Shown in pieces: positions 1-64,000 of a DNA stretch of 64,000 nucleotides (within the stretch, counting starts at the first letter, position 1; the number at the start of each line of letters is the position of its first letter). Location of the stretch: positions 142,207-206,206 of the forward strand of contig CAVYZH010000005.1 in NCBI GenBank assembly GCA_963772975.1, written 5' to 3'. The DNA is from an uncultured Actinomycetes bacterium. Lineage in GTDB: Bacteria; Actinomycetota; Thermoleophilia; Gaiellales; Gaiellaceae. The notes under the pieces were generated by a model that worked only from the letters and a program-made list of their open reading frames with translations, was not told the DNA's origin and ran no database searches. A program made the translations under genes and the position numbers.

Positions 1-1351
1 GCAGGAGGTCGTGACTCCACGCGATCGTCCCTCGTAGCGTCCGCTGGCGGGCGTCAGTGTCCTGCGCTCCGCCCGTCAACAGGGGCAGACGCTGGTCGAG
101 ACGGCGCAGCAGCGCGGGAGGCGTGAGTGTCCGCACCCGCGGCGCGGCGAGCTCGATCGCCAGCGGCAGGCCGTCGAGCCTGACGACGATCTCCGCCACG
201 GCCTCCGCATTCACGTTGCTGAGGGTGAAGTCGGCGGCCGCGGCGCGCGCGCGCTCGACGAACAGCCGAACCGACTCGAAGTCCACGACCTCCTCGGCGA
301 CCGCAGGCCGCCGCAGGTCGGGCACGGCGAGCTGCGGGACGCGATGCGCGTGCTCGGCCAGCAGGCGCAAGGGCATCCTGCTCGTGACGAGCGCATGGAG
401 GTCCGGCGCGGACTCGAGCAGCCCGGCCACGGCGGGCGCGGCCGCGAACACGTGCTCGAAATTGTCGAGCACGAGCAGCAGCTCCTTCTCCTGGAGGTAC
501 TCGGTGAGGGTCTCTAGCGAAGTCTCCCCCGGCTGCTCGCGCAGGCCGAGCGTCCGCAAGATCGTAGGCACCACAAGCTCCCAGTCCCGGATCGGCGCCA
601 GCGAGACGAAGAAGACGCCGTTGCGGAACTGCTCGAGCACGTTCCACGCGAGCTGGAGCGCGAGCCGGGTCTTGCCGGTGCCCCCCGGCCCGATCAGGGT
701 GAGCAGCCGCACGTCGTCCCGCTCGAGCAGAGCGCGCGTCTCGGCGAGCTCGCGCTCACGCCCGATGAAGGCGTTCGGCTGTGTGGGCAGGTTCGTCGGC
801 CGGTTGTCGAGCGACGCCAGCGGCGGGAAATCGCTGGGCAAGCCCTCGAGTTCGAGCTGGTACAGCCGCTGCGGCCGCAAGATGTCCTTCAGCCGGTGCT
901 CGCCGAGGTCGCGGAGGTGCGTGTCGTCTTCGAGCAGCGCCTGGGTCGACTCCGAGACCACCACCTGGCCGCCGTGGGCGACCGCCATCACGCGCGCGGC
1001 CTGGTGGACGTCGAGCCCGACGTAGCGGCCCTCGACAACCCGCGGCTCCCCAGTGTGCAGGCCCATACGCACGCGGATCTCGTTCTCGTCCACCCAGTCG
1101 TGCGAGACGAGCGCGCGCTGGGCGTCGGCAGCCGCGGCGACCGCGTCCTTGGCAGAGGCGAACGCGACGAAGAAGGCGTCACCTTCCCGGTCGACGACCA
1201 CACCTCGATGCGCGAGAAACGCCTGCTCCAGCAACGAGCGATGCTGAGCGAGGAGCCCCGCGTAGGCGTCGCCGACCCGGCGCAGCAGGCGCGTCGAGCC
1301 CTCGATGTCCGTGAAGAGCAGGGTGATCGTGCCGATCGGAAGCTCGGCCAT
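1..1351 (-). CDS. Class III adenylate/guanylate cyclase domain fused to an NB-ARC/AAA-type signalling ATPase; partial, C-terminus lies beyond the window start
   Basis: Not in the ORF track because there is no stop inside the window. Reverse translation from ATG at 1351 gives MAELPIGTITLLFTDIEGSTRLLRRVGDAYAGLLAQHRSLL...GDAFFVAFASAKDAV...RVRMGLHTGEP (cyclase motifs). It continues with LIGPGGTGKTRLALQLAW (Walker A), LLLVLDNFEHV and RLDGLPLAIELAA. GC3 is high throughout. Confidence 0.85.
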   Translation of the reverse strand, partial: MAELPIGTITLLFTDIEGSTRLLRRVGDAYAGLLAQHRSLLEQAFLAHRGVVVDREGDAFFVAFASAKDAVAAAADAQRALVSHDWVDENEIRVRMGLHTGEPRVVEGRYVGLDVHQAARVMAVAHGGQVVVSESTQALLEDDTHLRDLGEHRLKDILRPQRLYQLELEGLPSDFPPLASLDNRPTNLPTQPNAFIGRERELAETRALLERDDVRLLTLIGPGGTGKTRLALQLAWNVLEQFRNGVFFVSLAPIRDWELVVPTILRTLGLREQPGETSLETLTEYLQEKELLLVLDNFEHVFAAAPAVAGLLESAPDLHALVTSRMPLRLLAEHAHRVPQLAVPDLRRPAVAEEVVDFESVRLFVERARAAAADFTLSNVNAEAVAEIVVRLDGLPLAIELAAPRVRTLTPPALLRRLDQRLPLLTGGAQDTDARQRTLRGTIAWSHDLL

Positions 1352-1377
1352 GGCCCGTCAACTATCGCGCCTCTGAG

Positions 1378-1554
1378 CTACGTGCGCTTGATCGTGATCA
1401 GGTCGAGCAGCAGCAGCGGCCAGAGCAGGATCGCCAGGATCGCGGCGACGACCCCGTGCACGCCGTGCACGTGCTCGAAGTAGTGCCGCTCGGCGGCGAC
1501 GGCGACGCCGATACCGAAATAGATCAGCACGAGCAATGGGGGGAACCTGCGCAC
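1378..1554 (-). CDS. Small hydrophobic protein (58 aa), unknown function
   Basis: C-terminal part of track ORF 1378..2502, starting at GTG 1554: VRRFPPLLVLIYFGIGVAVAAERHYFEHVHGVHGVVAAILAILLWPLLLLDLITIKRT. It has two TM-like segments and fills the gap between the cyclase gene and chaA. Confidence 0.4.
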   Translation of the reverse strand: MRRFPPLLVLIYFGIGVAVAAERHYFEHVHGVHGVVAAILAILLWPLLLLDLITIKRT

Positions 1555-1583
1555 GACGCACCCCTTACCCGGCGCGGGTGAAG

Positions 1584-2603
1584 TTATTCGTAGAACGCGA
1601 GCACGGCCACGATCACGTAGAAGGCGATCAGGGCGACGCCCTCGAACCTTGTCGCCTCGCCGTCGGCGGTGATCTGCCAGAGCGCGACCGCGGTCAGCGC
1701 CAGCGCGCCGATGTAGACGGGCCCGAGGTTGAACGTGAGATGCGTTGAGAACAGCAGCGAGACGAGCACGAGCGCCGGGAACAGGAAAGCGGTGATCTGG
1801 GCGACCGAATTCTTGACGACCGAGATTGCCAGGTCGGCCTCGCCCTTCAACGCGAGCACGATGCCGGTCGTGTTCTCGACTGCATTGCCCGCGATCCCGA
1901 CCACCACGATGCCCGCGAAGGCCTGCGAGACGCCGATTTCCTCCATCGCCGGCGTCAGCGCGGTGACGAACCAGTCGGAGACGAAGGCCGCCCCCACTCC
2001 GGCGGCCGCCAGGAGCGCCAGCGCGAGCCTCATCGAAACGCGCGGCGCCCCCTCGACGGCCATGCTCGGCAGGTCCGAGCGGAGGTAGTCGTTCAGCCAG
2101 ACGCCGTAGGTCAGGAGCAGGGCGATCGCGCCGACGATCGAGATTGCCTCGACGTGGTGCGAGGCGTTGTCCCCGGTGGCCGCGGACAGGCCGATCAGCA
2201 CGATCAGGAAGCTCGTGAGCAGGACCAAGACCGCGTTGTCCTTCGGCAGGCGCGTCTGGAAGCGCATCACGCCTTCCGGGCTCGCGTGGCAGCCGGCCAG
2301 GATCACTATCCCGAGCACGAGCAGCGCGTTGGCGAAGATCGAGCCGAGGATAGAGGACTTCGCGACCACGAGCTCGCCGGCCGAGAGCGCGAACAAGACG
2401 ATGAAGAACTCGGGCAGGTTCCCGAGCGTCGACTGCAGCACGCCGGTCACGGCCGGCCCGTAGTGCTGCCCGACCCGCTCGGTCGAGAAGGAGACGATCC
2501 ACGCGAGCCCGGCCAGGGCGACCGTGGCGAGCCCGAAGGTGACCAGCGGCGTCGCGTCGGTGAAATGGGCGACCGCCGCCGCGGCCGTGAAGGCCGCCGT
2601 CAC
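1584..2603 (-). CDS. chaA: Ca2+/H+ (cation/proton) antiporter, CaCA/ChaA family
   Basis: 339-aa polytopic ORF with the two alpha-repeat signatures GNLPEFFIVLFALSAGE and GNAVENTTGIVLALKGE. Confidence 0.9.
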   Translation of the reverse strand: MTAAFTAAAAVAHFTDATPLVTFGLATVALAGLAWIVSFSTERVGQHYGPAVTGVLQSTLGNLPEFFIVLFALSAGELVVAKSSILGSIFANALLVLGIVILAGCHASPEGVMRFQTRLPKDNAVLVLLTSFLIVLIGLSAATGDNASHHVEAISIVGAIALLLTYGVWLNDYLRSDLPSMAVEGAPRVSMRLALALLAAAGVGAAFVSDWFVTALTPAMEEIGVSQAFAGIVVVGIAGNAVENTTGIVLALKGEADLAISVVKNSVAQITAFLFPALVLVSLLFSTHLTFNLGPVYIGALALTAVALWQITADGEATRFEGVALIAFYVIVAVLAFYE

Positions 2604-3272
2604 CGCGACCAGCGGCCAGATCCTGCTCAGCGGTTCACGCCCGGGCGCATCGGCCCGAAGTATGAGACCAGCGCGGTACTGCTGCTAGCTGTGGACCCGG
2701 GCGAGCGTCTTCTGAGACGCCTACAGGACGATCCTCGGGATGGGCACGAAGTACAGCGGGAGCCCGTAGGGCTGCCCCTTCGTCAACGCCGGGCGAAGAA
2801 CGTCTTCACCTCCGCGGCCTTGCTCGTCTTTAGCGGGACGATCGCCCACGTGAGAGGTGCAAGTCGGATCCCCCGATGTCGGCGGCGCTGCCGTTCAAGG
2901 TTGGCTATCGGGCGATGGCGAAGCTTCCTCCTGAACGTTCGGCCGGTTGACCGTTTAGCCCGCGGCGCCGAACAATGGTCTCGCGCCGCGTCGACGCGCC
3001 GCAGGAAGTGGGAGAGCACGTGGGGTGCTGCGGCACATCCGTGTTTTCGCAGGCAGCGTCGACGCGGCGTCCATCGCATCTACGCCGCCGCAAGAAGCGG
3101 ACGCCGGTGTAGCCACACCCGGGTACGGTCGTGTGCCGCTTTCCCCAGCCCGTCGAGATCGCGGCGAGAGTGGTTACCCATCTACGTGCCTCGCCGCGCG
3201 CCCTCGGGCTGATGGCTGCGTGTCGGAAACGGACACTAGGCGGCCGTTGCTCTCGGGCATAAGGCTCGAGCC

Positions 3273-3320
3273 GAGCCGGGTCGCGTGGCAGCGCCCAGGC
3301 GTTCGGCTGGCCGCCCGGCC
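3273..3320 (-). repeat. 48-nt hairpin-forming extragenic repeat, copy A (immediately 3' of ORF 3323..3682)
   Basis: 42/48 identical by hand alignment to 3776..3823. On the minus strand it folds as AGCCGA-AC-GCC-T-GGG...CCC-GGC-TCGGCT. Confidence 0.65.
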
Positions 3321-3322
3321 AC

Positions 3323-3682
3323 TCAGGCTTGCTGGTACGCGTAGGCGAGCTCCTCAGTGTCTTCGTCCCGTCGGAAGCGAAGCTCATACCAATAGGTTCT
3401 CCGGGCGCGCGGCATGGGTTCCCACCCGTCGGCGAGGAGATCGGCTCTAAGCGCAGCAAGTGCAGCGCGTGCCCGCGGATCGACGTCCAGAGGCTCGCTG
3501 TGCTCCCACGGAAAGTGCCAAATTGGAAAGAAGGGTGAAGCGCGGAGCGCTCGATCGTCCCCTTGCTCCCGCGCGTAGAACTGCGCTTTCACGTAGCCAC
3601 GCCAGAGCGCTATCGAGCACTGTTCTTCTGGCCTTGTCGTCACGACCTCCGTGGAACGGATCAAGCCACCCGAGCGCCGCAT
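3323..3682 (-). CDS. Hypothetical protein (119 aa)
   Basis: Protein-like composition (CSIALWRGYVKAQFYAREQGDD...GWEPMPRARRTYWYELRFRRDEDTEELAYAYQQA). No recognisable domain. Confidence 0.55.
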   Translation of the reverse strand: MRRSGGLIRSTEVVTTRPEEQCSIALWRGYVKAQFYAREQGDDRALRASPFFPIWHFPWEHSEPLDVDPRARAALAALRADLLADGWEPMPRARRTYWYELRFRRDEDTEELAYAYQQA

Positions 3683-3775
3683 CCCCTAAGGCTTGAACCC
3701 CGTCTTCCGTCGAACTGTGGAATGAACATGATCGCTAACAAGATCCGAGGAGGCAACTAACCCTGGCCGAACGGT

Positions 3776-3823
3776 GAGCCCGGTCGCGTTGCAGCGCCCG
3801 GGCGTTCGGGTCGCCGCCCGGCG
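3776..3823 (-). repeat. 48-nt hairpin-forming extragenic repeat, copy B (13 nt 3' of ORF 3836..4081)
   Basis: 42/48 identical to 3273..3320. Minus-strand fold: CCGAACG-CCCGG-(GCGCTGCAACGCGA)-CCGGG-ctcac-CGTTCGG. Confidence 0.65.
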
Positions 3824-3835
3824 CGTCGAATTGGA

Positions 3836-4081
3836 CTAGACGAACGTGAACACTGCGGCGGCGCCGGGAACCTCGCCGTTGGCTGATTGCACGGCCGCGC
3901 GGGCGTTCTGCTCGTCGTCGATGATCGGCAGCTCGATCTCGAATCGACCGCCGCCTTGCGCGAACTCGCCGGGGTTCTCGACGCGCACCGTCCACCCCCG
4001 CTCGGTGACGATGTTTCCAAAGGTGGTAAACGCCCGAACCACGTCTTCGGTGGAGCCCTCTGCTTGCATCTCAACACGCAT
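3836..4081 (-). CDS. Hypothetical small protein (81 aa)
   Basis: MRVEMQAEGSTEDVVRAFTTFGNIVTERGWTVRVENPGEFAQGGGRFEIELPIIDDEQNARAAV.... Balanced composition, no recognised domain. Confidence 0.5.
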   Translation of the reverse strand: MRVEMQAEGSTEDVVRAFTTFGNIVTERGWTVRVENPGEFAQGGGRFEIELPIIDDEQNARAAVQSANGEVPGAAAVFTFV

Positions 4082-4249
4082 GGCTTCGCACCCTAGCCGT
4101 AGCCCGCATGGCCGAACGAGCCGACTAGCCAGGCGGCCGACCCGCGGCGAGGACGGCTGAGATCCAGTCGCCCGTGTTCATCGCTTGGGCATACATCGAC
4201 TGAGTCTAGAACTCTGGTCGCCTTGCCGACTAGCGCGACCTCCGGATCG

Positions 4250-4280
4250 GCTCGGCTATCGTCGTAGCTCTCAGCCGAGC
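4250..4280 (-). terminator. Stem-loop 8 nt downstream of ORF 4288..4563 (no U-tract)
   Basis: Perfect 8-bp arms GCTCGGCT (4250-4257) and AGCCGAGC (4273-4280) with a 15-nt loop. Confidence 0.3.
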
Positions 4281-4287
4281 GGTGCCG

Positions 4288-4563
4288 TTAGTACGAAATC
4301 GCCTCTGCCTGCTCGACAATGGTTGGCTGGACTTTGACCGTGACACCCGGCCGCTCAAGCACGCCTGAGTCGATCAACGCCTGGCGAAAGGTCTTCGCCT
4401 CCTCGACTGACGGGAAATCGGTGCGGATGAAGATGACGTTCGGGTCATCGACGCTCCGCGAGATGGTGTGCCCTGTTGCGCTCTGCTTTCGACCGGCGGG
4501 GTCGGAGTCGAAGAGCGGCTTCCATGAGTCGTAGTCGTCAACCACTATGTGCATCAACATCAT
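4288..4563 (-). CDS. Small soluble protein of unknown function (about 91 aa)
   Basis: Track ORF 4288..4635. I prefer the internal ATG at 4563 (MMLMHIVVDDYDSWKPLFDSDPAGRKQSATGHTISRSVDDPNVIFIRTDFPSVEEAKTFRQAL...), which follows GAGAGGAGA. The start is uncertain (4635, 4563 or 4560). Confidence 0.55.
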   Translation of the reverse strand: MMLMHIVVDDYDSWKPLFDSDPAGRKQSATGHTISRSVDDPNVIFIRTDFPSVEEAKTFRQALIDSGVLERPGVTVKVQPTIVEQAEAISY

Positions 4564-4717
4564 GGCCACGGGGGAAGTCTCCTCTCGGATTCTGGCTGGG
4601 CGAGCAGCCGAAATGACGATCCGGCGTGGGATCATACGACTCCGTCCTTCAGCGGTGGTGACCGTTAGCAGCGGGTTAGCAAAACGAGCCGCAAACCCGC
4701 ATGGTTACGCGCCGTTT

Positions 4718-5764
4718 CTAGAAGAGCTGGTTCTCGCCGGCGAAGATGGCGGAGACCGAGTCGTCGGCGAAGACGTTCAAGATCGTCTCCGCCAGCAGGC
4801 CCGAGACGGGCAGCACGTCGATCTTTGCCGGCCGGTTGACCGGGTCGATCGGAACGGTGTTGGTCACCGTGATGTGCTTGATCTTGCTGGCCGCGAGCTT
4901 CTCGAACGCATTGCCGGGGAAGAGGCCGTGCGTGGCGCAGGCATAGACCTCGGTTGCGCCGGCCTCGAGCAGCGCCTCGGCGCCCGCGATCAGGGTGCCG
5001 CCGGTGACGACGATGTCGTCGCTCATGATCGCGACCTTGCCCTCGACCCGGCCGATCACCTCCGTCACCGAGGCCTCGTCGTGACCAGGGCGCGTCTTGT
5101 TCAGGATCGCGAGGTCGCCCTCGAGCATCTGGCCGAAGCGGCGCGCCATCTTGGCCCGGCCCGGGTCGGGCGAGACGGCGACGATGCCTTCGCCCTGCAG
5201 CCCCTTGTCGCGGAAGTACTGGGCGAAGAGCTGCAGCGCGGTCATGTGGTCGACGGGAATCGAGAAGAACCCCTGGATCTGGCCCGCGTGCAGGTCCATC
5301 GTCACCACACGGTCGGCGCCGGCGCTCTCCAGCGCGTCGGCGACCAGCTTGGCGGTGATCGGCTCACGCGGGGCCGACTTCTTGTCCTGGCGCGAGTACG
5401 GGAACCAGGGGATCACGGCCGTGATCCGCTTGGCCGAAGCGAGCTTCGCCGCCTGGATCATGATCAGCAGCTCGACCAGGTGGTCGTTCACCGGCTGATT
5501 GCCCGACTGGACGATGAAGACGTCGCCGCCGCGGATCGAGTCGCGGTAGCGCACGTAGGTCTCGCCGTTGGCGAAGGTCTTCAGCTTGACGTCGCCGAGA
5601 TGCACGCCGAGCTTCTCGGCGATCTGCTCGGCCAGCTCAGGGTTCGAGCGGCCGGAGAAGAGCATCAGCCGCTTCTGCGGGCCGCGCTCGATCCAGGGCG
5701 TGCGCTCGCTCATCGGCAGCACGGGCTCGACGGTCTCGAGCCCCGGCAACGTCGCCTCACTCAT
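4718..5764 (-). CDS. prs: Ribose-phosphate pyrophosphokinase
   Basis: LMLFSGRSNPELAEQIAEKLGV..., ...VTMDLHAGQIQGFF..., ...DDIVVTGGTL.... The start may instead be the internal Met at 5713. There is an 8-nt overlap with the glmU stop. Confidence 0.95.
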   Translation of the reverse strand: MSEATLPGLETVEPVLPMSERTPWIERGPQKRLMLFSGRSNPELAEQIAEKLGVHLGDVKLKTFANGETYVRYRDSIRGGDVFIVQSGNQPVNDHLVELLIMIQAAKLASAKRITAVIPWFPYSRQDKKSAPREPITAKLVADALESAGADRVVTMDLHAGQIQGFFSIPVDHMTALQLFAQYFRDKGLQGEGIVAVSPDPGRAKMARRFGQMLEGDLAILNKTRPGHDEASVTEVIGRVEGKVAIMSDDIVVTGGTLIAGAEALLEAGATEVYACATHGLFPGNAFEKLAASKIKHITVTNTVPIDPVNRPAKIDVLPVSGLLAETILNVFADDSVSAIFAGENQLF

Positions 5765-7094
5765 CCTCCTGCTCCCGCTTTCGTCGCACGTAGCCTTCCT
5801 TGTTCTCCTGCCGCGCCCGCCCGACCGCGAGCGACTCGGGCGGCACGTCCTCGGTGATCACCGAGCCCGCGCCGATCCACGCGTCGTCGCCGATCTCCAC
5901 GGGCGCGACGAACGCATTGTGGACGCCGGTCCTGACGTTGCGCCCGATCGTCGTCCGGCCTTTCGGCTCGCCGGGCTGATGAGGGTAGTTGACGGTGATG
6001 TTGCCCGCCGCGATGTTCGTGTCCGCCCCGATCTCCGCGTCTCCGATGTACGACTGGTGGGGCACCTTCGTTCGTTCCCCGATGCGCGAGTTCTTGATTT
6101 CCACGAACGCGCCTGCCTTCGCGCCCGTCTCCAGCACCGTTCCGGGGCGAAGGTAACAGAAGGGGCCGACCAGTGTGTCGGAGCCGATCTCCGCGTCGAC
6201 GGCGACCACGTGCGGGCCGACGTCGGCGCCAGCAGCGACGCGCGTACCGCCGCGCAGTACCGTGAAGGGCTGGATCGTGCAATCGGGCTCCAGCGCGACG
6301 GTCGGGTCGATCCAGGTCGTCGCCGGGTCGACGATCGTCGCACCGGCCAGCATGTGGTAGTGGTTGATCCGGTCGCGCAGCACGGCCGCGGCCGCTGCGA
6401 GCTCGGCGCGCGTGTTGACGCCCTCCGCCTCGGTTGGGTCGTCGGCCATGTGCACGGCGACGCGCTCCCCGGCCGCGACAAGGTCGCGCACGGTGTCGGT
6501 CAGGTAGAGCTCGCCCTGCACGTTCTGCGGGGTCAGGCGTTCGAGCGCCGGCCAAAGCTTGGCGGCCTCGAAGACGTAGATCGAGGAGTTGACCTCTCGG
6601 ATCTCGAGCTCCTGCTCGTTCGCGTCGCGCGCTTCGACGATCGCCTGCAGCGCGCCGCCGCCGTTCCGGACGATGCGGCCGTAGGCGCCCGGGTCGGGCG
6701 GCTCGAAGGAGAGCACCGTCGCGGCGGCGCCGGCGGAGCGGTGCGTCTCGAGCAGCGCGGCCAGGAGCTCGCTCGTGATCGTCGCCGCGTCGCCGGTCAC
6801 GACGAGCACGTCGCCGTCGAAGCCTTCGAGGCTGGCGCGGGCCGCGGCGGTGGCGTCGCCGGTTCCGCGCGGCGTCTCCTGCACGGCGACTGTCTCGCCT
6901 TCGAAGGCCTCGCGCGCGTCGGGCGAAGTGACGACCACGAGCGGCTCGGGTCCGAGCGCCCGCACGGCCTCGATCACCCAGTCGGCGAGCCGCCGTCCGA
7001 GCAGCGGGTGTAGATGCTTCGGCCTAGCCGAATGCATCCGCGTTCCCAGTCCGGCTGCCAAGATGACGGCCGCGAGCTTCGGCACGGTTACCAA
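5757..7094 (-). CDS. glmU: Bifunctional UDP-N-acetylglucosamine pyrophosphorylase / glucosamine-1-phosphate N-acetyltransferase
   Basis: AAVILAAGLGTRMHSARPKHLHPLLG at the N-terminus and left-handed beta-helix hexapeptide repeats at the C-terminus. TTG start. Confidence 0.95.
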   Translation of the reverse strand: MVTVPKLAAVILAAGLGTRMHSARPKHLHPLLGRRLADWVIEAVRALGPEPLVVVTSPDAREAFEGETVAVQETPRGTGDATAAARASLEGFDGDVLVVTGDAATITSELLAALLETHRSAGAAATVLSFEPPDPGAYGRIVRNGGGALQAIVEARDANEQELEIREVNSSIYVFEAAKLWPALERLTPQNVQGELYLTDTVRDLVAAGERVAVHMADDPTEAEGVNTRAELAAAAAVLRDRINHYHMLAGATIVDPATTWIDPTVALEPDCTIQPFTVLRGGTRVAAGADVGPHVVAVDAEIGSDTLVGPFCYLRPGTVLETGAKAGAFVEIKNSRIGERTKVPHQSYIGDAEIGADTNIAAGNITVNYPHQPGEPKGRTTIGRNVRTGVHNAFVAPVEIGDDAWIGAGSVITEDVPPESLAVGRARQENKEGYVRRKREQEDE

Positions 7095-7099
7095 GCTGA

Positions 7100-7170
7100 C
7101 TGGGCCGCCAGGATTCGAACCTGGGATCGCGGGACCAAAACCCGCTGCCTTACCGCTTGGCTACGGCCCA
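7100..7170 (-). tRNA. tRNA-Gln (anticodon UUG)
   Basis: Minus strand reads TGGGCCG-TA-GCCAAGCGGTAAGGC-A-GCGGG-TTTTGGT-CCCGC-GATC-CCAGG-TTCGAAT-CCTGG-CGGCCCA-G. Full cloverleaf; no encoded CCA. Confidence 0.9.
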
Positions 7171-7183
7171 TCGCGGCGCAAGC

Positions 7184-7561
7184 TTAGCCTCGGTCCGAGA
7201 AGAGGAACAGGAGTGCGATCGCCGCGAAGATGGCGGCGAGCAGCAGCGCGAGCCAGTTGAGGATGAAGGCCAGGATCACGACCACGACCGCGAGGGCCTG
7301 CGAGGCGCCCGCGATCCAGAGCACCTGCCTGGCGGTGTGCGACCGGGCGTTCCGGCCCCAGAAGAGGTAGAGCGCCAGGATCGGGATCGCGAGCGCGATC
7401 ACCGTCCAGCGGGAGAGATCGTGGGCGAACGCGACGACGATGCCCTCGAGCACCGCGATCCAGAGCGTGATCCGGATCCGCCGGTGCTGCAGCCAGCGGC
7501 CGAGACGCGTCGTTCCGTGTTCGACCGTGGCTCGCTGCTCGAGCGATTCGTTGGCGCTCAT
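7184..7561 (-). CDS. Small integral membrane protein (125 aa)
   Basis: ATG at 7561: MSANESLEQRATVEHGTTRLGRWLQHRRIRITLWIAVLEGIVVAFAHDLSRWTVIALAIPILALYLFWG..., with 3-4 TM segments. It is the tail of the chimeric 858-aa track ORF. Confidence 0.6.
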   Translation of the reverse strand: MSANESLEQRATVEHGTTRLGRWLQHRRIRITLWIAVLEGIVVAFAHDLSRWTVIALAIPILALYLFWGRNARSHTARQVLWIAGASQALAVVVVILAFILNWLALLLAAIFAAIALLFLFSDRG

Positions 7562-7566
7562 CGTGC

Positions 7567-8386
7567 TCAACCGTACCAAGTGGGAACGGTGACCCAGGTG
7601 CGCCCGAGGGCCCGCAGATCGCGCTCGGCGGCCGCGGCCTGCGCGCGGTGCAGGAAGAGTCCGTAGACGGCCGGTCCGGCCCCGCTGACGTCGGCGCGGA
7701 AGGCGCCGAGCTCGAGCAACCGTTCCGCATGCGGCGACGCGGCGAGGTCGTTCGGCGGCAGTTCTGCCAGATCGCGCGGGCGCTTCGCCTGGGCCAGCGT
7801 CGTCGCGCAGGCGCACCCGCCGTTCCTCGAAGCCGGCTGCGCCGTCGCGACGGTCGAAGTCGGCGTAGACGTCGGCCGTCGACGGCTTGCGCTGGTCGTG
7901 CGGCAGCAGCAGCACAACCCAGTAATCCTGTGGCAGCTCCAGCCGCCCGAGCTCGGTGCCGATGCCGGTGCCTAGCTGCGGGCCTGACGTGAGGAAGAAG
8001 GGGACGTCGGCGCCGAGCCCGGCCGCGAGCCCGTGCAGGCACTCCGGCGAGAGCGGCTGGGCGAGGGTCTCGTTGGCGAGCCTGAGCGCGGTCGCAGCGT
8101 CGGAGCTGCCGCCGCCGAGGCCGGCCGCGACGGGGACGTGCTTCCAGATCCGCGCGTGCCAGCGCGGCTCCCTGTTCGCAGCCTCGGCCAGCCGCTCGAG
8201 CGCGGCACGGACGAGCGTGTCCTCGGCGAAGCCCTCGACCCGGAGCTCGGCCGCCGGCTCGATCGAGACGCGGTCGGCCAGGTCGATCCGCTGGAGGACG
8301 GTCGCGACTTCGTGCCGGCCGTCTTCGCGAAGCGGCCCGACGACGAGTGCCAGGTTCAGCTTTGCGGGCGCGGGCGCGCGGTTCAC
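7567..8386 (-). pseudogene. ispE: 4-diphosphocytidyl-2-C-methyl-D-erythritol kinase (IspE) interrupted by one frameshift (real or assembly error)
   Basis: GTG 8386 overlaps the rsmA stop (GTGA). N-terminal frame: VNRAPAPAKLNLALVVGPLREDGRHEV...VPVAAGLGGGSSDAAT...STADVYADFDRRDGAAGFEERR. C-terminal part lies in the frame of track ORF 7567..7917: ...TLAQAKRPRDLAELPPNDLAASPHAERLLELGAFRADVSGAGPAVYGLF.... Span is 820 nt (not a multiple of 3). The switch lies at about 7798-7820. Confidence 0.8.
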
Positions 8387-9165
8387 GCGGCCAGCGCTTC
8401 CGCGAGCGCGACGAACTCGGGCGGCGCGAGCTCCTCGGCCCGGACGGCGGGGCCACGGGCGATCGCGCGCAGCGCCTCGGTTGCCTCGTCGCGCGTTGCG
8501 AAGCCGGCGAGCTCGAGCGAGTTTGCGAGCAGCTTGCGCCGGTGGGCGAACGCGGCCGTCACGAGTTGTTTCACGCGCGCGAAGTCGGGCGGCAGCTCGC
8601 GACGGCGAAAGGCGACGAGGGCCGAGTCCACGTTCGGCCGCGGCCGGAAGACCGTGCGCGAAACCGGGTGAAAGCCGGTCCGCTCCGCAGCGAGCTGGAC
8701 GAGCACCGAGACCGCGCCGTAGGCCTTCGTCGAGGGCTGTGCGAAGAAGCGGTCGGCGACCTCGCGCTGCACCATCACGCACCAGAGCTCGAGGCCCGGC
8801 AGCCCGTCGAGGCTCTCCGCGATCAGCGGCGTGGCGATGTTGTAGGGCAGGTTCGAGACGAGCTTCGTCGGCGTCGGCTCGAGGCTCGCAAGGTCGAGCC
8901 GGAGCGCGTCGCCGAAGTGGAGCTCGACGTTCTGGCGGCCACCGAGTGCCTCGCGCAGGCGCGGCTCGAGCGAGCGGTCGAGCTCGACGGCGTCTACGTG
9001 CGCTGCACGGTCGGCGAGGTAGGTCGTGAGCACCCCGAGGCCCGGCCCGACCTCCAGCACGACGTCCTCGGGGCCGAGCTCGGCAAGCCGGCCGATCACG
9101 CCGAGCAGGTTCTCGTCGACCAGGAAGTGCTGGCCGAGCTCCTTCTTCGCAGCGGGTCGGCTCAT
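8383..9165 (-). CDS. rsmA: 16S rRNA (adenine1518/1519-N6)-dimethyltransferase
   Basis: KKELGQHFLVDENLL...VLEVGPGLGVLT...SNLPYNIATP. Confidence 0.95.
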   Translation of the reverse strand: MSRPAAKKELGQHFLVDENLLGVIGRLAELGPEDVVLEVGPGLGVLTTYLADRAAHVDAVELDRSLEPRLREALGGRQNVELHFGDALRLDLASLEPTPTKLVSNLPYNIATPLIAESLDGLPGLELWCVMVQREVADRFFAQPSTKAYGAVSVLVQLAAERTGFHPVSRTVFRPRPNVDSALVAFRRRELPPDFARVKQLVTAAFAHRRKLLANSLELAGFATRDEATEALRAIARGPAVRAEELAPPEFVALAEALAA

Positions 9166-9908
9166 GCGAGCCCGAACGCTGCGCTTGCGTTGGCGTCGAG
9201 CCGGGCGGCGAGCTCGGTTGCGTCCTCGCCTCGCGACTCCGCGAGCGCAGCGATCGTGTGGACGACGTTTGCGGGCTCATTCGGCCGGCCGCGCCTGGGC
9301 TGCGGCGAGAGGTAGGGGCTGTCGGTCTCGGCGAGCAACCGCTCGCCTGGAACGGCGCATGCGACCTCGCGCAGCTCCTCGGCCTTCGGGTAAGTGACGT
9401 TGCCGGCGAAGGAGAGGTAATAGCCGCGCTCGAGCGCGACCGGCAGGAGCTCAGGCGCCGAGAAGCAGTGCAGCACGACGGTGCCCGAAAACGGCTCCAG
9501 CGCGGCGGCGGTCTCCTCGGAAGCCGCGCGAGTGTGGACGACGACTGGCTTGCGGAGCTCTTCGGCCAGCTCCAGCTGGCGCTCGAAGAGCTCGCGCTGG
9601 CGGTCGCGTGGCGCGTAGTCGCGGTAGAAGTCGAGGCCGGTCTCGCCGACGGCGACCGCTCGCTCATCGGCGAGCAGCTCCCGCAGCTCGTCGAGCCGGT
9701 TCGCGTCGGGCTCCGCGGCCTGGTGCGGATGGATTCCGAGCGCTGCGAAGACGCCGTCATGCCGCCTTGCGATCACGAGCGTCTCGCGGCAGGAATCGAG
9801 GCCCGAGCCGACCGACACAATCCGCTCGACGCCGGCTTCGCGCGCCCGCGCGACGAGCTCGTCCGCCGGCTCAGCGCACGCGTCGAGGTGCGCGTGGGTG
9901 TCGATCAC
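9162..9908 (-). CDS. TatD-family metal-dependent hydrolase/DNase
   Basis: MIDTHAHLD...LGIHPHQA...VVVHTR...SFAGNVTYPKA...LLAETDSPYL. Sits in the conserved metG-tatD-rsmA-ispE order. Confidence 0.9.
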   Translation of the reverse strand: MIDTHAHLDACAEPADELVARAREAGVERIVSVGSGLDSCRETLVIARRHDGVFAALGIHPHQAAEPDANRLDELRELLADERAVAVGETGLDFYRDYAPRDRQRELFERQLELAEELRKPVVVHTRAASEETAAALEPFSGTVVLHCFSAPELLPVALERGYYLSFAGNVTYPKAEELREVACAVPGERLLAETDSPYLSPQPRRGRPNEPANVVHTIAALAESRGEDATELAARLDANASAAFGLA

Positions 9909-11428
9909 GCCGCGGCGGTCGGCTGGTCGACCCGCGGGAAGAGCGGTACGGCTGCGGCGATCCCGTCGGTCTCCGGCGTCAGCCCGTAGGCGATCCGCTC
10001 GAGCTCGAGCTCGACCGGCTGCTCAAGCGCCTGGAGAATCTGCGGCGCGGTTCGTGGCAGGTAGGGGGAGAGCGCTACCGCCACTGCGCGGACGCCATCG
10101 ACGAGGTCGTAGAGGACCGCGTCGAGCTCATCGGCTCGGGCGTCGTCCTTGGCGAGCTGCCACGGGGCCGTGTTCTCGACGTGGCGGTTGAGCCAGCGCA
10201 CGAGCTCCCAGATCTCCTCGAGCGCGCCGGTCAGGTCCCAGGCGTCGAAGCGCTCCACGAGTTTCGCCCGCAGGCCGTCGAGCGCGGCTGTCAGCTCCTC
10301 GTTCGGTTGTCCGGGCACAACACGCCCGTCGCGGTAGCGGGCGACCATCGCCGTCGTCCGGGAGACGAGGTTGCCGAGGTCGTTGCCGAGCTCCCGCTCG
10401 TAGCGCTCGTGCAAGGCCTCGACCGAGGCGCTGCCGTCCTGGCCGAACGACACCGACCTCAACGCCCAGAACCGGACCGCGTCCGAGCCGTAGACGTCTA
10501 TCAGGTCGAGCGGGTCGATCACGTTGCCGAGGGACTTCGAGATCTTGCGATCGTCGAGCAGCAAGTAGCCGTGGACGAACAGCTGCTGCGGCACCTCGTA
10601 GCCGGCTGCGAGCAGGAGCGCGGGCCAGAAGACGCAGTGGAAGCGGAGGATGTCCTTGCCGAGCAGGTGGTGGGCGTGCGGCCAGAACTTCTCGCGCAGG
10701 TCCTCTCCGTCTCGCGCGTAGGTGAGCGCGCTCAGGTAGTTGATCAGCGCGTCTACCCAGACATAGGTGACCTGCCCTTCGTCCCAAGGGATCGGCACGC
10801 CCCACGGCTGACCGGCGCGACTGACGCTGAAGTCCTGCAGGCCGCCCTCGATGAAGCTGCGCGCCTCGTTGTAGCGGTGGCTCGGCAGGACGAAATCGGG
10901 CCGCTCGTCGTAGAGCGCGAGCAGCTTCTGCTGGTAGGCGGAGAGGCGGAAGAACCAGTTCGTCTCCTCGATTCGCTCGGGCGGGATGCCATGGTCGACG
11001 CACAGGCCGTCAACGAGCTCGGACTCCGACTTGAACTCCTCGCACTGCACGCAGTAGAGCCCCGAGTAGACGTCCTGGTAGATGTCGCCGTTGTCGTAGA
11101 TGCGCTGCAGGAACTCCTGCACGAAGCGCTTGTGCCCCTCGTCGGTCGTGCGGATGAAGAAGTCGGGCTCGGCGTCGACGCGCTTGGGTAGCTCACGCCA
11201 GTACTTCTCGACGATGTCGTCGACGTACGCCTTCGGGTCGAGCCCCCGCTCCTCCGCGACGCGGTACACCTTCGAGGCGTGCTCGTCAGTGCCCGTGAGG
11301 AAGAAGGTCTCGTCGCCGCGCTGCCGGTGGTGCCGGACGAGGACGTCGGCCGCGATCGTCGTGTACGCGTGCCCGATGTGCGGGCTCGCGTTGACGTAGT
11401 AGATGGGTGTCGTCAGGTAGTAGCGCAT
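9905..11428 (-). CDS. metG: Methionine--tRNA ligase (short form, no C-terminal tRNA-binding domain)
   Basis: Internal ATG at 11428 of track ORF 9905..11578: MRYYLTTPIYYVNASPHIGHAYT (HIGH motif)...ISKSLGNVIDP (KMSKS-like). Confidence 0.95.
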   Translation of the reverse strand: MRYYLTTPIYYVNASPHIGHAYTTIAADVLVRHHRQRGDETFFLTGTDEHASKVYRVAEERGLDPKAYVDDIVEKYWRELPKRVDAEPDFFIRTTDEGHKRFVQEFLQRIYDNGDIYQDVYSGLYCVQCEEFKSESELVDGLCVDHGIPPERIEETNWFFRLSAYQQKLLALYDERPDFVLPSHRYNEARSFIEGGLQDFSVSRAGQPWGVPIPWDEGQVTYVWVDALINYLSALTYARDGEDLREKFWPHAHHLLGKDILRFHCVFWPALLLAAGYEVPQQLFVHGYLLLDDRKISKSLGNVIDPLDLIDVYGSDAVRFWALRSVSFGQDGSASVEALHERYERELGNDLGNLVSRTTAMVARYRDGRVVPGQPNEELTAALDGLRAKLVERFDAWDLTGALEEIWELVRWLNRHVENTAPWQLAKDDARADELDAVLYDLVDGVRAVAVALSPYLPRTAPQILQALEQPVELELERIAYGLTPETDGIAAAVPLFPRVDQPTAAA

Positions 11429-12458
11429 CGCCCTCAATGATACGAGCGACCTTGCGCCGGCCACGGGCGGCGAGCGCGGCTGCGGCCAGGAGCGACGACG
11501 CGGCAGCAAGCAGCTTCCAGGGGAACGGTCGCCCACTCGGCTCGGCGCGTTCGACGACCGGCTCGGAGTCATGCGCACGAAGCCACGGCCCGGCGGACGG
11601 CGCGGGTATGGGTCGGTTTACGGGCGCGGCCGCCGCGCCGGCTGGCGCTGGATCGGCCTCGACCGGCGTGGGCACCGATGGGGCCGAGACCGTCGGGCGG
11701 TCACTCGCGGGGCGGACAGCGGGCCGAGACTCGCGGACCGGAGCGCCCGGCCGCGGACCGAAAGCCGGGGCGGGCGGCGGGAGCTCGACCACGGGCCGCG
11801 GCTCCGGCGCGTCGCCCGGCTTGACGATCCGGAGTGAGGGCGCCACAGGCGCGGTCGGCGGGGCTGGCGCAGGCGACGGTGCCGGCACTGGTGCTGATGT
11901 TGGTGTAGGCGGCTCGCTCGGCACGGGCGTGGGCGCTGCAACCGGCGGCAAGAAGCCGAGCGGATCGAGGTAACCCTGAGGATCGCTGCTGAGCCGGATC
12001 CCGAGCTGCACGTACGCGACCGGGTGGGCCGCCACCCCGCTCGTGCCGACGATCGCGACCCGCTGGCCCTCGGCCACGACCGCCCCCGCGCCGACCAGAA
12101 ACGAGCCGAGATGCAAAAGCGTGACGGCGTAGTCCGCCGTCTGGATCGTGATCGTGAGCCCATTCGCCGCGACCCGTCCGGCGAACGTCACCGTCCCCGC
12201 GACCGGCGCGAGTACCGGGTCGCCGACCGTGCCCTGGATGTCGATCCCGCGATGCTGGCCGGGGACGAGCGGGTTCTCCTCGTCGAAGGCAAACCCCTGC
12301 AGCACCGGCCCAGCAACTGGCCACGTCCAGGCGCCGGCCGCGGCGGGCGTTGCGAGCGCCAGGAGCACCGCGATGGCCACGAGCCGGGTGAAAGCCGATC
12401 GGTGTTGTCTGTTCTGCAAACCGACCTCAAGGTACCAGGCCGGCCCGGACGTTGTCAA
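11286..12458 (-). CDS. M23-family metallopeptidase with Pro-rich linker and C-terminal hydrophobic segment
   Basis: Signal-like N-terminus, then PGQHRGIDIQGTVGDPVLAPVAGTVTFAG...LLHLGS...GQRVAIVGTSG, then a PTPVPSEPPTPTSAPVPAPSPAPAPP tract. The 3' end overlaps metG by 143 nt. Confidence 0.8.
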   Translation of the reverse strand: MTTSGPAWYLEVGLQNRQHRSAFTRLVAIAVLLALATPAAAGAWTWPVAGPVLQGFAFDEENPLVPGQHRGIDIQGTVGDPVLAPVAGTVTFAGRVAANGLTITIQTADYAVTLLHLGSFLVGAGAVVAEGQRVAIVGTSGVAAHPVAYVQLGIRLSSDPQGYLDPLGFLPPVAAPTPVPSEPPTPTSAPVPAPSPAPAPPTAPVAPSLRIVKPGDAPEPRPVVELPPPAPAFGPRPGAPVRESRPAVRPASDRPTVSAPSVPTPVEADPAPAGAAAAPVNRPIPAPSAGPWLRAHDSEPVVERAEPSGRPFPWKLLAAASSLLAAAALAARGRRKVARIIEGDALLPDDTHLLRQREPAHRARVHDDRGRRPRPAPPAARRRDLLPHGH

Positions 12459-12464
12459 ATCGGA

Positions 12465-13268
12465 TTACAGCGAGCCGCGATAGAGCGCGTTGCGCGAGGC
12501 TCCGGTCAACCGCGCGACGAGCTCGGCGGCCTGCCGCCGTGGCACGCCCGTCTCGACCAGCTCGGCGACCGCCGCTGCCGCCTCCTCGCCAGAAGGCTCG
12601 ACCGGCGGCGCCGCGCCGAGCACGAGCGTCACCTCACCACGTACCGGCTCGCCGAAGCGCTCCGCCAGCTCAGCAACCGTCGCCAGCGCGACCTCCTCGT
12701 GGCGCTTCGTCAGCTCACGGCAAACTGCGCAGGGCCGGTTCGGGACCACGCGCGCGAGGGCCGCCAGGGAGCGCGGCAACCGCTGCGGCGACTCGAACGC
12801 GACCGCGGGCCATTGCCAGGCCGCCAGCTCCTCCCCGAGCTCGGTCAGCGCCCGCTCGCCGCGGGGCAGGTAGCCAATGAACTGGTACCGCTCGCCGACG
12901 AGCCCGCTCGCGACCAGCGCCGTCTCGACGGCCGAGGGGCCCGGCAGCACCGTCACCGGGACGCCGGCCTTCAACGCGGCCGCGACGAGCCGCGCGCCCG
13001 GGTCGCTGATCCCCGGCAGGCCGGCGTCGCTGACCAGCGCCACGCGCTCACCGACCTGCAGGCGCGGGAGCAGCTCCGCGGTCCGCTTCGCCTCGTTGTG
13101 CTCGTGGTAGGAGAGCAGCCGCGCGCGGATCCCGTGCCGCTCCAGTAGGCCACGCGTATGCCGCGTGTCCTCGGCAAGCACGACATCGGCCTCGGCGAGC
13201 TCGCGCAGGACGCGCAAGGTCACGTCCTCGAGGTTTCCGATCGGCGTCGCGCAGACCGCGAGCGGCAC
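12465..13268 (-). CDS. rsmI: 16S rRNA (cytidine1402-2'-O)-methyltransferase
   Basis: MPLAVCATPIGNLEDVTLRVLRELAEADVVLAEDTRHTRGLLERHGI...SDAGLPGISDPG. GTG start. Confidence 0.9.
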   Translation of the reverse strand: MPLAVCATPIGNLEDVTLRVLRELAEADVVLAEDTRHTRGLLERHGIRARLLSYHEHNEAKRTAELLPRLQVGERVALVSDAGLPGISDPGARLVAAALKAGVPVTVLPGPSAVETALVASGLVGERYQFIGYLPRGERALTELGEELAAWQWPAVAFESPQRLPRSLAALARVVPNRPCAVCRELTKRHEEVALATVAELAERFGEPVRGEVTLVLGAAPPVEPSGEEAAAAVAELVETGVPRRQAAELVARLTGASRNALYRGSL

Positions 13269-14182
13269 TAGCTCGCCGCGCCGAGCGCCTCGAACGCGAC
13301 CATCCCGGCCCCGATCACGCCAGCCTTGACTCCGAGCTCGGCTTCGACGATCCGCACGTTGTCACGCGCAGGCTCGAGCCCCTCGACCGCGACAACCTCA
13401 CGGGCAGGCGCCAACAGCAGCTCGCCTGCCGCGCCGAAGCCACCGCCGACGACGACCACCTCGGGCTCGAAGACGTTGACGAAGCTCGCGATCCCGGCGC
13501 CGAGGTAGCGGCCCACGCCGGCCAGCGCCTCGACCGCCTCGGGCTGGTCCGCCCTGGCGCGGGTGACGAGGTCGTGCGCGTTCGAGCCGTCCCCGTAGAG
13601 CGAGCGAGCGACGCGGTCGGCCGCCGGGCCCGCGGCGAAGGACTCGAGATGCCCGAATCCGCCACAGCCGCAGGGCGGGCCGCCGGGCTGGAGCACGATG
13701 TGACCGAGCTCGGCGCCGCTGCCGGTCGCGCCGCGATATGGCTTGCCGTCGAGGATCAGGCCGCCGCCGACGCCCGTCCCGAGGGTCAGCATCACGACGT
13801 CGCGCGCACCGCGTGCCGCTCCGGCCTGCCACTCGGCGATCGCCGCGGCGTTGGCGTCGTTGTCGAGTTCCACCGGCAGGCCGTGACGCTCCCGCATCCG
13901 GTCACGCAGGTCGATGCCCTCGAGCGGGATGTTCACCGACTTGAGCGCACGGCCCGCGCGCTGGTCGATCCTCGAGGGAACGCCGAAGCCCAGCGCCTGC
14001 GCATCCGGCTCGAGCCGCAGCAGCTCCTCGACGAGCGAGTCAAGCTCCGCGAGCAGCGCGTCTTGCGAGGAATGGTCGCTCGGACGCTCGAGACGCGCGC
14101 CCAGCGAGCCGTCGCGCGAGACGACCGCGGCGAGGATTTTCGTCCCGCCGACGTCCACCCCGATGACCCGCGACTGCTCCAA
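13268..14182 (-). CDS. ROK-family glucokinase
   Basis: TTG 14182 inside track ORF 13268..14593: (M)EQSRVIGVDVGGTKILAAV...DNDANAAA...GTGVGGG...GELGH...PCGCGGFGHLE. Confidence 0.85.
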   Translation of the reverse strand: MEQSRVIGVDVGGTKILAAVVSRDGSLGARLERPSDHSSQDALLAELDSLVEELLRLEPDAQALGFGVPSRIDQRAGRALKSVNIPLEGIDLRDRMRERHGLPVELDNDANAAAIAEWQAGAARGARDVVMLTLGTGVGGGLILDGKPYRGATGSGAELGHIVLQPGGPPCGCGGFGHLESFAAGPAADRVARSLYGDGSNAHDLVTRARADQPEAVEALAGVGRYLGAGIASFVNVFEPEVVVVGGGFGAAGELLLAPAREVVAVEGLEPARDNVRIVEAELGVKAGVIGAGMVAFEALGAAS

Positions 14183-14209
14183 AACCGCGCGGGTACCATA
14201 CGCCGCCGG

Positions 14210-15382
14210 ATGTCGACGCCCGGCGGAGAGAAGCCCTACCGCGTCTACCGGGGCGGGCGTCAGAAGGGCCGGGTGCCGACCGTCGGACGGCCCGAGAAGT
14301 CGCCGCCGCGGACGAAGGCCGAGCGCGACGGACGCAGCAACTACCGCGGGCCGGGTGCGAAGACAGCGGCCCGCCGCCCGCGCCAGATTCGCTGGGGCCG
14401 CGAGCTGACGATCGCGCTGGTGGTGATCGTCGCCTTCTTCCTCGCCTGGAGCGTGATCGGCTACCTCGTCTTCCGCAGCGGCGTCTCGGAGGCGAACAAG
14501 CGGCTGCCGCAGAACGCGCGGCGTGCGCTGGCGCCCGACCAGGGCAGCCTGCTCTCGACCCCGACCGCGATTCTGCTGCTCGGCACCGATCACTCACTCG
14601 CGGCCGCGCGGGCCGGCGACCGGCACTCCGACTCGATCACGCTGCTGCGCACCGACCCGCCGCACCACCGGCTCTACTACCTCTCGATCCCGCGCGACCT
14701 GCGCGTCGAGATCCCCGGCTACGGCGGCGCGAAGATCAACACGGCGTTCCAGGTCGGCGGCCCGCGCCTCGCCGCGCGCACGGTCTCGGCCTACACCGAC
14801 ATCCCGATCAACCACATCGTCGTCGTCAACTTCGCCGAGTTCAAAGACCTGATCGACGCGGTCGGCGGGATCGACATCGTCGTCCCGGAGAAGATCCAGT
14901 CGAAGTTCGACTGCCCGTACAAGACCGAGGCCCGCTGCGCGCGCTGGCCCGGCTGGCGGTTCTTCCCGGGCAAGCAGCACATGAGCGGCCAGCGGGCGCT
15001 GATCTATTCGCGCGTGCGCAAGAACGCGCTCAACCCGGCCGAGAGCGACATCACCCGCGGCGAGCGCAACCAGCAGGTGCTGCAGGCGCTGATGAGCAAG
15101 CTCGCCAGCTTCTCGACGTTCATGCGGCTGCCCTTCGACGGCAAAGACCTGACGAAGCCGCTCGCGACCGACCTTTCTGCGAACGACTTCGCCGGGCTCG
15201 GCTGGGCGAAGTTCCGCGCCGGTCGCACGCTCCACTGCCGCCTCGGCGGCACCTCGACCGGCGGCGACATCACCCCGAGCGAGGACAACGCGAAGGTGAT
15301 CCTGATGGTGCTCGGCAAGTCGGCGCCACAGCCGCCCGCGCCGTCCGGCGACACGTATCCGCCGGGCTGCCTGAGCCGCTAG
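14210..15382 (+). CDS. LytR-CpsA-Psr (LCP) family cell-envelope phosphotransferase
   Basis: ATG 14210 inside track ORF 13574..15382: basic N-terminus, one TM, then LLLGTDHS...DSITLLRTDP...YLSIPRDLRVEIPGYGGAKINTAF...IDIVVP. Confidence 0.85.
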   Translation: MSTPGGEKPYRVYRGGRQKGRVPTVGRPEKSPPRTKAERDGRSNYRGPGAKTAARRPRQIRWGRELTIALVVIVAFFLAWSVIGYLVFRSGVSEANKRLPQNARRALAPDQGSLLSTPTAILLLGTDHSLAAARAGDRHSDSITLLRTDPPHHRLYYLSIPRDLRVEIPGYGGAKINTAFQVGGPRLAARTVSAYTDIPINHIVVVNFAEFKDLIDAVGGIDIVVPEKIQSKFDCPYKTEARCARWPGWRFFPGKQHMSGQRALIYSRVRKNALNPAESDITRGERNQQVLQALMSKLASFSTFMRLPFDGKDLTKPLATDLSANDFAGLGWAKFRAGRTLHCRLGGTSTGGDITPSEDNAKVILMVLGKSAPQPPAPSGDTYPPGCLSR

Positions 15383-15651
15383 GCCTCCGCGGCCTTCTTC
15401 TTCTCTTCCTTGGGCTTGGCGGGCTCGGACGACGGGGAGTCGCCGTCCTTGGAGTCCGGCTTCTTGCCCGAACCGCGGCCGTAGTCGGTCGTGTAGAAGC
15501 CCGAGCCCTTGAAGTGCACGGCGACCGGGTAGAGCACGCGCTCGAGCGGCCCCTCGCCACAGACCTCACATTTTTCGGGCGCCGCGTCGCCGATCTTCTG
15601 GAACAACTCGAACACATGCCCGTTCGGGCACCGGTACTCGTAGATCGGCAT
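15379..15651 (-). CDS. FmdB-family zinc-ribbon protein
   Basis: ATG 15651: MPIYEYRCPNGHVFELFQKIGDAAPEKCEVCGEGPLERVLYPVAVHFKGSGFYTTDY plus a Lys/Glu-rich tail. The first Cys knuckle is degenerate. Confidence 0.8.
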   Translation of the reverse strand: MPIYEYRCPNGHVFELFQKIGDAAPEKCEVCGEGPLERVLYPVAVHFKGSGFYTTDYGRGSGKKPDSKDGDSPSSEPAKPKEEKKKAAEA

Positions 15652-15655
15652 GGAT

Positions 15656-15862
15656 CTAAGGATAGTTGGGCGACTGGCTGCGGCCGCTCTCGCGCTCCAG
15701 GGTCTCTCGGTAGCAGGGTGCGTCCTCGAAGGCGGCAAGGCCCGGCTGGACCGAGCGACGCGGACGGCGTCTGCGGCGCGCGGCGGCGAGCGCGGCTGAG
15801 GCGCCGAGCAGCCCGCCGATCACGAACGAGCGCAGGCGGGCCGACTGTGACTCCCGATCCAC
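15656..15862 (-). CDS. Possible small membrane-anchored protein (68 aa)
   Basis: GTG 15862: VDRESQSARLRSFVIGGLLGASAALAAARRRRRPRR.... The only support is that it fills the gap; weak. Confidence 0.3.
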   Translation of the reverse strand: MDRESQSARLRSFVIGGLLGASAALAAARRRRRPRRSVQPGLAAFEDAPCYRETLERESGRSQSPNYP

Positions 15863-15885
15863 GCGGCGATTGTACGGTTGCCCCC

Positions 15886-16707
15886 GTGATCTGCACTCTC
15901 GGCGATGTGCTCCTCGACGTGATCGTGCGGACCTCCGAGCCGCTCGCGCCCGGCGCCGACAGCCCGGTCGAGACCCGGCTCGCCACCGGCGGCCAGGCGG
16001 CGAACGTGGCGGCGTGGGTCGCCGAACTGGGCGAGGGCGCCCGTTGCGTGGCGAAGCAGGCCGACGACGCGGCCGGCGCGCTCGCGCGAACGCTGCTCGA
16101 GCGCCACGGGGTCGAGCTCGTCGGCCCGGTCGTCGCCGGAACGACCGGGACGGTGGTCGCGCTCGTCTCGCCGGACGGCGAGCGCTCGATGGCAACCGAC
16201 CGCGGCGTCTCCGTCGAGTTGCGCGCGGACGAGCTCGAGCCTGCGTGGTTCGAGGGCTGCTCGTGGCTGCATCTCTCCGGCTACGCGCTGCTGGCCGAGC
16301 CGATCGCGGAAGCGGGACTGATCGCGGCGCGGCTGGCCCGGGCGCGCGAGGCACGAGTGGCGGTCGACCTCTCCTCGTGGAGCGCGATCCGCGCCTACGG
16401 GCCGAAGCGCTTCCGCGCGAACCTGGACGCGGCCGCGCCCGACGTCGTCTTTGCCAACGAGCCAGAGTGGGAGATGGTCGGCGGCGCCTACGCGCTGGCC
16501 GAGACGGCGGTGGTCAAGCGCGGCTCGCGCGGCGTCGAGGTTCGCTCTCCCGAGGGCATCGAGGAGTTCCCGCCGCTCGACGCGGAGGTCGTGGACACGA
16601 CGGGCGCCGGCGACGCGCTGGCGGCCGGCTTCCTCGTAGGCGGGATCGAGCTCGGTCTGGAGGCGGCTGCCCGCTGCGTCGGCCAGCTCGGGGCGGTGCC
16701 CGTGTGA
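15886..16707 (+). CDS. psuK: PfkB-family carbohydrate kinase, probable pseudouridine kinase
   Basis: GTG 15886: VICTLGDVLLDVIV...GGQAANVA...DTTGAGDALAAGF. Translationally coupled (GTGTGA) to psuG. Confidence 0.75.
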   Translation: MICTLGDVLLDVIVRTSEPLAPGADSPVETRLATGGQAANVAAWVAELGEGARCVAKQADDAAGALARTLLERHGVELVGPVVAGTTGTVVALVSPDGERSMATDRGVSVELRADELEPAWFEGCSWLHLSGYALLAEPIAEAGLIAARLARAREARVAVDLSSWSAIRAYGPKRFRANLDAAAPDVVFANEPEWEMVGGAYALAETAVVKRGSRGVEVRSPEGIEEFPPLDAEVVDTTGAGDALAAGFLVGGIELGLEAAARCVGQLGAVPV

Positions 16708-17594
16708 CCGAGGTGCTCCGAATCGCGCCGGAAGTGCAACAAGCCCTCCACGAGGGCGCTCCGGTCGTCGCGCTCGAGACTACGCTCGTCGCACACGGTT
16801 TCCCTCCCGGGGTGGGGGTGGAGGTGGGTCGTGCCGCGGAGGCGGCGGTCAGGGCCGAAGGGGCCATGGCCGCAACGGTCGGTGTGCTCGACGGCCAGGT
16901 GGTCGTCGGGCTCGACGCCCACGAGCTCGAGCGCTTCGGCGAGGCGGGAGCCGGCGCGCGCAAAGCCGGCCCGCGCGATCTCGCCGCCTGTGTGGTGAGC
17001 GGCGAGCTCGGCGCGACGACCGTCGGCGGCACGCTTGCGGCCGCGCGCCTCGCGGGCATCAGGTTCATGGGCACCGGCGGAATCGGGGGAGTCCACCGCG
17101 GCTTCGCGGAGCGTCCCGACGTCTCCGCCGACCTGGCGCAGCTCGCGCGCACGCCGGCGCTCGTCGTCTCCTCCGGGGTCAAGTCGCTGCTCGACGTTCC
17201 CGCGACCGCCGAGTTGCTGGAGACATTGGGCGTGCCGGTGCTCGGCTACCGCACCGCCGAGCTGCCGCTCTTCTACAGCGCCGGCGGGGGGCCGCCGGTC
17301 TCTGCGCGCGTGGACGACGCCGCGCAGGCGGCACGCACGGCAGAAGCGCACTGGCAGCTCGGCGGCGCCGCGCTCCTGCTCGCGCGCGATCCCGACGACG
17401 GCGTCGAGGTCGAGCCGCTGATCGAGGAAGCGCTGGCCGCGGCCGCGACGCAGGGCATCCACGGCCAGGCCGTGACGCCGTTCGTCCTCTCCTTCCTGCA
17501 CGAGCACAGCGACGGCCGCACGCTCGAGGTGAACCGCGAGCTGATCGTCGCCAACGCGCGCCTCGCGGCGCAGGTCGCCGTCGCGGCTACTTAG
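16704..17594 (+). CDS. psuG: Pseudouridine-5'-phosphate glycosidase
   Basis: VVALETTLVAHGFP...GATTVGGTLAAARLAGIRFMGTGGIGGVHRG...DVSADL...VVSSGVKSLLD...ELLETLGVPVLGY. Confidence 0.9.
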   Translation: MTEVLRIAPEVQQALHEGAPVVALETTLVAHGFPPGVGVEVGRAAEAAVRAEGAMAATVGVLDGQVVVGLDAHELERFGEAGAGARKAGPRDLAACVVSGELGATTVGGTLAAARLAGIRFMGTGGIGGVHRGFAERPDVSADLAQLARTPALVVSSGVKSLLDVPATAELLETLGVPVLGYRTAELPLFYSAGGGPPVSARVDDAAQAARTAEAHWQLGGAALLLARDPDDGVEVEPLIEEALAAAATQGIHGQAVTPFVLSFLHEHSDGRTLEVNRELIVANARLAAQVAVAAT

Positions 17595-17874
17595 CGAGCG
17601 AGGAAAGAAAGTCGTCGATCGAGAACGCCGACAGCGTCTGCAGCTTCGCGCTGCCGCGGGCGCCGAGCGCCACCGAAATGCGGGCGATCGTCTCGGGGTC
17701 AGGCGCCTCGACCACGTTCACGAAGTCGAACGGCCCGAGCGTCGCCCACTGGTGGATGACCTTCGCACCGAGCTCCTCGACGTCACGGTTGACCTCCCGC
17801 AGCCGGTCGGGGTTCGCCTTCAGGGTCTGGACGCCCTGAGCGGTCAGGCTCGAGAGCATGATGTAGGTCGGCAT
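17587..17874 (-). CDS. GYD-domain protein
   Basis: MPTYIMLSSLTAQGVQTLKANPDRLREVNRDVEELGAKVIHQWATLGPFDFVNVVEAPD. Confidence 0.8.
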   Translation of the reverse strand: MPTYIMLSSLTAQGVQTLKANPDRLREVNRDVEELGAKVIHQWATLGPFDFVNVVEAPDPETIARISVALGARGSAKLQTLSAFSIDDFLSSLAK

Positions 17875-18565
17875 CGCGGCTCCTCCTCGATCGCGGACGG
17901 CCCGACTCTACTCGGGCGGCCTGGTCGAAGTAGAGGAGGCTCGCGCCCAGCACGACGATCGGCCAGAGCACGCCTTCGGAGAGCGGCCGCGCAATCTCGG
18001 CCGCCTGGCCGCTGCCCGCGTTGAGCGCGACCGCGAGCACCCGCGTCGAGAGGTAGAACAGGATCCCGAGCGCTGCCATCGTGCCGAGCGAGTGGACGTA
18101 GTCGGCGCGCCCGAGCTGGAAGCCACGCTTGAGTGAGGCGACAAAGCCGGTTCCCTCGATCACTGCTGCGGGCACTGCGAGCCCGACGAGCGCGAGCCAC
18201 GCGACCGCCGGGAGGATGTAGAGCAGCACGAGCACCGGGAACGGCAAGAACACGACGATGCCCGCCGCGAACGCGACCAACAGCCGGCGCCTGGGGATCG
18301 GCCGCTCGGCGGCGATCACCGCGGCGCCGACGTAGGTCAGCGTCAGCAGCAGCGCCCCGACCGTGACGCTGAAGATCGCGTACGTCCAGCCGTCGAACGC
18401 ACGCGCGACCGCGCCAAAGATGCCAATCGGCAGGCCGAGCGCCAGTGAGGGCCAGAACCGCCGGCCATAGAGCTTGATCGACTCGGCGACCAACTGGCCG
18501 ACCGGCCGTGTCTCCGGCGGCAGCGCGGGCGGCAGCGGCTGCTCGGGTCGACTCCTCCTCGCCAC
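17783..18565 (-). CDS. Polytopic membrane protein, unknown function
   Basis: About six hydrophobic segments. The Arg/Pro-rich tail overlaps the GYD gene start by 92 nt. Confidence 0.6.
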   Translation of the reverse strand: MARRSRPEQPLPPALPPETRPVGQLVAESIKLYGRRFWPSLALGLPIGIFGAVARAFDGWTYAIFSVTVGALLLTLTYVGAAVIAAERPIPRRRLLVAFAAGIVVFLPFPVLVLLYILPAVAWLALVGLAVPAAVIEGTGFVASLKRGFQLGRADYVHSLGTMAALGILFYLSTRVLAVALNAGSGQAAEIARPLSEGVLWPIVVLGASLLYFDQAARVESGRPRSRRSRDADLHHALEPDRSGRPDPEGEPRPAAGGQP

Positions 18566-18624
18566 GGCGCAACCGTAGCGGGGCCGGCGTCGTCCCGGCC
18601 CCGCTGCGCTTCACGCTAGTGAGC

Positions 18625-19584
18625 TCAGTTGCCGTTCAGCCGCTCGCGCGTCGTGACGTAGTGGTCGCTCGAACCTTCGCCGCCGGGCTTCGTGGAGCCG
18701 AAGTAGAGCGTCGTCCCGTCCCACGAGAGGGACGGGCGTGTCTCTGCGGCAGCGCTGTTCACGCCCGGCCCGAGGTTGACCGGGGTTGACCACGGATCGG
18801 AGCCGCTCGAGCGGGTGGCCGAGTAGAGATCCGCCATCCCGAGCGTTCCCGGCCGCGTGCTGAAGAAGAACAGCTCCAGGCCGTCACGGCGGACGTTGGG
18901 CTGGCCGTCCTCGGCCGCGCTGTTTGCCCCCACCACCAGCTCGGCAGCGGCGAACGTCCCACCGTGCGACGAGCTGACGTACAGGTCGCTGTCGCCGGCG
19001 GTCGCACCTGGGGCCTCGGCCGAGAAGCCGCCCGGACGCGTGCTCGAGAAGTAGAGCACCGGGCCCGCTCCGCGCTCGGGCAGCGGCATCGGGCTCGCCT
19101 CGTTTGCCGCGCTGTTCACGTCGCAGCCGAGGTTCGCGACCGGGTCCCACCCGTCTGGGCGGAGCCTTGTCGTGTAGACATCGTCCCCGCCGCATCCGCC
19201 CGGACGGTTGCTGACGAAGTAGAACAGGTGCCCGTCGCGGGCGATCGTCGGACAGAAGTCGTTCGCCGCGGAGTTCACCGGGGCGCCGACATTCGCCGGC
19301 GCGCCCCACGGCTCGTCGACGCTGTCCCGCGTGGCGACCCAGATGTCGATCCCGCCGAGTCCGCCCGGCCGGTTCGACGCCATGTAGAAGCGCTTCCCGT
19401 CACGCGAAACGAATGGGCAGCCGTCAAGCGCCGCGCCGTTGAACGACGGATCCGTCCCCGGAATCGACTCGACCCGGACCGCCGGCGCCCAGGACGAGAA
19501 CTCGCCTGCGGACGCCAGGGCAGCCATCGACGCAGCGACCGCCGCCAGCGTCACGAGCCCCACCGCGAGTAGTGATCTCTTCAT
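18625..19584 (-). CDS. Secreted PD40/TolB-like beta-propeller repeat protein
   Basis: ATG 19584 preceded by GGAGGAACC. Signal peptide MKRSLLAVGLVTLAAVAASMAALASA, then repeated units (P.VSRDGKRFYMASNRPGGLGGIDIW; PTIARDGHLFYFVSNRPGGCGGDDVY; etc.). Confidence 0.8.
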   Translation of the reverse strand: MKRSLLAVGLVTLAAVAASMAALASAGEFSSWAPAVRVESIPGTDPSFNGAALDGCPFVSRDGKRFYMASNRPGGLGGIDIWVATRDSVDEPWGAPANVGAPVNSAANDFCPTIARDGHLFYFVSNRPGGCGGDDVYTTRLRPDGWDPVANLGCDVNSAANEASPMPLPERGAGPVLYFSSTRPGGFSAEAPGATAGDSDLYVSSSHGGTFAAAELVVGANSAAEDGQPNVRRDGLELFFFSTRPGTLGMADLYSATRSSGSDPWSTPVNLGPGVNSAAAETRPSLSWDGTTLYFGSTKPGGEGSSDHYVTTRERLNGN

Positions 19585-19664
19585 GGTTCCTCCTTCGGGT
19601 GTCCCGATCACGCGTCGAGCCTCGCGCGGACGGCTGAGGAGTCCCTGAGGAGTCGCTGAGCGCG

Positions 19665-21569
19665 CTAGGAGTCGGTGATGCTGACCCAGACGCCGCCCGC
19701 GCCGGCGGAGATCGACGAGACGTAGAGAGGCGCCGCGCCGGTGCGTTTCTTCAGCACCGGAATGAGGCCGTCGGGGTCCCCGGTTTGCGGGCTGAAGCGC
19801 ATCACCGTGCCGCTGGGGATGTCGTGGCGCCACAGCGATCCGAACCCGACGGCGAAGTGGCCTTCCTCGGCCGGAAGTGCGTCGCGCTCGAGCTCGTTGC
19901 GAAGCGTCCGGGGATCGACGCGAACCATCAGGCCGTGCTCCCCATCCCAGGAGCAGAGCCACAGCCGTCCGAAGCCGAACGCCGGCCGGGAGACGAAGCT
20001 TCCGAACTTCGCGGTCCGGGCCTTCCCCGTCCGGAAGTCGAGCCGGTAGACCTTGGCCGAGCTCGCATTCGTGACCCAGACGAAGCCGCCGCCGACGGCC
20101 AGCCCCTGCCCCTCGGACCCGAGCATCCACGACGGGAGAGGCCGCCTGCCGAGAACGTGGCCGGTTGCGGGGTCGACGCGAAGTACGAGGCCGGTTTGCC
20201 CGCGCCTCCCGACGAGCCAGGTCGCGCCGTCGGCTACCGCGACGGCGTTCAGCTGTAGCCCATACGAGTAGGTGCGGATACCACGGCTGCCTCGTAGCAC
20301 GCGGACGAGCCGCGACCGACCGTCGTCGAGGTCGTAGCCGATCATCCAGGCGCCGCGCGTGTCAGCCGCCAGCAGCGGACCGTTCCCGAAGCCGATGTCG
20401 GTCGCGACGACGGGCAGACGCGTTGTGTGCCGAACCTCATCCGTTCGTGGGTCAACCTCGACGATCGTGTCGTCGCCGAGGTTGAAGGCCCAGACCGTCC
20501 CGCCGTGGACGGCGGTGTCGTTGGGCCGGCTCCCAACGTCGATCACGTCGTTGATCTCGTTGCTCCGAGGGTCGATCCGGACAATCGTGTTCGCTCGCGG
20601 GACGAGGGGCTCCGCAGCCGCGCCGCCCCTTCCCAGCACCGCGACGAGCAGCCCCGCGACGGCCGCTGCCGCGACCCCGGCCGCCGCGAGCGCCCAGCGG
20701 CGCCGGGGCCGAGCGTGCGGCATCAGCGCGTTCTCGGCCGCGGCCGCCAGCTGGGCGCAGGTCGCGTACCGGTCGGTCGGGTCCTTCGCCATCGCCGTTC
20801 TGATCACCGGGTCCACCGCGCCAGGCAGCTCCGGCCTGCGCTCGGACGCGGCCGGCGGCTCCTGTTCGAGGTGTGCCCAGGCGACCTCAAGCCGGGAATC
20901 GCCCGGGAACGGCGGCTCGCCAGTCAGGCTCTCGTAGAGCAGGCAGCCGAGCGAGTAGACGTCCGCTCGTCCGTCGACGTCGCCGCCCTCGATCTGCTCG
21001 GGCGCGAGGTACGCCGGCGTTCCGAGCGTGGCCGCCTCCGCCTGCAGCGACGCCACCTCCGACAGGCGGCGTGTCAGCCCGAAGTCGGCGAGGTAGACGT
21101 GCTCGTTGTCGTCGAGCAGGACGTTCGACGGCTTCACGTCCCGGTGCACGAGGCCCTTCGCGTGCGCGGCGTCGAGCGCCTGGGCGATCTGCGCGACGAT
21201 CGCCAGCGCCCGCGCCGGGTCGAGCGCTCCCTCACGCCGAAGGAGCGCGCGCAGGTCCGTGCCTTCGACCCGCCGCATCGCCAGGTACAGCCGACCTTCG
21301 GCTTCGCCGGCGTCATGGATGGGAACGACGTTTGGGTGCTCGAGCGACATCGCGAGCTCGGACTCGCGGGCGAAGCTCGCGCGGTAACGGCCGTCCCGCG
21401 CGAGCGACGGCGCCATCACCTTGAGCGCGACCCTGCGTCCCAGTCGCACGTCGTGGGCCAGGTAGACGACGCCCATTCCGCCCTGGCCGATCGGCTCCTC
21501 GATCCGGTAGTCGAGGAAATCCTGCGGGATGTTAGTGCGCGTGGTCACGAATTGCCTCGCTCCAACCAT
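19665..21569 (-). CDS. Ser/Thr protein kinase with one TM and an extracytoplasmic beta-propeller-like domain
   Basis: Internal ATG 21569 (or GTG 21548): ...YRIEEPIGQGGMGVVYLAHD...VALKVM...HRDVKPSNVLL...DFGLTR...GTPAYLAPE. Then a TM (WALAAAGVAAAAVAGLLVAVL) and about 330 aa of repeats of the ...VWV.N...V.R.DP... type. Confidence 0.9.
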   Translation of the reverse strand: MVGARQFVTTRTNIPQDFLDYRIEEPIGQGGMGVVYLAHDVRLGRRVALKVMAPSLARDGRYRASFARESELAMSLEHPNVVPIHDAGEAEGRLYLAMRRVEGTDLRALLRREGALDPARALAIVAQIAQALDAAHAKGLVHRDVKPSNVLLDDNEHVYLADFGLTRRLSEVASLQAEAATLGTPAYLAPEQIEGGDVDGRADVYSLGCLLYESLTGEPPFPGDSRLEVAWAHLEQEPPAASERRPELPGAVDPVIRTAMAKDPTDRYATCAQLAAAAENALMPHARPRRRWALAAAGVAAAAVAGLLVAVLGRGGAAAEPLVPRANTIVRIDPRSNEINDVIDVGSRPNDTAVHGGTVWAFNLGDDTIVEVDPRTDEVRHTTRLPVVATDIGFGNGPLLAADTRGAWMIGYDLDDGRSRLVRVLRGSRGIRTYSYGLQLNAVAVADGATWLVGRRGQTGLVLRVDPATGHVLGRRPLPSWMLGSEGQGLAVGGGFVWVTNASSAKVYRLDFRTGKARTAKFGSFVSRPAFGFGRLWLCSWDGEHGLMVRVDPRTLRNELERDALPAEEGHFAVGFGSLWRHDIPSGTVMRFSPQTGDPDGLIPVLKKRTGAAPLYVSSISAGAGGVWVSITDS

Positions 21570-21664
21570 ACGACGCCCCGTCACACGGGCCAACCCTCGC
21601 GGCTGGTGCTGAGCGAGCGCTGAGGAGGGGCTGAGCGACCGTGGTAGCGTCGCCCGGAGCGCAC

Positions 21665-23253
21665 GTGGAATTCCGCATTCTTGGCCCCGTGGAGGTCGTC
21701 GAGCACGGGCGCGTGCTGCCGCTCGGCGGGTCGCGGCAGCGTGCACTGCTCGCGCTGCTCCTGACGCGGGCGAACGAAGTCGTCTCGGCCGACCGGCTGA
21801 TCGACGAGCTGTGGCCGGCGGAGCCACCGCAGAACGCCTCCAACGCGCTGCAGTACCACGTGTCGCAGCTACGGAAGTCGCTCGGCGCCGACGCGATCGT
21901 CACGCAGCCACCTGGGTACGCCCTGCGCGTCGGGCCCAACGAGCTCGACCTGCTCCGCTTCGAACGGCTCGTGAGCGAGGCTGCGCGCGCGGCTCCGGAC
22001 GCCGCGTCCGAGCTGCTCCGGGAGGCGCTCGCGCTCTGGCGCGGCTCGCCGCTCGCGGACGTGGCAGACGAGCCGTTCGCGCAGACGGAGATCCCGCGGC
22101 TCGAGGAGCTGCGGGTGCGCGCCCTCGAGCTCCGGCTCGAGGCCGATCTCGGGCGCGGCCGGCACGCCGACGTCGTCGGTGAGGTCGAGGCGCTCGTTCG
22201 CGAGCATCCGTTGCGTGAACGCCCTCGCGCGGTGCTGATGCGCGCGCTCTACGGGGCGGGGAGGCATGCCGAGGCGCTCGAGGCATACCGCGACGCCCGC
22301 CGGACCTTCGTCGAGGAGCTCGGGATCGAGCCGAGCCCAGCGCTCCAGGAGCTCGAGCGGGCAATGCTCCGCCACGACCCAGAGCTCGCGCCGCCCGGCG
22401 AGGTTGTGGCGAGCCCCGCCGCGGGACCGATCGTCGCGGTCGTTCGCGAAGAGCGGCGGGCGGACGACCTCCTGGAGATCGCCGCGTCGCTTACGCGCCA
22501 GCGGGAACGCGAGCTGATCCTCGTGCGGCTCCTTCGCGACAGTGACGACCTCGCCGAGCAGCAGGCAGAGCTCGCGAGGCGACGTGAGGCGCTTGCGACA
22601 GCCGGCGTGTCGGCCCGCGTCGCGGCTTATACGAGCGCACACCCGGGCGAGGAGGCCGCGCGCCTGGCGACGGAGCAGGCGGCCGACTTCGTCCTCGTCG
22701 ACGCGCCGGCGCGGGTCCTCGAGACCGGGGTGCTCGAACCCGACCTCGAGGCCATCCTCGCGCAGACGCCCTGCGATGTCGGGATCCTCCTACCGGGCGG
22801 GCACCGCCAGGGCAGCGGCCCGGTTGTCACGCCGTTCGGCGGTGCGGAGCACGACTGGTCGGCGATCGAGGCCGCGGCCTGGCTCGCCCAGTCACTCGGG
22901 ACGGCTCTACGGCTCCTCGGGACGGAGGCCGACCCTTCGGAAGGACGGCGCGACGCGAGCCGGCTGCTCGCGCGGGCCTCGCTGCTCGTCCAGCAGGTGA
23001 TCGGGATCACGACGGAACCGATGCTTGTGCCGGCGGGCGAGCATGGCGTGCTCGAGGCGGCGCGGGACGCGCAGCTGCTCGTCGTGGGCCTGTCCGAGCG
23101 CTGGCGGAGCGAGGGCATCGGGCGCACACGCCTCGCCGTTGCCGCAGGAGCGGGCGTGCCGACGCTGTTCGTCCGGCGCGGCGTGCGCCCGGGCGGAGTC
23201 GCCCCCTCGGGGACGCTCACGCGCTTCACGTGGACGCTGACCGGAACGCCGAG

Positions 23254-23257
<4 letters not shown>
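21665..23257 (+). CDS. SARP-family regulator (OmpR-type wHTH + BTAD) fused to a tandem USP-like domain
   Basis: GTG 21665: [11 protein letters not shown]...[11 protein letters not shown]...[13 protein letters not shown]...GYAL. BTAD: [12 protein letters not shown]...[32 protein letters not shown]. The C-terminal ~270 aa resembles the USP-like regulatory tail of actinobacterial cation/H+ antiporters (...ADFVLVDAP...CDVGILL...[16 protein letters not shown]...[14 protein letters not shown]...TRFTW). Confidence 0.85.
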
Positions 23258-25700
<2,443 letters not shown>

Positions 25701-25719
<19 letters not shown>

Positions 25720-26081
25720 TTTCGCTCCGGTAGTTGGGTTTGGTCGTAGAGAACGAGGTCGCGGCGGTACTCCTTGTGCACCTGCGCGACCGCCTCGCGC
25801 ATCTCGCGCTCGAGGCGCTCCATCCGTGACTGCATCCGCTGCAGCTGCTCCTCGAGGCCGAGCACGGCCTCGACGCCCTTTAGGTTGAGCCCGAGCTCAC
25901 CCGTCAGCCGCTGGATCAGGCGCAGACGCTCGAGGTCGGCCTCCGAGTAGAGACGCGTGTTTCCGGCGGTGCGCTGCGGCTGGACGAGGCCCTTTTGCTC
26001 GTACATGCGCAGGGTCTGCGGGTGCATGCCGACGAGCTCGGCTGCGACGGAGATCATGTAGCGCGGGCGCTCGTCGATCAC
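25701..26081 (-). CDS. hspR: MerR-family heat-shock repressor HspR
   Basis: [52 protein letters not shown]. Located between dnaJ and clpB. Confidence 0.9.
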
Positions 26082-26269
26082 ACTCGCCCCCGGTGGACGC
26101 GCACGGCGTTGTCGACCAGCACGAACAGTCCGACGACGACGAGCAGGGTGGCCACCAGCCAGAGCGGGTTGATCCAGCCCGGTCGCGGCTGGTCGTACGC
26201 GAGCTGCGAGATCCCCGCAGCGAGGTAGAGGGCCAGCCCGCTCAGGAAGCTGACGAGCCCGACTCTCAT
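26078..26269 (-). CDS. Small two-TM protein (63 aa) inside the heat-shock operon
   Basis: ATG 26269 overlaps the dnaJ stop (ATGA), and its stop overlaps the hspR GTG (GTGA). [52 protein letters not shown].... Confidence 0.45.
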
Positions 26270-27330
26270 CCGCTCGCCTCGCGCAGCGCCTCGATCGCCT
26301 CGCGCTCGGCCTTCGAGAGCTTCTTCGGCACCGTCAGCTTCACGCGCGCGAGGACGTTGCCGCGGCCGGAGCCCTTCAGCTTCGGCGCGCCCTTGCCCTT
26401 CACACGCAGCAGCGTGCCGTCCTCCGTGCCCGGCTTGACCTTCACGGTCACCGGCCCGTCCGGGGTCGGCACCTGCACCTTGGCGCCGAGCGTGGCCTCG
26501 GGGTAGGTGACCGGCACCTCGACGACGAGGTCGTCGCCGCGGCGGGTGTAGGTGTCCGACGGCGCGACGCGCGTGACGACGTAGAGGTCGCCCGCCTCGG
26601 CGCCGCCCCAGCCCGCCTCGCCCTTGCCGCGCAGACGGATCTTCGAGCCGTCCTTGACGCCCGCGGGGATCTTCACCGTGTAGCGCTTGGTGCGCCGCTC
26701 GCGGCCGGTGCCGCGGCAGTTCGGGCACGGCTCCTCGATCACGGTGCCGTTCCCGCGGCAGCGCGGGCACGGCTGCGAGAGGGCGAACAGGCCCTGGCTC
26801 TCCGAGATCACGCCGCGGCCATGGCATTCGGGACAGAGCACCGGCGCGGTCCCGGGCCTCGCGCCCGAGCCGTTGCACTCGCGGCAGGCGGTCTCGAGCT
26901 CGACCGGGATCGTCGTCTCGACGCCCTTGAGCGCGTCGTCGAACGAGAGCCGCACCTCGACCTCGAGGTCGCTCCCGCGCTGCCCGCGCGGCTGCTGCTG
27001 CGCACGCCCGCGGGCGCCGAAGAGCCCGCCGAAGATGTCGCCCAGATCGCCCAGGTCGGCGAAGTCGAAGCCCTCGAAGTTAACCCCGCCCGGGCCGGGC
27101 CCGCGGCCGTTCTGCGAGCCGAAGCGGTCGTACTGCTTCCGCTTCTCGGGATCCGAGAGCACGTCGTACGCGCCCTGGACCTCCTTGAAGCGCTCCTCGG
27201 CGGAGTCGTCGCCCGGGTTCGCGTCCGGGTGGTACTGGCGCGCGAGCTTGCGGTACGCCTTCTTGATCTCGTCCTGGCTCGCGGTCTTCGAGACGCCGAG
27301 CGTCCCGTACAGATCCTTAACTGCCGCCAT
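26266..27330 (-). CDS. dnaJ: Molecular chaperone DnaJ
   Basis: J domain ([16 protein letters not shown]), G/F region and CxxCxGxG zinc-finger repeats. Confidence 0.95.
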
Positions 27331-27808
27331 CGTCCTCCCGCGGCGCGGCGACCACCACGCGGGCCGGCCGCAGCACGCGGTCGCCCAGCCGGTAGCCCTT
27401 CTGCACCACTTCGAGCACGGAGCCCTCGTCCTGGTCGGACGGCTGCGAGAGCAGCGCCTCGTGGACGTGCGGGTCGAAGACGCCGTTCGTCTCGATCTCG
27501 GCGAGCCCCTCGCGCGCGAGCGCGTCCGCGAGCTCGCGGTGCACGAGCCTCACGCCCTCCTCGAGCGTTGCCTCCTCGTGCTCCTCGGCGGCCGCGAGGG
27601 CCCGCTCGAGGTCGTCGAGCACGGGCAGCAGCTCCTTGACGAGCCGCTCGTGGGCCCGCGCGACCAGGCTCTCCTGGTCGCGCAGGACCCGCTTGCGGTA
27701 GTTCTCGAACTCGGCCGCGACCCGCTTGAGGTCGTTCAGGTGCTCGTCGCGCTCAGCCTCGAGCGCCGCGAGCTGCTCCTCGAGCGTGAGCTCACGCTCC
27801 TCGGTCAC
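27317..27808 (-). CDS. grpE: Nucleotide exchange factor GrpE
   Basis: ...[13 protein letters not shown]...VLDDLERAL...[12 protein letters not shown]. Confidence 0.95.
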
Positions 27809-29706
27809 GAGGTCTTGGCCTCCTCGTCGACGACCTCGGCGTCCTCGATCACCTCGTCGTCGGAGTCGGTCTCACCGTTGCCGGACGCCTGCGCCTGCTG
27901 CGCGGACGCCTGCGCGTAGACCGCCTCGGCGAGCTTCTGCGAGGCCTCCTGGAGCGCGTCCGTCTTGGAACGGATCTCGCTCAGGTCGTCGGTCTCGAGC
28001 ACCTGCTTGAGCTCCATCACGCGGCCCTCGATGGTCGAGGCCTCGCTCTCGTCAAGCTTCTCGCGGTGCTCCTTGAGGCTCTTCTCGGTCGCGTACGCGA
28101 GCGACTCGGCCACGTTCTTGGCGTCGGCCAGCTCGCGCAGGTGATGTGCCTCGTCGGCGTGCGCCTCCGCGTCCTTGATCATCTGCTCGACCTCCTCCGG
28201 CTTCAGGCCCGAGCCGCCTTCGATCTTGATCTGCTGCTCGTTCCCGGTGCCGTGATCCTTGGCCGAGACGTTGATGATCCCGTTCGCGTCGATGTCGAAT
28301 GTGACCTCGATCTGCGGCGTGCCCCGCATCGCCGGCGGGATGCCGACGAGCTGGAACTTGCCGAGCGTCTTGTTGTAGAGCGCCATCTCCGACTCGCCCT
28401 GGAGCACGTGCACCTCGACCGAAGGCTGGTTGTCCTCGGCCGTCGTGAACGTCTCCGACTTCTTGGTCGGGATGGTCGTGTTGCGCTCGATCAGGCGTGT
28501 GAAGACGCCGCCCTTGGTCTCGATCCCCAGCGACAGCGGGGTGACGTCGAGCAGGAGCACGTCCTTGACCTCGCCCTTGAGCACGCCGCCCTGGATGGCC
28601 GCGCCGACGGCGACGACCTCGTCCGGGTTGACGCCCTTGTGCGGGTCCTTGCCGATCAAGGCCTTGACCTTCTCCTGCACGGCGGGCATGCGAGTCATAC
28701 CGCCCACCAGCACGACGTGGTCGATCGCCGACGCATCGATGCCCGCGTCCGCGAGCACCTGCTTCGTCGGGCCGACGGTCCGCTCGAGCAGCTCGGCGGT
28801 CAGCTCGTCGAGCTTCGCGCGCGTGAGCGTCAGGTCGAGGTGCTTCGGGCCCTCCGGGGTGGCGGTGACGAACGGCAGGTTGATCTGCGTCGTCATCGTC
28901 GAGGAGAGCTCGATCTTGGCCCGCTCGGCGGCCTCGTAGAGCCGCTGCAAGGCCATCTTGTCCTGTGCCAGGTCGATGCCCTGGTCGCGCTTGAACTCGG
29001 CGGCCATCCAGTCGACGATCGCCTTGTCGAAGTTGTCGCCGCCGAGGTGGTTGTCGCCGTTGGTGGCCTTCACCTCGAAGACGCCCTCGCCGAGCTCGAG
29101 CACCGACACGTCGAACGTACCGCCGCCGAGGTCGAAGACGAGAATCGTGTGGTCGGAGGCCTCCTTGTCGAGGCCGTACGCGAGCGCCGCGGCGGTCGGC
29201 TCGTTGATGATCCGGAGGACGTTGAGCCCGGCGACCTTGCCGGCGTCCTTCGTCGCCTCGCGCTGCGCGTTGTTGAAGTAGGCCGGGACGGTGACCACCG
29301 CGTCGGTGACCGCCTCGCCGAGGTACGCCTCGGCGTCGGCCTTCAGCTTCTGGAGGATCATCGCGCTGATCTCCGGCGGGGCGTAGTCCTTGCCCTCCGC
29401 CTTGACGCGCACGTCGCCGTTCGGGCCCTCCACGACCTCGTACGGGACGATCTTCATCTCCTCGTTCACCTCGCCGAACTTGCGGCCCATGAAGCGCTTG
29501 ATCGAGAAGATCGTGTTCTGCGGGTTCGTCACCTGCTGGCGCTTCGCGGGCGCCCCGACGAGCCGCTGGCCGTCGCTCGTGAACGCCACCACGGACGGCG
29601 TCGTGCGGCCGCCCTCGGCGTTCGGAATCACGGCCGGCTCGCCGCCCTCGATCACAGCCATCGCAGAGTTGGTCGTGCCGAGGTCGATGCCGATCGTTTT
29701 CGCCAT
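27805..29706 (-). CDS. dnaK: Molecular chaperone DnaK (Hsp70)
   Basis: [18 protein letters not shown]...[12 protein letters not shown]...[19 protein letters not shown] upstream. Confidence 0.97.
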
Positions 29707-29734
29707 GCTACTACTCCTTCGTTGTTAGAAAATC

Positions 29735-30599
29735 TCAGTCAGATGGTAGCAAGCTGCGCAGGAACCGCGCAGCCGTCGGCTCTGCAAGCACGATGCCGGC
29801 GAGGATCACCGCACACCCGCCCCAACCGAGCCAGCCGAGCCGGTCGTCGGCGAGCCAGTAGCCGAAGATTCCGGCGAAGACGGTCTCGAGTGAGAAGACG
29901 ATCGCGATCCGCGCCGCCGAGATGCGCCGCTGCGCCCAGACCTGGATCAGGTAGGCGAGCGCGCTGGCGAAGACGCCGGTCACGATCAGCGCGCCCCAGA
30001 CCGTGCGGCCGTGCGGCACCTCCAGCTCGCCGAGCGCGAGGGCGATCACCAGGAAACCGGCCAAGCACGCGGCCATCTGCACCAGCGTCAGAGCAACCGC
30101 GTCATAGCGCGTGGCGTAGCGCTCGACCATCAGGATCTGCAGCGCCTGGGCGGCGGCGGAAGCGAGCACGAGCAGGTCGCCGGTGGGTGACCCGATGTCC
30201 ACGCCGCTGAGCAGCGCGAGCCCCACGACGGACAGCGCGACGCCGGCCCAGACCTCGAGTCCCACGGTCGTGCGAAAGAGCAGCAGCCCGAAGAGCGGCG
30301 TCAGGACGACGTAGAGCCCGGTGATGAAGCCGGTGCTCGAAACCGTTGTCCGCTCGAGCCCGGCGGTCTGCAGCCCGATCCCCAGCCCGAGGAGCCCACC
30401 GAGCACGCACGCCCGCGGCGAGCCCGGAGCGCCCGAGCGTGAGCACGCGCCGTGCACCCACGACCCCGAGCACGCCGGTCGCGATCGCGTAGCGCACGGC
30501 CAGGAACGCGAACAGCGGGTAGACGTCGACGGCGTCCTTGACCTGCACGAAGGTGATGCCCCAGACGGCGGTGACCGCGATCAGCGCGAGGAGCGGCAC
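29735..30599 (-). pseudogene. EamA/DMT-family transporter split by a frameshift at a GTGCGTGC repeat
   Basis: N-terminus in track ORF 30102..30599 (MPLLALIAVTAVWGITFVQVKDAV...LTLGRSGLAAGV). The rest is in ORF 29735..30457 (..VLGGLLGLGIGLQTAGLERTTVSSTGFITGLYVV...). Span is 865 nt (3n+1). Removing one GTGC at about 30403-30410 restores AAGVLGGLLGLG. Confidence 0.8.
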
Positions 30600-30651
30600 C
30601 GCGCGAGTCTAGGAGGGCATGACCATCGGAAACCTCCGCTAGGCTGGGCAC

Positions 30652-31641
30652 ATGGAGCCGCTGCGCGATTCCTGGGAGCGCGAGATCAAGAGCCTGCGGG
30701 TCTCGGTCACCGACAAGTGCAACTTCCGCTGCCGCTACTGCATGCCGGCGGAAGGGCTCGAATGGCTCGAGCGCGACGAGTTGCTGAGCTTCGAGGAGAT
30801 CGCGCGGCTCGTGCGCGTGCTGGCGGGCATGGGGGTCGAGGAGGTGCGGCTGACAGGCGGCGAGCCGCTCGTGCGCCGCGACCTGCCGGTGCTCGTCGAG
30901 CAACTCGGCTCGATCCCCGGCGTGAACGACCTCTCGCTGACCACGAACGGCGTCCTGCTCGACCGGCTGGCCGGGCCGCTCGTCGAGGCCGGCCTGACGC
31001 GCCTGAACGTCTCGCTCGACTCGCTCTCGCACGTGCGCTTCACCGAGATCACCCGCCGCGACGCGCTCGACCGCGTGCTCGCCGGGCTCGAGGAGGCCGA
31101 GCGCTACCCGCAGCTGGGGCCGATCAAGGTCAACTGCGTGGCGATGCGCGGCTTCACCGAGGTCGAGGTGCCGGCGCTGGCCGAGCTCGCCCGGCGCAAG
31201 CCGTACGTGGTGCGCTTCATCGAGTTCATGCCGCTCGACGCGGACGAGTCGTGGCGCGGCGACGATGTGCTCACCGGGGCCGAGATCCGCGCGCTGATCG
31301 AAGAGCGCTGGCCGCTCGAGGAGATTCCCGCAAAGGCGTCTTCGACCGCACGCCGCTTCCGCTTCGCCGACGGCGCCGGCGAGATCGGGTTCGTCAATCC
31401 GGTGTCCGAGCCCTTCTGCTCGAGCTGCGACCGGATCCGCCTGACCGCCGACGGCCAGCTGCGCACGTGCCTCTTCTCGCGTCGTGAATGGGACCTGATG
31501 ACCCCGCTGCGGGAGGGCGCCTCGGATGGTGAGCTCGAGCGGCTCTTGCGCTTCGCTGTACGCCACAAGGAGCTGAAGCACAAGATCAACGATCCAGGAT
31601 TCGTGCGAGCCTCGCGCTCGATGTCACAAATCGGGGGTTGA
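30652..31641 (+). CDS. moaA: GTP 3',8-cyclase (molybdenum cofactor biosynthesis protein A)
   Basis: LRVSVTDKCNFRCRYCMP (radical-SAM CxxxCxxC)...RLTGGEPL...FCSSCDRIRLTADGQLRTCLF. Confidence 0.95.
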   Translation: MEPLRDSWEREIKSLRVSVTDKCNFRCRYCMPAEGLEWLERDELLSFEEIARLVRVLAGMGVEEVRLTGGEPLVRRDLPVLVEQLGSIPGVNDLSLTTNGVLLDRLAGPLVEAGLTRLNVSLDSLSHVRFTEITRRDALDRVLAGLEEAERYPQLGPIKVNCVAMRGFTEVEVPALAELARRKPYVVRFIEFMPLDADESWRGDDVLTGAEIRALIEERWPLEEIPAKASSTARRFRFADGAGEIGFVNPVSEPFCSSCDRIRLTADGQLRTCLFSRREWDLMTPLREGASDGELERLLRFAVRHKELKHKINDPGFVRASRSMSQIGG

Positions 31642-31690
31642 GCGCTCGGGAAGAAGCCCTCCTGCCAGGGCGTTACAATCTGGCGTTCCC

Positions 31691-32443
31691 GTGAGCGCTC
31701 TCGTCTCAGCAGGCCGCCGGGTTCTGCCACGTGGTTGGGCAGATTTCGGCCTTCAACTCGCGATCTGGTTCGGGTTCCTCGGCCTGTACCAAGTGGCGCG
31801 TGGGATCGCAGACCGCAACCCGCCGAAAGCTTTCGACAACGGCCTGCAAGTGATCGGGATCGAGCGGCACGTTCACGGGCTGATCGAGCTGAGCTTTCAG
31901 CGGGCGATCGACGGCTCCCACCTGCTGGCGACGCTCGCCTCGTGGACGTACTGGAACTCCGAGTTCACCGTGCTCGGGCTGGCGCTGCTCTGGGTCTACC
32001 TGCGGCGCAACGAGGCGTTCATCCGCTTCCGCAACTGGATCCTGCTGGCGAACGCCTTCGGGCTGATCGGCTACGTGCTGCTGCCGACCGCGCCGCCGCG
32101 GATGTTCCCGGACTTCGGCTTCAACGACACGCTCTCGAACTTCGGCCAGCTCAATCACGGGAGCGGCCTCGTCGAGTTCGCGGCCAACCCGTACGCAGCG
32201 ATGCCGAGCCTGCACGCGGCCGACGCTCTGATCGTCGGGATCGTGCTCGCCTCGGTCTGCCGCAGCCGCTTCGCGAAGGTGCTCTGGCTGCTCTGGCCGG
32301 GCTGGGTCTGGTTCAGCGTGATGGCCACGGGCAACCACTTCTGGCTCGACATCGTCGCCGGCATCCTCGTGGCCGTGATCGCGGGCCTGATCGTCTACCG
32401 CAGCCCGCTGCGACGCCGGCGCACCGCGACCGCGAACGCGTGA
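31691..32443 (+). CDS. PAP2-superfamily membrane protein (Aur1/IPC-synthase-like PAP2_C type)
   Basis: Polytopic, with LLPTAPPR, AAMPSLHAADA (PSGH-like) and TGNHFWLDIVAG (HxxxD). GTGA overlap with the next gene. Confidence 0.8.
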   Translation: MSALVSAGRRVLPRGWADFGLQLAIWFGFLGLYQVARGIADRNPPKAFDNGLQVIGIERHVHGLIELSFQRAIDGSHLLATLASWTYWNSEFTVLGLALLWVYLRRNEAFIRFRNWILLANAFGLIGYVLLPTAPPRMFPDFGFNDTLSNFGQLNHGSGLVEFAANPYAAMPSLHAADALIVGIVLASVCRSRFAKVLWLLWPGWVWFSVMATGNHFWLDIVAGILVAVIAGLIVYRSPLRRRRTATANA

Positions 32444-33075
32444 CCCGCGCCGAGACCCTCGCCTGGGTCAAACGCGGATATACCGACGGCACTCGCAGGC
32501 TCGCCGCGCGGTGGATCGGTGGCCTCGCGCGCACGCGCGTGACGCCAAACGCGCTGACGGCGGCCGGGATCACCCTTTGCGGCGCGTCGGCCGTGATCAT
32601 CTGGTTCGCCTACCACCGCCCGTGGCTCCTCTACTGGCTCGCGGCGGTGGTTTTCGTGGTCGGCTCGGTGCTCGACATCCTCGACGGGGCGCTCGCGCGC
32701 TACGGCGGCAAGGCGACGCCGTTCGGCGCGTTCGTCGACTCGATCTCCGACCGCGTCAGCGAGGGCTTCGTGCTGACCGCCGTCGCGCTCGTCTTCGCAC
32801 GCGAGGGGAACGACATCGCGGTCGGCTTCACCATCGCCGCGATGGCCGGGTCGTTCCTCGTCTCGTACGCGCGGGCCAAAGCCGAGCTGCTCGGCCTAAA
32901 GGGTGACGTCGGCCTCGGCAGCCGAGCCGAGCGCGTCGTGGTGATCACCGGCGGCCTGGTCTTCGCACCGTGGGGCGGGCTGCAGTGGGCGATCTACTTC
33001 CTCGCCGTGGCGGCCTGGGTCACCGTGCTGCAGCGCGTCTTCAGCGTGCGCTCGCAGCTCCGCCGAAGCAAGTAA
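32440..33075 (+). CDS. CDP-alcohol phosphatidyltransferase, phosphatidylinositol-phosphate synthase type
   Basis: GTG 32440 inside track ORF 31735..33075. Signature DILDGALARYGGKATPFGAFVDSISDRVSE (D-x2-DG-x2-AR...G-x3-D-x3-D). The PIP-synthase call is supported by context next to ino1. Confidence 0.85.
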   Translation: MTRAETLAWVKRGYTDGTRRLAARWIGGLARTRVTPNALTAAGITLCGASAVIIWFAYHRPWLLYWLAAVVFVVGSVLDILDGALARYGGKATPFGAFVDSISDRVSEGFVLTAVALVFAREGNDIAVGFTIAAMAGSFLVSYARAKAELLGLKGDVGLGSRAERVVVITGGLVFAPWGGLQWAIYFLAVAAWVTVLQRVFSVRSQLRRSK

Positions 33076-33083
33076 CCCCACGA

Positions 33084-33108
33084 GGCGCCGACTTGGCGGC
33101 GCCGTTTA
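33084..33108 (+). terminator. Possible intrinsic terminator after the phosphatidyltransferase gene
   Basis: GGCGCCG (33084-33090), loop acttgg, CGGCGCC (33097-33103), followed by GTTTAG. The T-tract is weak. Confidence 0.35.
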
Positions 33109-33176
33109 GAGGCCGCGCGGCCGTCTAACGCACCTCCTTGGATTAGAGATGGTGGGACCTCCGCTACGAGATCGCC

Positions 33177-33202
33177 TATACTGCTAGCACTCCTGTGCTA
33201 GC
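33177..33202 (+). promoter_or_regulatory. -10-like TATACT followed by a perfect 8-4-8 palindrome GCTAGCAC-TCCT-GTGCTAGC; candidate operator of the RHH module
   Basis: TATACT at 33177-33182. Palindrome arms at 33183-33190 and 33195-33202; the right arm begins with the GTG that opens ORF 33195..34643. Local GC dips upstream. Confidence 0.4.
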
Positions 33203-34643
33203 TCCAACGCGCAAGCATGTGCTCGTCCGGATGCCCGGTGAGCTCAAGCGGCTCCTCTCGGTCGAGGTCCGGCGCACCGGCCGCAGCCTCAACGACGTCG
33301 CCGTCGGCATCCTCGCCTCCCGCTTCGCCGTTTCGTTCAACCCGAGCGGCCGCGCGGGCAAGGACCCCGGCAAGAGCGGCTCCGTGCTTCTGCGGATGCC
33401 TCCGGAGCTGAAGGACAAGCTGGCCGCGCGCGCGGCGCAGCGCAAACGCAACGTCAACGACCTGATCGTCGAGACGCTCTCGGAGCGGCTCGAAGGAAAG
33501 GAACCCATGGCTTCGACCAACGGCAAGGCGCGGCGCGGAGAGAGCAAGGTCCGCGTCGCGATCATCGGCGTCGGCAACTGCGCGAGCTCCCTCGTGCAGG
33601 GCGTCGAGTACTACAAGGACGCCAACCCGGACGACTTCGTCCCGGGCCTGATGCATGTCGACCTCGGCGGTTACCACATCAGCGACATCGAGTTCACGGC
33701 CGCCTTCGACGTCACCACGGACAAGGTCGGCAAGGACCTCTCCGAGGCGATCTGGGCACATCCGAACAACACGATCAAGTTCTCGGACGTCCCCAAGAGC
33801 GGCATCACCGTCTCGCGCGGGATGACACACGACGGGCTCGGCAAGTACCTCTCCGAGATCGTCGAGAAGGCCCCGGGCGAGACCGACGACGTGGTCGGGA
33901 TCCTCAAGGACACGAAGACCGACGTCGTGATCAACTACCTCCCGGTCGGCTCAGAGGAGGCGACCAAGTGGTACACGGAGCAGATCCTCTCGGCCGGCTG
34001 CGCGATGGTGAACTGCATGCCCGTCTTCATCGCGCGCGAGAACTACTGGCAGCGGCGCTTCGAGGAGGCCGGCGTGCCGATCATCGGCGACGACATCAAG
34101 TCGCAGGTCGGCGCCACCATCACCCACCGCGTCCTGATGAGCATCTTCCGCGACCGCGGCGTGCGGGTCGACCGCACCTTCCAGCTCAACTTCGGCGGCA
34201 ACTCCGACTTCATGAACATGCTCGAGCGTGACCGCCTCGAGTCGAAGAAGATCTCGAAGACGAACTCGATCAAGTCGACGCTTCCCTACGCGCTCGAGGA
34301 GAAGAACATCCACGTCGGCCCGTCCGACTACGTGCCGTGGCTCGAGGACCGGAAGTGGGCCTACATCCGGCTCGAGGGCACCTCGTTCGGCGACGTGCCG
34401 CTGAACGCGGAGCTGAAGATCGAGGTCTGGGACTCGCCGAACTCGGCCGGCGTCGTGATCGACGCGGTGCGGCTGGCGAAGCTCGCCCTGAACGAGGGCG
34501 TCTCGGGCACGCTCGGCGCGCCGAGCTCCTACCTGATGAAGTCGCCGCCGGTCCAGCACCCCGACGACGAGGCGCGCGACCTGACGGAGGAGTTCATCCG
34601 CAAGCACGCGCGGAAGCCGGCCAAGGTGGCAGCGAAGGCGTAG
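33195..34643 (+). CDS. ino1: myo-Inositol-1-phosphate synthase with an in-frame N-terminal tandem ribbon-helix-helix (Arc/CopG/MetJ-like) extension
   Basis: Residues 1-104 hold two RHH-like units ([37 protein letters not shown]; [37 protein letters not shown]). From M105 (ATG 33507, preceded by GAAGGAAAGGAA) the sequence is typical MIPS: [23 protein letters not shown]...NYLPVGSE...[12 protein letters not shown]...FGGNSDF.... No stop separates the two parts. Confidence 0.85.
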
Positions 34644-34674
34644 GCACACGCGGGCCGGGCTAGACTCGCCCGAC

Positions 34675-36402
34675 ATGGCCCTGCGTGTCTGTCTGGTCAC
34701 GCCGTTCGCCTGGTCGAGGCCGCACGACGTCAACGAACACGTGGCCGGGGTCGCGCACGAGCTGCGCGAGCTCGGCCACGACGTCACCGTGCTCGCGCCC
34801 TCGACCCGAGCGGCCGATCTGATCGCCGGCCGCCGCTCGCTGCTCGACGGCGGGCCGCACGAGCTGATCGCGCTCGGCCCCGCCGTGCCGGTCTCGCGGC
34901 GCAGCCGGATCGGTGTTCCTGTCGGCGTGCGGGCGAACCTGTCGCTCGCCCTGGCGCGCGGCGAGTACGACGTCGTGCACGGCTTCGAGCCGGGCCTCCC
35001 GAGCCTCTCCTACCTGGCGCTGCGCGACTCGCGCGCCTTCGAGGTTGCGACCTTCCTCTCGAGGGAGCGGCTCGGCTACCCGCCCGGCAAAGCCCAGCGC
35101 GAGCGGCTGCTGGGCCGGATCGACGCGCTCGTCGCCACCTCGGAGGCGACCGCCGCGGCCGCGGCCGAGCGCCTGCCCGGCGACTACCGGGTGATCACGG
35201 CAGGCGTCGACCTCGAGCGCTTCAAGCCCGCGCACAAGCACCGAGTCGTCGTGCTCGAGTGGCGGCCGGGCGAACGGGCGCTGACCCGAGCGGTCGTGCG
35301 GGCGCTCACGTCGCTGCCCGATTGGGAGCTCGTCTTCCTCCGCACGAAACCGCTTGCCGGCCGGCCCTCGTTGCCGAGGGCGCTGCGTGGTCGCGCGCGT
35401 GTGCGCACGCTCCGCGACGGAGCCGCGAGGGCGCCGCTGTTGAACGAGGCCTCGATCTTCGTCCCCGCCCTCGACGGGCTCGACCGCGTCTCGCTCGAGG
35501 CGGCCGCGGCCGGAGCGGCGATCGTCTCGCCGCCGGGCCTGCGCGAGCAGCACGAGCTGGCGGCCGCCGAGCTGCTGCGCCTCGCCGAGGATGGCGATTA
35601 CCGCGAGCGCGAGAGCAAACGCGCCCGCGAGGCCGCCGAGCCGCAGAGCTTCGCTGCCGCCGCCGGCGAGCTGGACGAGCTCTACCGCGGCCTGGCCTCG
35701 AGGCGCCGCTCGCGGAGCGCCGAGCCGCTCGGCGACCGCGACTGGATCGTCGCCGACCTGCACATGCACACCTCCTGGTCCCACGACTGCCAGATCCCGG
35801 TCGAGGAGCTGCTCGACCACGCCGAGGCGGAGGCCCTTGGCGCGATCGCCGTCACCGACCACAACGTCTTCGGCGGCGCCCGCGAGGCGGTCGAGCTGGC
35901 CCGCGGCCGCGACCTCGTCGTGATCCCGGGCGAAGAGGTGAAGACCGCCGACCAGGGCGAGGTGATCGGGCTCTTTCTTTCCGAGGAGATCCCGCGCGGC
36001 CTCTCGTTCGGCGAGACCGTGGATGCGATCCGCGCCCAGGGCGGGATCGTCTACCTCCCCCACCCCTTCGACCGCCTGCACGCGATCCCGGAGCCCGCGA
36101 CCCTGCACCGCCACCTCGCCAAGGTCGACGTGCTCGAGGTCTACAACGCCCGCTTGCTGTTCGAGGCCTACAACGACGAGGCGCTGCGCTTCGCGCGCAA
36201 GTACGACCTGACGATGGGCGCCGGCTCCGACGCGCACGTGCTCCAGGGTGTCGGCACCGGCGCGGTGCGGATGCGGGCCTTCGACGGGCCCGAGGAGTTC
36301 CTCGTCAGCCTGCGCAGCGGGCAGGTTCTGCGCCGCCCGCGCTCACTGCTCTACCTGCAGTCGCTGAAGTGGGCGGCGCAGGCCAAGGAAAGGGTCCGCT
36401 AG
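34675..36402 (+). CDS. GT4 glycosyltransferase (PimA-like) fused to a C-terminal PHP-family phosphoesterase domain
   Basis: N-terminal ~340 aa: MALRVCLVTPFAWSRPHDVNEHVAGVAHELRELGHDVTVLAP...HGFEP...LEAAAAGAAIV. C-terminal ~220 aa: DLHMHTSWSHDC...VTDHN...PGEEV...YLPHPFD...GSDAH (PHP His/Asp motifs). Confidence 0.85.
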   Translation: MALRVCLVTPFAWSRPHDVNEHVAGVAHELRELGHDVTVLAPSTRAADLIAGRRSLLDGGPHELIALGPAVPVSRRSRIGVPVGVRANLSLALARGEYDVVHGFEPGLPSLSYLALRDSRAFEVATFLSRERLGYPPGKAQRERLLGRIDALVATSEATAAAAAERLPGDYRVITAGVDLERFKPAHKHRVVVLEWRPGERALTRAVVRALTSLPDWELVFLRTKPLAGRPSLPRALRGRARVRTLRDGAARAPLLNEASIFVPALDGLDRVSLEAAAAGAAIVSPPGLREQHELAAAELLRLAEDGDYRERESKRAREAAEPQSFAAAAGELDELYRGLASRRRSRSAEPLGDRDWIVADLHMHTSWSHDCQIPVEELLDHAEAEALGAIAVTDHNVFGGAREAVELARGRDLVVIPGEEVKTADQGEVIGLFLSEEIPRGLSFGETVDAIRAQGGIVYLPHPFDRLHAIPEPATLHRHLAKVDVLEVYNARLLFEAYNDEALRFARKYDLTMGAGSDAHVLQGVGTGAVRMRAFDGPEEFLVSLRSGQVLRRPRSLLYLQSLKWAAQAKERVR

Positions 36403-36423
36403 CCGAGAAAGGTCCAAGGCCCA

Positions 36424-37008
36424 GTGGCTGCCGTGACGGACGAGATTTTCGAGAAGTACCTGCAAAAGGCAATCGCCGAGACGAACGAGCTCGGTGACGA
36501 GATCGCGCGCGCCGCGGGCGAGGGCCAGGTCCCGGTGCTGGGCTCCGGGCACCCGCTCGCGGATGTCTTCCTGCTCAAGTACTCGCCGCAGCCGGCGGAG
36601 GTGCAGGAGGGCGTCGCCTTCTACGGCCGCTCGGGCCAGGCGCTGCTCAAGTCGCTGCAGCGGCTGAACGTCGACCCGCTGGCGATCTACGGCACGAACT
36701 GCTTCAAGCTGGCCGGCGGCGACGAGAACCAGGCACGCGCCTGGTTGATCCGCGAGCTGCACATCGTCCAGCCTAAGCTCGTGGTCGTGATGGGCGAGGC
36801 CGCGCTCGATTTCCTGAACGCGATCGAGTTCCCGCTTGCGGACAAGCTCGAGCCGACCCTCGGCGAGCTGCAGCGCTTCACACCCACAATCCAGGCGCTC
36901 TACGTGCCCGACATCGACGAGTCGCTGGACGAGGCGCCCGCGAAGACGCGCTTCTGGAACGCCTTCAAGGCACTGGGCCCATGGTGGGCCGAGCTGCCGC
37001 CGTACTGA
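36424..37008 (+). CDS. Uracil-DNA glycosylase superfamily protein (atypical, no Fe-S cysteines)
   Basis: VLGSGHPLADVFLLKYSPQPAEVQEGVAFYGRSGQALLKSL...KLVVVMGEAALDFL resembles family-4/5 UDG topology, but the GE(A/G)PG motif is replaced by LKYSPQ. Confidence 0.65.
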   Translation: MAAVTDEIFEKYLQKAIAETNELGDEIARAAGEGQVPVLGSGHPLADVFLLKYSPQPAEVQEGVAFYGRSGQALLKSLQRLNVDPLAIYGTNCFKLAGGDENQARAWLIRELHIVQPKLVVVMGEAALDFLNAIEFPLADKLEPTLGELQRFTPTIQALYVPDIDESLDEAPAKTRFWNAFKALGPWWAELPPY

Positions 37009-37739
37009 GCCCGCGCCGCGCCGCCGCGTTCGTCGCGCTCGCGGTCGTCGTCGGCATCTACTACGGCACGCACGAGTCGTGGTTCAGCCTCTCGCTCTGG
37101 GGGTCGATCGCGTGGCTCAGCTTCCTCGTGATCCCGGCCGTGTTCGGGTTCGTCTGGCTCGCGCTGCCGGCCTGGGCGCTGCCGCTGCGCCGGCTGCTGA
37201 TCACCGCGATCGGGTTCGGCGCGCTTGCGGTCGTGCTGCAGGCGACGGGCGCATCGCCGGTCGCGAACTTCGCGAAGCTCGGCGCGATGACGTTCGCAGG
37301 GTGGTGCTTCCTGCGCTTCTTCGAGGAGCTGAGCTGGGTCGTGCTCGTCGCCTTGATCGTGCCCTTCGTCGACTCGTACTCGGTCTGGCGCGGCCCGACG
37401 AACACGATCGTGAACAAGCACGTCGAGGTCTTCGACGCCCTCTCGTTCACGTTCCCGGTCCCCGGCTTCGACGGCGGCGCCAAGCTCGGCCTGCCGGACC
37501 TGCTCTTCTTCGCGCTCTTCCTCGGGGCGGCCGCCCGCTGGCGGTTGCGGCCCGGCTGGACCTGGCTCTGCCTGGTGGCCTCGATCGGCGGGACGATCTC
37601 GTTGGCAACCTGGCTCGAGGTGGACGGGCTGCCCGCCCTGCCGCTGCTCTCCGTCGGCTTCCTGCTGCCGAACGCCGACCTGCTCTGGCGTGAGGTCAGG
37701 GGTCGAAGCGCCAGAGATCCCCGTCGAAGTCAGACGTGA
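36981..37739 (+). CDS. Polytopic membrane protein with presenilin/signal-peptide-peptidase-like (A22) motifs
   Basis: 8-9 TM segments. LIVPFVDSYSVWRGPT compares with PS1 ISVYDLVAVLCPKGPL. GAKLGLPDLLFFALFLGAA compares with PS1 GVKLGLGDFIFYSVLVGKA. DGLPALPLLSVGF compares with PS1 KALPALPISITFG. The comparison is from memory of human presenilin-1. Confidence 0.6.
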   Translation: MVGRAAAVLSPRRAAAFVALAVVVGIYYGTHESWFSLSLWGSIAWLSFLVIPAVFGFVWLALPAWALPLRRLLITAIGFGALAVVLQATGASPVANFAKLGAMTFAGWCFLRFFEELSWVVLVALIVPFVDSYSVWRGPTNTIVNKHVEVFDALSFTFPVPGFDGGAKLGLPDLLFFALFLGAAARWRLRPGWTWLCLVASIGGTISLATWLEVDGLPALPLLSVGFLLPNADLLWREVRGRSARDPRRSQT

Positions 37740-38589
37740 CCCAGGCGCGGCCCGTGGCCGAGGCGACCGCGAGCGGGCTCTGGCCGGCGGGGATCGTGCT
37801 CGTGACGGTGTTCGTCGCCGGGTCGACCACCGAGACGCTGTTGTCGTCGATGTTCGGCACCCAAAGCTTGCCGGCGACCCAGGCGGTCGCGAGTGGGTTG
37901 GCCCCCACTGTCACGCTCGCCAGGACGGCCATCGACGCCGGGTCGATCTTGTAGATCTTCCCGCCCTCGCTCGAGACCCAGAGCGCGTCGGCCGAGGGCG
38001 TGATCCAGTCGGCCTTCGGCAGCGAGATGCGCTTCTCGACCCGGTTGCGCACCGGGTCGATCCGGATCAGATGGCTGTGGCCGTAGTCGGCGACCCAGAC
38101 CTTATGGAAGGCGACCGCGATCCCGTTCGGACCGCCGCCGACACGGATCGTCTTCACAACCTTGTTCCGCTTCGGCGCGATGCGGCTGACCGTGCCGGAG
38201 CCTTCGTTGGAAACCCAGACGGCGCCCGCGCCGAAGGCGAGCGCGTAGGGCGCGGAGCCGACCGAGATCCGCTTCAGCACCCGCTTCGCCGGGTTCACCC
38301 GAGTGACCCGGCCGGCGTTTCTCGAGCTGACCCAGACGCTGCCCGCGCCGTAGGCCAGTCCGAACGGACTGCTCGGGATGCCGAGCCGCCATTTCACGCG
38401 CCCGGCCGCGGGGTCGACGCGGATCAGCTTGTTGTCGACCCGGTCGGTCACCCACAGGGCGCCGCCTCCCGAGAGGGCGAAGGAGGCGGACAGCCCGACG
38501 TGCAACTTCGTCGGCTCGGCGGCGCCGGCCGTGCCGCACACGACCGCGACGGCCACGATGACGACCCCACCGCGCAGTAGACTTAGCAC
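37696..38589 (-). CDS. Secreted beta-propeller repeat protein (YVTN/Vgb-like repeats)
   Basis: Signal peptide, then about 7 repeats of the type G..P..LA.GAGSVWVSN...G.V.RI.P..N.V...I.VG. Confidence 0.75.
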   Translation of the reverse strand: MLSLLRGGVVIVAVAVVCGTAGAAEPTKLHVGLSASFALSGGGALWVTDRVDNKLIRVDPAAGRVKWRLGIPSSPFGLAYGAGSVWVSSRNAGRVTRVNPAKRVLKRISVGSAPYALAFGAGAVWVSNEGSGTVSRIAPKRNKVVKTIRVGGGPNGIAVAFHKVWVADYGHSHLIRIDPVRNRVEKRISLPKADWITPSADALWVSSEGGKIYKIDPASMAVLASVTVGANPLATAWVAGKLWVPNIDDNSVSVVDPATNTVTSTIPAGQSPLAVASATGRAWVTSDFDGDLWRFDP

Positions 38590-38622
38590 AATCTTGCGCT
38601 ACATTACCACAAGGTTGCGGTA

Positions 38623-39066
38623 GTGACCGAGCAGGCACCAGACACGATCCTGCTCGACCTCTTCCGGACGAACCAGCTGCGCGAGCGCTTGCTCGAGGCC
38701 TCGCTCGCAGGTCTCGAGCTGCCGCCCGAGGACTACCCCTTCTACGTGCTAATCGGCGCCGAAGGGCCGTGGACACCGACCCTGCTCGCCGAGCGGATGA
38801 AGATGCCGCTCTCGACGGTGCTCTTCCGCGTCGGCCGGCTGGAGAAGCGCGGCCACGTGGAGCGCGTCCCGAACCCGGACGACCGGCGCTCGTACCTGAT
38901 CAGCCTGAACGCCGACGGCGTGAAGCTGCTCAAGCAGGCCAGGCCGCAGTTCCGGGCCTTCGCCGAGTCCGTCGAGCGGCGGCTCGGCGGGGAAAGCATC
39001 GATGGCCTGCGCGGCGGGCTGACCGAGCTGCGCGAGGCGATCGAGGCCGAGCTCAGCTCCGAGTGA
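38623..39066 (+). CDS. MarR-family transcriptional regulator
   Basis: ...PTLLAERMKMPLSTVLFRVGRLEKRGHVERVPNPDDRRSYLISLNADGVKLL.... GTG start. Confidence 0.85.
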   Translation: MTEQAPDTILLDLFRTNQLRERLLEASLAGLELPPEDYPFYVLIGAEGPWTPTLLAERMKMPLSTVLFRVGRLEKRGHVERVPNPDDRRSYLISLNADGVKLLKQARPQFRAFAESVERRLGGESIDGLRGGLTELREAIEAELSSE

Positions 39067-40417
39067 GGAGCGCTACGGCCTCGACGTGGGGCGTATGCGG
39101 GAACATGTCGACCGGCCGCACGCGCTCGAGCTTGTACCCCCAGTCGCCGGCCAGCTCTTTGACGTTGGCGGCCAGCGTGGTCGGGTTGCACGAGACGTAG
39201 ACGATCCGCGAGGCCTCGAGCCGCGCGAGGCGGCGCAGCGCCTTGCCAGAGAGCCCGGCCCGGGGCGGGTCGACCATGGCCACGTCCGGCGCACCCGCGC
39301 GTTCGGCCAGCTCCTCGAGCGACGCGCCCACCTCGCCCGCGAAGAAGGCGGCGTTGGTGATCCCGTTCAGGTCGGCGTTCTCGAGGGCACAGGCGACCGA
39401 CTCCTCCGAGACCTCGACCCCCCACACCGTGAGCGCCTTCGAGGCGAGCGTCAGCCCGATCGTGCCAATCCCACAGTAGAGGTCGTAGACCGTCTCGTTG
39501 CCGGTCAGGGCCGCGTACTCGCCGGCCAGCTCGTAGAGCCGCTCGGCCATCCGCGTGTTCGTCTGCAGGAAGGCGTTCGGGCGGACCCGGAAGCGCAGGC
39601 CGCAGAGCTCCTCCTCGATTGCGTCCTCGCCCCAGAGCAGGGTCGTCGGCAGGTTCGTCACCTCCGCCTGCGACTCGTTCGCCGACCAGTGGATCGAGCG
39701 CACCTCGGGAAAGCGGCGGAGCACCTCGACGAACTCGTCCCGGTCGAAGCGCTCGCCCGCCGCCGTCACGAGCTGGACGAGCAGCTGGCCGGTGTTGCGG
39801 CCCTCGCGCAGGACGAGGTGGCGCAGGTAGCCGGTGTGCTCCGACTGGTCGTAGGCCTCGAGCCGCTCGGCGCGCGCCCACTCGCGGACGGCCTCGCGCA
39901 CGGCGTTGCCGAGGTCGGTCGTCAGCCAGCACCGGCGGATGTCGAGCACCTCGTCCCAGCGCCCGGCCCGGTGGAAGCCGAGCGCGGGCCCTTCCTCCGT
40001 CTGCGTGAACGAGTACTCGAGCTTGTTGCGGTAGTGGAAGACCTCCTCGGCGGGGACGATCGGCTCGAGCGGCGGCTCGGCGATCCCGCCGATCCGGCGC
40101 AGCGCGTCGGCGACCTGCTCCTCCTTGGCGGAGACCTGGGCCTCGTAGGCGAGGTCCTGGAAGCGGCAGCCGCCGCACGCCGGGTAGTGCTCACACGGCG
40201 CCTCGACGCGCAGTGGGCTCGGCTCCAGCACATCGACCGCGGTCGCCTCCGCGAAGCTGCGCTTCACCTTCGTCACGCGCGCGCGCACGAGGTCGCCCGG
40301 GAGTCCGCGCCGGACGAAGACGACGAACCCGTTCAGGCGCGCGACGCCGTTCCCGCCGTAGGCGAGCGAGTCGATCGCGAGCTCGAGCTCCTGGTCCTTC
40401 GAGACGGGTGCGGCCAT
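39053..40417 (-). CDS. 23S rRNA (uracil-C5)-methyltransferase, RlmD/RumA family (TRAM + Fe-S + SAM MTase)
   Basis: ATG 40417 inside chimeric track ORF 39053..41851: MAAPVSKDQELELAIDSLAYGGNGVARLNGFVVFVRRGLPGD...CEHYPACGGCRFQ...FLQTN...DLYCGIGTIGL...DPPRAGL...YVSCNPTTLA. Confidence 0.9.
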   Translation of the reverse strand: MAAPVSKDQELELAIDSLAYGGNGVARLNGFVVFVRRGLPGDLVRARVTKVKRSFAEATAVDVLEPSPLRVEAPCEHYPACGGCRFQDLAYEAQVSAKEEQVADALRRIGGIAEPPLEPIVPAEEVFHYRNKLEYSFTQTEEGPALGFHRAGRWDEVLDIRRCWLTTDLGNAVREAVREWARAERLEAYDQSEHTGYLRHLVLREGRNTGQLLVQLVTAAGERFDRDEFVEVLRRFPEVRSIHWSANESQAEVTNLPTTLLWGEDAIEEELCGLRFRVRPNAFLQTNTRMAERLYELAGEYAALTGNETVYDLYCGIGTIGLTLASKALTVWGVEVSEESVACALENADLNGITNAAFFAGEVGASLEELAERAGAPDVAMVDPPRAGLSGKALRRLARLEASRIVYVSCNPTTLAANVKELAGDWGYKLERVRPVDMFPHTPHVEAVALLTRS

Positions 40418-40428
40418 CGCCGCCCAGG

Positions 40429-41829
40429 CTATGAGAACGGGGGATGTAGCGGGAGGATCAGAGGCGGCCGCGGCTTCTGGGTGAAGTCGAAGTCCGAGAC
40501 GAGGTTGCTGAGCTGCGGCACCTCCTCGCGCACCGTCGGCCGCGGGTCCGGCCGCCCGTCGTTCGCCGGGTCGAGCCGCGACGAGCGCAGGAAGTCGTCC
40601 TCGATGAACTTCGCGTAGGCGTCGAAGCTCAGCACCTGGTGGTCGACGTAGCCGCGCCGGGCGTACGGCGAGATCACGAGCCCCGGCACGCGCAGGCCGT
40701 AGCCGTTGACGTCGACCTTCGGCGGCACGACGTGGTCGTAGAAGCCGCCCCAGTCGTCCCAGGCGAGGAAGATCGCAGTCGAGCTCCAGTCCGGGCTGCG
40801 CATGACCGCGTTGACGACGCTGGTGACGTAGCTCTGGCCGGCGGTGACGAGACTCGGCGGGTGCTCGCTGACCCGGTTGCTCGGGATCACCCACGAGACC
40901 GCCGGCAGCCGGCCGCGCCTGGCCATTCCGAACAGCTGCTTGATCGGGACGATGTCCCGGAGCTCGTGGTCGGCTTTGACCGTGGTGAACCACGGCAGCG
41001 GGTTCCAGATCCCGGGCGTGCCGGCGCTCTGCCTCGGCGGCGTGCAGACCATCCCGTCGTCGTCGCAGTCGGGCTGGGCGCCCTTGACGACGAAGTAGCG
41101 CCAGGAGACGTGGTGCTTGTGCAGCAGGTAGGTGAGATCGGTCCACGCGTAGTCCGGCTTGCGGCCGGTCGGGTTCTGCCGCTCGTGCGGCGGCGCGAGT
41201 GGGTTCTCGACCGCGTTGACGCAGCTCGACGCTGCCTGCGTGCGGCAGCGGGCCGACCACTCGGAGACCATGAACAGGTGGGCGGGCAGGCTCCAGGAGG
41301 TGTCCGGCTGGAACATGTGGTCCTGGAGCACGAAGCTCCGCGCGTAAGCCCAGTAGTTCGGGATCTCGCGCCGGTCGTGGTAGCCCATCACGTCCGGATG
41401 CGCTGCGCCGAACGAGCAGAGCGGCGCGTCCGGGCTGACCGAGCAGCCGGTCTCGAGCCCGCGCCTGGCCTCGCGCACGAACCCGTCCATCTTGCCGTCG
41501 TTGACGTCGCGGACCGCGTCGAGATGCTCGTGCGGCCCACCACTGTTGCGGTCGCGCAAGTCGTGGAACGGGTAGAGGCAGATCCCGGTGCGCGGGTCCG
41601 GCGAGCAGACGGTGAAATGGCCGCTGCGTCGCGGCAGGCCGTCCGCTCCTGGATACGTGCCGAAGTAGGAGTCGAAGGAACGGTTCTCCTGCATGATCAC
41701 GACGACGTGGCGGATCTTGTGGATCCCCGCGACGACGTGGGCGTGCGGCTCGTCCTCGTGCGAGAAGAAGGCCACTCCCACGACCAGCGCCACCGAAAGG
41801 GCGAACGCAAGCGGAAGTCGGCCCGGCAC
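40429..41829 (-). CDS. Phosphoesterase-family protein (phospholipase C / AcpA-type acid phosphatase)
   Basis: [26 protein letters not shown]...[12 protein letters not shown]...WGGFYDHV...[15 protein letters not shown]. Confidence 0.9.
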
Positions 41830-41881
41830 GAGCGGAACGTACGCCGCTCACGTTGAGTTCAGGTGTACGCCCGGTTGTGAA

Positions 41882-42280
41882 TCAGCTAAGCGCGGTCACG
41901 TAGACCTTGCGCTCGCGCGGCCCGTCGAACTCGCAGAAGAAGATCCCCTGGTAGCGGCCGAGGGCGAGCTTGCCCTCCTGCAGCGGCACGAGCACTTCCG
42001 GGCTGATCAGCGACGCGCGCATGTGCGAGGGCGCGTTCGGGCCGTCCTCGTCGTCGTGCTTCCACGTCCAGCCGTCCTCGACCACCTTCTCCATCGCCTG
42101 CTCGAGGTCTGCGGCGAGCACGGGGTCGATGTCCTCGTTGATCGTCACGCCGGCGGTCGTGTGGGGCACGTAGACGAGCGCGGCGGCCGCCCCGTTGGCC
42201 CCGTTGAGCGCTAGCTCAACCTGTTCCGTGATGTCGAGCAGCTGCGTCCGCCGCTCGGTCCGAAGGCTGATCTCTCGCAC
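41882..42280 (-). CDS. yjbQ: YjbQ/UPF0047-family protein (secondary thiamine-phosphate synthase)
   Basis: ...VYVPHTTAGVTINEDIDP...NAPSHMRASLISPEVLVPLQEGKLALGRYQGIFFCEFDGPRERKVYV. GTG start. Confidence 0.9.
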   Translation of the reverse strand: MREISLRTERRTQLLDITEQVELALNGANGAAAALVYVPHTTAGVTINEDIDPVLAADLEQAMEKVVEDGWTWKHDDEDGPNAPSHMRASLISPEVLVPLQEGKLALGRYQGIFFCEFDGPRERKVYVTALS

Positions 42281-42297
42281 CCGGATATCCTACGGCT

Positions 42298-43776
42298 ATG
42301 CCGAGCAGCCCGGAGATCGAGGCCTACAGCGCCGAAGCCGACCGCTTCATCGCCGAGCTCGACGAGGAGTACTACCAGCACTACGCGGGCCTGAAGGACA
42401 AGCTCGAGCTCGAAGACATCTACGAGCGGCACGCGAAGCTGATGGAGCTCGAGAACGTGCAGTCGGTCGGCGCGGCGGTAAACGGCGACCGCCGCATCCG
42501 CGAGCTCTGGGAGTTCGGCTGCGAGGGCTACCTGGGCAAATTCACCCGCGAGCACGCCGAGAAGCTCGCCGAGCTGGAGGCCGAGCTCGAGGTGACCGTC
42601 GACGGCGAGACGCTGCCCTTCCGGATGATCCGCCCGGAGATGGCCAACGAGGCCGACCGCGGGAAGCGCGAGCAGCTCGACCGCGCGATGTGGGAGGCGA
42701 CCGAGGAGCATCTGAACCCGGTCTACCTGGACGGCGTCGAAATCGTCCGCCGCCAACTGCCCTCGCTCGGCGTCTCGACTTACGTCGAGCTCTATGAGCG
42801 CTTCGGCTTCCGGCTCGAGGAGCTGGCGGCGCAATGCGGAGCGTTCCTCGCCGACACCGAGCAGCTCTACGAAGAGCGCATGGACCGCGCCTCGCGGGCA
42901 CTGCTCGGGATCTCGCTCGACGACCTCGCGCGCTGGGACGTGCAGCGCCTGCTGCGCTCGCCGCAGTGGGACGAGGGCTTCCCCGGCGACAAGATGGTGC
43001 CGGCGCTGCGGGCGACGCTGGCCGACCTCGGGATCGACCTCGACAGCCAGCAGAACATCACGCTCGACATCGAGCAGCGACCGCAGAAGACGCCGCGCGC
43101 CTTCTGCTCGCCGATCGAGGTCCCGGACAAGGTGATGCTCGTGATCCAGCCGATCGGCGGCGCCGACGATTGGCGCGCCTTCTTCCACGAGGCCGGGCAC
43201 GCCGAGCACTTCGGCAACACCTCGCGCGACCTGGCGATGGAGGAGAAGCGGCTCGGCGACACGGCGGTCACCGAGGGCTGGGCGATGCTGATGCAGCACC
43301 TGACGGACGAGCCCGGCTGGCTCTCGCGCAAGCTCGACTTCCCGCGCCCGGACGAGTATGCGGCCGAGGGGATGCTCTGGCTGCTCTTCTTCGTCCGCCG
43401 CTACTCGGCCAAGCTGCTCTACGAGCTCGAGTTCCACTCCGCGGACGACGTCGGCGGGATGCCGAAGCGCTACGCGGAGCTGCTCGGCGACGCGCTCAAG
43501 TTCGAGATCAGCGAGGCCAACTACCTCGCGGACATCGACTCCGGCTTCTACGTCACCGCCTACCTGCGCTCGTGGGCGTTCGAGAGCCAGCTGCGCGACC
43601 ACCTGCGCGAGCGCTTCGGCAGCGACTGGTTCGCCCAGCGCGAGGCGGGCTCGCTGCTGCGCGAGCTCTGGGGCTTGGGCCAGAAGCCGACCGCCGACGA
43701 GCTGCTGAAGGACGTCACCGGCGCGGAGATCCAGATGTCCGCCGTCGGCGACCGCGTGCGCGAGCACCTCTCGTAG
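42298..43776 (+). CDS. Zinc metallopeptidase-like protein (HEAGH; M3/oligoendopeptidase-like)
   Basis: 492 aa with FFHEAGHAEHF (HExxH). Overall helical and acidic, like M3-type peptidases. Family assignment not verified. Confidence 0.65.
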   Translation: MPSSPEIEAYSAEADRFIAELDEEYYQHYAGLKDKLELEDIYERHAKLMELENVQSVGAAVNGDRRIRELWEFGCEGYLGKFTREHAEKLAELEAELEVTVDGETLPFRMIRPEMANEADRGKREQLDRAMWEATEEHLNPVYLDGVEIVRRQLPSLGVSTYVELYERFGFRLEELAAQCGAFLADTEQLYEERMDRASRALLGISLDDLARWDVQRLLRSPQWDEGFPGDKMVPALRATLADLGIDLDSQQNITLDIEQRPQKTPRAFCSPIEVPDKVMLVIQPIGGADDWRAFFHEAGHAEHFGNTSRDLAMEEKRLGDTAVTEGWAMLMQHLTDEPGWLSRKLDFPRPDEYAAEGMLWLLFFVRRYSAKLLYELEFHSADDVGGMPKRYAELLGDALKFEISEANYLADIDSGFYVTAYLRSWAFESQLRDHLRERFGSDWFAQREAGSLLRELWGLGQKPTADELLKDVTGAEIQMSAVGDRVREHLS

Positions 43777-43787
43777 GTTCGCCGGCC

Positions 43788-44687
43788 ATGCCGCCGCAAA
43801 CGATGCACCCCGACGAGCTCGGGCTGGACGACAGTCTCGTCGCACAGCTGGTCGCCGAGCAGTTCCCCGAGTGGGCCGAGCTTCCGCTCGAGCGGATCCC
43901 ATCCCCCGGGACGGACAACGTCCTCTACCGGCTCGGACCCGACATGGTCGTACGACTACCTCGCATCCGTGACCACGGGAACGACGCCGAGGGGCGGTCT
44001 TTCGACCGTGATGCGCACTGGCTGCCGATGCTCTCGCCACTGCTGCCGGTCGCCGTTCCCGTTCCGCTCGCCCAAGGCGTTCCGGCAGACGGCTATCCCG
44101 CCGCTTGGGGTGTCTACTCGTGGCTCGACGGCGAGCCCCCGGACGTCCACGCACTCGACGACCCTGAGGCGCTCGCCCGACAGGTGGCGGAGCTGATCCG
44201 AGCACTGTGGCTCGTTGAGCTGCCCGACCCGCCGCTCACCGCTCGCGGTTCCTCGCTCGCCCGCTGGGACGAGCCGACCCGGGCCGCCCTCGCTGAGCTC
44301 GAGCAGACGATCGACACCAAAGCGGCGGCGATCGCGTGGGAGAAGGCGCTGGCCACTCCGCCCTGGCATGGGCAGCCGGTCTGGCTGCACGGAGACCTGA
44401 TGCCGGCCAATCTGATCTTCCAGGGAACGAGGCTGACGGGCGTCATCGACTGGGGCCTGCTCGGGCTCGGTGATCCGGCTGTCGACCTGGCCGTCGCCTG
44501 GAACCTCCTGCCCGCTGGAGCGAGAGAGCTGTTGCGTGAGGAGCTGCAGGTTGACGACGCAACCTGGGAGCGAGGCCGCGGTTGGGCCCTCTGGACCGGA
44601 ATCTGCATCCTTCCGTACTACCGGGACACGAACCCCGAGCTTGTCGCCAACGCCCACTTTCGGATCGAACAGGTCCTCGCGGTCTAG
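43788..44687 (+). CDS. Aminoglycoside/choline-kinase-type phosphotransferase (APH family)
   Basis: ATG 43788 inside track ORF 42834..44687: ...GTDNVLYRLG...VWLHGDLMPANLIF...GVIDWGLLGLGDPAVDLA. Confidence 0.85.
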   Translation: MPPQTMHPDELGLDDSLVAQLVAEQFPEWAELPLERIPSPGTDNVLYRLGPDMVVRLPRIRDHGNDAEGRSFDRDAHWLPMLSPLLPVAVPVPLAQGVPADGYPAAWGVYSWLDGEPPDVHALDDPEALARQVAELIRALWLVELPDPPLTARGSSLARWDEPTRAALAELEQTIDTKAAAIAWEKALATPPWHGQPVWLHGDLMPANLIFQGTRLTGVIDWGLLGLGDPAVDLAVAWNLLPAGARELLREELQVDDATWERGRGWALWTGICILPYYRDTNPELVANAHFRIEQVLAV

Positions 44688-44723
44688 TCGCCGCTGTCCT
44701 GTGTAGCTGCATAAGCTTTATGC

Positions 44724-46064
44724 ATGAACAGGACACGGGTGCTGATCGCGGGCGCGGCCGGCCGCGACTTTCACAACTTCAACCTCGTTTACCGGGGCCG
44801 CGAGGAGTACGAGGTGGTCGCCTTCACGGCGACGCAGATCCCGGACATCGCCGGGCGCGTCTACCCGCCCGAGCTGGCGGGTGAGCTCTACCCCGATGGG
44901 ATCCCGATCGAGCCTGAGGCCGAGCTCGAGCAGCTGATCGCCAAGCACGAGGTCGACGAGGTCGTCTTCGCCTATTCGGACGTGACCCACGAGCACGTGA
45001 TGCACATCGGCTCGCGCGCGCTGGCGGCCGGCGCTTCGTACCGGCTGATCTCGCCGCGCGAGACGATGCTGACCTCGTCCAAGCCGTCGGTCGCGATCTG
45101 CGCCGTGCGCACAGGCTCGGGCAAGAGCCAGACCACGCGCCACGTGGCCGCGCTGCTGCGTGAGTCGGGCAAGCGCGTCGCCGTGCTGCGGCACCCGATG
45201 CCCTACGGCGACCTGACGAAGCAGGCCGTCCAGCGCTTCGAGCGCTACGAGGACCTCGACGCGGCCGACGCCACGATCGAGGAGCGCGAGGAGTACGAGC
45301 CGCACATCGCCGAAGGCAACCTCGTCTTCGCCGGGATCGATTACGCGGCAATTCTCGACCGCGCCGAGCAGGAGGCGGACGTGATCCTCTGGGACGGCGG
45401 CAATAACGACACGCCGTTCGTGAAGCCGAACGTCCACATCGTCGTCGTCGACCCGCACCGGGCCGGCCACGAGCTTCGCTACCACCCGGGCGAGACGAAC
45501 CTGCGCATGGCCGATGTCTGCGTCGTGAACAAGGTCGACAGCGCGACCCAGGAAGGCATCGATGCCGTGCTCGACTCGATCCGCACTCACAACCCGGGCG
45601 CGAAGATCGTGCTCGCGGCGTCGCCGTTCCACGTCGAGGGCGACGTGGCCGAGATCGCGGGCAAGCGCGTGCTCGCGATCGAGGACGGGCCGACGCTGAC
45701 CCATGGCGAGATGACCTTCGGCGCGGCCGTGCTCGCCGCGAAGGCGAACGGCGCGGCCGAGCTGATCGACCCTCGCGCCGCGGCCGTCGGCTCGATCGCG
45801 CAGACCTTCGTTGACTACCCGAACGTCGGCGCGCTCCTGCCCGCGATGGGCTACGGGCGCAAGCAGATGGACGACCTCAAGGCCACGATCGAGGCCTCGG
45901 GCGCCGAGCTCGTGCTGATCGGGACGCCAATCGACCTGCGCAAGCTGATCGACTTCGACGTGCCCGCGCTGCGGGTGACGTACAAGCTCCAGGAGGTCGG
46001 CGAGCCGACGCTGGCCGACGTCCTGACCGAGCACGGCCTCATAGGCGACAAAGCACTCGTGTGA
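44724..46064 (+). CDS. COG2403-like predicted P-loop NTPase (sometimes annotated cyclic 2,3-diphosphoglycerate synthetase-like)
   Basis: RVLIAGAAGRDFHNFNLVYRGREEYEVVAFTATQIPDIAGRVYP...AVRTGSGKSQTT (P-loop)...RHPMPYGDL...WDGGNNDTPF. The name is from memory of similar sequences. Confidence 0.75.
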   Translation: MNRTRVLIAGAAGRDFHNFNLVYRGREEYEVVAFTATQIPDIAGRVYPPELAGELYPDGIPIEPEAELEQLIAKHEVDEVVFAYSDVTHEHVMHIGSRALAAGASYRLISPRETMLTSSKPSVAICAVRTGSGKSQTTRHVAALLRESGKRVAVLRHPMPYGDLTKQAVQRFERYEDLDAADATIEEREEYEPHIAEGNLVFAGIDYAAILDRAEQEADVILWDGGNNDTPFVKPNVHIVVVDPHRAGHELRYHPGETNLRMADVCVVNKVDSATQEGIDAVLDSIRTHNPGAKIVLAASPFHVEGDVAEIAGKRVLAIEDGPTLTHGEMTFGAAVLAAKANGAAELIDPRAAAVGSIAQTFVDYPNVGALLPAMGYGRKQMDDLKATIEASGAELVLIGTPIDLRKLIDFDVPALRVTYKLQEVGEPTLADVLTEHGLIGDKALV

Positions 46065-46969
46065 GCATCGTCGTCGCGCTCGGCGGGAACGCGCTGATGC
46101 GACCCGGCGAGCGCGGCACCGCCGCCGAGCAGCGCGCGAACCTACGTGAGGCCTGCGCCGCGCTGCGGCCGCTGCTCACGGAGCGCGAGCTCGTGGTCAC
46201 GCACGGAAACGGCCCGCAGGTCGGCAACGAGCTGGTGCGCCAGGAGCGGGCGGCCGACGAGGTACCGCCGCTGCCGCTCTACCTCGCGGTCGCGCAGACC
46301 CAGGCGGAGATCGGCGCGCTGATCGAGAGCGAGCTCGAGCCGGTCGCCGGCCGGCCGGTGGCCTGCCTGCTGACCCACGTGCTCGTGGCCGAGGACGACC
46401 CGGCCTTCGCCGAGCCGACCAAGCCGGTCGGGCCGTTCTACACCGAGGAGCAGGCGCGCGGCCTCGAACGGGACCGCAGCTGGCAGGTCGTCCACGACGC
46501 GGGCCGTGGCTGGCGCCGGGTCGTGCCCTCGCCGCTTCCGCTCGAGGTGGTCGAGCTGGAGGCGATCCGCTCGCTACTCGCCTCGGGCACGATCGTCGTC
46601 GCCTGCGGCGGCGGCGGCATCCCGGCAACCAGGCGCGGCGAGCATCTCGCCGGCATCGACGCCGTGATCGATAAGGACCGCGCCTCCTCCCTGCTGGCGC
46701 GCGAGCTCGGCGCCGACCGGCTCGTGATCCTGACCGAGGTGCCCGCCGTCTACTCGGGCTTCGGCACCGCCGAGCAGCAGGAGCTACGGGAGCTCGACGC
46801 CGACGACGCCGAGGCGCTCCTCCCCGAGCTCGCGCCCGGCTCGATGCGGCCGAAGGTCGAGGCGAGCGTCGAGTTCGTCCGCGCCACCGGCCACGAGGCC
46901 CTGATCACGTCACCAGCCGCTCTGGGCGACGCGCTCGAGGGCCGTACCGGCACGCACATCCACCCGTAG
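46061..46969 (+). CDS. arcC: Carbamate kinase
   Basis: VVALGGNALMRPGE...VVTHGNGPQVGN...VACGGGGIP...AVIDKDRAS. GTGA overlap with the upstream gene. Confidence 0.92.
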   Translation: MSIVVALGGNALMRPGERGTAAEQRANLREACAALRPLLTERELVVTHGNGPQVGNELVRQERAADEVPPLPLYLAVAQTQAEIGALIESELEPVAGRPVACLLTHVLVAEDDPAFAEPTKPVGPFYTEEQARGLERDRSWQVVHDAGRGWRRVVPSPLPLEVVELEAIRSLLASGTIVVACGGGGIPATRRGEHLAGIDAVIDKDRASSLLARELGADRLVILTEVPAVYSGFGTAEQQELRELDADDAEALLPELAPGSMRPKVEASVEFVRATGHEALITSPAALGDALEGRTGTHIHP

Positions 46970-47035
46970 CCGAACCGTTCTTCGCCCTCCCGCGAACCAC
47001 GCGTGACAACGACCGGGGAGGGAGGAACCAAGCCC

Positions 47036-48540
47036 ATGCACGCAGCCGTACCACGTATCCGCAAACCGGTTGCCATGGCCGCCGTACTCGCGTTCGGAGC
47101 GCTGGCGCTCATGGTGATCCTGACCCGCGCTCCCGGACCCAGCGCAGCCAAGGCGTCCAGTCATTCGGAGGCGCCGCTGATCAGCCAGGACCCGCGGGCG
47201 GACAACACCGACCTGTACGCGTTCGTCAGCCCTGACGACACGAACACGGTCACGATGATCGCGAACTACATCCCGCTCGAAGCTCCGGCCAGCGGGCCGA
47301 ACTTCTACAGCTTCGACGACAGTGCTCTCTACCAGATCGGGATCGACCAGAACGGGGACGGGCATGCCGACATCGGCTACCAGTTCCGTTTCCACACGCA
47401 GACCCGGAACGGGAACTCGTTCCTGTACAACACCGGCCGATCGGGTCGCTCGACAGCCCGAGCTGGAACCGGCCGCAGACCTACACGCTCACGCGTGTCC
47501 GGTTGAACAAGAACGGCAACGCGAAGGACCCGGTCGTGCTCGGCAGCAACATCCCGACGCCTCCCGACAACATCGGGCCGCGCTCGACGCCGAACTACAC
47601 CGCCCTCGCGTCGGCCGCGGTCACAAACCTGTCCGGCGGGGTCAAGGTCTTCGCCGGCCAGCGGGACGACCCGTTCTTCGCCGACCTCGGCTCGATCTTC
47701 GACCTGGCCGGGCTGCGACCGTTCAACCCCTTCCACCTGATCCCGCTGCCAGCGGCACCAGGAGTGGACGGGCTCCAGAAGTACGGCACCCACTCGATCG
47801 TCCTGCGGGTGCCGATCTCGCAGCTCGTGCAGGCCCCGAGCTCGACGGTCGGCATCTACGCGAGCGCAAGCCGCGAGCAGAAGAGCGTCCTCAAGCCGGA
47901 CGGGACGAAGGACGGGCACGGCCCGTGGGTGCAGGTCTCCCGCCTCGGGAACCCGCTCATCAACGAGGTCGTGATCCCGCTGGGCGACAAGGACTACTGG
48001 AACCGGTCGGATCCGGCCGACGACAGCCAGTTCGCCCACTACTACACGGCTCCCGAGGTCTCGCGCCTCGAGAACCTGCTCTACGGGGCTCCTCCGGCCG
48101 GTCACGCGGGCGGCGCGCTCGCGCCGATCGCCGCGACGGGGCGCTCCGATCTCTCGTTGCTCCTGCTCACCGGCGTGCCCGGGCTGAACTTCACCGGCTC
48201 GACGCAGTCGGATCTGCTGAGGCTCAACACGGCGATCAAGCCCGGCGTGAACGGCGCCTGTCCCGGCGGCACGGCCAGCCCGGCCGCGCCCGACCGGCTG
48301 GCCGTCCTCGCCGGCGACCTCTGCGGCTTCCCGAACGGGCGGCGGCTGGGGGACGACGTGGTCGACATCGATCTGCGCGCGTTCGCGCAGGGCTACGGCT
48401 CGTTCCTGAACGCGGCGTTCGGACTGCCGAACCTGAGCCCGAACAACCTGCTCGGAGACGGAGTCGACGCGAATGACGTGCCGCTCTCCGGCACGTTCCC
48501 GTACGTCGCGACGCCGCAACAGGGCTACGAGGTGCCCTAG
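47036..48540 (+). pseudogene. Secreted DUF4331-family protein, interrupted by a single -1 frameshift near 47437
   Basis: ATG 47036 after GGAGGGAGGAA. SSHSEAPLISQDPRADNTDLYAFVSPDD...GPNFYSFDDSALYQIGIDQNGDGHADIGYQFRFHT...FLYNTG is in the frame of ORF 47003..47506. PIGSLDSPSWNRPQTYTLTRVRLNKNG...RLGNPLINEVVIPL...GFPNGRRLGDDVVDI is in the frame of ORF 47503..48540. Confidence 0.85.
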
Positions 48541-48607
48541 GCGACGCCAGAACGACCGAGGGGCCCGGCAGCCGGCCGGGCCCCTCTGTCCCGGCTGAAG
48601 GAGTGTC

Positions 48608-49897
48608 ATGAAGGCACGGAGATTGCGGATCGGAGCAGCGGCGGCAGGGCTGACGGCGGTCGTCCTGTTCCTCGGCGGCGCTCTGCACGGCTCGCCGCGC
48701 GCGAGCTCCGCCGCGGTGGCACAGCCGCCCGCGGCGGACGACACGGCGACGCAGATCGCGAAGCTCCAGGGCGAGCTCCGCGCGAGCCGCGACGACGTCC
48801 GTTCGCTCGACGCGCTCGGGCTCGCCTACCAGCAGCGGGCGCGCGAGACGGGCGACCCGACCTACTACACGAAGTCCGACGAGGTGCTGCGCCGGGCGCT
48901 GCGCCTCGCGCCGCGCGACCTGCTCGCGACCAGCGGGCTCGGCTCGCTCGCGCTCTCGCGGCACCGCTTCCGCGAGGCGCTCGCGCTCGGCCGCCGCGCA
49001 CGGTCGATCTCGCCGACGACGGCGCGCAACTACGGCGTGATCGGCGACGCACTCGTCGAGCTGGGACGCTACCGCCAGGGCTTCCAGGCGTTCGACACGA
49101 TGGCGAGCATGCGCCCCGACGTCTCGTCGTACGCACGCATCGGGCACGCCCGCCTGCTGCTCGGCGATGTCTCCGGAGCGCTTGACGCCTTCAGGGCCGC
49201 GCTCGATGCCTCGCTCGGACAGGGCGAGACCGAGGCGTGGACCCGGGTGCAGCTCAGCAAGGCCGCCTTCTCGGTCGGCCGGCTCGGGCCCGCGCTCGAG
49301 CAGGCCCGCGCCGCCGTACGAGCTTTTCCCGGCTACGCCCCGGCCTACGACGCGCTGGCCTGGGCCGAGTACGGCCACGGGCACGTCCAGGCGGCGATCG
49401 CCGCCGAGCAGGAGGCGGTCAACCGGATCCCGCTGCCGCAGTACGTGGCGATGCTCGGCGACCTCCAGCGCTCGGTCGGGCAGACCGCGCAGGCACGCAG
49501 GCAGTACGCGCTGATCGGCGTCATCCAGCGGCTGCTCGTCGCGAGCGGCGTCAAGACCGACCTCGAGACAGCGCTCTTCGACGTCGACCATGGCTTCAGC
49601 CTGCCGGCCTCGCTCGCGCTTGCACGGCGCGCGCAGCGTGAGCGCCCGTCGATCGACGGTGACGACGTCCTGGCTTGGGCGCTCGACCGGACCGGCCACT
49701 GCGGCGAGGCGCTGCGCTTCTCCGAGCGCGCCCTCCGGCTCGGGACGCTCGATGCGCTCAAGTACTTCCACCGCGGCGAGATCGAGCGATGCCTCGGCCA
49801 CGGGGCAGCAGCCCGGAGCTGGTTCGGCCGCGCGCTGGCGCTGAACCCGCGCTTCTCGGTGCTGTGGGCTCCCGTGGCGAGGGAGGGGCTGCGATGA
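48608..49897 (+). CDS. Secreted tetratricopeptide-repeat protein
   Basis: Signal peptide, then multiple TPR-like helices (LGLAYQQRARETGDPTYYTKSDEVLRRAL...; YDALAWAEYGHGHVQAAI...). Confidence 0.8.
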   Translation: MKARRLRIGAAAAGLTAVVLFLGGALHGSPRASSAAVAQPPAADDTATQIAKLQGELRASRDDVRSLDALGLAYQQRARETGDPTYYTKSDEVLRRALRLAPRDLLATSGLGSLALSRHRFREALALGRRARSISPTTARNYGVIGDALVELGRYRQGFQAFDTMASMRPDVSSYARIGHARLLLGDVSGALDAFRAALDASLGQGETEAWTRVQLSKAAFSVGRLGPALEQARAAVRAFPGYAPAYDALAWAEYGHGHVQAAIAAEQEAVNRIPLPQYVAMLGDLQRSVGQTAQARRQYALIGVIQRLLVASGVKTDLETALFDVDHGFSLPASLALARRAQRERPSIDGDDVLAWALDRTGHCGEALRFSERALRLGTLDALKYFHRGEIERCLGHGAAARSWFGRALALNPRFSVLWAPVAREGLR

Positions 49898-51192
49898 AGC
49901 GCCTCGTCGTCCTGCTCACGGTCGCGGCCGCGCTGATCGGTCCGGCGGCGGCCTCCGCGCACCCGCTCGGCAACTTCACGATCAACCGCTTCAGCCGCGT
50001 CGAGGTCTCGGGCCCGCGCGTCTACGTGCGTTACGTGCTCGACCTGGCCGAGATCCCGACCTTCCAAGCGGGGCACATCGACCGGCGGGCGTACGCCACC
50101 CGGATCGCGCGCAACGCCAAGCTCGAGCTCGACGGGCGGCCGGCAACCCTCGTGCCGCTGCGAACTGCGCTGGCGCACCCGCTCGGTGCCGGCGGGCTGC
50201 ACACCACCCGCTTCGAGGTGATCCTGCGCGGCCCGCTCCTGGACGGCTCGACGCACGTGACCTACCACGACGGCAACTACTCGGACCGGATCGGCTGGAA
50301 GGAGATCGTCGTCGGCGCAACGACCCCGAGCACGAGCCACGAGCTGCGCGCGTACCCGAAGGACCTGCTCGAGAGCCCGCTCGATGTGACGTCGGCGTCC
50401 GCCTCGCTTTCCCCTGGCAGCGGCGCCGACGTCGCTCCCCCACTCTCGAACGGCACCAGCCTGCAGGCCCCCGACCGGATCGCGGACGCCGGCTTCGCAT
50501 CGCTCGTCGGCCGTTCGGACCTGAGCCTGCTGGTGATCCTCGCCTCGCTGGCGGCGGCACTCTTCTGGGGCGCCGCGCACGCGCTCTCGCCCGGACACGG
50601 CAAGACGATCATCACCGCCTACCTCGTCGGCCAGCGCGGGACGCCGCGCCACGCCGCGCTGCTCGGGCTGATCGTGACGATCACGCACACGATCGGCGTC
50701 TTCAGCCTCGGGCTGGTGACACTCGCGCTCTCGCAGTTCATCGTCCCCGACCGGCTCTACCCGTGGCTGAACCTCGTCTCGGGACTGCTCGTCGTCGGCA
50801 TCGGCGCGTCGGTGCTGCGCTCGCGCTGGCGGCGCAGCCGCCATCACCACCACCATCATCACCACCACGGCGAGGAGGGCACAAGCTTCCGCTCGCTGCT
50901 CGCGGTCGGCGTGTCGGGCGGGCTGCTGCCCTGTCCGTCGGCGCTGGTCGTCCTGCTCGCGGCGATCTCGCTGCACCGGGTCGCCTTCGGGCTGCTGCTG
51001 ATCCTCGCCTTCAGCGCGGGGCTCGCGCTCACGATCACCGGCATCGGCCTCGCCGCGGTCCTGGCCCGGACGGCCTTCCGCCGCGTGTCCTTCGAAGGCC
51101 GGCTGGTTCGGCTTTTGCCCGCCGCCAGCGCACTCGTCATCCTCGCGGCGGGGCTCGCCATGACCTTCCGCGCCGTACCGAAAGTGAGCTGA
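49894..51192 (+). CDS. NicO/RcnA-type nickel/cobalt transporter with N-terminal periplasmic domain and His-rich loop
   Basis: ATG 49894 (ATGA overlap). AHPLGNFTINRFSRVEV.... HALSPGHGKTIITAYL compares with E. coli RcnA HGLEPGHSKT. H9 run encoded at about 50841-50867. GGLLPCPSALVVLL compares with RcnA GGLIPCPAAITVLL. Confidence 0.85.
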   Translation: MKRLVVLLTVAAALIGPAAASAHPLGNFTINRFSRVEVSGPRVYVRYVLDLAEIPTFQAGHIDRRAYATRIARNAKLELDGRPATLVPLRTALAHPLGAGGLHTTRFEVILRGPLLDGSTHVTYHDGNYSDRIGWKEIVVGATTPSTSHELRAYPKDLLESPLDVTSASASLSPGSGADVAPPLSNGTSLQAPDRIADAGFASLVGRSDLSLLVILASLAAALFWGAAHALSPGHGKTIITAYLVGQRGTPRHAALLGLIVTITHTIGVFSLGLVTLALSQFIVPDRLYPWLNLVSGLLVVGIGASVLRSRWRRSRHHHHHHHHHGEEGTSFRSLLAVGVSGGLLPCPSALVVLLAAISLHRVAFGLLLILAFSAGLALTITGIGLAAVLARTAFRRVSFEGRLVRLLPAASALVILAAGLAMTFRAVPKVS

Positions 51193-51194
51193 CC

Positions 51195-51878
51195 GTGTTC
51201 GGACTCGACACCTGGGTCGCATCGTTCTCCGACGGCGCGACGCTCGGGCTGGTCTGCCTGGTCGCGATGGTGCTCGGCCTCCGCCATGCGACCGATCCGG
51301 ATCACCTCGCCGCCGTCTCGACGCTGATCGCCGGTACCCGCGAGCGCGCCACCCGAGCGGCCGCCAGGCTCGGCCTCTGCTGGGGCCTCGGCCATGCGAC
51401 GACCCTGTTCGCCTTCGGTTTGCCGATCGTGCTCTTCCAGAGCTACCTGCCCGAGCCCGCGCAGGAGGCCGCGGAGACGACCGTCGGCCTCGTGATCGTT
51501 GCTCTCGCAGTGTCGCTGCTCCTGCGCTGGCACCGCGGCGCCTTCCACACGCACCACCACCCGCCCAGGCGCGCGCGCTCGCCGCTGCAGGCGTACGGGA
51601 TCGGCCTCGTGCACGGGATGGGCGGCAGCGCGGGCGTCGGCGTCCTGCTGCTGGCCTCGATCCACAACGAGGAGATCGCGGTCGCGGCCCTCGGGCTGTT
51701 CGCACTCTGCACCGCGCTCTCGATGGCGGCGCTCTCGACGGGGCTCGGCTTTACGCTCGAGCGCGGGCGCATCGGCCGCGTCTTCCCCACGCTCGCACCG
51801 GTGGTGGGCGTGCTGAGCCTGTCCTTCGGCCTCTGGTACGCGCTGGGGGCCCTTCAGGTTGCCCCTTACTATTTCTAG
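51195..51878 (+). CDS. NicO/UreH-like nickel/cobalt transporter family membrane protein
   Basis: GTG 51195 inside track ORF 50763..51878. LGLRHATDPDHLAAV (H-x4-DH signature), HTHHH loop, GLVHGMGGSAG. Confidence 0.75.
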   Translation: MFGLDTWVASFSDGATLGLVCLVAMVLGLRHATDPDHLAAVSTLIAGTRERATRAAARLGLCWGLGHATTLFAFGLPIVLFQSYLPEPAQEAAETTVGLVIVALAVSLLLRWHRGAFHTHHHPPRRARSPLQAYGIGLVHGMGGSAGVGVLLLASIHNEEIAVAALGLFALCTALSMAALSTGLGFTLERGRIGRVFPTLAPVVGVLSLSFGLWYALGALQVAPYYF

Positions 51879-52541
51879 ATGGCGACAGATCCGCATGCCG
51901 ATGTCGCGGCCTACGCCATGGACGCCCTAGACGTCGACGAGGAGCGCGCGTTCGAGGAGCACCTCGCCTCGTGCGAGGCCTGCCGCGAAGAGCTCGCGAG
52001 CCTGCGGGAGACGACCGCGGCCCTCGCGTACGGCGCCGTCGGCCCGGCCCCACCGGCGGAGCTGAAGCTCCGGATCCTCGACCAGGCGAGGGCCGAGCGC
52101 CCGAACGTCACCTCGCTGCCACGGCGCCGCTCGTGGACGGCGCCGCTCGCCGCTGCGGCTGCCATTGCCGCGGCCGTCGCGATCGGCGTCGGCGTCTGGG
52201 CGGCCACCCGCCCGGCCACGAACGACGCGTTCACGTCGGTGCTCGCTAAGCCCGGCGCGAAGCTCGTGCCGATGGGCGATCGCGCCACGCTGGCGGTCGC
52301 GCCAGACGGCACGGCCGCGATCGCGCTCACGGTCCCGCGCGCGCCCGCGGGGAAGACCTACGAGGCCTGGGTGATCCGCGACGGCGCGGCAAAGCGCGCC
52401 GGCCTTTTCTCCGGGTCGACCGCGCTCCGGATCCAGCGCCCGGTCAAGCCTGGCTCGGTCGTCGCCGTCACGCTCGAGCGCTCCGGCGGCGTCGACCAGC
52501 CGACGAGCAAGCCGCTCGCCGCCAGCAGGGCGGTCTCGTGA
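51879..52541 (+). CDS. Anti-sigma factor (zf-HC2 N-terminus, TM, RskA-like extracytoplasmic domain)
   Basis: EEHLASCEACREELASLRETTAAL, a TM segment (APLAAAAAIAAAVAIGVGVWA), then ...KTYEAWVI.... Confidence 0.85.
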   Translation: MATDPHADVAAYAMDALDVDEERAFEEHLASCEACREELASLRETTAALAYGAVGPAPPAELKLRILDQARAERPNVTSLPRRRSWTAPLAAAAAIAAAVAIGVGVWAATRPATNDAFTSVLAKPGAKLVPMGDRATLAVAPDGTAAIALTVPRAPAGKTYEAWVIRDGAAKRAGLFSGSTALRIQRPVKPGSVVAVTLERSGGVDQPTSKPLAASRAVS

Positions 52542-53149
52542 CCGTCCTGACGGTACAGCCGCCGCCCGCGCGCCCGTCGCGTGACCTGGCGCGGCTCTCG
52601 GACGAGGCGCTGCTCTCGCTGGTCGCGGCCTCCGATGACGACGCGCTGGCCGCGCTCTACGACCGCTTCGGCCGCGTCGCGTACGGGCTCGCCCTGCGGA
52701 TCCTCCGCGACGAGACGCTCGCCCAGGATGCCGTCCAGGAGGCCTTCCTAGGCGTCTGGCGCAACGCCGACCGCTTCCTCGCCGAACGCGCCAAGGCAAG
52801 CACGTGGATTCTGACGCTCGTCCACCGCCGCGCAGTCGACCTCGTCCGCCGGGAGGACATCCGCCGCGGCGAGCCGCTCGAGCGCGCGCCCGAGCCGGCC
52901 GCGCCGACGACAACCGAGGACGAGGCCTCGCTCGACTTCCGGCGTAGGCTCGTGCAGGAGGCGCTCTCGCAACTGCCGGCCGAGCAGCGCGAGGCGCTCG
53001 AGCTCGGCTACTACGGCGGCCTCACCCAGAGCGAGCTCGCCGAGCGGCTTGACCAGCCGCTCGGCACGATCAAGAGCCGGATGTTCACCGGTCTCACGCG
53101 GCTTCGCGACCTGCTCGACCAGGCCGGTCTCGAAGGCTCGTACCCGTAG
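52538..53149 (+). CDS. ECF (group 4) RNA polymerase sigma factor
   Basis: ALAALYDRFGRVAYGLALRILRDETLAQDAVQEAFLGVW (region 2)...REALELGYYGGLTQSELAERLDQPLGTIKSRM (region 4). Confidence 0.9.
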   Translation: MTVLTVQPPPARPSRDLARLSDEALLSLVAASDDDALAALYDRFGRVAYGLALRILRDETLAQDAVQEAFLGVWRNADRFLAERAKASTWILTLVHRRAVDLVRREDIRRGEPLERAPEPAAPTTTEDEASLDFRRRLVQEALSQLPAEQREALELGYYGGLTQSELAERLDQPLGTIKSRMFTGLTRLRDLLDQAGLEGSYP

Positions 53150-53218
53150 GAGGGTTCGGCGGGACGCTGCACGCCCTCGGGGTGTGCTGGTCGTTCCGAG
53201 GCAAGGACGCAGGGAGTG

Positions 53219-53238
53219 CCGATAGCCGTAGCTATCGG
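53219..53238. promoter_or_regulatory. 8-4-8 palindrome CCGATAGC-CGTA-GCTATCGG upstream of argF
   Basis: Perfect arms at 53219-53226 and 53231-53238, about 90 nt upstream of the argF ATG. Function unknown. Confidence 0.25.
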
Positions 53239-53329
53239 TGCGACTGAGGACGCCGCCTCGGGGCGAGCAGCGCGGCCCGAGGGCCTCGTCAGTGTTCCGC
53301 CGGACCCTCCTAGTACGATCCGCGCTCGG

Positions 53330-54262
53330 ATGAGCGCAATCGCCGAGAGCCTCAAGGGCCGCAGCTTCACCCGCGTCGCCGACTGGAGCCGCGACGAGCT
53401 CGAGTCGGTGCTCGACTTCGCGGACGACCTCAAGCAGCGGCAGCAACGGCGCGAGGAGCACCACATCCTCCCCGGCCGCACGCTCGCGATGATCTTCCAG
53501 AAGCCCTCGACGCGCACCCGTGTCTCGTTCGAGGTCGGGATGACGCAGCTCGGCGGGCACGCGCTCTATCTCGCCGCCGGCGACCTCCAGCTCGGCCGTG
53601 GCGAGACGCTCAGGGACACCGCGAGCGTGCTCTCGCGCTACGTCGACGGGATCATGATCCGCACGTTCGACCAGGCCGACGTGGAGGAGCTCGCCCGCTA
53701 CGCCTCGATCCCGGTGATCAACGGCCTGACCGACATCTCCCACCCCTGCCAGGCGCTCGCCGACGTGATGACGATCCGCGAGCGGCTCGGGCGGATCGAG
53801 GGCGTGCGGGTCGCCTACCTCGGCGACGGCAATAACGTCTGCGCCTCGTTGATGGTCGCCTGCGCCAAGCTCGGCGCGCCCTTCGTGGCCGCGTCGCCCG
53901 AGGGCTACGAGGTGTGGCCAGAGGCCGTCGAGCTCGCACGCGAGGCCGGCGGCGAGGTCGATCTCACCAACGACCCGCGCGCGGCCGCCGAGGGCGCCGA
54001 CGTCCTCTACACCGACGTCTGGACGAGCATGGGTCAGGAGGAAGAGCGCGAGCGGCGGCTGCGCGACCTGGCCGGGTTCGGCATCGACGCAGAGCTCGTG
54101 GGGCTCGCGAACGACGACGCGATCGTCCTCCACTGCCTCCCCGCCCACTACGGTGAGGAGATCACCGAAGACGTGCTCTACGGGCCGCACTCGGCGGTCT
54201 GGGACGAGGCCGAGAACCGTCTGCACGCGCAGAAGGCCTTGCTCGCGCTCGTGATCTCGTAG
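53330..54262 (+). CDS. argF: Ornithine carbamoyltransferase
   Basis: ATG 53330 inside track ORF 53216..54262: ...LAMIFQKPSTRTRVSFEVG...SRYVDGIMIRT...HPCQALAD...DVWTSMG...VLHCLPA. Confidence 0.93.
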   Translation: MSAIAESLKGRSFTRVADWSRDELESVLDFADDLKQRQQRREEHHILPGRTLAMIFQKPSTRTRVSFEVGMTQLGGHALYLAAGDLQLGRGETLRDTASVLSRYVDGIMIRTFDQADVEELARYASIPVINGLTDISHPCQALADVMTIRERLGRIEGVRVAYLGDGNNVCASLMVACAKLGAPFVAASPEGYEVWPEAVELAREAGGEVDLTNDPRAAAEGADVLYTDVWTSMGQEEERERRLRDLAGFGIDAELVGLANDDAIVLHCLPAHYGEEITEDVLYGPHSAVWDEAENRLHAQKALLALVIS

Positions 54263-54275
54263 CCTCCGCGCGGCG

Positions 54276-54980
54276 ATGCTGCCGCTGAAGGACAACGTCC
54301 CGACGAGGGCGTTCCCGGCCGTGACCGTCGCGCTGATCACCGCGAACGTGATCGTCTGGCTGTGGGAGTGGCAGACCGGGGTCGAGAAGGAGGTCCTGCA
54401 CTACGGCTACTACCCGTGCTCGGTCGAGGGGCCGTGCGTGGCGCCGGCCTCGACCTTCGACCACTTGCCCTGGTTCGCGAGCGTGTTCACCTCGATGTTC
54501 ATGCACGCGAGCTGGATCCACATCGGCGGGAACATGCTCTTCCTCTGGATCTTCGGCAACAACGTCGAGGACTCGATGGGCCGCGCGCGCTTTCTCGTCT
54601 GGTACCTGCTGGCCGGCCTGGCCGCGACGGCGACGCAGACGGTCGTCACGCTCGCCTCCACCGACGCGGCCGGCGCCAGCATCCCGAACATCGGCGCGTC
54701 GGGCGCGATCGCGGGTGTGCTCGGCGCCTACTTGCTGCTGCTGCCGCAGGCGAGCGTGCTGACAGCATTCATCATTGGCCTGATCTTCCTGCGCGAGATC
54801 CCGGCGGTGTGGTTCATCGGCATCTGGTTCCTGCTTCAGCTCGTCGAGGGCGGCTTCTCGGTCGTGCAGCCGCAGGCGGGCGGCGGCACGGCCTTCTTCG
54901 CCCACGTCGGCGGCTTCGTCTTCGGGTTGGCGACGGTCCGCCTCTTCGCCGAGCGACCACCGTTACGGCCCGCCTGGTGA
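54276..54980 (+). CDS. Rhomboid-family intramembrane serine protease
   Basis: ...FTSMFMHASWIHIGGNMLFLWIFG...IGASGAIAGVLGAYL...AHVGGFVFG. Confidence 0.9.
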   Translation: MLPLKDNVPTRAFPAVTVALITANVIVWLWEWQTGVEKEVLHYGYYPCSVEGPCVAPASTFDHLPWFASVFTSMFMHASWIHIGGNMLFLWIFGNNVEDSMGRARFLVWYLLAGLAATATQTVVTLASTDAAGASIPNIGASGAIAGVLGAYLLLLPQASVLTAFIIGLIFLREIPAVWFIGIWFLLQLVEGGFSVVQPQAGGGTAFFAHVGGFVFGLATVRLFAERPPLRPAW

Positions 54981-55069
54981 GCTCCGGCGTGCTCACCGGG
55001 ATCGCGATCGCCGCCGGCGTGGTCGGTCTCGTCGTGCTCGTGCTCTACCTGCTCGGGCCCCGCGACTAG
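54977..55069 (+). CDS. Possible 30-aa single-TM peptide
   Basis: GTG 54977 overlaps the rhomboid stop (GTGA): VSSGVLTGIAIAAGVVGLVVLVLYLLGPRD. Speculative. Confidence 0.25.
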   Translation: MSSGVLTGIAIAAGVVGLVVLVLYLLGPRD

Positions 55070-55103
55070 GAATGTCGGCGGGGGAGAAATCGTTTTCAAA
55101 AGC

Positions 55104-55346
55104 ATGAGAACAATGGACGACATCCGCATCGAGCTCGACCAGGCGACCGAACGCCGGTCGGAGCTTTGGCATCTACTTTCGGACGGCCATGACGCCGCGC
55201 TCTCGAACGAGCTCCACGAGCTCGAGGAGCGCATTTCGGCGCTCTGGGACGAGCAGCGGACGCTCAAGGCGCAGCAGCGCTTCGGCGACCGCGACGAGAT
55301 CATCAAGCGCGCCCGGCACGAAGAGCGCCTGGCGCGAGCTGCCTAA
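55104..55346 (+). CDS. DUF2630-like small helical protein
   Basis: MDDIRIELDQATERRSELWHLLSDGHDAALSNELHELEERISALWDEQRTLKAQQRFG.... The start may be 55113. Confidence 0.7.
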   Translation: MRTMDDIRIELDQATERRSELWHLLSDGHDAALSNELHELEERISALWDEQRTLKAQQRFGDRDEIIKRARHEERLARAA

Positions 55347-55378
55347 GACCCCGGGATCTCTCCCCCGTGAACGAGAAG

Positions 55379-55410
55379 AGCCGGCGCTGGCCCGCCGGCT
55401 TCTCTCGTCT
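55379..55410 (+). terminator. Probable intrinsic terminator
   Basis: AGCCGGCG (55379-55386), loop ctggcc, CGCCGGCT (55393-55400), then TCTCTCGTCT. Confidence 0.45.
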
Positions 55411-55427
55411 CTAGACTAGGGAGTCCC

Positions 55428-55500
55428 GGGGCGTTAGCTCAGCTGGGAGAGCGCCGGCTTTGCAAGCCGGAGGTCACCGGTTCGATCCCGGTACGCTCCA
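55428..55500 (+). tRNA. tRNA-Ala (anticodon UGC)
   Basis: GGGGCGT-TA-GCTC-AGCTGGGA-GAGC-G-CCGGC-TTTGCAA-GCCGG-AGGTC-ACCGG-TTCGATC-CCGGT-ACGCTCC-A. G3:U70 present. Confidence 0.93.
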
Positions 55501-55700
55501 TCGCACGGAAAGGGCTTGTCTTAGCCGAAAACGCCCTGGTAGCGCTGACTCGGCCGACCGGCGTTGGGGCCTGAACCTGGCCTGAACGCCGAATCATCAG
55601 CCACGATCAGTAGTTTCGACCCAGCGTTCTTCAGTGCCCGCGCCGATGCCGGTCGCACAGAAGTGGGCCATGGTGTCTCCCTCGACGAAAGGAGGCTGAC

Positions 55701-55862
55701 ATGTACGCGCTGATGATTCTCATCGTCTTCGCGTTCGTCGTCGGGGTCGGGGCGGTGATCGTTTGGGCGCTCTTCGAGATGAGCCCGTTTGCGCACCACG
55801 TCGATCAGTTCCGCGATCCCGTGACAGGGCGAAAGCGCGGCGAGAGCCCACATCTCGAGTGA
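55701..55862 (+). CDS. Small membrane protein (53 aa), below the ORF-track cutoff
   Basis: AAGGAGG, 6 nt, then ATG 55701: MYALMILIVFAFVVGVGAVIVWALFEMSPFAHHVDQFRDPVTGRKRGESPHLE, stop TGA 55860-55862. Confidence 0.5.
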   Translation: MYALMILIVFAFVVGVGAVIVWALFEMSPFAHHVDQFRDPVTGRKRGESPHLE

Positions 55863-56169
55863 TAGTCAGATCTGGAAGCTTCCGCCACTAGCCGAGACTC
55901 ATTCTTCGACTAGTGCTTGGTCAGCGGCCTGCCCGCGCGTCATGGCTGGCTTTTCATTCAGGCTTGAGATGACGGAGGGCGTACCCGCAGACCCGCCGAG
56001 GCTTGAGGCCGCGGTGCCCGATTGGCGGCCCATCGTTGAGGAACTAGAGGATCCGTGCCGACCCGAGCTCGGGCACCGCGACTAACCGTACGCGACCTCG
56101 CCTCACGCACGATCAAGCGCGTGCGACGGCGCCTGATTACCGGCTCTCAGGAGAGGAGGCGCGTGATGC

Positions 56170-56697
56170 TCAGCACGAGCGGCACCCAACCGGCACGCCG
56201 ATCGTGAGCGGCACCTGGGCGTAAATGAAGCTGACTGCCCCTCGCCACCTCGCGTAGGCGGTGTTGATGACCACGCCTCCTTTGGCCGACGGTGGGACTC
56301 GCATCGTGAACTTGAAGATCACCGTTCCGCCGACCGGCAGCCGAGCGAATCTCCTGCAGACCAATCTGGCGCCACCCTCTACGAACCCAGGAGGCGCGCT
56401 AACGAGGATCAACCTGAGCGGAACCTGGTCACAGACCCGCACCAGACTGGCCGTGGCATCGCCGACGTTGGAGAGTCGCAGCAGGTAGGTGACGGTCTTC
56501 CCGCGGGTCGCCGTGCGTGGCGTGACCTTCAAGCCGATTGTGAGCCGGGCGGCTTGGGCGCTGAGCGGCGAGAACGCGGTCTTCTCCGCCCGCAGGCCAC
56601 CGGAAGCGGTGCCACCCAAACCCGCTGAGACGATCAGCAAGGCGCCAACTACGAGGGCGGTGACTGCGGCGACGCGCCGGAGACCTACACGGCACAT
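56170..56697 (-). CDS. Secreted DUF11-like (conserved repeat domain) protein
   Basis: Signal/TM N-terminus, then GKTVTYLLRLSNVGDATASLVRVCDQVPLRLILVSAPPG.... Confidence 0.6.
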   Translation of the reverse strand: MCRVGLRRVAAVTALVVGALLIVSAGLGGTASGGLRAEKTAFSPLSAQAARLTIGLKVTPRTATRGKTVTYLLRLSNVGDATASLVRVCDQVPLRLILVSAPPGFVEGGARLVCRRFARLPVGGTVIFKFTMRVPPSAKGGVVINTAYARWRGAVSFIYAQVPLTIGVPVGCRSC

Positions 56698-57087
56698 GAT
56701 GCGAACTTATACAAAAACCGCCCCGGCTGTCAAAGGCGCGCCGGCTGTCGAGCCGCGACCGGGTTAAGCAACCTCTTTGCCTGACCTATCTGTGGAACCA
56801 AAGTGAGTCGCCTGGGATCGTGAAAGCTCAGCATCGCTGCTCTCGCGCTACCCGCAAAGGAAGAGCGGCTGCGGCCTCGGCCAAAGCGAGCCGCGCCCGC
56901 CATGTCGGTCGCGGCGGGGACTAGGATCGGGTACACCAGGGAACCTATGAATCCCCGAGCAGCACAAGTATTGTCCCGTCTGACTTGCCGCCGATCTTGC
57001 TGCCGCCGATCTAGCTGTCTGCTGCTGCTCCCCGGATGTTCCAAGGTCCAGGACGATCTCGTCCGCTCATCCTCGACGAGGACCAGC

Positions 57088-57288
57088 ATCGAGCGCTGGG
57101 CGCGGGCTCGTCTGAACCTCAAGCCGGGCATCACCGGCTTATGGCAGGTGCTCGGCGCGAGCGACATCCCGTTTGATGAGATGACAAAGCTCGATTACCT
57201 TTATGTGACCAACTGGTCGCTCGCCGCGGATATGCGTCTGCTGCTGCTAACGCTGCCGTCACTCACGCGAGCCCGAACCGCCTACTAG
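57088..57288 (+). pseudogene. 3'-terminal remnant of a polyprenyl-phosphate sugar phosphotransferase (bacterial sugar transferase family)
   Basis: Only the last ~65 aa of the family are present: IERWARARLNLKPGITGLWQVLGASDIPFDEMTKLDYLYVTNWSLAADMRLLLLTLPSLTRARTAY. The upstream part of track ORF 56902..57288 has no family similarity, and it contains a 15-nt tandem duplication at 56986-57015. Confidence 0.7.
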
Positions 57289-57533
57289 CGCATGTCTCAA
57301 ACTACTCGTCCAGTTCGGGGTTCTTGCGGCGCCACGCCTCTGGGTGACGGCGAGCCATGGAAATGGGGTCGCGGAATATGATCGGCAGGTCGGGGTGGCG
57401 TCAGACTCAGCGACGGACATGGTGGGCGGGCCGGCTCACTCTCGCATGTTCCACATTCTTGCTCGCCCTGGTGACTCTCGTACCCTCCGCGACTCCTGCA
57501 CAGAGCGCCGCGGGACTCGTTGCTGGCTATGCG

Positions 57534-58152
57534 TTCAACGAGGGGTCGGGGACGACGGCTGCGGATGCGTCGGGGAGTGGACTGACGGGCACGCTGACGA
57601 ACGGGGCGGGCATGGGGAACGGGCCGGAACGCAGGTGCGGTGTTGTTGGATGGTGTGGACGACTTTGTCGAGCTGGGGAATCCGGCACTGCTGCAGCTGA
57701 CGGGAAGCATGACCGTGAGTGCGTGGTCAACTCGGCGGCGTTCCCGGTCGATGATGCGGCGATCGTCTCCAAGCGCGCGAGTGGCGAGATCGGCTATCAG
57801 CTCGACACGACGGTCGACCGGGGGCCGCGCACGATCGGGTTCAAGCTGACCAACAGCTCGGGCGGCACCATGTTCCGGTACGGGGCGACGACGCTGCAGG
57901 CGAACACCTGGTACTTCGTGACCGGCGTCTATGACGCGGCGACGTCTGCGTTGCACGTGTACCTGAACGGCCAGCTGGACGACGGCACGCTGCTCGGCAC
58001 GGTCACGGCGACGCAGCAGAACTCGTCTGCCAACGTCAACATCGGTCGGCGCCCAACCGGCAACAGCTTCAACTTCAACGGTCGTATCGACGACGTGCGC
58101 ATCTACGACCGAGCGTTGACACAGACCGAGATCCAGGCGGACATGAACACCC
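57534..58152 (+). repeat. LamG-domain direct repeat, copy 1 (~620 bp)
   Basis: Near-identical to 60400..61017 (about 17 substitutions and 3 single-nt indels by eye). Offset 2866/2865 nt. Confidence 0.85.
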
Positions 58153-60399
58153 CGGTCGCCGGAGTCGCTGGTGACACGATGGCCCCGAGCGTTGCGATCA
58201 CCTCGCCCGCGAGCCAACGCGCAGGTGAGTGACATCCTGAACGTGACCGCGATCGCGAGTGACAACGTCGGCATTGTCGGGGTGCAGTTCCTGGTGGACG
58301 GAGTCAACGCGGGGGTCGAGGACACGGCTTCTCCGTACGCGTTGGCGTGGGATACGCGCACGGTCGCGAACGGTGCGCACACGTTGACGGCGCGTGCGCG
58401 CGATGCGGCGGGCAACTCGACGCTTTCTGCTGCGGTGCCCGTGAACGTGGCGAACACGAGCTCGTTCCAGAACGAGATCCTCGCGACCGGTTTCAACCTC
58501 CCGACGAGCATGGTGTTCCTCCCCGACGGCCGCATGCTGGTTTCCGAGCTTCCCGGCACCATCAAAGTGCTGAGCCCGCCGTACACGAGTCGTGAGCCCG
58601 ACACCCTTCTTGCAGCTGACCAACGTCGGCAACGACGGCTACGCCGGGCTGCAGCAGGGCATCTTCTCGATCGCCCTCGACCCGAACTTCGCGACCAATC
58701 ACTACTACTACGTCTTCTACACGACGAGAACGCCGAACCGTGACCGGCTCTCACGGTTCACCGCCGACGCCACTCTCACCACGACGAACCTCAACACCGA
58801 AGTCGTCCTCTACCAGGATCCGCAGGACGCCAACACCGAGCATCACGGCGGCGCGATCGTGTTCGGGAATGACGGGAAGCTCTACTTCACGACGGGTGAT
58901 CATTTCCAGGGCTCCCCGTCGCAGGATCTGACGAGTCCACGCGGGAAGCTCCATCGCATCAACCCGGATGGGACGGTGCCGACCGACAACCCGTTCTACG
59001 ACGGGAACGGGCCGAACGTCGACTCGATCTGGGCGCTTGGTCTGCGCAATCCCTACCGCGCCTACTACGACCTGCCCACCGGCCGGCTCTTCATCGGCGA
59101 CGTCGGCGGCAACGACCCCGCTACCGCCAGGGAGGAGGTCAACCTCGGCGCGCGCGGGCGCCAACTACGGCTGGCCGAACAGCGAAGGCCCGTGCGCCAG
59201 CCCCTGCAAGAGCCCGCTCTATTCGTACGCGCACAACGGCCGCGACGCCGTCGTCACGGGTGGGTTCGTCTACCACGGGACACAGTTCCCGAGCAGCTAC
59301 CAGGGCAGCTACTTCTTCGCCGACTACGCACAGAACTGGATCAAGCGGCTGACCTTCGACGCGAGCGGGAACGTCAACGGCGTCTTCAACTTCGAACCGC
59401 CGGACGGCTCCTCCGACGGCCCCTACGGCGACATCGTGTACCTCACGGAGGGACCCGAGGGAGCGCTGTACTACATCGATCTCGGCTACTCCGACACCAG
59501 CGGCACATTCGGCGTCAGCAAGATCCGCCGGATTCGCTTTGTGAGCGGGAACCAGGCGCCGATCGCGGTCGGGTCGGCAACTCCGAACTCTGGGCCGGCG
59601 CCGCTTGCGGTCAGCTTCTCGAGTGCCGGCTCGTCCGATCCTGAGGGCCAGGCGCTGACCTACGCCTGGACGTTCGGGGACGGCGGCACCTCGACCGCGG
59701 CAAATCCGAGCCACACCTACGCGCAGGCGGGTCAGTACTCGGCGCGGCTGTCGGTCTCGGACGGCGTGAACACGACCTTCTCGACACCGATCTCGATCAG
59801 GGTCGGCAGCCCACCGACGGCCACCATTCTCGCACCCACCGACGGTGCCTTGTTCCGCGCCGGAGACGTCATCTCGTTCAGCGGAGACGCCACCGACCCG
59901 GATGACGGCACCTTGCCCGCCAATCGGCCTACACCTGGACGATCGACTTCCTCCACGACGGCCACGTCCACCCCGGCGCGTCACAAACACGGCATCAAGA
60001 GCGGCACGTTCACGATCCCGACTAGCGGTCACGACTTCAGCGGCAACACCCGCTACCGGATCACGCTCACGGTCACAGACTCGACAGGGCTGACCGACAC
60101 TCGCTCGGTGCTGATCTATCCGCGGAAGGTGAATCTCTCCTTCAGCACGGCGCCGGCCGGCCTCACCTCTGTATCTCGACGGGATCGCCAAGACGACACC
60201 CTTTGTCTACGACACGCTGATCGGTTTCAGCCATACGGTCGAGGCCCGCAACCAGGCCTCGGGCGGGACGTCGTACACGTTCGGGTCGTGGTCGGACGGC
60301 GGTGCGCAGACGCATACGATCGTCGTGCCGGCGGCCGATCAGAGCTACGTCGCCACCTTCCAGGCGAGCGCGGCACCGCCGGCGATCGCGGCGTATCCG

Positions 60400-61017
60400 T
60401 TCAACGAGGGGTCGGGGACGACGGCTGCAGATGCGTCGGGGAGTGGGCTGACGGGCACGCTGACGAACGGGGCGGCATGGGGAACGGGCCGGAACGCAGG
60501 TGCGGTGTTGTTGGATGGCGTGGACGACTTTGTCGAGCTGGGGAATCCGGCACTGCTGCAGCTGACGGGAAGCATGACCGTGAGTGCGTGGATCAACTCG
60601 GCGGCGTTCCCGGTCGATGATGCGGCGATCGTCTCCAAGCGCCGAGTGGCGAGATCGGCTATCAGCTCGACACCACCGTCGATCGTGGGCCGCGCACGAT
60701 CGGGTTCAAGCTGACCAACAGCTCGGGCGGCACCATGTTCCGGTACGGGGCGACGACGCTGCAGGCGAACACCTGGTACTTCGTGACCGGCGTCTATGAC
60801 GCTGCGACGTCTGCGTTGCACGTGTACCTGAACGGCCAGCTGGACGACGGCACGCTGCTCGGCACGGTCACGTCGACGCAGCAGAACTCGTCTGCCAACG
60901 TCAACATCGGCCGGCGCCCAACCGGCAACAGCTTCAACTTCAACGGTCGTATCGACGACGTGCGCATCTACAACCGAGCACTGACACAGACCGAGATCCA
61001 GGCGGACATGAATACGC
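60400..61017 (+). repeat. LamG-domain direct repeat, copy 2 (~620 bp)
   Basis: See copy 1. It starts at TTCAACGAGGGGTCGGGGACGACGGCTGC and ends at GAGATCCAGGCGGACATGAA. Confidence 0.85.
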
Positions 61018-61975
61018 CGCTCGGGAGTCCGGTGTGGACACCCAGCCTCCGACGTGCACCCACTGAGATGAGTGCGACGGCGCAGAGTTCGACGTCAGAT
61101 CAACCTCAGTTGGTCTTCGGCTACCGACAACGTCGCCGTCACCGGCTATCGGGTTGAGCGCTGCCAGGGTGCCGGCTGCTCGTCGTTCTCCAGAGATCGC
61201 CGAGCCCACGAGCGCGACGCTCTTACAGCGACACCGGGAAGCGCCGCGAGCACGAGCTACTCCTACCGAGTGCGCGCGATCGACGCTGCCAGCAACCTCG
61301 GCCCCTACTCGACGACGGCGAGAGCGATCGACGCAGGCGACGAGATCAGGCCTTGTCGCCGCCTATGCGTTCAATGAGGGTTAAGGAACCACGGTAGCTG
61401 ACTACTCGGGAGACGGGATCACGGGTGCAGTGCGAACGCGACGTGGACGACGCTGGGCAAGTACGGAAACGCGCTGACTTTCAACGGTACGAGTGCCCTC
61501 GTCACGATCGCCGATGCGCCAGCGACTACAGCTGACTACGCGACTGACTCGCGAGGCGTGGGTGAACCCAACGGTCGTAATCTGTAGCCTGACGCGACGT
61601 CATCTACAAAGGCAATGACCCAAGTTCGACTACCTACTCGACCACGACTATCGCGGAATCCCGCAGTACCAGCAGGCGGAGGAACAGCTCGGGGACGAGC
61701 ACCGTCGAGACGTACGGAAACGACTGCGCTCGCGCGCGAACACATGTAAGTACTTGGCCACGACGTACGATGCGACACGCATTCGACTCTACCTGAACGG
61801 CCTCGAGATCTCGAGCCGGGCGAGGCCCGGCACCATCATCTCCTCAGTGAACCCGCTTCAGATCGGTAGACGATTCGAGCTTCGAACAGCTTCTTCTCGC
61901 GCCCGAATCGACGAAGTTCGCGCGTTCAACGTCGCGCGAACTCATCAGAGATCCAGGCGGATATGAGCACGCCGA

Positions 61976-62281
61976 TTACAACCTCGCCACTCTCATGGCT
62001 GCAACTTGGTTGGTGAGATCGCGCGATCCATCCAGAGCAACGGCCAGCGGAGCGTCCTGTTCATCGCTCCGACGAGGCGCGCTGGCAAGCGTGGCCTGCG
62101 GATCGTTCGCGGTTAGGTACTTCGCCCCGGCCATCGCGCCTCCGGTCAGCGCCAAGAAAAAGGCCGCCAAGAACAAGGCCAGCGTCACCATCACGTTCGC
62201 GTAGCTCAGCCGTCGCCGAAGGCCAGTGAGAAGGTGAGTCACCAGGGTGCGATCGAGGCCGACATTTCCGTCGAGGTTCAT
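61976..62281 (-). CDS. Possible N-terminally anchored hypothetical protein (101 aa)
   Basis: Internal ATG 62281 of track ORF 61976..62461: MNLDGNVGLDRTLVTHLLTGLRRRLSYANVMVTLALFLAAFFLALTGGAMAGAKYL.... The start region is duplicated, with a frameshift, at 62696. Lower GC; may be degenerate. Confidence 0.3.
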   Translation of the reverse strand: MNLDGNVGLDRTLVTHLLTGLRRRLSYANVMVTLALFLAAFFLALTGGAMAGAKYLTANDPQATLASAPRRSDEQDAPLAVALDGSRDLTNQVAAMRVARL

Positions 62282-62393
62282 GAGAACGACCTCAGCGCGC
62301 CAAGGACCCAGCTCAGGAGCTCGAGCGGCTACAACTCCGGCCGCGATGAGAGCCGAATAGGTCGCCTTGATCCCGCGATGCGCCGACTGCGAC
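62234..62393 (-). repeat. Paralogous ~160-nt segment R1 (5' region plus first codons of gene 61976..62281)
   Basis: Aligns with 62652..62807. Shared blocks (minus strand): GGATCAAGGCG, CTCTCATC, GGCGCGCT, ATGAACCTCGACGGAA, CTCGATCGCACCCT.GTGAC.CAC. Confidence 0.6.
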
Positions 62394-62651
62394 GAGGCGT
62401 GGCCGCTGGCCGACGACGAGCTTGGCAGGCGCACTCCGGCGGTGACACACTCGACGAGCAAGAAGAGATGTTCTTATACTAATAGAGCCACAGGGGCTGC
62501 GCCCGATCGCTAATGCGACGCGTCTCGGCTTCGCCATGACGTTCCGTCGATCGCCTTGTGTCCTCAGCTGCCTGCGTGGCAGTCGAACTTAATCGGATGA
62601 CTCTTCAGTTTTCTCGCCGACGTTTCGCACAGGACCTACATCCGCTCGAAC

Positions 62652-62807
62652 GTGGGTCACGAGGGTGCGATCGAGGTCGATCTTCCGTCGAGGTTCATCG
62701 AGCTCGATCTCGAGCGCGCCGAGGAGAACAAACGAGCGGCAGATCCTGGCTCGCCGATGAGAGTTGAGCGCACCCGCCTTGATCCTGCATGCGCCGAGTG
62801 CGACGAC
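62652..62807 (-). repeat. Paralogous ~160-nt segment R2 (frameshifted copy of R1)
   Basis: Same blocks as R1, with a 1-nt deletion after ATGAACCTCGACGGAA that puts the copy out of frame (MNLDGRSTSIAPS stop). Confidence 0.6.
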
Positions 62808-63128
62808 TTGTGTTCGTTTGCTGGCGACTATCGGGTCATGAATCCCATGAAGAAGCTGATGTCTTGGTGGCGAGGGCCCACCGACGCAGAGACGCTTGCT
62901 TCGGACGAGGCTCAGCGTCTGGATGCAGCACGTCGCCAGACGATCAGAATCTCGCAAAACACCGCGGCGAAGCAAGCCGGCAGCTCCCTCCTCTCCGCTC
63001 CCACGCCGGACGTGCTCGATCCAGGCGGCGATCACAGCCACTCCCGTTGACGCTCCCCTCCCGCCCCGGTGGGAGTGGTCACGAGGAGATGAGGTCCTGC
63101 CCGCCGGCTGGATCTAGCCGGTCACGGC

Positions 63129-63410
63129 CTAGTCCTGGGGTTTATCGATCTTCCCCGGCCAAATGCCGGTCCGGCGGAAGTACTCGGTTGCGAACGTCCG
63201 ATCCACGAGGGCTTTCACGCCGCCGAAGACAGCGCCCTTGAGCATCGCCGCCACGACGACTTTCGTCCAGCCTCGGGACTGCTCCAAGGCCTGCGGCATC
63301 TCCGTTTCCTTGGAGAGAAACGTCCACAGCCTCCTGAAGATCGCACCCGCTGCCCGGCTGGCAATGACACCGGCAATGATCGCGAACGGCTTGTAGAGCA
63401 ACTTCATCAT
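63129..63410 (-). CDS. DUF4235-like small membrane-associated protein
   Basis: ATG 63410/63407 inside track ORF 63129..63443: MMKLLYKPFAIIAGVIASRAAGAIFRRLWTFLSKETEMPQALEQSRGWTKVVVAAMLKGAVFGGVKALVDR.... Confidence 0.75.
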   Translation of the reverse strand: MMKLLYKPFAIIAGVIASRAAGAIFRRLWTFLSKETEMPQALEQSRGWTKVVVAAMLKGAVFGGVKALVDRTFATEYFRRTGIWPGKIDKPQD

Positions 63411-63513
63411 CTCTGGTGTGGCACCCGGTGCCGAGTCAACCATGTCTTACCGGTCACGGCGCAATGTTCTCGCATTTCGTCGGGCTCTAGGATGAACAGG
63501 CGATGCGGCTTCC

Positions 63514-64000
63514 GTGAGCACCCAGACCGGAGTCGCGCTCGTTCTCGCGCTGGCGTCCACGACGCTGACCAACATCGCGTACCTCCTCGAGCACGACGCC
63601 GCGGCCGCACTCCCCACGCTTTCGCTTCGCAGGCCCCTGCACTCCGTGCAGGCGCTGCTCACCGACCGCAGCTGGCTGCTGGGCTTCGCGCTCGAGAGTG
63701 CGGGCTTTGCGCTCTACGTCGCCGCGCTCGCGCTGGCGCCGCTCTCGCTCGTCCAGAGCGTGGCCGCGGGCGGGATCGGGATCCTCGCCTTCGTCTCGGC
63801 CCGGATGAGCCATCGGCAGCTCGGGCGAACCGAGCTGGCAGGCGTGTGGATCTCGATGCTCGGGCTGCTCGCGCTCGCCGTCTCGCTGGTGGGCGGCAGC
63901 GGCGAGGGCACGGGCGGTACCACGGGCGAGATCCTGCTCTGGCTCGGTGCGACGGCGGCCGCGGCGGGCGTTGCGCTGCTGCTCGGCCGCCGGTTCGGGT
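63514..64000 (+). CDS. Polytopic membrane protein (DMT/NIPA-like?), partial, continues past the window end
   Basis: Not in the track (no stop). GTG 63514: VSTQTGVALVLALASTTLTNIAYLLEHDAAAALPTLSLRRPLHSVQALLTDRSWLLGFALESAGFALYVAALALAPLSLVQSVAAGGIGILAF.... Confidence 0.6.
   Translation, partial: MSTQTGVALVLALASTTLTNIAYLLEHDAAAALPTLSLRRPLHSVQALLTDRSWLLGFALESAGFALYVAALALAPLSLVQSVAAGGIGILAFVSARMSHRQLGRTELAGVWISMLGLLALAVSLVGGSGEGTGGTTGEILLWLGATAAAAGVALLLGRRFG

Follow-up and report, generated by a model that had tools for sequence, protein, structure and literature searches.

The window, i.e. the whole stretch of 64,000 nucleotides that we analysed, comes from a soil actinobacterium (Gaiellaceae) and contains a block of genes for phosphatidylinositol (PI) synthesis. 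Four consecutive genes on the forward strand encode a PAP2_3 membrane protein, a PI-phosphate (PIP) synthase (PIPS), a myo-inositol-3-phosphate synthase (MIPS) preceded by ribbon-helix-helix (RHH) repeats (whole gene 33195–34643) and a fusion protein of 575 aa (34675–36402) that joins a GT4-like module to a PHP domain. Two further genes follow:

31691..32443, + strand: PAP2_3 (Aur1-type PAP2), integral membrane protein with six predicted transmembrane segments (PF14378)
32440..33075, + strand: PIPS-type CDP-alcohol phosphatidyltransferase (PF01066, PDB relatives, motif)
33084..33103, + strand: GC-rich inverted repeat GGCGCCG N6 CGGCGCC, just 3' of the PIPS stop
33183..33202, + strand: perfect palindrome GCTAGCAC-N4-GTGCTAGC, overlapping the MIPS start, with TATACT upstream
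33195..33524, + strand: two tandem RHH (Arc/HicB-like) repeats, N-terminus of MIPS (Pfam)
33525..34643, + strand: catalytic part of MIPS (TIGR03450, PF01658)
34675..35700, + strand: PimA-like GT-B (GT4-like) module, residues 1–342 of the fusion (PF13439, phmmer, Foldseek)
35737..36402, + strand: PHP (TrpH/CehA-type) trinuclear-metal phosphoesterase domain, residues 355–575 of the fusion (PF02811, PF13263)
36424..37008, + strand: UDG-superfamily protein, 3' of the fusion (PF03167, E 1.8e-9)
36981..37739, + strand: presenilin-like (GxGD-type) polytopic membrane protein, last of the conserved block (family profile)

The first four genes and the PAP2 and PHP motifs had been named in a preliminary description. 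Coordinates, motifs and the Pfam and NCBIfam searches agree with it, and the calls of PAP2_3, CDP-alcohol transferase, MIPS, Glyco_transf_4 and PHP are right by HMM. Third-codon-position GC is 0.90–0.95 for three of the four genes, which are those listed by the composition scan. The first protein is indeed PAP2/Aur1-like with PSLH and HxxxD motifs: it scores 142.9 bits against PF14378 (cutoff 27), and PSLH and NHFWLD are invariant among 12 divergent homologues. PIPS matches PF01066 (E 1.9e-16), and its translation shows DILDGALAR...GAFVDSISD, i.e. DxxDGxxAR..GxxxDxxxD. Its best NCBIfam models, both below their own cutoffs, are archaetidylinositol-phosphate and PIP synthases (NF040950, 134.6 bits; NF045883, 118 bits), and its best solved relatives are PgsA1 of M. 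tuberculosis (6h53) and Renibacterium RsPIPS (5d92), with E about 3e-19. PIPS starts at a GTG (32440) that overlaps the TGA stop of PAP2_3 (32441–32443). This GTGA coupling, also noted earlier, recurs as an overlap in other orders (4 nt in L088, 1 nt in L094). MIPS matches TIGR03450 (E 1.2e-164, residues 119–468) and PF01658 (E 1.9e-35). By homology, MIPS is thus shown to make inositol-3-phosphate and PIPS to join it to CDP-diacylglycerol, which would yield PI-phosphate in the cytoplasmic leaflet; the cavity of PIP synthase opens to the cytoplasm (PMC6506517).

The RHH region has HicB, Arc and FitA-like Pfam matches (residues 61–99) and a repeated pattern that is visible in the translation; such a pair is found on MIPS in 20 of 97 loci. 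Between PIPS and MIPS lies a gap of 119 nt. The GC-rich inverted repeat in this gap is a possible transcript end, where the terminator scan called no U-tract terminator, and the palindrome at the MIPS start is a candidate operator for the RHH domains. Since this GC hairpin and operator-like palindrome split PIPS from MIPS, the four genes are probably not one transcript. Upstream of 16 RHH-MIPS genes, GCTA[GT]CA occurs 3.5 times per locus, compared to none in 45 loci with RHH-less MIPS and a background of 0.05 per 600 nt. The RHH pair probably autoregulates MIPS via these repeats, and would do so only in the RHH-bearing subset of genomes.

The cluster had been described as a compact set of four genes. 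The genes and their adjacency stand, but the conserved unit has six genes: deep clades of Thermoleophilia share the order PAP2_3–PIPS–MIPS–fusion–UDG-like–presenilin-like, down to fusion identities of 33–38%. In the 45 Gaiellales loci whose upstream flank exceeds 6.5 kb, the fusion is preceded by MIPS in 44, PIPS in 43 and PAP2_3 in 42. At least six deep clades retain PIPS–MIPS–fusion, with fusion identities of 33–48% and varying flanking genes. The adjacency, which recurs in deep clades where the fusions are 33–45% identical, is thus conserved and not due to chance. In the P0156 clade (L082/83), PIPS–MIPS–x–fusion occurs without PAP2_3 and without the UDG-like gene, and the fusion genes are therefore the constant partners of PIPS and MIPS in that clade. 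All carriers of the block belong to one class and share a macro-synteny with DnaK, tRNA-U5 methyltransferase and YjbQ nearby, so that some of the conservation reflects inheritance rather than selection.

In Pfam, the fusion protein consists of Glyco_transf_4 (residues 19–182), PHP (361–427) and PHP_C (499–551). Its GT4 half matches PF13439 (E 3e-16), whereas the C-terminal GT model remains sub-threshold (16.9 bits vs 27). This half is closest to PimA rather than to non-PI glycosyltransferases: PimA is the sole GT4 structure found by phmmer in the PDB (E 1.3e-12) and the top Foldseek match (E 8.6e-15, TMt 0.69, where TMt is the TM-score normalised to the target); the AF2 model of the module has a pLDDT of 89. 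The signature of PimA comprises G16, H118, R196, K202, E274 and E282, residues whose roles are described in PMC9883506 and PMC4506291. In the window protein, E282 alone persists (as E275), and the other positions read D18, L128, W196, P198/A202 and a shortened loop without a conserved acid. The alignments behind this call have about 23% identity to PimA, and the call is corroborated by comparison with a canonical fusion clade. In this sister clade, which has the same six-gene block, the full GT4 signature is fused to PHP (PGG / ATFH / RKG / GNESFGxxxxEA). In the window protein, the N-terminal (acceptor) half of the GT module is conserved, but little remains of the donor-binding and catalytic signature. 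The fused GT4 half of the window is therefore most probably not a working PimA, given that five of six signature residues are gone and the C-terminal model is sub-threshold.

Two earlier claims are affected. That the phosphoesterase is fused to the next pathway enzyme is right as far as the half is PimA-like, but its signature has decayed in the window protein. The proposed channelling from PIP via PI to glycosyl-PI is not supported here, and would be plausible only in the sister clade. Because that clade keeps all six residues, the fusion probably descends from a bifunctional PimA–PHP enzyme. This ancestor would have carried out PIP→PI→PIM1, a form that would persist in the sister clade. In Gaiellaceae, the PimA-derived half would not transfer sugar and may serve as a scaffold or as a module docking to the head group or membrane, as its acceptor side is what stays conserved. 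The basic amphipathic membrane-binding helix of PimA is not conserved in the fusion, which counts against our preferred reading (below).

The PHP half is the more constrained one, with a mean pairwise identity of 55.5% vs 29% for the GT-like half. The motifs HxH, DH, E, H and DxH reported earlier are all present: H363, H365, D371, H396, E421, H463, D519 and H521 are invariant, and about 50 columns are invariant in total, including HxH, D, DH, E, H and DxH. The domain reaches 77.4 bits against NF038032 (cutoff 80), its profile matches 3e0f, RNase AM (7ug9), TM0559 and Cv1693, and Foldseek aligns it to TM0559 with a TMt of 0.72. Neither a transmembrane segment nor a signal sequence is predicted in the fusion protein.

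The PIP phosphatase was called 'yet-unidentified' in 2019 (PMC6506517), has been assigned in Bacteroides alone, to the PgpA-like BT_1525 (PMC9246714, 2022), and its mycobacterial form was still 'long-sought' in a preprint of July 2026 (10.64898/2026.07.15.738315). The gap in actinobacteria that had been pointed out is thus real. Of the two phosphoesterase candidates proposed for this step, PHP has become the stronger one and PAP2_3 is weakened. We consider the PHP domain the better candidate because its metal-ligand motifs are all invariant, because the fusion is cytoplasmic like the active site of PIP synthase, and because it accompanies PIPS and MIPS even in clades lacking PAP2_3. The domain would take the 3-phosphate off PI-phosphate to give PI. 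The higher constraint on PHP is consistent with this step, as is the specific likeness of the GT-like half to PimA, which uses the product of the PIP phosphatase. The PHP fusion with a full GT4 signature in the same six-gene block likewise points to PHP. By analogy, the fusion may be a 'Rosetta stone' for the coupling of PimA to the PIP phosphatase, as in the EphE–PimA prediction, and a Bacteroides cluster is built on the same logic, its phosphatase being non-homologous (PMC9246714). A PI module also fits the report of PI and PIM in Solirubrobacter, a member of the same class (PMC10722151). Against the PHP step, the closest characterised relatives of the domain act on nucleotides or RNA (Cv1693 pAp phosphatase, RNase AM) and not on lipids.

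Alternatively, PAP2_3 could be the PIP phosphatase, comparable to PgpB for PGP and Rv3807c for DPPR, and the fusion would do another downstream job: in the canonical clade it could glycosylate PI and dephosphorylate another intermediate, and in the window it could be regulatory or a scaffold. PAP2 chemistry suits lipid phosphomonoesters, and E. coli PgpB dephosphorylates PGP. The coupling to PIPS holds across orders, PAP2_3 is found in most clades (adjoining PIPS in Gaiellales, one Conexibacter MAG and the canonical-GT clade), and its family profile matches the lipid A 1-phosphatase LpxE (4e-4) about as well as Aur1 (8e-4). However, PTAPPR, PSLH and NHFWLD all lie in loops predicted outside by hydropathy and charge bias (K+R: 15 inside vs 6 outside), which predicts an outward-facing catalytic site, whereas PIP synthesis takes place on the cytoplasmic side (PMC6506517). 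Furthermore, PIPS–MIPS–fusion occurs without PAP2_3 in three clades (P0156, P0167 and P0187; loci L082/83, L090 and L092), and the canonical C1 motif KxxxxxxRP is missing, with only PTAPPR in its place. An outward active site does not, however, keep PAP2 enzymes from acting on lipids made inside. The sole curated-family similarity is to phosphoinositol transferases, i.e. weak matches to the PI-dihydroceramide synthase model NF052609 (3e-13) and to Aur1. We thus consider PAP2_3 unlikely to be the PIP phosphatase; an Aur1-like/IPC-synthase-like phosphoinositol transferase appears at least as likely. PAP2_3 probably has a later role at the outer leaflet, where it may transfer phosphoinositol from PI or serve as a lipid-phosphate phosphatase. 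To our knowledge, sphingolipid synthesis has not been reported in Thermoleophilia, so the acceptor would differ from that in Bacteroides.

The tightest neighbour of the fusion is the UDG-like gene and not MIPS, which counts against the PHP step. It lies directly 3' of the fusion in nearly all clades (73/73, 13/14 and 14/14; counting duplicates, 100 of the 101 loci that extend more than 1.6 kb downstream) and overlaps it in some loci (L081, L088). In many Gaiellales, 1–5 kb of unrelated genes are inserted between MIPS and the fusion, and in the L081 clade neither PIPS nor MIPS lies within 8 kb of the fusion–UDG-like pair. Together with the nucleotide bisphosphate phosphatases and the RNase among the relatives of PHP, this could mean that the fusion belongs with the UDG-like and presenilin-like proteins to a separate module for nucleotides, nucleic acids or something else, which adjoins the inositol genes by inherited synteny, with the PIP phosphatase elsewhere. 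Yet the UDG-like family lacks both family-4 catalytic UDG motifs: GEGPG of Thermus UDG reads KYSPQ, HPS was not found in the family alignment (63% column identity), and three Fe-S cysteines are gone from the window copy. The PimA-like half belongs to no nucleic-acid enzyme, P0156 dispenses with the UDG-like gene, and the fusion of the canonical clade begins a median of 161 nt after MIPS. A separate module thus seems rather improbable, slightly more so than PAP2_3 as the phosphatase. In the presenilin-like protein, D131, D173 and PALP are invariant and seven hydrophobic segments are found; its family profile matches presenilin-2 in the PDB (E 4.2e-7) with YD/GP, GLGD and PALP aligned, and Pfam Presenilin is below threshold in six of nine members.

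The proximity to MIPS would also fit an action of the fusion on soluble inositol phosphate, either as an inositol-monophosphatase or by MshA/MshA2-like glycosylation followed by dephosphorylation, as in a two-step route of compatible-solute or mycothiol type. Such GT4-plus-phosphatase logic has precedents in sucrose-phosphate synthase/phosphatase and in MshA followed by the unidentified MshA2, and MshA ranks fourth among the Foldseek matches. However, PimA comes first there and alone by phmmer, glycosylation is not expected in the window lineage with its lost donor-binding signature, and the gene set contains PIP synthase, a direct consumer of inositol phosphate. We regard this as the least probable of the alternatives, with little chance of being right.

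Our preferred reading is that the block is the PI biosynthesis module of the class Thermoleophilia; with the PHP step, the pseudo-GT half and the PimA–PHP ancestor included, we give this explanation an even chance. The PHP–PimA-like fusion is a testable candidate for a step of the actinobacterial pathway that lacks an assigned enzyme.

When comparing the fusion to PimA (PDB 2GEJ, 4N9W), its best match in sequence and structure, the GT-B fold and the N-terminal motifs P8, G32-H33, D89, H92, E95-P96, P99-S100 and F117 are common to both. With TrpH/YciV-type PHP proteins (Cv1693 3',5'-bisphosphonucleotide phosphatase, 2YB1; RNase AM, 7UG9; TM0559, 2ANU), it shares the PHP fold and every metal-ligand motif. 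These remove a phosphomonoester from a substrate with a second phosphate, which may formally resemble the PIP head group; in contrast, the window domain is fused to a PimA-like module, has a PHP_C extension and is encoded among lipid-synthesis genes.

The mycobacterial operon pgsA1–patA–pimA (Rv2612c–Rv2610c), together with the two-step PI pathway via PIP, shares with the window a PIP-synthase-type CDP-alcohol transferase, an Ino1-type MIPS that supplies inositol phosphate, a PimA-related protein nearby and a phosphatase step without an assigned enzyme. The window cluster differs in that it includes MIPS, lacks PatA acyltransferase and Nudix genes, adds PAP2_3, UDG-like and presenilin-like genes, and has its signature-poor PimA-like protein fused to PHP. 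In B. thetaiotaomicron, BT_1522–BT_1526 encode a PAP2-type PI-DHC synthase, PIPS, a PgpA-like PIP phosphatase and MIPS (PMC9246714, Heaver et al. 2022). Common to both are a PAP2-type gene by PIPS, a dedicated phosphatase (a candidate here) and MIPS. The window PAP2_3, with the BT_1522-type model NF052609 as its only curated-family match, is not a BT_1522 orthologue as it scores 49.9 against a cutoff of 480, and no PgpA domain was found by Pfam, the candidate here being PHP. Lastly, EphE (Rv3670), a candidate mycobacterial PIP phosphatase, is predicted to form a complex with PimA (bioRxiv 10.64898/2026.07.15.738315). [quoted passage not shown]

The genes that surround the cluster in the window are those of a core chromosome (prsA, glmU, ksgA, tatD, metG, rsmI and a gene for an LCP protein; clpB–dnaJ–grpE–dnaK, moaA, a tRNA-U5 methyltransferase gene and yjbQ), and the G+C content is about 70%. 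The source names of proteins that share 85-100% identity with the fusion, such as 'Gaiellaceae bacterium', place the window in the Gaiellales (Thermoleophilia, Actinomycetota). Domain searches and translation recovered all four elements that the preliminary description had listed, namely a PAP2_3 protein, a phosphatidylinositol phosphate (PIP) synthase (PIPS), a ribbon-helix-helix (RHH)-bearing myo-inositol-3-phosphate synthase (MIPS) and a GT4-like/PHP fusion. The conserved block comprises six genes.

Genes of the six-gene block (window coordinates)
31691-32443, PAP2_3 protein (PF14378, 142.9 bits vs 27)
32440-33075, PIPS, with DxxDGxxAR...GxxxDxxxD; best solved relatives PgsA1 and the Renibacterium PIPS
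33195-34643, MIPS, two RHH repeats and then a catalytic part matching TIGR03450
34675-36402 (forward strand), fusion of 575 aa with Glyco_transf_4 N-domain, PHP and PHP_C domains
36424-37008, UDG-superfamily (UDG-like) protein, 63% column identity across clades
36981-37739, presenilin-like GxGD protease homologue, 252 aa, seven transmembrane (7-TM) segments, no Pfam match above threshold

As had been described, the GTG start codon of PIPS overlaps the TGA stop codon of PAP2_3, and the two genes are translationally coupled across orders. The PIPS translation contains DILDGALAR...GAFVDSISD, which corresponds to the motif defined for class I CDP-alcohol phosphatidyltransferases (PMC6506517). Its best PDB matches are M. 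tuberculosis PgsA1 and Renibacterium RsPIPS (E ~3e-19), which both use inositol phosphate. The top NCBIfam models are those for archaetidylinositol-phosphate (AIP) and PIP synthases, with scores under the equivalog cutoffs (NF045883, 118 bits vs 170; NF040950, 134.6 vs 180). MIPS matches PF01658 (121.7 bits) and covers positions 1-355 of the TIGR03450 model (E 1e-164), where its 547.6 bits lie under the equivalog cutoff of 638. The adjacency of MIPS is only suggestive, and it points to inositol phosphate rather than inositol as the PIPS substrate. We conclude that the system is of a known kind, bacterial PIP-dependent synthesis of phosphatidylinositol (PI), with a candidate for a long-missing enzyme. 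The essential envelope lipids of actinobacteria include PI and the mannosides derived from it.

The preliminary description considered four adjacent genes; this adjacency is conserved, but the unit proved to be larger and older. In species-representative genomes, a scan identified 80 Gaiellales loci. Among the 45 loci with more than 6.5 kb of upstream sequence, MIPS is found upstream of the fusion in 44, PIPS in 43 and PAP2_3 in 42, and the UDG-like and 7-TM genes are present in all loci with enough downstream sequence (73/73). Divergent full-length fusions, which are 36-48% identical, were traced to their contigs. The order PAP2_3–PIPS–MIPS–fusion–UDG-like is found in L085-L089 and, with an inserted GNAT gene, in a Conexibacter MAG (L094). 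L090 and L092 (the latter of the P0187 clade) carry PIPS–MIPS–fusion–UDG-like–7TM without PAP2_3, the P0156 clade, which lacks both PAP2_3 and the UDG-like gene, carries PIPS–MIPS–hypothetical–fusion, and L081 has fusion–UDG-like alone. The complete six-gene block occurs in the P0326 clade (L097-L114) at a fusion identity of 33-38%, and here a median distance of 161 nt separates MIPS from the start of the fusion. By their source names, all carriers belong to the Thermoleophilia (Gaiellaceae, Conexibacter, Solirubrobacteraceae, Capillimicrobium). The adjacency of inositol genes and fusion is thus kept across the class. Part of this signal is inheritance, since the loci share macro-synteny (dnaK, tRNA methyltransferase, yjbQ).

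Several flanking genes were observed alongside the block. Directly upstream of PAP2_3, three non-Gaiellales loci encode a protein of 525-557 aa without Pfam match (L086 3175-4848, L088 3592-5169, L094 3998-5632), at the position that moaA holds in the window. Downstream by 4 kb lies a PF04185 phosphoesterase of the phospholipase C/acid phosphatase family (40429-41829, reverse strand, E 2e-63); homologues occur near the cluster in many Gaiellales loci, including a weak one between MIPS and the fusion in L018. A 492-aa ORF without Pfam match (42298-43776, forward strand; strong coding signal, third-position GC 0.97) adjoins yjbQ. L092 and L094 have unannotated ORFs of comparable length (499 and 505 aa) near the tRNA methyltransferase gene, the one in L092 also beside yjbQ.

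Two N-terminal RHH repeats are present on MIPS in 20 of 97 loci (window 33195-33524; L003, L006, L008, L011, L013, L023, L027 and others). Just upstream of RHH-bearing MIPS genes lie repeated or palindromic GCTA[GT]CA motifs (3.5 copies per locus across 16 loci; window site 33183-33202), and none were found upstream of RHH-less MIPS in 45 loci; the background is 0.05 per 600 nt. From this pattern, RHH-MIPS would seem to be an enzyme with a second role as repressor of its own gene. A GC-rich hairpin (GGCGCCG N6 CGGCGCC, 33084-33103) lies 9 nt past the PIPS stop codon and, together with the gap of 119 nt and a TATACT box, suggests that MIPS is transcribed apart from PAP2_3–PIPS, possibly into a leaderless mRNA. 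A promoter scan of 31.5-37.9 kb detected no sigma-70-type sites, and terminator-like sites are no more frequent in this region than in shuffled sequence.

The AlphaFold2 model of the fusion, derived from 13 divergent sequences and confident (pLDDT 89.2, pTM 0.85), predicts a GT-B fold of two Rossmann domains for the GT-like half. The top Foldseek match is PimA (E 8.6e-15; TMt, the TM-score normalised to the target, 0.69; 23-24% identity), followed by other GT4 enzymes, MshA among them, and PimA is the only GT4 structure in the PDB that phmmer finds with the fusion (E 1.3e-12). The GT-like half is thus PimA-related; a clustering with non-PI glycosyltransferases had been named as a counter-argument in the preliminary description. 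An MshA/MshA2-like or compatible-solute function was set aside as the principal reading of GT4 plus phosphatase, given that PimA is the sole phmmer and the top Foldseek match and that the donor site has decayed.

The PimA signature consists of three residues that hold the pyrophosphate (Gly16, Arg196, Lys202), one that holds the ribose (Glu282), one that holds the mannose (Glu274) and the essential His118; ManT, MshA and WbnH require equivalent residues (PMC9883506, PMC4506291). The corresponding positions of the window protein were read with two aligners and by comparison with the clade that has the canonical signature.

PimA signature residues and their counterparts in the window protein
Gly16: D18
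Arg196: W196
Lys202: P198/A202, with an Arg nearby
Glu282: E275, the sole signature residue kept
Glu274: loop 2-3 residues shorter; the acid varies (D/E/A) even within Gaiellales
His118: L128

The window fusion has thus lost the GT4 signature except for the Glu282 equivalent. The C-terminal Glycos_transf_1-type domain lies under the Pfam threshold, with PF13692 as the only match (16.9 bits vs 27). PimA binds the membrane with a basic amphipathic helix (R77, K78, K80, K81), and none of the fusion clades shows an enrichment of K/R in the segment aligned to this helix. The degree of decay differs between clades. The Solirubrobacterales-like clade has lost G16, K202, E274 and E282 (replaced by R) and kept H118, the P0156 clade has kept G16, H118, RKG and E282, and the P0326 sister clade carries PGG, ATFH, RKG and GNESFGxxxxEA in 12 of 14 translated sequences (L097-L112). 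Positions common to the Gaiellales, Solirubrobacterales-like and P0156 clades lie almost all in the N-terminal Rossmann domain, the acceptor-binding half of GT-B enzymes (P10, W13, N20, G34-H35, R53, D99, H102, E105-P106, P109-S110, R117, F127, K139, R148, D150, G177). In the donor-binding half, only R201, A276, A278, G280, Y337 and R343-R344 are shared.

These patterns are consistent with an ancestor that would have been a bifunctional PimA–PHP enzyme. Sugar transfer would then have been lost in several lineages, including that of the window, with the PHP function staying strongly constrained, and the remaining GT-like half may act as a docking or scaffold module. By their residues, the fusions of L097-L114 (the P0324/P0326 clade) are probably true bifunctional PimA–phosphatase enzymes. 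The proposed channelling from PIP via PI to glycosyl-PI therefore fits the sister clade with its complete signature, but fails for the window lineage, where the signature is lost. Among the annotated ORFs of the 64-kb window we found no second canonical PimA and no PatA. In Solirubrobacter, which belongs to the same class, PI and PIM have been reported by TLC (PMC10722151); this fits a PI pathway in the Thermoleophilia and implies that lineages with a decayed fused copy have a separate PimA that works. Our literature search found no lipid data for Gaiella. The natural series from intact PimA–PHP to forms with a decayed GT can separate the catalytic from the scaffolding roles of a GT-B domain.

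The PHP half is far better conserved than the GT-like half, with a mean pairwise identity of 55.5% vs 29% among 13 divergent members. Both domains score above threshold (PF02811, 39.3 bits vs 26.4; PHP_C, PF13263, 56.6 vs 21.3), and the CehA/McbA NCBIfam domain cutoff is narrowly missed (77.4 bits vs 80), which makes this match marginal. The metal-ligand motifs HxH, D, H, E, H and DxH are complete and invariant (H363, H365, D371, H396, E421, H463, D519, H521). About 50 columns are invariant, including DLHMHT, TDHN, GEEVKT, PHPFD and GSDAH, and these motifs match the metal ligands in the alignment with structures of TrpH-type PHP enzymes. Most short matches in a search for stand-alone PHP orthologues were fragments of fusions. 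P0266 is a genuine stand-alone PHP-type ORF of 226 aa on an 843-bp contig, and a metagenome scan with it found nothing. In addition to its fusion, L092 encodes a stand-alone PHP+PHP_C protein of 229 aa beside yjbQ (15327-16016), a possible paralogue with a bearing on the function of PHP.

Foldseek matches of the PHP half include TM0559 (TMt 0.72) and the PHP domain of RNase AM, and the closest characterised relatives act on nucleotides or RNA. Furthermore, the tightest neighbour of the fusion is the UDG-like gene, which lies directly 3' of it in nearly all clades and sometimes overlaps it. MIPS and the fusion are set apart by inserted unrelated genes in many Gaiellales, and L081 has no PIPS or MIPS nearby. 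For these reasons we keep the rival explanation that fusion, UDG-like and presenilin-like genes form a separate module. However, the UDG-like family lacks both family-4 catalytic motifs (GEGPG is replaced by KYSPQ and HPS by VPDID), and the P0156 clade ties the fusion to PIPS–MIPS without a UDG-like gene. The UDG-like protein has four cysteines in other clades and one in the window copy. The presenilin-like gene is the final member of the block in most clades; its family profile matches human presenilin-2 in the PDB (E 4e-7) with YD…GP, GLGD (here GLPD) and PALP aligned, and D131, D173 and PALP are invariant in the family.

The gap that the PHP domain might fill is real. The pathway was revised in 2010 (Morii et al., cited in PMC9246714), and from then on its enzyme for the step from PIP to PI has been missing. 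It was 'yet-unidentified' in 2019 (PMC6506517), by 2022 a PIP phosphatase had been found only in Bacteroides, the PgpA-like BT_1525 (PMC9246714), and a preprint of July 2026 still calls the mycobacterial enzyme 'long-sought' (10.64898/2026.07.15.738315). In the same preprint, the α/β-hydrolase EphE is put forward as a candidate and an EphE–PimA complex is predicted. The PHP domain accompanies PIPS and MIPS in every clade but one and is covalently joined to a relative of a PI-using enzyme. The fusion has no TM segment, and the PIPS cavity in which PIP is made opens to the cytoplasm (PMC6506517). We estimate the chances that the PHP domain is the PIP phosphatase to be about even. Pfam and NCBIfam searches with the six gene products detected no PgpA domain, and the proposal is that the PHP domain works like a PIP phosphatase, not that it is a member of the PgpA-like family. 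A literature search on PHP domains with glycosyltransferases and phosphatidylinositol returned nothing relevant. A candidate phosphatase fused to the enzyme that uses its product supports the idea of a physical coupling of dephosphorylation and first mannosylation. The candidate that the cluster provides is concrete, has the chemistry of a textbook metallophosphatase and would be easy to assay. Its fusion was detected in this analysis in Thermoleophilia only and so does not identify the mycobacterial enzyme directly.

PAP2_3, the second phosphatase candidate of the preliminary description, came out weaker, although its translational coupling to PIPS across orders speaks for it. Its C2 (PSxH) and C3 (HxxxD) motifs are present with P172, S173, H175, H216 and D220 invariant, and PSLH and NHFWLD are kept in all 12 homologues, down to 38% identity. 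The canonical phosphatase C1 motif KxxxxxxRP is absent, and an invariant PTAPPR is found instead. The sole similarity to a curated family is to the Bacteroides PI-dihydroceramide synthase model NF052609 (49.9 bits vs a cutoff of 480). PAP2_3 weakly resembles Aur1 (single-sequence E 0.016, family profile 8e-4) and LpxE (profile 4e-4), and in the PDB search with the family profile LpxE and Aur1 score alike, which does not separate a hydrolase from a transferase. Hydropathy and charge bias (six hydrophobic segments; 15 K+R in inside loops vs 6 in outside loops) place PTAPPR, PSLH and NHFWLD outside the cell, which is the orientation of the active site in known PAP2 enzymes. The predicted outward position of these loops, and the absence of PAP2_3 from three fusion-bearing clades, argue against it as the PIP phosphatase. 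A literature search on PAP2_3/PF14378 found nothing relevant. The overall interpretation that had been proposed is thus supported in part: the phosphatase gap and the PHP candidate stand, PAP2_3 has less in its favour, and channelling does not hold in the window lineage.

A cluster of the same layout is known from Bacteroides, where a PAP2-type phosphoinositol transferase lies beside PIPS, a dedicated PIP phosphatase and MIPS. By analogy, this parallel favours PAP2_3 as a downstream user of PI and PHP as a non-orthologous replacement for the PgpA-like phosphatase. A joint reading, tentative and as a whole on the doubtful side, would then be that the Thermoleophilia use PHP, attached to a module derived from PimA, as their PIP 3-phosphatase and that the fusion records an ancient coupling of PIP dephosphorylation and PimA. 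The GT half of Gaiellales and Solirubrobacterales would have become a pseudoenzyme whose sole remaining task is to dock or present the lipid head group, and the outward-facing PAP2_3 a bacterial analogue of Aur1 that transfers phosphoinositol from PI to a non-ceramide envelope acceptor. If true, PHP would join the PgpA-like BT_1525 and the proposed EphE as a third solution to this step, homologous to neither of them.
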